From Octopus sinensis (taxonomy: Eukaryota), in NCBI RefSeq assembly GCF_006345805.1, contig NW_021832767.1, positions 1 through 32,768 of the forward strand: a DNA stretch of 32,768 nt. The letters are read 5' to 3'. The notes under the pieces were generated by a model that was given only the letters and a program-made list of their open reading frames with translations, did no database searches and was not told the origin of the DNA. Below are positions 1 through 32,768 of this stretch, in pieces. The position numbers were made by a program, and so were the translations under genes. Each line of letters opens with the position of its first letter. Position 1 is the first letter of the stretch.

Positions 1-454
1 AAGTTGTTTCCAAGAATATTAGGAATCCTATGACCGGTTAATGGAAAAGAAATACTATATATTATATGTTGATAAACGAAGGAAAGATTTTGTGTTTCGC
101 GTGTGATGTTTTAGTTTATCAAATTTTAGTATCAATTTGTTTGGTGGTTGTGCAAGCTTTCTTTATTTGATGTTGTGCTACTGCCGTCTTCTTTGTCATA
201 CGAGTTATTTTCGGTGTGGTTATGAATTGCTCCTAGTTTTGTTTGTTTTAATTATTCTCGTATTTGAAGTCATGAAATGTAATTTCTTTTATTTTACCAA
301 CAAATGAAATACCTTCATGGAATCGTTTGACCTGTTTGAAATAACATTCTCTGCTCCTGCAGAACAACAACAACAATACAAAAACGATAAACAACAACAA
401 TAACGACATTTAAAATAAAACAACTAATGAAAATATATGATGAATATAGTGGGA

Positions 455-1615
455 CTAGCAGCATAGCCCGGCGTTGCCCGGGTATGTAAGAACCCCTAGT
501 AAGCAACGACTAATCCCAATCTTGTCCTTTCCCTCTAGGGAATTAAGGCGCATGTGTAGGTTGTAATGTCTTCTCTTCACTCCCAAATAACTATCAAACA
601 GCTATCGATAATTCAACCCAACCAATTCCTACTAGGAAGAAATTACATTCGAGACTTTACCCCCAACACCGCCACTTCTGCTAATAGCTGCTGCAGCCGC
701 AAGTTATTCGAATACTTTTTTTGTTTAAACTTTCTTTATAACTACCACCCCAAACGTTTTACCTTAAATTTTTGATGTACCCTAAGGGTCCTTGGACGCT
801 ACTTGCAAACTCTTGGTTTATTATAAACCGCTTTTGTCGTGTGCACCAAAAAACCTTTTCCATTCGTTTGTTCAGTTTGGTCACTTTTGACTTTTTCGTT
901 GTTGTCACTCACATTGCTGCTAGCTTTTTTGCCATTTTTGTACATTTTTATACATTTTGGGATACTTACCCCACGTGTTCAGAGAGTTAAAAAGGTCGAG
1001 TTGCGTCCCCTAGACAGTCTGTGGTTTTGTGTTTAATACACAAATCGGTTTGCTATGTGTGCCACATATGATTTAATTAACCGATTTTTTCCAGTAATAA
1101 TGTATCCTATTGGAATAAAAAGGGTCATATAGCTCCTTGGAGCAGGCATGATGCTCGCTGTGAATTTTAAAAGAAATTCTTGCCAATTTGTGAAAGGTAT
1201 TTTCGAAAATATGTCATCTTGAATTTGAACGCGATTTCCCAAAATAGCATGATTTTATCGATTTTTTCTGATGGTAAGGTATTGCATGGAAAACTAACGT
1301 CAGAATTGAGTTTCTTAGGGTAACATTAAGCTTCACCACGAGTTTGGTGAAAATCGATTGCAAGTTGCGAAAACTACAACAGAAAATGTGTTGCATATAA
1401 AAAGCTTAGATTCTCGACCCCATGTCGAATTTATCGATTCTTTTCAGAACTGGGGGAACTTTTAAAAATTTTCGCTGCGTGAGTTTTGAATTATGACAAT
1501 GGGCTATGTGTGTGTCAAGTTTCATCAGAATCGGTTGAAAGCCGTGGTCAGGGTGAGGGTACAACCTGACAGACACACAGACAGATAAACTGCCGTTTAT
1601 ATATATAGAGAGAGA
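455..1615 (-). mobile_element. Non-autonomous Helitron, 1161 bp, both termini intact
   Basis: On the minus strand it starts TC(TCTCTCTATATATATAAACGGCAG) at 1615. It ends with a GC hairpin (CCCGG-GCAACG-CCGGG, 467-482) followed by CTAG (455-458). It sits between A (1616) and T (454) with no TSD, the canonical Helitron signature. No RepHel ORF. Confidence 0.85.
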
Positions 1616-1682
1616 TACCTTGAAAACGTAAAATAAAGTGAAGAGAAAATTGGCGGGAGAAAGTGACACATCCGATTGTCAC

Positions 1683-1742
1683 AAACACACACACACTCTC
1701 TCTCTCTCTCTTTCTTTCTTTCTCTCTCTCTCTCTCTCTCTT
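1683..1742. repeat. Compound (CA)n/(CT)n microsatellite
   Basis: Direct reading. Confidence 0.95.
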
Positions 1743-3461
1743 ATACTCTTTCTGTCTCGAAAACCCATTTCATTAAGAAGTAATAATGCAAAAGAAAAAA
1801 AATAACTTAAAATTATATAAATATATATATGTTCATATATGTGAATGTAGGGGTATTTCTTTTACGAATTTATGTCTAAAGATAAGAATCGAGTCAAACG
1901 TTGGCATCAAAAGCTCCAATTTAAGAACCGATTATTTCTGAAAACACACTGATTCATTTTTTGTATGGGAATTCGGTGAGGAAACAAAGATTTGCTTTAA
2001 GGTGGTAATAATATGTGTAAATAAGAGAATTAAGTGAAATATTTCGAGGTTACCGTAATTGGCAATCTTTCGTTTCTAGTAGACCTTTCCGTCGATTTCC
2101 GTAAAAAAACTTTTCTTTTGTTACATATGGGCTTGCGGTAACTTTTGAAGTAATGAGAGCGAAAGAGACTAAGAGAAAGCGATTGTATGACGAGGGAAGT
2201 TCTTTTGAAGTTACCGTTCAGGGGAAGCATTGATGTACATGTGTGTGTGTGTGTGTTTGATGGGGTGCGGGAGACAGAAAGTATGTTGTGTAAGTGAAGT
2301 GCTTCTGTTAGTGTGTGCGAAGAGACAGAGTAATGTGTGAAAGAGAGAGATAACTGAAATTTTTTACTCGGTGTATGTGTATATGTATGTATGCATGTAT
2401 GTATGTATCTATGTATGTGTGTGTGTATGTATGGCCGATTCAGTGTTTACATTATTTCGAGTTAAAACGAAAGATTACCTTTGCCTGTTTATGTAACGGT
2501 CTGCTATGTAGAAAATAATGAGGTTGACTCAATGGAATAATGACAGTGATCGAAGATATAGACAAAATTTTTTTTATTTAATCGTTATACATGCCTTGTC
2601 GACTGCTACTGTGCAGCCTTAATGTCTCTGTTGATGTGACGATGGTGAAATGGTAAGAAAAAGATGGGAGAGTTATAAAATGAGGAGATATTCTTCTCAT
2701 GAGAAAAGAGTTGCATTCAAAGGAAAAAAAAAAGTTAAAGTCTATAGAGGTGCACAGAAACTGGGTGCAAGCATGCATATATTGCATGTGTAAACATTGT
2801 GTTGTGCAGCAAAAGGAACGAACAGTACAAAATGTGTAAGGAAAAGTGACAAAATCCGATTGGTAATGTTCTGTGTGAAAAGTCTATGCTGAAAAGTGAG
2901 AAAAGGTTAGTTCTCTTGGTTGGGTAGCTGTCCTAAGTGTTGCATTTATGTATGGCAACTGTTTCCCTCGTGGATCTGTGCATCGGGATGCAGTACATGT
3001 GGAATGTAATTGGTGTGTGTCCATTGAGTCGGTGACTTCATTCCTTTCGTGTTGTGTTGGGCGTGTGACGATGGAACTGAAAACTATGCGTCGTGAAAGT
3101 TCGTGTCCTATATTCTTGTTGATGCGACTGGCACGGACTGTAATTGTTTTCAAGAGTTCATGCGATGCTGAAGCAGTAAGTCTTTGAAGTCGAGCTCACC
3201 AAATGTAATGGATAAGGTAACGAAGACTGCAGTTCTATGGCTCGGGGGTCAGCAATTGTGGCAGGGTTTGTTTTCGAATCACGTTGTGGGTAACCAGTTG
3301 TATCGTTGTGGTTGATGTATTCTAATAACGTCTCTCTGCCGATGCTCGATGCTGACAATACAGAATGTGAAGGTGGCATTGTCACTTCTTCATTTCGGCC
3401 GACTGTAGAAAGAGAGGTATATCACTGTGACACCTATTGTTTTCGTGTGGTGTCTGTGTAG

Positions 3462-3705
3462 ACGCGGAAAAGTTTTACGTCAAACGGAAAACACATCAAT
3501 TGACTTAGCAAAGCCATGTGATGAAATTAACTCAAAGCACTACATATGTATAAGTAGCTACAGCTCGTTCTAACCATTTCTCTTATTTCTGTAAAATGAA
3601 TTGTGGAAGCAAATTTCAGAGAAGAAACTGGATGAGTTAATTTCATCACATGGCTTTACTAAGTCAATTGATGTGTTTTCCGTTTGACTTAAAACTTTTC
3701 CGCGT
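3462..3705. repeat. Foldback/MITE-like inverted repeat, 73-bp arms, 98-bp spacer
   Basis: 3462-3534 is the reverse complement of 3633-3705 with 2 mismatches; no TSD recognised. Confidence 0.9.
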
Positions 3706-4629
3706 GGGGCTAAAAATAATCAGAGATTTTTTAAAATATTCTTTTTATTTTTTCATAACATAAATGTGTTTCTGAGGGAAAAATATTGAAAAACATCAAA
3801 TCATTGAATGAGAAAAAATAGAGAAGACAAGGAGAGTGGTGTGCTAGAAACAACAGCCAAATCTCCCTTAAATCACGCACTTTTTCCCTCGACCCCTTAC
3901 AAAACATTTTGCCAACAAATTTCTTTTAATGGTAATCTACATCGTTTGAAAGTTATTTCTATAAAATTTCATTCAAAAATACCCATTTTCCTGAAATTTA
4001 TGAGGAGGGGAAATGTCTGGTTGTGTGAATTTTGCGAAACTCCTTTCCGCAACCCTTCAGAAAATGTTTTTCCAACAAATCCTTACAAATGCTCAATCTA
4101 TAGGATCTAAGCGATTATTTGTTGAAAGTTTCCTTCAAAAAATATCTATTTTTCTGCAAGTTACGAGGAAACAAAGTCGGTGGGGGTATATATCTGTAGT
4201 TATGCCGAATTTGCTTCCTCACAACTTCCGCAAAATTAAATATTTTTTAATGAAATTTTCTACAAATATTCTTCAGATGGTTTAGATTCCGATTAAATCG
4301 GAATTCACTGTGAAAACCGTTTGTCCCTGGGTGGGAAAAGAAGTTTTAGAAAATTCACAAGATTCGCCTTTGTTATGAAAGACAAAAAAGTTTTCCCAAT
4401 AAATCCCCATAGAATCGGAATCTACACCATCTGAAGCATATTTGTAGGAAATTCCATGAAAAATATCCATTTCTCTGCAAGTTATTACGGAAGAAACATA
4501 CACATCATAAAGGAACATTTATACACATGTATATTTATATATACCTACATATACACACATGTCTTTGCTATGTTTTTTAAACACATAAACTTCATAGATG
4601 CATACTTTTATAATATTTTACACTTAAAC

Positions 4630-5010
4630 CGCCACAGGACAATATTTTTAGAGTTGCTTCTTAAAGTGTCCTTCACTTTTTTGATGACAAACGATACAAA
4701 TTTCAGTGTATTTGGCTGTTATTTCTAGCATGATGTTAGGCCATCTATAGGACAATATTTGACATGGATGCTTCGCAAATTGTCTTTCGATTTTTATTTG
4801 TGATGAAACAAAAATGTGAAGGTTTAGGTGGTTCTTTCTAGCATGAAATGAGACCATATACAGGCCAATTTCATTCATGAATGCTTCTTATCTGTTCTTC
4901 AAAATTTATATGAAAAATAAAGTGGTTTCTATTTCTAGCATGAAAAATGACCAGCTATAGGAAAGCTTTTACTGAATGCTTCTTAAAGTGTCCTTCTCTT
5001 TTTTTATGAA
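4630..5010. repeat. Degenerate tandem repeat, ~100-113 bp period
   Basis: TTTCTAGCATGA recurs at 4722, 4835 and 4932; GCTTCTTAAAGTGTCCTTC recurs near 4656 and 4978. Confidence 0.7.
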
Positions 5011-5017
5011 CCCCCAA

Positions 5018-5294
5018 CAGCAACAACAATAACAACCCTACGAGGATGAAAGGCAATGTTTGTGCGTGTGTGCAGTTGGAATGTCACTGCAACAACAACA
5101 ACAACAACAATCTATTCTTATTAAACGTTAAAAACTGTCAGATGCAGACTGATGATGAAGACGATGATGATGATGATGGTGATGATGACGATGATGATGA
5201 TGATGATGATGATGGCGGTGATGACGATGATGGTGGTGGCGGCGGCGGTGGTCGTCTCCTCTGCTTTCGGACCAGACATTCATACATACATGCA

Positions 5295-5333
<39 letters not shown>

Positions 5334-5460
5334 TATATATATATACACAAACATACATACATACTTCTAGCCTTATTTCTATACATACATTCCTAAATAT
5401 GTGTGTATATATATATAAACACATGTACATAAACTGTATATAAATATACACACACAAAGA
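5018..5460. repeat. Microsatellite block (CAA)n, (GAT)n, (GGC)n, (TA)n, (TACA)n
   Basis: Direct reading; explains the poly-D/M/H/S ORFs in the track. Confidence 0.95.
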
Positions 5461-5606
5461 GAGTGTTGAGGAATGTTACAACAATAAGTGTTAGTATGTA
5501 GAATGCAATGTATGCGATGCAGGTTCGATTCCCAGGCGAAGCCATTTACAACAACAACAACAATAAGAAGAAGAAGAAGATTGAAGTTTAATATTTCTGG
5601 AAATAT

Positions 5607-5940
5607 TTATTTGTCAAAATAAAAGAAAGCAAAAGATTGACGTCCAGGAATAATTCCAAAAACCATCAAAGAATTGTCTGAAACATCCAAACCAAGAACT
5701 TCAGAGACTTCATTATCATACCCTCTAAGGAGTAAATATTTTCGATTATCTTTAAATCCCAGGATTTCATCGTCTTCAGATGTTTCCTCTTCAATATGTC
5801 GAGGTATTTCGTAAATATTGTTTCTTGTATCTGTTACATAAACACATTCACCAATTATGGTCAGATAAGGTCTTGCAATATAATAATATGGCAGATGAGA
5901 AAACCATCCTCCTTCTATTATTATCCTCCTCACCAAAGAC
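5607..5940 (-). CDS. True C-terminus of the propeller gene, in a shifted frame
   Basis: KSLVRRIIIEGGW...PYLTIIGECVYVTDTRNNIYEI is blade-like. It joins WFRG of the long ORF if one base is removed from the GGGGAAAA run (5941-5948). Confidence 0.7.
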
Positions 5941-8900
5941 TTTTCCCCTGAACCATTCCACAAAACACAAAATATCCCACCCTCCATACTCCTTCTCCTC
6001 CATCTCCCTCCTCAAAACAACAACATCACCAAAAGATGTGACTCCCACATCTTCCACCCCTTCATCTCCCTCCAACCTTCCCAATCTCCTCATCTTCCCA
6101 CGACACACTTCATCTTTACATTTCCCATCTTTGATATCAACCACATCCACATAATAACGGTCAAAGATGTCGGGGTCATCGCAATAATAGAAATCCTTGT
6201 TGTTCTCCCATCTTCTATGGTATTTCTTGTCTCTCTCTTCTTGAGTTATGTCTCTAATATAATGACCACCACACACGAGTTGATTGTCGTATTTATAAAT
6301 CCTGTTGTAGAATTTCTCAGTTATGATGGTTTTTAAACGACGGAGATCCCTGTTGAAGACCCTCATTTCTCTCCCAAAGGCGACAATGAAACATTCCTCT
6401 GTCCACCGACATATATCCAGTGCTGGTCGTTTTTGTTGTTCATGTTGAAGCATGTCCACTGTTGTTGTTGTTGTTGTTCTGATTAATGTGACACTTTCTC
6501 GAAACATCAACACACTCACATTCTCATCTAACTTAATTAGTTTACTGTTCCGGTCCCTAATGTCCATCAAATCATAATCAACAGGTTCCTCGAATGCAGG
6601 AATGGAAAAAGGGACCATTGCTGTCCTATATGGAAGTCTCCTCACTGATATTTCATCAATTCCTGAATTATTAATCTCCGCTATGTAATTACCACATCTC
6701 ACCTTTAATCTACCTTTACCAATTATTTCACCTGATTTACCTCTTCTTCTTCTTCCTCCTCCATCTCCATCTCCTCCTCTGTATTCCAATTTATTAATTA
6801 ATTCATTACTGAATATTTCCTTGTTCATTTCAGATGTAATGGAAGGGAAACGAAGACTAGAATCAAGATTTAATAACGACACAGATTCCAGAATGTTCAC
6901 TTGGTCCCCATCAATCTTTATGCAATGACAGTCAATCAATTCATTATGTACACACCAGTAAATACCCGCCACTTTTCTCCATATTACACCATAAGGGATG
7001 AGACTCAACCAAACTTGAGATGTCTGCAAATCTTCTCCATTCAGTTGAAATATTTCTTTCCTTTTAGGAACCGTGGCCATTATGTGTGATTCTTGTGTAA
7101 AACACACACCACCAACTAAACTTGCAACATTTCTGTGACATAGCAACTGGCCGTCTTCATCGAATATTTTAATATTTCCATTATTGGCTTTTTCACACAC
7201 AACTGTCTTTCCTTCCTCAGAGGCATCAAAATCTTTTACTTGAACAGGACATTCGTCTGTTTGTAAACGAGCAACCGGGAAGCTGTCTCGATTCACCATA
7301 AACAACCCTTCAACATACAATTCATTCCTTTCTTCCCTCCTGGGGCTTCCAACAAATCTTGGTCCTTTACAGTCTATACTGGAGAATTCTATTTTATCTT
7401 TATAAAATCTTTCATTTAAAAATATTCTCTTGTATTCCCTATTCTGGGTCAAACACAAAATGTTTTGATATGCAGATATAGTAAAATTTGTATCCCACCC
7501 ACCATAAATGTACAAAAAACTGTCATCAATTGTCATCCTGTCATCACTACCAAGATAATCATAATTCATGTAGTGTCTGACTGAATGTAAATATTGACCA
7601 TCACTGTTGAAGAAAATGATGAATCTGTTGTTTAAGACAATGATGACATTTTCATCAGTAACTTTAATATCCTGGATTTCATCAGAACAAACTCCATCTT
7701 CGTTTCTCAATATTAATTGTCCAGGTATGTCTATTTTTTTTATTTCCTCCACACTCGAACGTATTTCATCAATATCAACAAAATGCAAACGTCTTACATC
7801 TCCACTTTCACTCAAAACCAATTGATTGTTTGATAAAGAAGCCACACATTTATAATCATTTCTCGTTTGGTAAGTTACCAACGACAATGGAAATTCCACT
7901 TTTAATGTCAACAGTTGGGGTTTGTTACCAAAATAATCCCAATCCGTAGTAATGACCAGTGTGTTTGACTGCCATCGACACATTTTAATATATTCATCAA
8001 CATTCACTTTGATTGAATCCAAAAGCTGACCATCCAATGTGAATATCTTAATGTTTCCATTCTCCCAGTCACATCCTGCAATCAGATTATTTTCAGTAAG
8101 AACCAAACGATCAATCTCCACTGGTTCTTCGTCTCCCAAATGTTCAGGGAGAGGAATATGTCTGGCTTTATCAGAAACTGTCAGGTCCTGTAGATATAAA
8201 GTGGAAGACAACATTTCACTGAGAGAAATGTTTCTGGAAAATACATCCACCAGGTCGATATAATAATTAAGTTGATTATTAGTAACGAGATCATTAACCA
8301 ACAAATTCTGATCGTTTATGGCAAACATACGGCTTCTGTCTATCAGATAAACAGACGTTTGATCAATAGATCCACCTTGGAGACTGAGGGGACGTTTCAC
8401 TTGGGACATTAAAACACTGGGGACCATTCTACTAAAATAACGATATCTAGTTCTACCACCACGAAGACGATGACCACGACCACGAAGAGGACGACTGCCA
8501 TGACCACCACCACCTATTGTAGTGTTGTACTGAAAAGCTTTTCCCCTAGTAACAATTAATAGCTTTTCTGTTTTCTTGTCTATTGATAATGATTTCACAA
8601 AAACGGGGATATTAATTGTCTTAATTACTTCAATTTGATTATAATAATTGATGGCTAAAATGTCTAAATGTGATGTTTTATCACAATAACAAACAATTTC
8701 ACGTTCACCCATCTTACACACCTGTACATAAGGCTGCCTTAATGATACACTTCTCACTGTCTTTGATAGGTTTCTGATGACCCTTAATTGTTTCTGTAGG
8801 GGTAATGTGACCCCTATATGATTTGAATCCCATCGACATATATCTGTGGCTGTAGACGGCAGAGATAATCTGGACACAATGTCTCCTTCCTCAGAAATGT

Positions 8901-9651
8901 ACATCAAGCAATCATGCTTGATGTCAGACACCACCAACTGTCCATTGGACAGATTACATATTTTGCCAATGACAAGTTTTTGGTCATTCTCCTTTTCTTT
9001 GAGTCGTAGATTTAGATTTCTGATATAAGGATTTTTCGTGGGTAAACGACAGCCAGACGACCAGTCTTGATACTTGTAAAGAAGAACCCTGTTGAGTTGA
9101 GTGTCCGGGACATAAAGAGTTCCTTGGAAAACAGCAATGTGAGGGTGAACTGGGAAAGGCAGTTCCCACTGCCATTTCATTTGTCCATATAGATCGTAAC
9201 ATCTGAGAATAGAGTGTCTCCTGAAGAGGACATAGAAATAAACATTATCAGAGTAGATGTGATGAGGGTGGCCATAGAATGGAAGGTATTTTTGAAAAAG
9301 TTCTTCACCACATGTGGAATAAAATATCATTTTATTTTCACTTCCATCTACGACTACAAAATTAATTGGAGTTGCAGCAATGCTGACATTATGATGTCCC
9401 AGAGAAATTCTTTCTGCAATGTCAACTTTATCTTCATTGATCAAGAGGATATGGACCTCACTTTTGTTTTCAGTGGTGGTCACAGCTAAACACTTATTTG
9501 ATACAATATACATTTTCATGTAATCAGTTTGCACCTTTATTAAAGGGCCTTTTCTCAATTCAGGACAAGGTGATATACTGAATCCTTTAATTTCACGGTA
9601 AAATACCAGGAATCTGTTTGCGTTTATTCTACAACAGAAGAGGAAGCTCAA
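5848..9651 (-). CDS. Uninterrupted 1267-codon core of the multi-propeller gene (first ATG at 9519)
   Basis: 3.8 kb ORF in AT-rich DNA. Propeller starts near aa 228 (IGKICNLSNGQLVVSD...TDICRWDSNHIGVTLP), 512 (IDRLVLTENNLIAGCDWENGNIKIF...KMCRW), 803 (VKDFDASEEGKTVVCEKANNGNIKIF) and ~1035 (...LDICRW). These resemble the C-terminal NHL-like propellers of expanded mollusc TRIM proteins. Confidence 0.85.
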   Translation of the reverse strand: MSFLFCCRINANRFLVFYREIKGFSISPCPELRKGPLIKVQTDYMKMYIVSNKCLAVTTTENKSEVHILLINEDKVDIAERISLGHHNVSIAATPINFVVVDGSENKMIFYSTCGEELFQKYLPFYGHPHHIYSDNVYFYVLFRRHSILRCYDLYGQMKWQWELPFPVHPHIAVFQGTLYVPDTQLNRVLLYKYQDWSSGCRLPTKNPYIRNLNLRLKEKENDQKLVIGKICNLSNGQLVVSDIKHDCLMYISEEGDIVSRLSLPSTATDICRWDSNHIGVTLPLQKQLRVIRNLSKTVRSVSLRQPYVQVCKMGEREIVCYCDKTSHLDILAINYYNQIEVIKTINIPVFVKSLSIDKKTEKLLIVTRGKAFQYNTTIGGGGHGSRPLRGRGHRLRGGRTRYRYFSRMVPSVLMSQVKRPLSLQGGSIDQTSVYLIDRSRMFAINDQNLLVNDLVTNNQLNYYIDLVDVFSRNISLSEMLSSTLYLQDLTVSDKARHIPLPEHLGDEEPVEIDRLVLTENNLIAGCDWENGNIKIFTLDGQLLDSIKVNVDEYIKMCRWQSNTLVITTDWDYFGNKPQLLTLKVEFPLSLVTYQTRNDYKCVASLSNNQLVLSESGDVRRLHFVDIDEIRSSVEEIKKIDIPGQLILRNEDGVCSDEIQDIKVTDENVIIVLNNRFIIFFNSDGQYLHSVRHYMNYDYLGSDDRMTIDDSFLYIYGGWDTNFTISAYQNILCLTQNREYKRIFLNERFYKDKIEFSSIDCKGPRFVGSPRREERNELYVEGLFMVNRDSFPVARLQTDECPVQVKDFDASEEGKTVVCEKANNGNIKIFDEDGQLLCHRNVASLVGGVCFTQESHIMATVPKRKEIFQLNGEDLQTSQVWLSLIPYGVIWRKVAGIYWCVHNELIDCHCIKIDGDQVNILESVSLLNLDSSLRFPSITSEMNKEIFSNELINKLEYRGGDGDGGGRRRRGKSGEIIGKGRLKVRCGNYIAEINNSGIDEISVRRLPYRTAMVPFSIPAFEEPVDYDLMDIRDRNSKLIKLDENVSVLMFRESVTLIRTTTTTTVDMLQHEQQKRPALDICRWTEECFIVAFGREMRVFNRDLRRLKTIITEKFYNRIYKYDNQLVCGGHYIRDITQEERDKKYHRRWENNKDFYYCDDPDIFDRYYVDVVDIKDGKCKDEVCRGKMRRLGRLEGDEGVEDVGVTSFGDVVVLRREMEEKEYGGWDILCFVEWFRGKVFGEEDNNRRRMVFSSAILLYCKTLSDHNW

Positions 9652-10185
9652 GGAAAACTAATTACTCTGGCTAATTATTTCCCCGTTATCAGTGAATAAT
9701 TTAGCTTTCTTGTTTTTGTAAATTATTAATATAGAAGATGTAGACATAGGTTAGAATATTTGTAATGTTGTAGCAATCCTCAAATCAATATAGTCTTTTA
9801 AAACTGGGGGTATGTAGCTGGTGGTTGTATGACTTTGGGCCAAAAGTCTTTATTCATTTGAATACCATGTGGTTTGCCGCAATAATCTGTTACCAAAATG
9901 GTATCTTTACCAACAGAAAATAGAGCAGCATTTCTGCCAATGTCCCTCCTTGTTACACCGCCGTAGCTGAAATCCTATAAATTATTTTCCCTGGAGGACA
10001 TAGAAATAATTTTGGTACAGAGAGATTTTACTTGGGAGGTGCAGAGAATGGTCTCTACTTCCCATAACTGTTGGCATCCAGTTTGTAACAGATTACTCTG
10101 TTGATGCTGGCGAATGTATTACAAGTATATTCTGGACACCCCTACAGCAAGATCTGTAGGGGTTTCTTTGGTAATAAATTGATAG

Positions 10186-10821
10186 TTATGGTATTTCCTC
10201 CCAATCAAATTGGTAAACTATCTTACCAAACATTTCTACACCTATAAGTGTAGAATCTTCTAAGTAACTCACCATATGTAACGCCAACTGTATCCTTTTG
10301 ATCTTAAAGGTTTTAGGGCTGATAATAAGAATCATTTCTTGGAAGGGGAGGGTTGCCAGAACCATGTCTTCACTGATTCTGGTGAAACTGGTCACAGAAG
10401 ATGGACAATGGACATCAATTCTATCACTGTCTCTTGTTACTAAACTTATAGTCTTGCAGTGGTGGGAATATGTCATCACTCCCTCCTCTATAATGACAAT
10501 ATTGGATATTATTGTCCCTTCTTCAAATTCTTCTCCAGATTCCTCAATATTTGCTTCTCTAGTCACAACTGGCTGAAGAGACCGAAATTTATTTTTGGTT
10601 ATTTTTGTTGTGTGAATGGTTTTCCATCTGTATGGATTGCTGGTGACGGAAATGTCAAAGAGTCTTTGTTGAAACCATTCGAGGTCCTGCTGAATAGAAA
10701 TATTCTGTTCTTTAGTATATTTCAGCAAAATTCCAAGTCTCTCTTTGACCTTTTCTAAAATACAATTGGCCCTTAATCCCAGACTTTCATAATGTTTGCT
10801 CTCCTTAACTATATGCTCCAT
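10186..10821 (-). CDS. Coiled-coil linker plus start of first propeller unit
   Basis: Helical segment (LEKVKERLGILLKYTKEQNISIQQDLEWFQQRL), then ISNIVIIEEG...VTSFTRISEDMVLATLPFQEMILII, matching the repeat start; same frame as the 1267-aa ORF. Confidence 0.75.
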   Translation of the reverse strand: MEHIVKESKHYESLGLRANCILEKVKERLGILLKYTKEQNISIQQDLEWFQQRLFDISVTSNPYRWKTIHTTKITKNKFRSLQPVVTREANIEESGEEFEEGTIISNIVIIEEGVMTYSHHCKTISLVTRDSDRIDVHCPSSVTSFTRISEDMVLATLPFQEMILIISPKTFKIKRIQLALHMVSYLEDSTLIGVEMFGKIVYQFDWEEIP

Positions 10822-11207
10822 AACATCAGGCAGCGATCATATTGAAGACGAATCCTCTGTATTTAGCAATTTTGTTTTTTCAGTTTCTTTTGTGCTTTCT
10901 TTGTCTCCAGATATGGCCTTCACTGCTGATTCTCTCTCTGAACTAACCATACTATTGTCAGTCTGGTCTTCCATAGTGAATCTGTAAAGAAATATAAGGA
11001 AAACATTTAGCTTTGTGAAAATATTAAAGTTTCAGGGAGAGATGTTTGCTTCATCATTTGAAAAACACAAACAAAACATTTATGTATTTCTGTCAGTGAA
11101 TTAATCTTGTCTAATTAATATCAACAACTTATTACAATCTATTCTAAGATGTATTAATAGTTTCATTAATTACATGGAGTCTAAATATTAGAATAAATTA
11201 TTTTTAC

Positions 11208-11330
11208 TGGAAATGATATTTGCTCTCAACATCACAAAAATGAGTCATGTGTGGCTTAGATTTATTTAACGATAATTTGTCAAAGAGATTCCCCTGCTCC
11301 CAAAAGCACTCAATAACGAGACACTCTAAG
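11208..11330 (-). CDS. Candidate upstream 123-nt coding exon of the propeller gene
   Basis: Acceptor TTTTCTCTACAG and donor CA|GTAAAA. Only one frame is open (LECLVIECFWEQGNLFDKLSLNKSKPHMTHFCDVESKYHF), and it splices in phase to the 10981 exon (CA+A TTC ACT ATG). Confidence 0.45.
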
Positions 11331-11559
11331 CTGTAGAGAAAATTAACTTTAATTGGTGTTCATGCTATATTATGTCCCAACACACAGCAATCATGTTCAA
11401 ACTTCGTTAACATGGAACAATTAGCAAAACATAGACTTTATTATGCTTCATAGACATTTGTCAGATACAAGACAGACTGAACATTCATATCTATAAACAT
11501 ACAGAGACACAAATATTTATACTTGGGTATGTGAAGGTATATATATGTATATATATATA

Positions 11560-12625
11560 CATATATTCCAACGATCACCTTGCTGTTTGTGTCCCTGTAC
11601 ACTGCTTGAACGGCTCACCGACAACTCGTCTAACCCTAGTTTCAGCATTGATGCCGAGATAAGGGATCGGGGGCCCCTGTCAAAGGCTTTCTCCAAGTCA
11701 ACAAAAGCCAAGTACAGAGGTTTATTTTTGGTTACATATCTTCTCTTTGTTGTAGAGATAGCACTAAATCGCGTGTCCAACAGAAATCGAATGGATAGTT
11801 GTAGAACTCTCTAGAATATTTCTATTGACAGATTTAGATGTAGCACTCTCCATAACACTCCTGAAGCTTCCCTTCCAGAAATATAGCATCAGAGGTGCTT
11901 CTCACTGGCACCACAAACCAAAGTGCATCTCTTCTAGACTAACTCTCTCCCTAATTAGTTTGGTAGGACCCTCTCTTCAACTTCATCATTTGATTCAACA
12001 ATTGATACCTCTGCAATTATTCCTATCTAAAGCATCACTTCCCATTTGTAGCAGTTCACTATGGTGCTGCTACACCAGTCATTGGGTATGACTCCTTCGT
12101 GAACACTTGATATGAGTGAGTAGACCATTATCCACACATGCCAAGATATTTTAAGGATCTCAGCAGTGATTCCTGATGGGCCGGGGCCTTTCCCTGTTTA
12201 CATATTCTTAATTGCTTTATCTATCAAGATACTGTCACTTTGGATAGCTGGTCCCTCATTGGGTCAACATTTGGCAGACTCTCCTCCCATTCATTCTCCA
12301 CGTCCAGCAGTCTTTCAATGGAATTTCTAAGCCTCTTTCCTTGCCAAATCATTAAATGCTAGTGAACCATCATCCATGTGGACACATTTCTCTCCTATGA
12401 CATCACAAATCTCTCTCATACACTGTCTTGCATTCCAAAACACTTCAAGACTCTGGTTCTCATGTCGCTAAACATAGGCAAACTTCTTTTCTGCTTCTCT
12501 CTTGGCTAGATAGACCTGTCCCCTAGCTTTCCTTCTGGTTATCTGATACGGTTTCCTCCTACCCCCAATCTTCTTTGCTCTAATGGCCTTCTCAACAGCA
12601 TTGTTCCTCTACCATGTCACCCTAG
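11560..12625 (-). mobile_element. RTE-clade LINE fragment, decayed (linker to RT N-terminal half)
   Basis: KPLYLAFVDLEKAFDR; homologous to 17000-17790 of the younger RTE copy; many frameshifts. Confidence 0.85.
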
Positions 12626-12764
12626 GTCTGGATGGGACTTTGCACCAGCTGCAGATTTGGCACGTACATATATAAACATATATGTATATATATGTTTATG
12701 TATGTATGTATATGTATATGTACAAATATACGTATGTATGTGTATACGTGTGTGTATTAAATTA

Positions 12765-13715
12765 CTGGACCAGGTTATAAATGTCCCTGCAAGAGCCGTC
12801 GCCCAGTTAATGAAGGAGACAGTTAACAATGAGTCCAGCGAGATGAATTTAGTGTGCGAGTGGGAGTTCAATCATGGGTCAGTCATGAGACCTCTCTTAA
12901 TTTTCATAGTCGTCAAGGCCATAACGGAGGAATTTAAGACTGGTTACCCATGGGAACTCCTCTATGATGAAGATCTTGTTCTTACAGCTGAAACTTAGGA
13001 GAATTAATTTGAGAATTCCAAATGTGAAAACAAAACCAGGAATGAAAGGGTCTTAAAGTTAAGTTGGCAAAGACCCAAGTTCAAGTTAGCAGAAAAATAG
13101 GGCAGTAATCCGTTTGGGTAAATGACCCTGTTCAATGTATAGACAAGGTGTAGGCAGAAATTGCTTACAATGTCCTCAGTGCAAACCATGGATGCATAAG
13201 AGGTGTAGTGGTATGAGAAGAATGTAAAGAGAGAGAGAACAGAAGTTGTATGTTGCAGATGTGCAGGAGCAATATGTAATAAGAGAACATGGGAAATAGA
13301 TGTTCTTGAATACCTAGGAGGCTCCCTAGAAATAGTTGGCAGATTCTGTTATCTAGGTGAGCTAATTATCAGTGGAGGAGGATAGACTGAAAGTATAGTT
13401 ACTGGAATAAGATGTGAGTGGAGAAAGCTTAGAGAACTTTTATGTAAGTTGGTAATGAAAGACTTTTCTCTCAGAGTGAAAGGTAGGTTGTACGATGCCT
13501 ATATACAAACAGCAAAGCTACACAGTTGTGAAAGTTAGGCGTTGAATGCAGAAGATATAGAAAGAGAAGAAACTAGCATGCTCCACTGGATGTGCAATAC
13601 CAGGGTGCTTTTAGGACAAAGAAATGTGCTGAGAAAATTGAAGACATCGGATGTGGTGTACAAGATAGATGACTGCACTGGCATGGTCATGTAAGGTGGA
13701 CAGAGGTGGAGGAAA
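12765..13715 (+). mobile_element. RTE-clade LINE fragment, decayed (RT C-terminal half)
   Basis: KAITEEFKTGYPWELLYDEDLVLTAE (YADD remnant); PHD remnant at ~13170-13260; homology to LRVKGRLY/RLRWYGHV regions. Confidence 0.85.
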
Positions 13716-13729
13716 TGGTCTGATGACAT

Positions 13730-14160
13730 TTTGGCACCTTGGACTGGCAGGTTCTAAGGATCGAGGAGCTCATTCTGTGAACCATATTGACTTTAGTGTT
13801 GATGAGAACACTCCAGTCGAGACTGTTTCCAACAGCTACTCCTAAGTCTCTACTTTTGGATGCTGTGAGTAGTTCCTCTGATGGAAGAGAATATGGTCGG
13901 CTGAGGGCATTCTCTTTTGCAAACTGCACGTGTTCAGTTTGGTCTTCTTTGCTGCTTCAGTGTGTGAGACAGTTATGGTAGAGATAATATGTGAGGGTTG
14001 ACCTCGTTCACATCCCTTGCATCAATATCAGTGGGATCGCTAAAGGCAGGACAGTATTGTTTCTGTAGTACTTGAGCCATGTCTTTAGCGTTGTGGTGGA
14101 GAATCCTGTTATTGTCTCTCAATGGACCTACGGGTGGGGCAGCGGTCTTATGCTTGCTAT
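13730..14160 (-). mobile_element. CR1-group LINE fragment, internally deleted
   Basis: PPVGPLRD...MAQVLQKQY linker fused to PYSLPSEELL...RDLGVAVGNSLDW...RMSSSILRT, which matches the 29536-30705 element. Confidence 0.75.
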
Positions 14161-14875
14161 GCATCAACAATGAAGTCAATATAGCTTGCAGGATGAGCTC
14201 CTGGATCCTCGGAACTTTCCAGTCCAGAGAGCAAGATGCAATTGTTCCCCCACTCTCCTCTTTTGAGCAGCCACACCTAAAATGATGCTGCCCCCTACGG
14301 TCCCCCACCCCTGCCCCACACCACACAAAACATTAAGAGAAATGAGTCACTCCAGAGAGCAATCATTAAAGAAATACAAAGTATGACTCGTCTTGATTAT
14401 TGGGACCACATTAAAGCATTGAAACTTTATTCTCTCCAAAGCCATCTTGCACGATGTGGCGAATACCTGACCAGCATTGCTGAAACAACATTAATATTTG
14501 ATTCAGAATACATCCAGGGCTAGGGTGGCCACGTGCCACATGGCCCCTACACAATTCAGGATCACAACACATAAATCCACAGCAATATAATTCTTTTCCT
14601 GAACAGGACCCTATTCCATATAATGTTATCTAAAAACCAATCAAAGAAAAAAAATACTATCCCATTCCCTTTAATGAAACCTGGACAAATTTCCTCAGGG
14701 GATACGAGAGAAACCCCCCATACCTGGGTACATCTCACTCAACAACTCCCTACATGAATGGGGCTTAATACCACCAAATATGACTTGAAACGATTTAATA
14801 GATCCTATGAGGGGATGCTATTAAGTCAGACATGGTTGGGGCTAGTCTTTGCCAAATGTATTTCAGTTTTTAAAT
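14160..14875 (+). mobile_element. CR1-group LINE 3' end, decayed
   Basis: IACRMSSWILGTFQSREQ...PHLK, then LDYW/LKLYSLQ homology. The 3' terminus (GCTATTAAGTCAGACATGG) matches the terminus at 29403-29470. Confidence 0.8.
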
Positions 14876-14984
14876 TGATACATACATATATAGACATACG
14901 TCCGTACATATGTATGTATGTATCATAATCATCATCTAACATAGCTTGTTTCCAGTTTATGTGTGTGGGTGTGTACTATACTAG

Positions 14985-15335
14985 TTTCAGTCATTAAACT
15001 ACGCCCATGATGGAGCAATGCCCTGATGACATTTAGTCAAATGAATCAACTCCTGTACTTATTAGGTTTTAAGACTAGAACCTATTCTGTCGATCTCGTT
15101 TTGCCAAGTCGCTAAGTTACAGGAACATGAACACACCAACACTGGTTGTCAAGCAGTGGGAGGGGAGAGACAAACACACACATGAAGATGATGGGCTTCT
15201 TTCAGTTTCCATTTACCACATCCTCTCACAAGGTTTTTCTCAGCGTGTGGCTGTAGTCGATGACAACTGCCCAAGGTGCCATGCAATGGGACTGAACCCA
15301 GAACCATGTGGCTTTACAAAGTGATACTACACACA
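14985..15335 (-). mobile_element. tRNA-derived SINE, decayed
   Basis: Reverse-complement homology to 32010-32438 (CCCAAGGTGCCA...GGGACTGAACCC). Confidence 0.75.
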
Positions 15336-15699
15336 CACATACACAGTTGTCATAGCTGTTGCTCTTGTATACACACACCGTACACCCATTAACGCCCCCT
15401 TACCTACCCCAACTCCTCTTTATATATCTTCTGTGATATTGCACCCCTATCAGCTCTTATCCTGTTTGCAGACCCTCCTCCCTGCCACCTGCCATCATTT
15501 ATTGTGAAATTCTCTTCAACTTTGAGATTTGCCAAAGAAATAAGAGATTGCAATATCAGAGGAAACAATGACTCCTTGCCATTATCTCCTTCACCTCAAC
15601 TACCAACACCACTGCATTGCACACACGCCCTTGCCTACACATCCATCTAGCTAGTAGTCTCTTTCTGTCCTTCTCTCCTTCTGTCTGTCTCTCTTTCAC

Positions 15700-15700
15700 T

Positions 15701-15744
<44 letters not shown>

Positions 15745-15787
15745 CACACATATATATATATATATCATCATCATCATCATCATCATC
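15700..15787. repeat. (CT)n, (TA)n and (CAT)n run; the (CAT)n is the RTE tail
   Basis: Direct reading. Confidence 0.9.
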
Positions 15788-17787
15788 GTTTAACGTCCGT
15801 TTTCCGCGCTAGCACGGGTTGGATGGTTCGACCGGGGTCTGGGAAGCCAGGGGCCGCACCAGGCTCCAGTCTGATCTGGCAGAGTTTCTACGGCTGGATG
15901 CCCTTCCTAACGCCAACCACTCCGTGAGTGGAGTGGGTGCTTTTTACGTGCCACCTGCACAGGGTCCGGGGGGTCCGGCATCGGTCATGATCGGTTCGAG
16001 CTTTTAACGTGCCAGCGGCACGGGGGCAACGGGATCCGGGGTACTTTGAATGGGTAGGGGGTATGTGGAATTGCTGCAGAAAGCAGCCCGGGTCTTTGCA
16101 GTCACAGCATATCTCCAGAGATCTCGGTCCTTCGCCATTGCCTCAGTGAGGCCCAATGCTCTGAGGTCATGCTTGACTACTTCATCCCATGTCTTCCTGG
16201 GTCTACCTCTCCCTCTGATACCTTCAACTGTTTGGGAGTGGCACTTCTTCACACATCTCTCTTCATCCATCCGCAGCACATGACCATACCATCGCAAGCG
16301 TCGCTCTTGCACTCCACATCTGATGCTTCTTATATCCAGCATTTCTCTCAGGATGCTTACACTCTGTCTTGCGTGCACACTGACACTACACATCCAGCGG
16401 ATCATGCTAGCTTCATTTCTTTCAAGTCTACGCATGTCCTCTGCAGTCACAGCCCATGTTTCATTACCGTGAAGCATGGCAGTTCGCACACATGAATCAT
16501 ACAGTCTACCTTTCACTCTGAGGGAGAGACCTTTTGTTGCCAGTAGGGGTAGGAGCTTTCTGAACTTTGCCCAGGCTATTCGTATTCTAGTGGTGATACT
16601 CTCTGTGCATCCACCTCCGCTACTAACTTGGTCACCCAGGTAGCGGAAACTATCAACTACTTCTAGTTTCTCTCCCTGGAGTGTGATGGAATCTGTTTTC
16701 TGAGTGTCTGTTGTGTCTATTGTCCCTGTGCATCTGCCGCACATGAAAGCTATCTTATCTGTTAATTTCCCTTTAAGTTGCTGCACCTCTTATGTGTCCA
16801 TAGCTTACATTGGGTGCATCTTATGGAGTTTCTACCTGTACCTTTCTTACAGATTGAACAGGGCCACCTACCCGAGGGGGTGTGTGCTGAGTACCTCTTG
16901 CTGCTTACTAATACTTTGGTCTTTGCTACATTTATTCTAAGGCCCTTTGATTCTAACCCTTGCTTCCACACCCGAAATTTCTTTTCTAGTTCCGGTAGTG
17001 ATTCTGCTATGAGAGCTAGGTCATCGGCATAGAGGAGCTCCCAGGGGCATCCCATTTTGAATTCCTCTGTTATTGCCTGAAGGACTATGATGAATAAAAG
17101 GGGACTGAGGGCTGAGCCCTGGTGCACACCTACTTCTACTGGAATTCTTCACTATATTCGTTGCCAATCCTAACCTTGCTGACAGCCTCTCTGTAGAGCC
17201 TGTACAGCCCTTATTAGCCATTCGTCAATCTCCAGTTTCCACATCGACCACCAGATAAGGGAACGGGGAACCCTGTCAAAGGCTTTCTCCAAGTCTACAA
17301 AAGCTATGTAGAGGGGTTTATCTTTAGCTAGGTCTTCTCCTGCAGTTGTCGGACCAGGAATATAGCATCAGTGGTGCTTCTACCTGGTACAAACCGAACT
17401 GCATTTCATCTAAACAAATCTCTCCCTAATGAGATGGGTTATGACCTTCTCTGAGACCTTCATCACCTGGTCCAACAGTTTGATACCTCTGTAGTTATTT
17501 CTATCTAGAGCATCACCCTTACCCTTGTAGCAGTTGATTATGGTGCTGCTGCACCAGTCATTGGGTATGACTCCATTGTGAACTACCTGGTTTACAATGC
17601 GGGTGACTATGGCATAGCCCACATAGCCAGCTGTTTTAAGCATCTCAGCAGTGATTCCTGATAGGCCAGGGGCTTTGCTTGGTTTCATATCCTTAATTGC
17701 CTTATCTACAAGGGAGCTGTCTATTCGGGTAGCTGGTCCCTCTACTGGGTCAACATTTGGCAGGCTCTCCTCCTCCCATTCATTCTC

Positions 17788-17791
<4 letters not shown>
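15765..17791 (-). mobile_element. 5'-truncated RTE-clade LINE with RT, PHD-like finger, 3' UTR and (GAT)n tail; several frameshifts
   Basis: KAPG...TAEMLK, NYRGIKLLDQVMK, HQGSALSPLLF, LLYADDLAL, VDSFRYLG, RRLRWYGHVLR, RGRGRPRKTW; tail GGACGTTAAAC(GAT)n. Confidence 0.95.
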
Positions 17792-17835
<44 letters not shown>

Positions 17836-17836
17836 C

Positions 17837-17880
<44 letters not shown>

Positions 17881-17956
17881 CATATACATATACATATACA
17901 TATATATATATATATAATATATATATATATTATATATATATATATATACATATATA
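17792..17956. repeat. (TA)n/(TACATA)n microsatellite
   Basis: Direct reading. Confidence 0.95.
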
Positions 17957-18095
17957 TGTGGTTAGGGAGCTTGCTTCCTTGCTACCTGGCTTCAGGTTCA
18001 GTCCCACTGCGTGGCACTTTGGGTAGGTGTCTTCCACTATGGCCCCGAGCAGACCGGAGCTTTGTGATTGAATTCGGTAGGTGGGAGTTACTGCC
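17957..18095 (+). mobile_element. tRNA-derived SINE 5' part
   Basis: GGTTCAGTCCCACTGCGTGGCACTTTGGG...; same family as 32010. Confidence 0.8.
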
Positions 18096-18145
18096 GTGGA
18101 TGTATGTGTGCGTATAGCTGCTCAGTGCCTCTCCGAAAGGGAGAG

Positions 18146-18148
<3 letters not shown>

Positions 18149-18222
<74 letters not shown>
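18149..18222. repeat. (TA)n
   Basis: Direct reading. Confidence 0.95.
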
Positions 18223-18223
<1 letters not shown>

Positions 18224-18264
18224 TAAATCTCTGAGCGAGGTATGAACTGTAACTGCACAACATT

Positions 18265-18653
18265 GTGAAGTATATATTGCCACCTAAATGTAGCTAACCC
18301 TTAAGGGTTGATGCTACTGTAGCTTGTAGCCCCAGGACAACATCTCCTCCAGCTGGCTATTGACACACTTTTTGTGCCCTATCAGTATTTGCAAAGTGAA
18401 GCTGTCCTTCCCATCTTCAACCTGACGTAATACACACGGATCCGAGTTTCTGAGCATTGACCTGTCCAGAAACTCCGGTCCATATGTATAATGTGAGACT
18501 CGAGAAGGGACCGATGGCTTCCCTTTGCAAATACTGATAGGGCACAGAAAGTGTGTCAATAGCCAGCTGGAGAAGATGCCGTCCTGGGGCTACAAGCTAC
18601 AGTGGCATTAACCCTTAAGGGTTAGCCACATTTAGGTGGCAAATATACTTCAC
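18265..18653. mobile_element. Foldback/MITE-like element with ~137-bp terminal inverted repeats and 114-bp spacer
   Basis: 18265-18402 pairs with 18517-18653 with few mismatches; each arm contains the palindrome TAACCCTTAAGGGTT(A). Confidence 0.8.
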
Positions 18654-18684
18654 GGTATATATATATGTATATTTATATATATTT

Positions 18685-18935
18685 TAGTGGGGTAGGTCGA
18701 CTTCATTGACCCTGCTGCCTCTTTGCTACTTTCTTTATCGACCCTGAAAGAATTAAAAGCAATGTCAACTTTGGCAGAATGTGAACTGAGAGCGCAAAGA
18801 TGGACGGAATGGCGCTAAGCATCTTGTCCGATTTGCTCACGACTCTCCAAGCTTGCCCCGGCAGAATCGCTAGCACACCGGGAGAAATGATAAGCAGTAT
18901 TTCGTTCACCTTCACATTCTGAGTTCAAATTCCGT
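18685..18935. mobile_element. Two head-to-head decayed SINE copies of the 20835 family
   Basis: 18685-18860 matches the reverse complement of 20835-20970; 18860-18935 (GCAGAATCGCTAGCAC...GAGTTCAAATTC) matches it forward. Confidence 0.65.
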
Positions 18936-19400
18936 CTACCAAATCCACTCAGAAGGCTTTGGTTGGCCCGAGGCTATGGTACAAGACACTTACCCAAGGT
19001 GCCATGCAGTGGGATTGAACCCAGAACCACACAGTTGGGAAGCAATCTATACAGATATACACATGTATTCTTTTATTCTTTTACTTGTTTCAGTCATTTG
19101 ACTGCGGCTATGCTGGGGCTTCACCTTGAAGCGTTTTTGTCAAACAATTCGACCCCCCCACGCAGGTAAGTATTTTATCAGTTGCTTTGCCGAACCGCTG
19201 AGTTATGCAGACATCAATACACCGACTCCTGTTCTCAAGCGCTGATGAGTGGGCAAATGCAGACATACACACACACACACGTTTATATTTGTGTGTATGT
19301 CTGTGTTTGTCCTCTGACCAGCGCTTGATAGCCGATGTTGGTTTGTTTATATCCCCATAACTTAGCGGCTCTGCCTGTAAACATTCAGTGATGCTCTACA
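18935..19400 (-). mobile_element. SINE pieces of the 32010 family (head 18935-19060; body 19070-19270, with an inverted body copy at 19290-19385)
   Basis: CCCAAGGTGCCATGCAGTGGGATTGAACCC; TTTCAGTCATTTGACTGCGGC; GCCGAACCGCTGAGTTA. Confidence 0.7.
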
Positions 19401-20249
19401 TATCGCCAATAGCTTACCGGCTGCTATTTCTAGCAATGATCGTACTTCGTGTACGCCTGCTTTCTATATTTCTAATTCTACCTTTTATGGTGCTTTATTC
19501 TTGCTGAGCAATAAAATTGTTTTCAATAATATTTATATTTGTATATATATACACACATGTGTATGCATACCACTTCTACATACACTCATTTATGTGTGTA
19601 CGCATATATACATATATGCATTTACGCGTGTAGAATCATACATCTCCCTCTCTCTGTATCTATCAACTCACTGAAAATGTTCAACACTTGATATTTCCTT
19701 TATAGTGAATTCTTGTGTAGCAAATACACACACACACACACACACACACTTTATCTGTCGCATATTGATAGTGTATGTGTTTTGTTTATCCGCCAGTTTG
19801 TTGCGGGATAGCATTCTGGGGAGACTCCCTACATAACGACGGGTGTTAAAGAACACTGAATGCATAGTACCTGGGAACTACATTAATGGGGAAATATCGA
19901 TATCTACCATTCTAGCTCATGTTGGGGACAGTTGTCTGGCCTGTTCGGAGACATTCAGTGTTCTTTAACACTCGGGGTCGTGTAGGGAGATTTCCTTCAA
20001 TGCTATTCCGTGATAAATGTGTGTATAAAGATAATATATACACTATGCATGTACAGCCGAGAATGTTTGTATATACAAGTACCTGGATGTCTGGGTCATA
20101 TTTAACGATCTGCTATGTCTTGTTTCTTAAGGAACCACTTGATATGTGGGCGATCAGTGAAAGGTATCGTTGAGAAAAACAAAGTTAGCTGAGATGGAGG
20201 TGTGGCAGGCATCTGCATATTAGAAACGAGTTACCTGTATCATAATGAT

Positions 20250-20642
20250 TCAACCCAGGTACCCAAATGCCAACATCCTGACTGGTGCTCAATGCTTTGT
20301 GAACATTTTTAAGGCTGTAGCACGTGACATGGAGAGCTGCAATGGAGACTACGACACCATGGCCAGAAGGAAAGGGTACATCAGTGGTCCTGACTGGATC
20401 TGAATGCCAAGGTTCATCCAACAACGGCAGGGGAAGGGGATGTAAGACCCAAACAAAGGAATGTGGGCTTTGGTGAGCGAGATGGGTGTCAGAGTTGCCA
20501 CTGTGAAGCTGATCCTGAAGAAGGACCTGTGCTACCACTACACGAGTGGTAGCAAAGGACAAATTCTGATAGCCAAGTTCAAGGAGGACCTCCTGACCAA
20601 GGCCAAAAGATCTCCTGAACAAGGTAAGGCATCCTGTTGAAC
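20250..20642 (+). mobile_element. Tc1/mariner-superfamily transposase N-terminal (HTH) remnant, maT/DD37D-like
   Basis: ESCNGDYDTMARRK...MPRFIQQ, then MWALVSEMGVRVATVKLILKKDLCYH...KGQIL...LLTKAKR, with stops and frameshifts; subfamily assigned by recall. Confidence 0.65.
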
Positions 20643-20649
20643 CAAGATG

Positions 20650-20830
20650 AAGCATGAGCTCCTAAGTGGCTTTTCAATCCCAAAAACTGTTTGAAATTTG
20701 CATCACAAACAATACAAATAAGTTTCACATCAAGTGGTACAGTGTTGTTTGTCTTGTCTGATTTATGGATATTTAAATGCCTTTTTTGACCAAGGCAGGA
20801 CTTAAATGTCTTATTACAAATATGACTCAT
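20650..20830 (-). other. Isolated fragment with two C2H2 zinc fingers
   Basis: HICNKTFKSCLGQKRHLNIH and CIVCDANFKQFLGLKSHLGAH; non-ATG start; no canonical TGEKP linker. Confidence 0.55.
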
Positions 20831-20834
20831 GAAA

Positions 20835-21046
20835 GGCGGTGAGCTGGCAGAAACGTTAGCACACCAGGGGAAGTGCTTAGGGGTATTTCGTCTTTACGTT
20901 CTGAGTTCAAATTCTGCCAAGCTCGACTTTGCCTTTCATTCTTTCGGGGTCAATAAATTAAGTACCAGTTGCATACTGGGGTCGATCTAATCGACTGGCC
21001 CCCTCCCCCAAACTTTCGGGCCTTGTGCCTAGAGTAGAAAAGAATA
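20835..21046 (+). mobile_element. tRNA-derived SINE, near full length
   Basis: A-box-like TGGCAGAAACGTTAG, B-box GAGTTCAAATTC, central GCCTTTCATTCTTTCGGGGTC...AAGTACCAG. Confidence 0.8.
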
Positions 21047-21429
21047 TGACACATGAGCATGTTTGCTAGAATGATCTTACAGCCAGTTTCATGAAGAGGA
21101 CTTCTCAGATGTGAAGTTAAGCAACTGAGGGACGACACAGTTTCTATGTTTAGCAAGGGCTTTCTTTGCTGTACTTCTCTTTTTATTTGTCCCTAGTTTT
21201 GCTTATTTTCTATAAAATCTTTCCAATTGGTATATACACACGTTCACACACACACACACACACACACAAAAGCAAGCGTGCCTGCGTGTGTATTATTCAG
21301 ATTAATTTGTTTCTTATTTTCCAACATTATTTCAATTCTCCTCAAAATATATTTATCCAGACTTTTACGAGTGTTTAGTATGTCTATTTTTCTCTTCAGT
21401 TTATGTTTGTCATTTTGAGAGTTCAATAA

Positions 21430-21858
21430 ACTTGACCACCTATCAGGAAAATGAGGTTGGAGTGTCAAAGAGGATCGATAGAAGGAGCGCATCCATGAGG
21501 ATTCATGCCAGTTCTTTAGGGAATTGAACCAGCAGATGGGAGGTTCTCATGGTTCCTTTGCGAATCACCTGCACTCGATGGGTAAGGTCCTAAATCTTGT
21601 TGCATGGGTACCATACAGTCTGAACAAAAGAGACACACTCCAGGCTACCCGTGGCAACAGGCCGAGATTTCTTTACCCCATTGTCGCTCTCCAACAGTCT
21701 GCGAGGCGTTTCGTTCAACTCGGCCATGAAGTTGAAAACATGGCTCGATGAATTCTTCGATTGCAAGACCAGGAAATTTCTACCATCCGGGCATTGAGAA
21801 GCTAACAAAATATTGGTAAGGAGTTGTGATCAATGAAGGAGAATATTTTATTGACTGA
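21430..21858 (+). mobile_element. Mariner (DD34D-type) transposase remnant with internal deletion
   Basis: HLHSMGKVLNLVAWVPYSL (WVPHEL motif) joined to the C-terminus LKTWLDEFF...FYH.GIEKLTKYW...INEGEYFID*. Confidence 0.8.
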
Positions 21859-22059
21859 TTTGGTAAAAATTATGGATGAGAAAATATGGATTAGAATAAA
21901 TGGGGGAAAAAATGAAAGGATTTATCTGAGAATGCGATGTGTGTGTCTATGGAAAGATCCTTTAAAAACCTCTTCACAGTGCCTATTGCCCTGATATCGC
22001 CCCTAATGGTCATCACTTATTTAAGCATTTTGAGCTTTTTTTAAGCAATAAAACATTCT

Positions 22060-22450
22060 TAGATACATACATATACACATACATATATACATACACACAT
22101 ACATTTATACATACACACACATATACACATATACACACATAGATAGATAGATAGAATCGAAATGAAAATAATTACTGCTAATATGAAGTAATTGGTTTCA
22201 GTATGAAGTAATTAATGAGTAAATTACTGCTCCCTTTGAAGACCCCTGCCTGCCACCTTTTTTTCTTACCTCAAGTGGGAGATTCATCCGCATTTAACAA
22301 CTGGCAACTCTCTGCTGCTGTCTGCACCTCTCTCTCTCTCTCTCACCCTCTCTCCCTCTCTCACCCCTCTCTCTCTCTCTCTCTCACCCTCTCCCCCTCT
22401 CTCTCCCCCTCACACATACACGCTCAGTATCTCTCTATCACTCTTCTCTC
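22060..22450. repeat. (TACA)n/(GATA)n and (CT)n-rich microsatellites
   Basis: Direct reading. Confidence 0.85.
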
Positions 22451-23722
22451 TCTGTCGCACTCATTCAACCGCAATCACTCTTTTCCTCTATCTCTCTCCG
22501 TCTGTTCGCACACCACATTGACAAGTGTTCACGTATATCTATGTACGTACAGATATATATCTATATGTATAATATCTACTTATGTATGCACACATCTATG
22601 AAAATATGTATGTTGTCTTATTCATTTAGAATAAATTTTGGTCGGCATTCTGCTTGAGGTGGTGAGGAAATCGTCTTGTTTTGGTCATCATTTTTTAAAT
22701 CTTAGGAATATCTTACAGATTTCATCGTTCTGGATATTGTGCTAGAATTAAAGCATTTCCTTCGTCCCCCAATACCCCCAGTTCAGCCATATTTCAGTCT
22801 TAACTGGTTGGTACATATGCTACTACTCAAATAATACAAGGGGTAAGTTTATCCTGGCTAAGGGATTTGCAAACACCTTATCAATCGTTGATAGACTTTC
22901 GCATTCTCTTCTATTTTTCCAGCCACTTTGCTGACCATAAGACTGTTGATTTCTACAACAGAACATGTTCCTTTTTGTTTTTTTGATTCATTATAATATG
23001 TATGTATGTGTATGTATGCATGTATGTACGTAAGCATTGTATGTATGAGTGCATGAATGTATGTATATATACATGCATATATGTATGTATGTGTACATAT
23101 GCACAAATGCCTGTGCGTACGTATGTGTCTAAATGCATGCAAGTATATATCCAGACATTTGTATTTGTGATGTAAATGCTGAGATGTTTGAAAAGAACCC
23201 ATCCTCGCTGCTTTCTTGCTTTGTTTCTTTCCTTCCTGATTTTGCTTCTCACATTCTCACCCTCTCTTCTTCTCTCTCACTCCCTCCATTTTTTGCACAG
23301 ATCTTCGTCATCCTGCTAAATTCCTCATCACCTACAGGGGCATGAATTTCAGTTCCATCGAATGCTTTCCATTTTCTCAACAGACAAAGGCAGGAACAGC
23401 TGAAACTATTTCTTGTAAATATTTACCATCAATATTTCAGACATCTTTTAAAAGACTTCAATGTATGCCAGCAGTTGTTTTATGTGTGTGTGTGTATGTG
23501 TGTGTGTGTATGTTGTTTTAGTGAAGGAAAGAGAGAGAGAGAGAGAGAGAGAGAAAGAAAAAAGAAAGACAGAGAGAAAGAAGACAAAGGAAGAGAGACA
23601 GAGAGGGAGAAAGAAAGAGGGAAATAGACAGATAGAGAAGAAAGAAAATCATAGTGATGGTGCCTGGTTTTATTTTCAGTTTTTGGAAATAACAGAGAAA
23701 TAGAATCTCTCTTATATATATA

Positions 23723-23763
<41 letters not shown>

Positions 23764-24049
23764 ATTTCAACAATTGAGGGTAAAATTAATTAATTAATCA
23801 ATTTCACCAAGTATTCAGTATACAAAGGGACCATTTAAGGCGAATTCAAATTATTACATTATATAAAAGGGCTTAGTAAAATAAATTACTTTGCCGCATA
23901 CTGAACTCATTAGAAATAGCAGCTAAAAAAAACTTTTTTAAAAACTATTTCCAATACTTAAAGAAAACCTCTCTCATATAGTGTTTGCTCAATTCAACTC
24001 ACAAAAGTATGGGGGTAGAGACATTAAAAAATCAAATGCAAAGGTTATT

Positions 24050-24102
24050 TGAGAACATACGTTTCAAGATTAGTCAAAATCGACACTTCTATCATCAGCT
24101 CA
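24050..24102 (-). ncRNA. Type I hammerhead-ribozyme-like motif (copy 1, stem III loop variant GTAT)
   Basis: TGAG-CTGATGA-stemII-GAAA-C-GTAT-GTT-CTCA. Confidence 0.55.
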
Positions 24103-24608
24103 GAACTCCCTGGTTTGGATTTGAAAACACTGAAAGTGGGAGCATACCCTTTCGGCTTGTTATCACTTCTGAAGATCTGCTCAAAACTAACAGTGCCAGC
24201 AAATTCAAATATGCAAGCGAAGAATTTCTGCTCTCCCCTTACCACCAGCGTGGGTTAAAATCAGCAAACACTATGCTTTTTTTGGTAAAATCCGAGGCAT
24301 TATATAGAGAGAGATGAATTATAATTTCAACAATTGAGGGTAAAATTAATTAATTAATCAATTTCACCAAGTATTCAGTATACAAAGGGACCATTTAAGG
24401 CGAATTCAAATTATTACATTATATATAAGGGCTTAGTAAAATAAATTACTTTGCCGCATACTGAACTCATTAGAAATAGCAGCTAAAAAAACTTTTTTAA
24501 AAACTATTTCCAATACTTAAAGAAAACCTCTCTCATATAGTGTTTGCTCAATTCAACTCACAAAAGTATGGGGGTAGAGACATTAAAAAATCAAATGCAA
24601 AGGTTATT

Positions 24609-24661
24609 TGAGAACGTACGTTTCAAGATTAGTCAAAATCGACACTTCTATCATCAGCTCA
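24609..24661 (-). ncRNA. Type I hammerhead-ribozyme-like motif (copy 2)
   Basis: TGAG-CTGATGA-26 nt-GAAA-CGTAC-GTT-CTCA. Confidence 0.6.
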
Positions 24662-25167
24662 GAACTCCCTGGTTTGGATTTGAAAACACTGAAAGTGGGA
24701 GCATACCCTTTCGGCTTGTTATCACTTCTGAAGATCTGCTCAAAACTAACAGTGCCAGCAAATTCAAATATGCAAGCGAAGAATTTCTGCTCTCCCCTTA
24801 CCACCAGCGTGGGTTAAAATCAACAAAAACTATGCTTTTTTCGGTAAAATCCGAGGCATTATATAGAGAGAGATGAATTATAATTTCAACAATTGAGGGT
24901 AAAATTAATTAATTAATCAATTTCACCAAGTATTCAGTATACAAAGGGACCATTTAAGGCGAATTCAAATTATTACATTATATAAAAGGGCTTAGTAAAA
25001 TAAATTACTTTGCCGCATACTGAACTCATTAGAAATAGCAGCTAAAAAAACTTTTTTAAAATCTATTTCCAATACTTAAAGAAAACCTCTCTCATATAGT
25101 GTTTGCTCAATTCAACTCACAAAAGTATGGGGGTAGAGACATTAAAAAATCAAATGCAAAGGTTATT

Positions 25168-25220
25168 TGAGAACGTACGTTTCAAGATTAGTCAAAATCG
25201 ACACTTCTATCATCAGCTCA
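25168..25220 (-). ncRNA. Type I hammerhead-ribozyme-like motif (copy 3)
   Basis: Identical to copy 2. Confidence 0.6.
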
Positions 25221-25549
25221 GAACTCCCTGGTTTGGATTTGAAAACACTGAAAGTGGGAGCATACCCTTTCGGCTGAATACTTGGTGAAATTGATTAATT
25301 AATTAATTTTACCCTCAATTGTTGAAATTATAATTCATCTCTCTCTATATAATGCCTCGGATTTTACCGAAAAAAGCATAGTGTTTGCTGATTTTAACCC
25401 ACGCTGGTGGTAAGGGGAGAGCAGAAATTCTTCGCTTGCATATTTGAATTTTCTGGCACTGTTAGTTTTGAGCAGATCTTCAGAAGTGATAACAAGCCGA
25501 AAGGGTATGCTCCCACTTTCAGTGTTTTCAAATCCAAACCAGGGAGTTC

Positions 25550-25602
25550 TGAGCTGATGATAGAAGTGTCGATTTTGACTAATCTTGAAACGTACGTTCT
25601 CA
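25550..25602 (+). ncRNA. Type I hammerhead-ribozyme-like motif (copy 4)
   Basis: Stem I TGAG (25550-53)/CTCA (25599-602); CTGATGA 25554-60; GAAA 25587-90; palindrome ACGTACGT; GUU triplet 25596-98. Confidence 0.6.
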
Positions 25603-26109
25603 AATAACCTTTGCATTTGATTTTTTAATGTCTCTACCCCCATACTTTTGTGAGTTGAATTGAGCAAACACTATATGAGAGAGGTTTTCTTTAAGTATTG
25701 GAAATAGTTTTTAAAAAAGTTTTTTTTAGCTGCTATTTCTAATGAGTTCAGTATGCGGCAAAGTAATTTATTTTACTAAGCCCTTTTATATAATGTAATA
25801 ATTTGAATTCGCCTTAAATGGTCCCTTTGTATACTGAATACTTGGTGAAATTGATTAATTAATTAATTTTACCCTGAATTGTTGAAATTATAATTCATCT
25901 CTCTCTATATAATGCCTCGGATTTTACCGAAAAAAGCATAGTGTTTGCTGATTTTAACCCACGCTGGTGGTAAGGGGAGAGCAGAAATTCTTCGCTTGCA
26001 TATTTGAATTTGCTGGCACTGTTAGTTTTGAGCAGATCTTCAGAAGTGATAACAAGCCGAAAGGGTATGCTCCCACTTTCAGTGTTTTCAAATCCAAACC
26101 AGGGAGTTC

Positions 26110-26162
26110 TGAGCTGATGATAGAAGTGTCGATTTTGACTAATCTTGAAACGTACGTTCTCA
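26110..26162 (+). ncRNA. Type I hammerhead-ribozyme-like motif (copy 5)
   Basis: Identical to copy 4, 560 bp downstream. Confidence 0.6.
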
Positions 26163-26355
26163 AATAACCTTTGCATTTGATTTTTTAATGTCTCTACCCC
26201 CATACTTTTGTGAGTTGAATTGAGCAAACACTATATGAGAGAGGTTTTCTTTAAGTATTGGAAATAGTTTTTAAAAAAGTTTTTTTAGCTGCTATTTCTA
26301 ATGAGTTCAGTATGCGGCAAAGTAATTTATTTTACTAAGCCTTTTATATAATGTA

Positions 26356-26362
<7 letters not shown>

Positions 26363-26405
<43 letters not shown>

Positions 26406-26461
26406 AGAGAAAATATTTTCCTCAGAGAGTTAAGATCAAGAAAAGAACCTTTATATATTTA

Positions 26462-26523
<62 letters not shown>

Positions 26524-26525
26524 AA
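26363..26525. repeat. (TA)n tracts
   Basis: Direct reading. Confidence 0.9.
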
Positions 26526-26649
26526 AGATATCAGTAAGTAATAGTGAAATGAATTTACAAATGCTGAATGGGGTCAAGGTTTTCCCTGAAATTCCGACGC
26601 TATTTTACAGGAATGCAGGGCAAGGCTTTGTGTGGTTGACTTTTTGTTG

Positions 26650-27080
26650 GTGTGTCATGTTTCGGCCGATATACTCTCCACACTTGATCAGGTGTCTTGA
26701 GGAAATTTCAAATTGGGTTCTCATTTCTGAGGTATTTTTCAATATTGTTATTGATGTTATTCATGTCACTGCCCAGAATCGAACTCTGAACCTTGAGGTT
26801 AGTAGCCTGCACTCTTAACCACTATGCCATTAGAGAGTGAAATTCAGGGCTTATAAATCTAATACTTTCCTATCCTTCCTTAATACCGGTTCCTATATGC
26901 TACTCATATCTGCACTCGGTCTGCTTAGGAGGTTGTTGTGTCCTTGCATATGGGCTCCTTTTTTTAGTTTTCGTATTTTCCAGTGGTGTTCTCTGTCTAA
27001 TATTTTAACTTCGTCCCACAGGGGCAGATGGTCTCCCGCCATATATGTGGTGTGGTGGTTGTCCTTGTCTTGAACTCTGA
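26650..27080 (-). mobile_element. Penelope-like element 3' end (GIY-YIG C-terminus plus 3' region)
   Basis: HLPLWDEVKILDREHHWKIRKLK..HM...LLSR...S.I*EPVL resembles the PLE endonuclease tail (DW..VKIL..E..W..RK..EA.HI); followed by a tRNA-like box and a decayed hammerhead. Confidence 0.7.
26765..26830 (-). promoter_or_regulatory. tRNA-like Pol III promoter (A and B boxes)
   Basis: TGGCATAGTGGTTAAGAG...GAGTTCGATTCTGGGC; acceptor stem incomplete, so not a functional tRNA. Confidence 0.65.
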
Positions 27081-28689
27081 CCATTCTTGCCACAGGACAA
27101 TTTCTGATCAAATACAAAGACAGAAAGATAAACAAAGAGAGAGAGGGGAATTGAAAGGTGTCAATTCTTTGACAATTAGGCACTTTGGCTCTGGTCACAC
27201 CATCATCATCATCATCATCGTCATCATTAAAGCGTGAAAGTGGACAAAACACCAACGCTTATAAATGAAATGGTGTCTCAATTATGTTTTGTGGGACAAA
27301 CAGACAGAATGTCTCTTTTATATATTAAGATATATATCAATCTATCTAACAATGTTCTTCCTGTCAGAGGACAGAGAGAGAAAGAGGTGCTCTGCGATCA
27401 TGCTAGAAATAGAGACCAAGCACTTCCGTGGAGGGATGAATGGCAGGCTGGCTGCATGGATGGATGGATGGTTGGCTGGCTGGCTGGATGTATACATACA
27501 TAAACGCCTGCTGTATGTATATATTGTATACAGTTGTTATTTCGTTCGTCTCTCCATCATTTCTTCTCCAATCCATTTTCCGTTTCGAAAATCTTAGCAT
27601 TTTTCGCTTCCAGGTAAGATTACAATCAAAGGGAGAGAATTCTCCAAATGTAACAGTTTACGTTAAGAGTGATTTCCCTTGACACTAAAAACTCTTCGCG
27701 CTTACAAAATTTTCTTTTCTCTTTCGGAGCAAAATTTCGTTCCATCTTTCTGTCCGTGTGTCGTTCTTTCTGCGTCTATTTATCTGTATCCCTGATTGTG
27801 TGTATTTATATCTCTGTGTCTGTGCATGCATGCATGCCTGTTTGTGTGTCTGTATTTATGTATGTATACATGTATGTGTGTACGTATGTATGTATGCGTA
27901 TGTGTTTGTGTGTGTATGTACATGCATACAAATACTCTTTGGGTCAAAGTGAGAAAGTGGCGAAGATGGTGGGGTTTGGACCGCAGCTGCTGCTGCAACT
28001 ACTAATACTACTCCAACTACTAATACTGCTACTGCTTGTAGTAGTAGTAGTAGTAGCCGCAGCAGCAGCACTATACATGGAGGATATAAACTTGTTTTTC
28101 CCCTGATATCGATGTTATACATTCATGTGTGTGTGTATTTTATTGCGCATTATTCAAATGAAAAGCTGAGGACCGCATCTATTTCATGCCAGTGGATGCG
28201 ACCCTAGTCTGCCTCTTTCAGTTCAAACCAAGAGGGACCGACTGCTTCCACCTTCATCCTTCACGTGCTCTTTTCACATCTTCTTTGCTGTTTCCATGAG
28301 AATTTGGTTTTCTGATTGAGGTTGTTAGCTGCAAGTCAGCCTCTTTAGGCTCGATGACAGGTGGATTGCCATCGGTCAATCTGGTACGGGTAACCCTGCC
28401 AGGAGCTTAAACTCTCACTAACATTTCCTTTTGGGTTATAGACTCATCCCAGCCCTCCTCTGTTGCGACAAGGTAGCGATCGTTCTGTGGTGCTGTGTCC
28501 ATGGTAGTAAAAGATAGTGTTATTACAAGAGGTTCTTTTTTTTCTTTTAATGAAGAGAATCTATGGAAGAAAGAGGTTTTACTAACTGTAGATCCAGAGA
28601 TCAGACACTCTAATTAGAAAGAGTATGGCAGAAGAACCTATTAATGACCTACAAGATAATTAGAAGCGGATATAACATTCTTCAAATTT

Positions 28690-29307
28690 ATGACTAAACA
28701 CGGCATTGTTGTTAACAATCGTTGTTGTGACACATCATTTTGCAACAGTGATGCTGAATAATTAAATTCGCTTTTCCACAAAGGGATCATCTCAATCAAT
28801 TCTGTGCAACAATCGATAAAATGAATTTATAGATTCATTTACAAATGGAATGTGTCACACCATCTTAAAAATTCGTGTATTGCGTTCTTTTACACAGATT
28901 AGGAAAAACAAGGGAATATTTTTAAGTAAAAGAATTTATAAAGATGAAGTAGATTTCTTCAGTATTGACTGTAAAGGATCAAGGTTTGTTGGAAGCGCCA
29001 TGAGGGGAGAAAGGAATGAATTGTATGTTGAAGGGTTGTTTATGGTGAATCGAGACAGCTCCCCGGTTGCTCGTTTACAAACAGACGAATGTCCTGTTCA
29101 AGTAAAAGATTTTGATGTCTCTGAGGAAGGAAAGACAGTTGTGTGTGAAAAAGCCAATAATGGAAATGTTAAAATATTCAATGAAGACGGCCAGTTGCTA
29201 TGTCACAGAAATGTTGCAAGTTTAGTTGGTGGTGTGTGTTTTACACAAGAATCACACATAATGGCCACGGTTCCTAAAAGAACAGAAATATTTCAACTGA
29301 ATGGAGA
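28690..29307 (+). pseudogene. Truncated paralogue fragment of the propeller gene, inverted orientation
   Basis: IFLSKRIYKDEVDFFSIDCKGSRFVGS...HIMATVPKRTEIFQLNG aligns to aa ~740-872 of the long ORF; decayed homology (IVVNNR...NSD) further upstream; cut at 29307 by a SINE. Confidence 0.9.
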
Positions 29308-29309
29308 TT

Positions 29310-29355
29310 TTCAGACCATGTGGTTGGGAAGCAAACTTCTTAAAACACAGCCACT
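29310..29355 (-). mobile_element. SINE head fragment (32010 family)
   Basis: ACCATGTGGTTGGGAAGCAAACTTCTT...CACAGCCAC is the reverse complement of the SINE start. Confidence 0.7.
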
Positions 29356-29362
29356 TCGGCGC

Positions 29363-29402
<40 letters not shown>

Positions 29403-29407
<5 letters not shown>

Positions 29408-30859
29408 TAGATATGTTTCGACCAGAGATTGGTCCAGGCCATGTCTAACTTAATAGCACCACCTGATAGGATTATTCGAATCCTGTTTAAGTCAAGTTTT
29501 GTTCACGTAGTGAGTTCTTGTTGGGTGAGTTGTATCTAGTTTTGTTTAAGTAGTGAGTTCTTGTTGGGTGAGTTGTATCCAATTATGGGTGGCTTATCTG
29601 GTATTCTTTGAAGGAATCTATCCAGACTCTGTTTAAAGTTGATGGGATCCTTTTCCTCTTTGATCACCCTCGGGACAATGTTAAATAGGGCAGGCCCTGT
29701 TGAGGAAAAGAAATTATGTTGCAGTGTACATGTATGTTGTGATCTTGAATTGGACAGGGGACGTATAGCCAGTGGTCCAAGACTTGGATGAACCTTGAAG
29801 CTAATGTTTAGGTCATTTGGGCAAAGTTGGCGGTATATTTTCCACATCGTACAAATGATGTACCGCTCACGGCGACGCTGGAGGGAATAAAGTTTCAAGG
29901 CTTTAAGGCGATCCCAATAATCGAGAGCAGCCATGCCTTCAATTTGTTTAGTGAATGCCCTCTGGGGTGACTCAATTCTGGAGATGTTTTGTCTTGTATG
30001 GGGAGACCACAGTGGGCAGCAGTATTCAAGGTGTGGCCGTACAAAGGAGGAAAAAAGTGGTATGATGACACCTTGTTCTCTGGACCGGAAAGTTCTTAAG
30101 ATCCAGGAACTCATCCTACGAGCTATATCGACCTTCTTGTTGATGTGTGCACTCCAACTGAGATCGTCATCAACAATTACACCCAGGTCTCTGATATTGT
30201 TAGAGGCTGTGAGCGGTTCCCCTGAAGGAAGAGAGTATGGTTGTTTTAGTGAGGAATTTCTTCCAAAATGCATCAGCTCAAATTTTCCCTCATTCAGTTG
30301 CATTTTGTTTCTGTCTGTCCATTGACTCACAGCATATAGATCAGACTGGAGTTGAGTTCGGTCTGCTTCTTCATTGACGATTTGCTGGAGCTTAGTGTCA
30401 TCAGCAAATATTTTCACTTTGCAGTAATGCACGACACTGGAAAGGTCGTTTACGTAAATTATGAAGAGTAGCGGACCCAAAACAGTTCCCTGGGGAACAC
30501 CGCTGGTGACTTTTGCTGGGTTTGAGTGGACTCCATCAACTACAACATGTTGTGTTCTATTCGCCAGGAAATACTTAATCCAGTGTAGAACTTTCCCACG
30601 GATTCCAACGTTTGCCAATTTTGAAAGTAGGATGTTATGGTCTACCCTGTCGAACGCTTTACTGAAGTCAAGATATATGACGTCAGAGTTCGAACCTGTT
30701 CCCAAGGCTTTGAGTACATCTTCAATGTGGTGTAAGAGCTGTGGTTAGACAGTCCCTGCCACAGCGAAAGCCATGCTGATTTGCATTTAGGATTTGTGGG
30801 TCTCCAGGAAGTCAGCTATCCTGATCTTAACACTCTTTCAAACACTTTAATGATGTGGG

Positions 30860-30860
<1 letters not shown>
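29403..30860 (-). mobile_element. 5'-truncated CR1-group LINE; 389-codon open RT and thumb region
   Basis: YLDFSKAFDRVDH, SGVPQGTVLGPLLFIIYVND, FADDTKL, RDLGV, RPHLEYC, LYSLQRRRER; (TA)n on both sides. Confidence 0.95.
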
Positions 30861-30931
<71 letters not shown>

Positions 30932-30992
30932 CATATATATACATATATATATATAGATATATATTATATATTATATATATATATATATATAT
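30861..30992. repeat. (TA)n
   Basis: Direct reading. Confidence 0.95.
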
Positions 30993-30997
30993 GTGAA

Positions 30998-31334
30998 GGC
31001 GCATGGCTCAGTGGTTAGAGCGTCGAGCTTACGATCGTGAGGTTGTGAGCTCGAATCCCGGACCAGGCTGCGTGTTGTGTTCTTGAGCAAGGCACTTTAT
31101 TTCACGTTGCCCCAGTTCACTCAGCTGTAGAAATGAGTTGCGACGTCACTGGTGCCAAGCTGTATCGGCCCCTTTGCTTTTTCCTTGGATAACACTGGTG
31201 TCGTGGAGAGGAGAGGCTGGTATGCATGGGCGACTGCTGGTCTTCCATAAACAACCTTGCCCGGACTTGTGTCTAGGAGGGTAACTTTCTAGGTGCAATC
31301 CCATGGTCATTCATGACCGAAGGGGGACTTTACC
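30998..31334 (+). mobile_element. Full-length tRNA-derived SINE with CORE-like domain
   Basis: A-box TGGCTCAGTGG, B-box GAGCTCGAATCCC, CORE-like CTTGAGCAAGGCACTT...CAGTTCACTCAGCTGTAGAAATG. Confidence 0.85.
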
Positions 31335-31357
31335 CTTTATATATATATATATATATA

Positions 31358-31700
31358 TCTTTATATATATAAAACTGAGAATGTGTGTCTGTCTGTCTCT
31401 CTGTGTTTCCCTAAAACTTGAGAACTACACAACCAATTTCATTCAAATTTTATACATGCCTTACTTAGGGTCCATGTAGTTTTATGGGCAAAAAAAAACG
31501 TTCAACTTCTTGCCTAGAATGAGCCCATAGCAATATCATATCTTCTCCACTATTTCAGTATTACGTGTTAAAAGTGAAACAAAAATATTTCTCTATTTTA
31601 TGTCAGATGCTTTCACTTTAACAATAAAAATAATAACAATTGAATTATATGTAGTAAGTAATAATTAAAATCAAACTAAAGTATAATATAATCGTAACAT
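31358..31700 (+). mobile_element. 5' part of a second non-autonomous Helitron; 3' end not found
   Basis: A|TCTTTATATATATAAAACTGAGAATGTGTGTCTGTCTG...CAACCAATTTCATTCAAATTT mirrors the 5' architecture of the 455-1615 element; end coordinate approximate. Confidence 0.55.
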
Positions 31701-32009
31701 AACAAAAGTAAAAATAGCAATTGGTATAAAATTGCATCAATGATTTGAACTTGAATAAGTGGTTTCACATGAATGGGAATAAATTAAAAATATAATTAGC
31801 GTGCAGAAATGGAATAGTCCAGATGGATAATAAAAAATTAAATTAAGGAAAAGACTATTGTCTATAAAGTATACAATGTAGAGAAAAAAGAAGACTAACA
31901 ATTCCAGTCTGTTATATATTTTCAGTATTGTTATCACTAGCGATATCAAGATATAACTTTGTATTTTGTATTTTATATGTAGATGTATATATATATAGAT
32001 GTACATATA

Positions 32010-32180
32010 GGCACAGGAGTGGCTGTGTGGTATGTAGCTTGCTAACCAACCACATGGATCAGGGTTCAGTCCCACTGCGTGGCACCTTGGGCAAATGTCT
32101 TCTACTATAGCCCTGGGCCGGCCAATGCCCCCTGAGTGGATTTGGTAGACGGAAACTGAAAGAAGCCCGTCGTATATATG

Positions 32181-32215
<35 letters not shown>

Positions 32216-32438
32216 TTGTGTGTCTGTGTTTGTCCCCCTAGTATTGCTTGACAACCGATGCTGGTGTGTTTATGTCCCCATCACTTAGCGGTTCGACAAA
32301 AGGGACCGATAGAATAAGTACTGGTCTTACAAAGAATAAGTCCCGGGGTTGAGTTGCTAGATTGAAAAAAAAAAAAAAAGGCGGTGCTCCAGCATGGCCG
32401 CAGTCAAATGACTGAAACAAGTGAAGGAGTAAAAGAGT
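32010..32438 (+). mobile_element. tRNA-derived SINE with internal microsatellite
   Basis: GTGGCTGTGTGGTA...GGGTTCAGTCCCACTGCGTGGCACCTTGGGCAA (B-box plus CORE-like), (TA)/(TG) spacer, body ending GCGGTGCTCCAGCATGGCCGCAGTCAAATGACTGAAAC. Confidence 0.85.
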
Positions 32439-32469
32439 ATATATATACATAGATACATATATATACACG

Positions 32470-32519
<50 letters not shown>

Positions 32520-32649
32520 ATATATAATAATAATTATATATATATATATATATAATATATGTATATATATACATATATATATTTATTACCTATATATACA
32601 CATAAATATATACACATATATATTCATATATACACATACATTTATATAC

Positions 32650-32731
32650 GACAGGCTTCTTTCAGCTTCCGTCTGCCAAATCCACTGAGAAGGCTTTGGT
32701 CGGCCTGAGGCTAAAGTAGAAGACACTTGCT
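32650..32731 (-). mobile_element. SINE fragment (32010 family)
   Basis: Reverse complement of 32095-32175. Confidence 0.75.
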
Positions 32732-32768
32732 TATGTATATATGTGTGTATGTGTGTATTATCATCTTT

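What the first reader, a model, noticed from the sequence alone, without database searches (positions are those of the whole stretch)
5607..10981. A ~1800-aa protein with about six tandem NHL-like beta-propellers encoded by one exon
Seen: six homologous unit starts at about nt 10510, 9780, 8970, 8120, 7245 and 6550. They share an I-x2-I-x2-L start, mostly a K(I/L)F-x2-(D/N)G-like turn, and the C-R-W-type blade (VTSFTRIS, FCCRIN, DICRWD, KMCRWQ, GVCFTQ, DICRWT). Units are ~230-290 aa and strongly diverged from each other, and follow a coiled coil. Established: TRIM-NHL proteins (Brat, LIN-41/TRIM71) carry one C-terminal propeller that binds RNA or protein, and molluscs have large TRIM-like expansions. 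Inference: a lineage-specific multivalent sensor or scaffold, possibly immune, with an architecture I do not recognise as described.
Basis: partly seen in the sequence, partly recalled or inferred. Interest (0 to 1): 0.78.

Follow-up and report, generated by a model that had tools for sequence, protein, structure and literature searches.

The report
Octopus six-propeller NHL protein gene, broken copy
The window holds an interrupted copy of an octopus-only gene family whose ~1800-residue proteins are six NHL-type beta-propellers in a row, apparently built from a TRIM-NHL ancestor, and two of the six propellers are evolving fast on one face, as a diversified binding surface would.

Summary
Intact relatives (about 1660-1910 aa, single coding exon) occur only in octopods: Octopus vulgaris, O. 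sinensis, O. bimaculoides and Argonauta hians. All are annotated "uncharacterized" and have no Pfam domain. AlphaFold2 models of the nearest intact paralog give six all-beta blocks of about 24 strands each, and Foldseek matches them to multi-propeller proteins. Profile comparison links the units to the NHL propeller of cephalopod RING/B-box/NHL proteins (four units 92-99% probability, U1 81%, U2 51%). No RING, B-box or TRIM coiled coil is detectable. Among recent O. vulgaris paralogs, propellers 4 and 6 have dN/dS above 1 and the other four 0.24-0.55. In propeller 4 the variation lies on one face. The window copy does not read through as assembled. It has an in-frame stop at codon 46, about 19 one- or two-base indels in a 630-nt patch, and one extra base near the 3' end. 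The patch looks more like sequencing error than decay, so pseudogene status is open. The sensor function is inferred, not shown. Verdict: a new architecture built from a known domain; moderately interesting.

The parts
10975..11031 (-). Conserved 5' leader ending in a polypyrimidine tract, a CAG splice-acceptor-like site and 7 nt (ATTCACT) before the ATG
   Evidence: The sequence is ...TTTCTTTACAG|ATTCACT ATG. It is identical to the stretch before the ORF in L006 (P0016) over the aligned part and is shared with L009 and L011. The gene models of P0016, P0007 and P0017 span 11-23 kb, which points to an upstream non-coding exon.
10510..10974 (-). N-terminal variable region. ATG at 10974-10972, in-frame TGA at 10839-10837 (codon 46), next ATG at 10821, then a short helical segment ending ...LEWFQQRLFDISVTSNPY
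   Evidence: Searches give the frame and the alignment. AF2 on the paralog puts helices at aa 64-145 with pLDDT about 50. This is the most variable part of the family: 54% mean identity among close paralogs and dN/dS about 1. It has no similarity to the units or to the TRIM coiled coil.
9790..10509 (-). Propeller unit 1 (P0003 aa 189-433), starting ISNIVIIEEG. Its 3' half is frame-broken.
   Evidence: AF2 gives 23 strands with pLDDT about 84. hhalign to single NHL propellers gives 81%, E 1.2e-5 over 173 columns. The weak PDB hits are Thin, Brat and TRIM71 NHL domains.
9568..10196 (-). Patch with about 19 one- or two-base indels, which produces the frame switches and stops between pieces A, B, C and D
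   Evidence: DNA alignment to the intact paralog L001. Substitution identity here is 97-98%, with only about 27 mismatches against 19 indels.
8971..9789 (-). Propeller unit 2 (aa 434-704), with motif FCCRIN
   Evidence: AF2 gives 24 strands with pLDDT about 83. This is the weakest link to NHL: hhalign 51% over 61 columns and no PDB hits. It is conserved among paralogs (91% identity, dN/dS about 0.47).
8125..8970 (-). Propeller unit 3 (aa 705-967), with motif DICRWD...IGVTLPLQKQL. It contains a Gly/Arg-rich disordered loop, which carries a window-specific 60-nt in-frame insertion near 8489.
   Evidence: hhalign to NHL propellers gives 97.9%, E 3e-13. This is the most invariant region of the family.
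7246..8124 (-). Propeller unit 4 (aa 968-1259), starting LVLTENNLIAGCDWENGNIKIFTLDGQLL. It is hypervariable.
   Evidence: AF2 gives 24 strands, which fits 6 blades with an N-terminal closing strand. hhalign to NHL gives 98.6%, E 8.5e-16 over 214 of 261 columns. All 12 PDB hits are TRIM-NHL proteins. dN/dS is above 1 in 10 of 10 recent pairs. Variation is concentrated in the B-C and D-A loops.
6547..7245 (-). Propeller unit 5 (aa 1260-1489), starting VQVKDFD...NGNIKIFDEDGQLL, with motif GVCFTQ. It contains an RGG-like disordered loop.
   Evidence: hhalign to NHL gives 93.5%. PDB hits are Brat, TRIM2, TRIM3 and TRIM71, plus a repetitive Nostoc WD40 protein. It is the most conserved unit among paralogs (95% identity).
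5610..6546 (-). Propeller unit 6 (aa 1490-1801), with motif DICRWT, ending ...FAFFYFDK. One extra base in a G run near 5948 shifts the last ~110 codons into another frame.
   Evidence: hhalign to NHL gives 92%, E 6e-7. It is variable: 74% identity, and dN/dS above 1 in 9 of 10 recent pairs.
5607..5609 (-). Stop codon of the family reading frame
   Evidence: It is at the same position as in P0001 and P0003.
3704..5606 (-). 3' flank shared with other paralog loci (86-93% identity), containing (GAT)n and (AT)n microsatellites
   Evidence: blastn against L001, L005, L006, L008 and L009. The repeats are listed.
10982..11485 (-). 5' flank (putative intron end) shared with paralog loci L006 and L009 at 95-96% identity
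   Evidence: The homology stops just before the retroelement fragment that starts at about 11517.
28868..29341 (+). Detached fragment of a second family member (aa ~1183-1342: end of unit 4 to the start of unit 5)
   Evidence: tblastn gives 78-83% amino-acid identity. blastn gives 92-94% nucleotide identity to L001 and L006. It lies inside ORF 28850-29404.

Best explanation
Window 5607-10981 (minus strand) is one copy of an octopod-specific, tandemly duplicating gene family. Its coding sequence is a single ~5.4-kb exon.

The encoded protein has no signal peptide or membrane segment. It has a short, variable, partly helical N-terminus followed by six consecutive beta-propellers of NHL type, each about 230-310 residues with about 24 strands, which fits six blades.

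The propeller is homologous to the C-terminal NHL domain of cephalopod TRIM-NHL (RING/B-box/NHL) proteins. The inferred history is loss of the E3-ligase half and six-fold internal duplication of the propeller before Octopus and Argonauta split.

The inferred mode of action is a multivalent binding scaffold. Propellers 2, 3 and 5 are conserved between paralogs and would hold common partners. Propellers 4 and 6 and the N-terminus differ between paralogs, and at least propeller 4 diversifies on one face. They would provide paralog-specific recognition of a rapidly changing ligand, RNA or protein, as in restriction-factor-like or sensor families.

Shown here: the repeats, the fold class, the NHL homology, the phyletic restriction, the single exon, the mosaic gene conversion and the dN/dS pattern. 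Inferred: blade closure, cytosolic location, ligand binding and any immune role.

As assembled, this copy cannot produce the full protein. It has one early in-frame stop, a 630-nt patch of tiny indels and one late frameshift.
For: Family and phyletic range. Single coding exon in six relatives. Conserved acceptor before the ATG.

Internal repeats. AF2 models: pLDDT 64 for aa 1-1000 and 72 (pTM 0.67) for aa 941-1801, with the beta blocks of U1 and U2 at about 83-84 and U3 at about 77. Foldseek against PDB gives E 1e-21 to 1e-12. Both models match the three-propeller protein DDB1, and the first also matches LRP4 and LRP2, over about 850-1200 alignment columns; two-propeller proteins such as Utp21 also match.

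NHL link: the unit profiles of U1, U3, U4 and U5 find Brat, Thin, TRIM2, TRIM3 and TRIM71 among their weak PDB hits, as the top class for U1, U3 and U4. The nearest non-family hits in 1.84e9 proteins are P0089 (Sepia pharaonis; RING, B-box and NHL all above Pfam thresholds), P0096 (B-box above threshold, NHL just below) and P0094 (NHL above threshold). hhalign of the units against those single propellers gives 98.6% (U4), 97.9% (U3), 93.5% (U5), 92% (U6), 81% (U1) and 51% (U2). The motif ICxW...VT(L/F/M)P is shared.

Modular variability. dN/dS. One-face hypervariability of propeller 4: MWU p=3e-9 and pN/pS 1.4-3.3 against 0.24-1.2. Mosaic identity between paralogs. No membrane segment. Lesions.
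Against: Pfam NHL, and every other Pfam family, fails to reach threshold on the window pieces and on five intact relatives.

The PDB sequence matches cover single blades and are marginal (E 4e-4 to 1). U2 and U6 give none, and U2's link to NHL is weak.

Model coordinates could not be inspected. Six closed six-bladed rings are therefore inferred from strand counts and template coverage. Parts of U3 (aa 857-957) and U5 (aa 1384-1459) are modelled at low confidence.

The dN/dS tests are pairwise Nei-Gojobori on non-independent pairs in a recombining family. Only a few single comparisons reach p<0.05.

There are no expression, localisation or binding data. This copy may be a dead pseudogene.
Confidence: 0.62

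Rival explanations
1. The locus is a dead pseudogene. The family may be functional elsewhere, but this copy is decaying and does nothing.
For: There is an in-frame stop at codon 46, about 19 frameshifting indels in 10196-9568, and a 1-nt insertion near 5948. It is surrounded by retroelement fragments and a detached fragment of another family member. Another broken copy exists in the O. vulgaris assembly at L006 4144-9397, minus strand.
Against: The indel patch has 19 indels against about 27 substitutions at 97-98% identity. That ratio is typical of unpolished long-read sequence, not of natural decay. The remaining ~4 kb is one open frame of 1269 codons. dN/dS against intact paralogs is below 1 in units 1, 2, 3 and 5 (0.10-0.79), so any inactivation is recent. 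The early stop lies in a hypervariable N-terminus, and an ATG follows 6 codons later.
Confidence: 0.45
2. The family are post-transcriptional regulators like Brat and LIN-41. The propellers bind RNA motifs, and the paralogs differ in RNA targets. This would be developmental or neuronal regulation rather than defence.
For: The units are homologous to TRIM-NHL propellers, whose Brat NHL domain binds RNA directly (PMC4015489, title and abstract seen). Gly/Arg-rich, RGG-like disordered loops sit in units 3 and 5, and the window copy has an extra RG-rich insert.
Against: The net charge of units 4-6 is negative (-3, -5, -8) and that of units 1-3 only slightly positive. Conserved developmental regulators usually do not show dN/dS above 1, tandem expansion to dozens of copies and frequent broken copies. 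No RNA-binding test was run.
Confidence: 0.2
3. The units are WD40-type or generic propellers, and the NHL resemblance is convergent blade chemistry.
For: The unit-5 profile matches the repetitive Nostoc WD40 protein 2ymu and cyanobacterial WD40/nSTAND proteins. The top Foldseek hits include many WD40 tandem propellers. Pfam NHL is not reached.
Against: The WD40 matches cover one or two blades. They are inflated by summing many near-identical repeats: the single fragment 6r5x gives only E 5e-4. Pfam WD40 is not hit either. About 24 strands per unit fits six blades rather than seven. hhalign aligns up to 214 columns in register with complete single NHL propellers at up to 98.6%. The nearest full-domain hit, P0089, passes Pfam's NHL threshold.
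Confidence: 0.07
4. The gene is cargo of a mobile element, or is itself selfish, and multiplies by transposition.
For: There are many copies, an intronless coding sequence and adjacent reverse-transcriptase fragments. Some annotated models are fused to transposon-related domains (P0005 and P0006).
Against: The protein has no transposase, integrase or RT domain. The copies share about 0.5 kb of 5' flank and about 1.9 kb of 3' flank but have no terminal direct or inverted repeats at the ends of that unit. A conserved splice acceptor before the ATG argues against retro-copies. Members lie in tandem on one chromosome, as ordinary segmental duplicates do.
Confidence: 0.05

Closest known systems
TRIM-NHL proteins (Brat, LIN-41/TRIM71, TRIM2, TRIM3, Thin/TRIM32); closest actual sequence is P0089 of the cuttlefish Acanthosepion (Sepia) pharaonis (CAE1315789.1)
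   Same: The propeller family is the same. Unit profiles align with the single NHL propeller of cephalopod RING/B-box/NHL proteins at up to 98.6% HH probability over a whole domain. They share the blade-1 'N-x-I-K-(I/L)-F-x2-(D/N)-G' turn and the blade-2 'ICxW...VT(L)P' motif. Four of the six unit profiles (U1, U3, U4, U5) find TRIM-NHL propellers among their weak PDB hits, as the top class for U1, U3 and U4.
   Different: There are six propellers instead of one. No RING, B-box, filamin domain or recognisable coiled coil is present. Pfam's NHL model is not reached. The family is octopod-only, multi-copy and fast-evolving, whereas Brat and LIN-41 are conserved single-copy regulators (the last point is from my own knowledge).
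LDL-receptor-related proteins with YWTD propeller arrays (LRP4, LRP2/megalin)
   Same: They have several six-bladed propellers in one chain and are among the best Foldseek matches for the N-terminal half (E about 1e-19 to 1e-17 over about 900-1040 columns).
   Different: LRPs are secreted or membrane receptors whose propellers are separated by EGF and LA modules (my own knowledge). Here the propellers follow one another directly, no signal peptide or membrane segment is seen, and there is no sequence similarity (9-10% identity, no Pfam Ldl_recept_b hit).
DDB1 and other cytosolic multi-propeller scaffolds (Utp21, IFT-A WD40 pairs, EML tandem propellers)
   Same: They are cytosolic chains of two or three propellers used as binding platforms. 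They match both halves structurally at E 1e-17 to 1e-12.
   Different: Those are seven-bladed WD40-type propellers (interdigitated in DDB1). They are ancient, single-copy and conserved (my own knowledge). Here there are six NHL-type units in a lineage-specific expanding family.
TRIM5alpha-type restriction factors (functional analogy only, from my own knowledge)
   Same: Both are TRIM-derived and paralog-rich, with the recognition domain diversifying in surface loops with dN/dS above 1.
   Different: [quoted passage not shown] No antiviral activity, ligand or expression is known for the octopod family.

Membership tests
NHL-repeat beta-propeller (Pfam PF01436, six-bladed propeller clan) | Significant match to the Pfam NHL repeat model | tested here: not met
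   There is no NHL hit on the six window pieces at E<=1 or on five intact relatives at E<=0.1. Only sub-threshold hits to the clan relatives SGL (E 5e-4) and DUF4934 (E 1e-3) appear.
NHL-repeat beta-propeller (Pfam PF01436, six-bladed propeller clan) | Profile-level homology to bona fide NHL propellers | tested here: met
   hhalign of the unit profiles against single propellers of P0089, P0096, P0094 and P0092 gives U4 98.6% (E 8.5e-16, 214 columns), U3 97.9%, U5 93.5%, U6 92%, U1 81% and U2 51%. P0089 and P0094 pass Pfam's NHL cut-off; P0096 is just below it (19.5 against 20 bits) and P0092 has no Pfam hit. TRIM-NHL chains appear among the weak PDB hits for four units.
NHL-repeat beta-propeller (Pfam PF01436, six-bladed propeller clan) | Six four-stranded blades closing into one ring per domain | tested here: inconclusive
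   AF2 gives 23-24 strands in each of U1, U2, U4 and U6, and all-beta blocks for U3 and U5 with low-confidence inserts. Foldseek assigns a propeller fold. Coordinates could not be inspected, so ring closure and blade number are inferred.
TRIM / TRIM-NHL (RING, B-box, coiled coil, C-terminal NHL) | N-terminal RING finger | tested here: not met
   No RING family is hit in five intact relatives or in the window pieces, whereas P0089 shows it clearly.
TRIM / TRIM-NHL (RING, B-box, coiled coil, C-terminal NHL) | B-box zinc finger | tested here: not met
   There is no zf-B_box hit. It is present in P0089 and P0096.
TRIM / TRIM-NHL (RING, B-box, coiled coil, C-terminal NHL) | Long antiparallel coiled coil before the C-terminal domain | tested here: inconclusive
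   AF2 gives short helices at aa 64-145 with pLDDT about 50. hhalign of the N-terminal profile against the B-box2/coiled-coil region of P0089, P0096 and P0092 gives 0.5% probability. No coiled-coil predictor was available.
WD40 repeat propellers | Match to the WD40 repeat model and seven-bladed domains | tested here: not met
   There is no Pfam WD40 hit; one sub-threshold ANAPC4_WD40 hit appears in P0030. Only the first blades of unit 5 resemble a repetitive Nostoc WD40 protein. The strand count fits six blades.
LDLR class B (YWTD) propeller arrays | YWTD repeats with intervening EGF modules in a secreted or membrane protein | tested here: not met
   The similarity is structural only. There is no Pfam Ldl_recept_b or EGF hit. 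No hydrophobic segment is found: the maximum Kyte-Doolittle 19-residue mean is 1.5.

The most novel reading that the evidence does not exclude
Octopods evolved a new class of cytosolic recognition proteins from a TRIM-NHL ancestor. A chain of six NHL propellers uses conserved propellers for signalling or assembly. Hypervariable, positively selected propeller faces (units 4 and 6) act as a germline-encoded repertoire of binding sites against viruses, transposons or other fast-evolving targets. Tandem duplication and gene conversion between dozens of paralogs diversify that repertoire.
Probability: 0.2. Interest if true: 0.8.

Novelty: new variant of a known kind. Interest (0 to 1): 0.55.

Why it matters
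Cephalopod genomes are known for a few large lineage-specific expansions, and most 'uncharacterized' octopus genes have no structural or evolutionary assignment.

This family gets a fold (six NHL-type propellers in one chain) and an origin (a TRIM-NHL protein that lost its ligase half). It also gets a testable functional layout: conserved propellers 2, 3 and 5 against diversifying propellers 4 and 6, with one hypervariable face.

If the variable faces are recognition surfaces, the family would be a new invertebrate example of a germline-diversified binding repertoire. It would also be a natural model for how NHL propellers change specificity. If not, it is still an unusual architecture for structural study.

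For this window specifically, the practical point is that the copy is interrupted as assembled and should not be annotated as an intact gene without checking reads.

Tried and rejected
- **Pfam scans.** The six reading-frame pieces and five intact relatives gave nothing above threshold.
- **Single-sequence search of PDB sequences.** The 1269-aa piece found nothing meaningful.
- **blastp of the pieces against each other.** Only one weak repeat pair appeared (E 2e-4). The repeats needed profiles to show up.
- **N-terminal region against the TRIM B-box2/coiled-coil region.** No similarity was found, so 'remnant TRIM coiled coil' was dropped.
- **Mobile-element hypothesis.** The shared ~7.8-kb duplication unit has no terminal repeats and the protein has no transposition domains, so this was rejected as the main reading.
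- **WD40 reading.** The very low E-value to 2ymu comes from 11 near-identical repeats each matching one blade. I judged it inflated.
- **Face analysis for units 1, 2 and 6.** No one-face pattern emerged, and the strand register in unit 6 is uncertain. Only unit 4 is claimed.
- **Word-index search with P0089.** It found only classical filamin-type TRIM-NHL proteins at 25-26% identity. No closer bridge sequences were obtained.
- **Literature searches.** Searches for octopus/cephalopod with beta-propeller, NHL repeat, TRIM-NHL and tandem propellers found no description of this family.
- **Tandem Repeats Finder** did not help for this locus.

Full report
**What is in the window**

- Translation gives pieces at 11031-10840, 10836-10189, 10118-9978, 9974-9801, 9657-5851 (1269 codons, open) and 6011-5610.
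- Position 5607-5609 is the stop codon.
- Position 10981 is the first base after a polypyrimidine tract plus CAG, 7 nt before an ATG at 10974-10972.
- That leader is identical over the aligned stretch to the one in front of an intact paralog ORF.

**Relatives**

The 1269-residue piece finds 65 proteins, all from Octopus vulgaris, O. sinensis, O. bimaculoides and Argonauta hians.

- All are named "uncharacterized" or "hypothetical". Almost none has a Pfam domain.
- Full-length members are about 1660-1910 aa, and the best is 87% identical.
- Most O. vulgaris members lie on one 29.2-Mb chromosome record.
- Six relatives were fetched with their DNA: P0003, P0001, P0058, P0053, P0022 and the Argonauta protein P0061. 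Each is encoded by one uninterrupted exon.
- Three other gene models span 11-23 kb but still carry the whole ORF in one block, preceded by the same acceptor-like leader. The coding sequence is therefore a single exon, probably with an upstream non-coding exon.
- Neighbouring members occur in tandem, and another broken copy lies beside P0016.

**State of this copy**

I aligned the window copy at the DNA level to the nearest intact paralog (L001 = P0003, 91.9% identity).

- About 19 frameshifting indels of 1-2 nt lie between 10196 and 9568.
- One extra base sits in a G run near 5948.
- The in-frame differences include a 60-nt insertion near 8489.
- An in-frame TGA sits at 10839-10837, 45 codons after the ATG. 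It lies in an N-terminal segment that is hypervariable among paralogs.
- The indel patch is peculiar. It is the region of highest substitution identity (97-98%), with only about 27 mismatches beside the 19 indels. That ratio is what unpolished long-read sequence produces and is unlike natural decay.
- Outside the patch the copy behaves like a constrained gene. dN/dS against intact paralogs is 0.10-0.79 in units 1, 2, 3 and 5.

I therefore cannot say whether the locus is a young pseudogene or an intact gene badly assembled. As given, it does not encode the full protein.

**Are the units real repeats, and are they propellers?**

Plain blastp barely sees the repeats. Profiles built from 23 full-length members do see them.

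| Unit pair | hhalign E-value |
|---|---|
| U3-U6 | 1.4e-7 |
| U4-U6 | 1.1e-6 |
| U3-U4 | 1.8e-5 |
| U4-U5 | 2.3e-5 |

- The U1/U2 pairs are weaker, and the N-terminal 188 residues match no unit.
- AlphaFold2 on P0003 aa 1-1000 and 941-1801, each with 31-row family alignments, gave mean pLDDT 64 and 72 (pTM 0.67 for the second).
- The models show all-beta blocks at aa 190-410, 425-672, 705-855 and beyond, 955-1238, 1262-1382 and beyond, and 1460-1801.
- U1, U2, U4 and U6 have 23-24 strands each. That fits six four-stranded blades. In U4 an N-terminal strand is available to close the last blade.
- U3 and U5 contain low-confidence Gly/Arg-rich inserts.
- Foldseek against the PDB returns proteins with two to many propellers at E 1e-21 to 1e-12: IFT-A subunits, LRP4, LRP2, Utp21, DDB1 and EML. 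DDB1 (both halves) and LRP4 and LRP2 (first half) align over about 850-1200 columns, while two-propeller proteins align over about 700-900. Sequence identity is only 7-12%.
- I could not inspect coordinates, so 'six closed six-bladed rings' is inferred from strand counts and template coverage.

**Which propeller family?**

Pfam gives no hit above threshold for the window pieces or five intact relatives. Only sub-threshold matches to SGL and DUF4934, both members of the six-bladed clan, appear. Three other lines point to NHL.

1. **PDB sequence search with unit profiles.**
   - Four unit profiles find TRIM-NHL propellers (Brat, Thin, TRIM2, TRIM3, TRIM71) among their weak hits.
   - U4 gives E 0.002-0.6, and all 12 hits are TRIM-NHL. 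U5 gives E 4e-4 to 0.07. U1 gives E 0.07-1. U3 finds only TRIM2 (E 1.2).
   - U2 and U6 give nothing relevant.
   - Each match covers one blade and is marginal on its own.
2. **Exhaustive HMMER search.**
   - The U3-U6 profile was run against 1.84 billion representatives. It found only 42 proteins at E<=1e-3.
   - About 29 of these, those at E<=1e-10, I take to be family members or fragments; only some carry an octopod name.
   - The next hits are P0089 (E 1.4e-6), P0094, P0092 and P0096.
   - P0089 is from the cuttlefish Acanthosepion pharaonis and carries RING, B-box and NHL, all above Pfam cut-offs. P0096 carries a B-box above cut-off and NHL just below it (19.5 against 20 bits). P0094 carries NHL above cut-off.
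   - The remaining hits are cyanobacterial WD40 proteins. They match one or two blades of U5 many times over.
3. **Unit profiles against those four single propellers.**

| Unit | HH probability | Detail |
|---|---|---|
| U4 | 98.6% | E 8.5e-16, 214 of 261 columns |
| U3 | 97.9% | E 3e-13 |
| U5 | 93.5% | |
| U6 | 92% | |
| U1 | 81% | |
| U2 | 51% | 61 columns |
| N-terminus | 0.1% | |

The single propellers also carry the 'ICxW ... The units are therefore divergent NHL propellers whose nearest relatives are cephalopod TRIM-NHL proteins.

The family itself is not a TRIM. No RING or B-box is detectable. The N-terminal helices (aa 64-145, pLDDT about 50) show no similarity to the TRIM coiled-coil region.

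**How the family evolves**

Identity between the window copy and different paralogs changes abruptly along the gene. For example, it is 98% to P0016 in 9384-8785 and 7203-6601 but 72-80% in between. Synonymous divergence between the same two paralogs differs up to about 19-fold between units. Both patterns indicate gene conversion or recombination.

Values below are for 11 close O. vulgaris paralogs (identity) and for the recent pairs among seven intact coding sequences (dS<0.15; 10 such pairs for U4 and U6, 7-21 for the other units).

| Region | Mean pairwise protein identity | dN/dS in recent pairs |
|---|---|---|
| N-terminus | 54% | about 1 (pairwise comparisons) |
| U1 | 80% | median within 0.24-0.55 |
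| U2 | 91% | median within 0.24-0.55 |
| U3 | 90% | median within 0.24-0.55 |
| U4 | 72% | above 1 in 10 of 10 (median 1.54) |
| U5 | 95% | median within 0.24-0.55 |
| U6 | 74% | above 1 in 9 of 10 (median 1.39) |

- The best single comparisons reach p=0.004-0.02. The window copy against P0001 in U4 gives 3.2, p=0.0014.
- In U4, using the AF2 strand map, variability sits in the B-C and D-A loops (mean pairwise difference 0.50). The A-B and C-D loops are much less variable (0.15; Mann-Whitney p=3e-9).
- pN/pS is 1.4-3.3 on the variable face in all ten pairs, against 0.24-1.2 on the other face.
- Alternate loops lie on opposite faces whatever the labelling, so 'one face' is robust. That it is the canonical top face depends on my strand register.
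- The pairs are not independent and the method is simple. This is a consistent pattern, not a formal proof of positive selection.

**Most likely mechanism**

- No signal peptide or hydrophobic segment is seen, so the protein is probably cytosolic.
- I read it as a multivalent binding scaffold descended from a TRIM-NHL protein that lost its ubiquitin-ligase half and multiplied its propeller six-fold. This happened before Octopus and Argonauta diverged, because the Argonauta protein aligns over all six units.
- Conserved propellers 2, 3 and 5 would bind common partners.
- Propellers 4 and 6 and the N-terminus give each paralog its own specificity for a fast-changing ligand.
- NHL domains of Brat-type proteins bind RNA (PMC4015489), and RGG-like loops occur in U3 and U5, so RNA is a reasonable candidate ligand. 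However, the net charges of U4-U6 are negative.
- A defence or conflict role fits the tandem expansion, gene conversion, broken copies and dN/dS above 1. It is inference only.

**Rivals**

- This copy may be a dead pseudogene. That remains open (see above).
- The family may be Brat-like RNA regulators without any defence role. This is possible.
- The units may be WD40-type. This is unlikely, given the in-register, domain-length NHL alignments and the strand counts.
- The gene may be mobile-element cargo. This is unlikely. The copies share about 0.5 kb upstream and 1.9 kb downstream but have no terminal repeats, the protein has no transposition domains, and the spliced leader argues against retro-copies.

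**Novelty and verdict**

I found no annotation, Pfam family or paper describing this family or a eukaryotic chain of six NHL propellers. It is a new architecture built from a known domain, restricted to octopods.

The exceptions are that the frame is not open here and that the 'coiled coil' is unproven.

Noticed in passing
window 28868-29341 (+), inside ORF 28850-29404: A detached ~470-nt fragment of a second family member (end of unit 4 to the start of unit 5). It is 92-94% identical in DNA to O. vulgaris paralogs. It lies next to a reverse-transcriptase ORF at 29536-30705 (-).
   Followed up: partly
window 16004-17901 (-), 29536-30705 (-), 11517-11780 (-): Retroelement remains. RVT_1 reverse-transcriptase domains were found (E 6e-12 and 4e-21), one followed by a sub-threshold PHD/C1-like zinc-finger match. 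A short RT-motif fragment lies just upstream of the gene. Window 11568-12487 is 95.5% identical to a stretch 9 kb upstream of paralog P0003.
   Followed up: partly
window 23761-26345: A ~559-560-nt satellite unit, with copies mostly 98-100% identical to each other. About 2.8 head-to-tail copies are followed by about 2 copies in the opposite orientation. Together they form inverted repeats with arms of 232-635 nt at 99-100% complementarity. Tandem Repeats Finder missed it because the period exceeds 500.
   Followed up: partly
window 3462-3534 and 3633-3705: An inverted repeat with 73-nt arms, 97% complementary, 98 nt apart (MITE-like hairpin). It sits exactly where the 3' flank homology between paralog loci ends.
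   Followed up: no
window ~8430-8489 (-): A window-specific in-frame 60-nt insertion. It adds an Arg/Gly-rich stretch (…SRPLRGRGHRLRGGRTRYRY…) to the disordered Gly-rich loop of unit 3. A similar RGG-like loop (GGDGDGGGRRRRGKSGE) is conserved in unit 5.
   Followed up: no
window 5139-5252 and 5265-5460: (GAT)n/(GGT)n and (AT)n/(ACAT)n microsatellites lie in the shared 3' flank. They create spurious poly-Asp, poly-His and poly-Ser ORFs.
   Followed up: no
L006 4144-9397 (-) and 38182-42927 (+) (O. vulgaris OX597841.1): Beside the intact paralog P0016 lies another family copy broken into three frames. About 5 kb downstream lies a further 1783-aa member. Tandem arrays with broken copies are therefore normal for this family.
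   Followed up: partly
window 10974-10510 compared with L001, L006, L009, L011: The paralogs have at least two unrelated N-terminal types: one starts 'MEKINEEN…' and the other 'MEDQT…/MEAPR…', which follows the conserved acceptor. The window copy belongs to the second type.
   Followed up: partly
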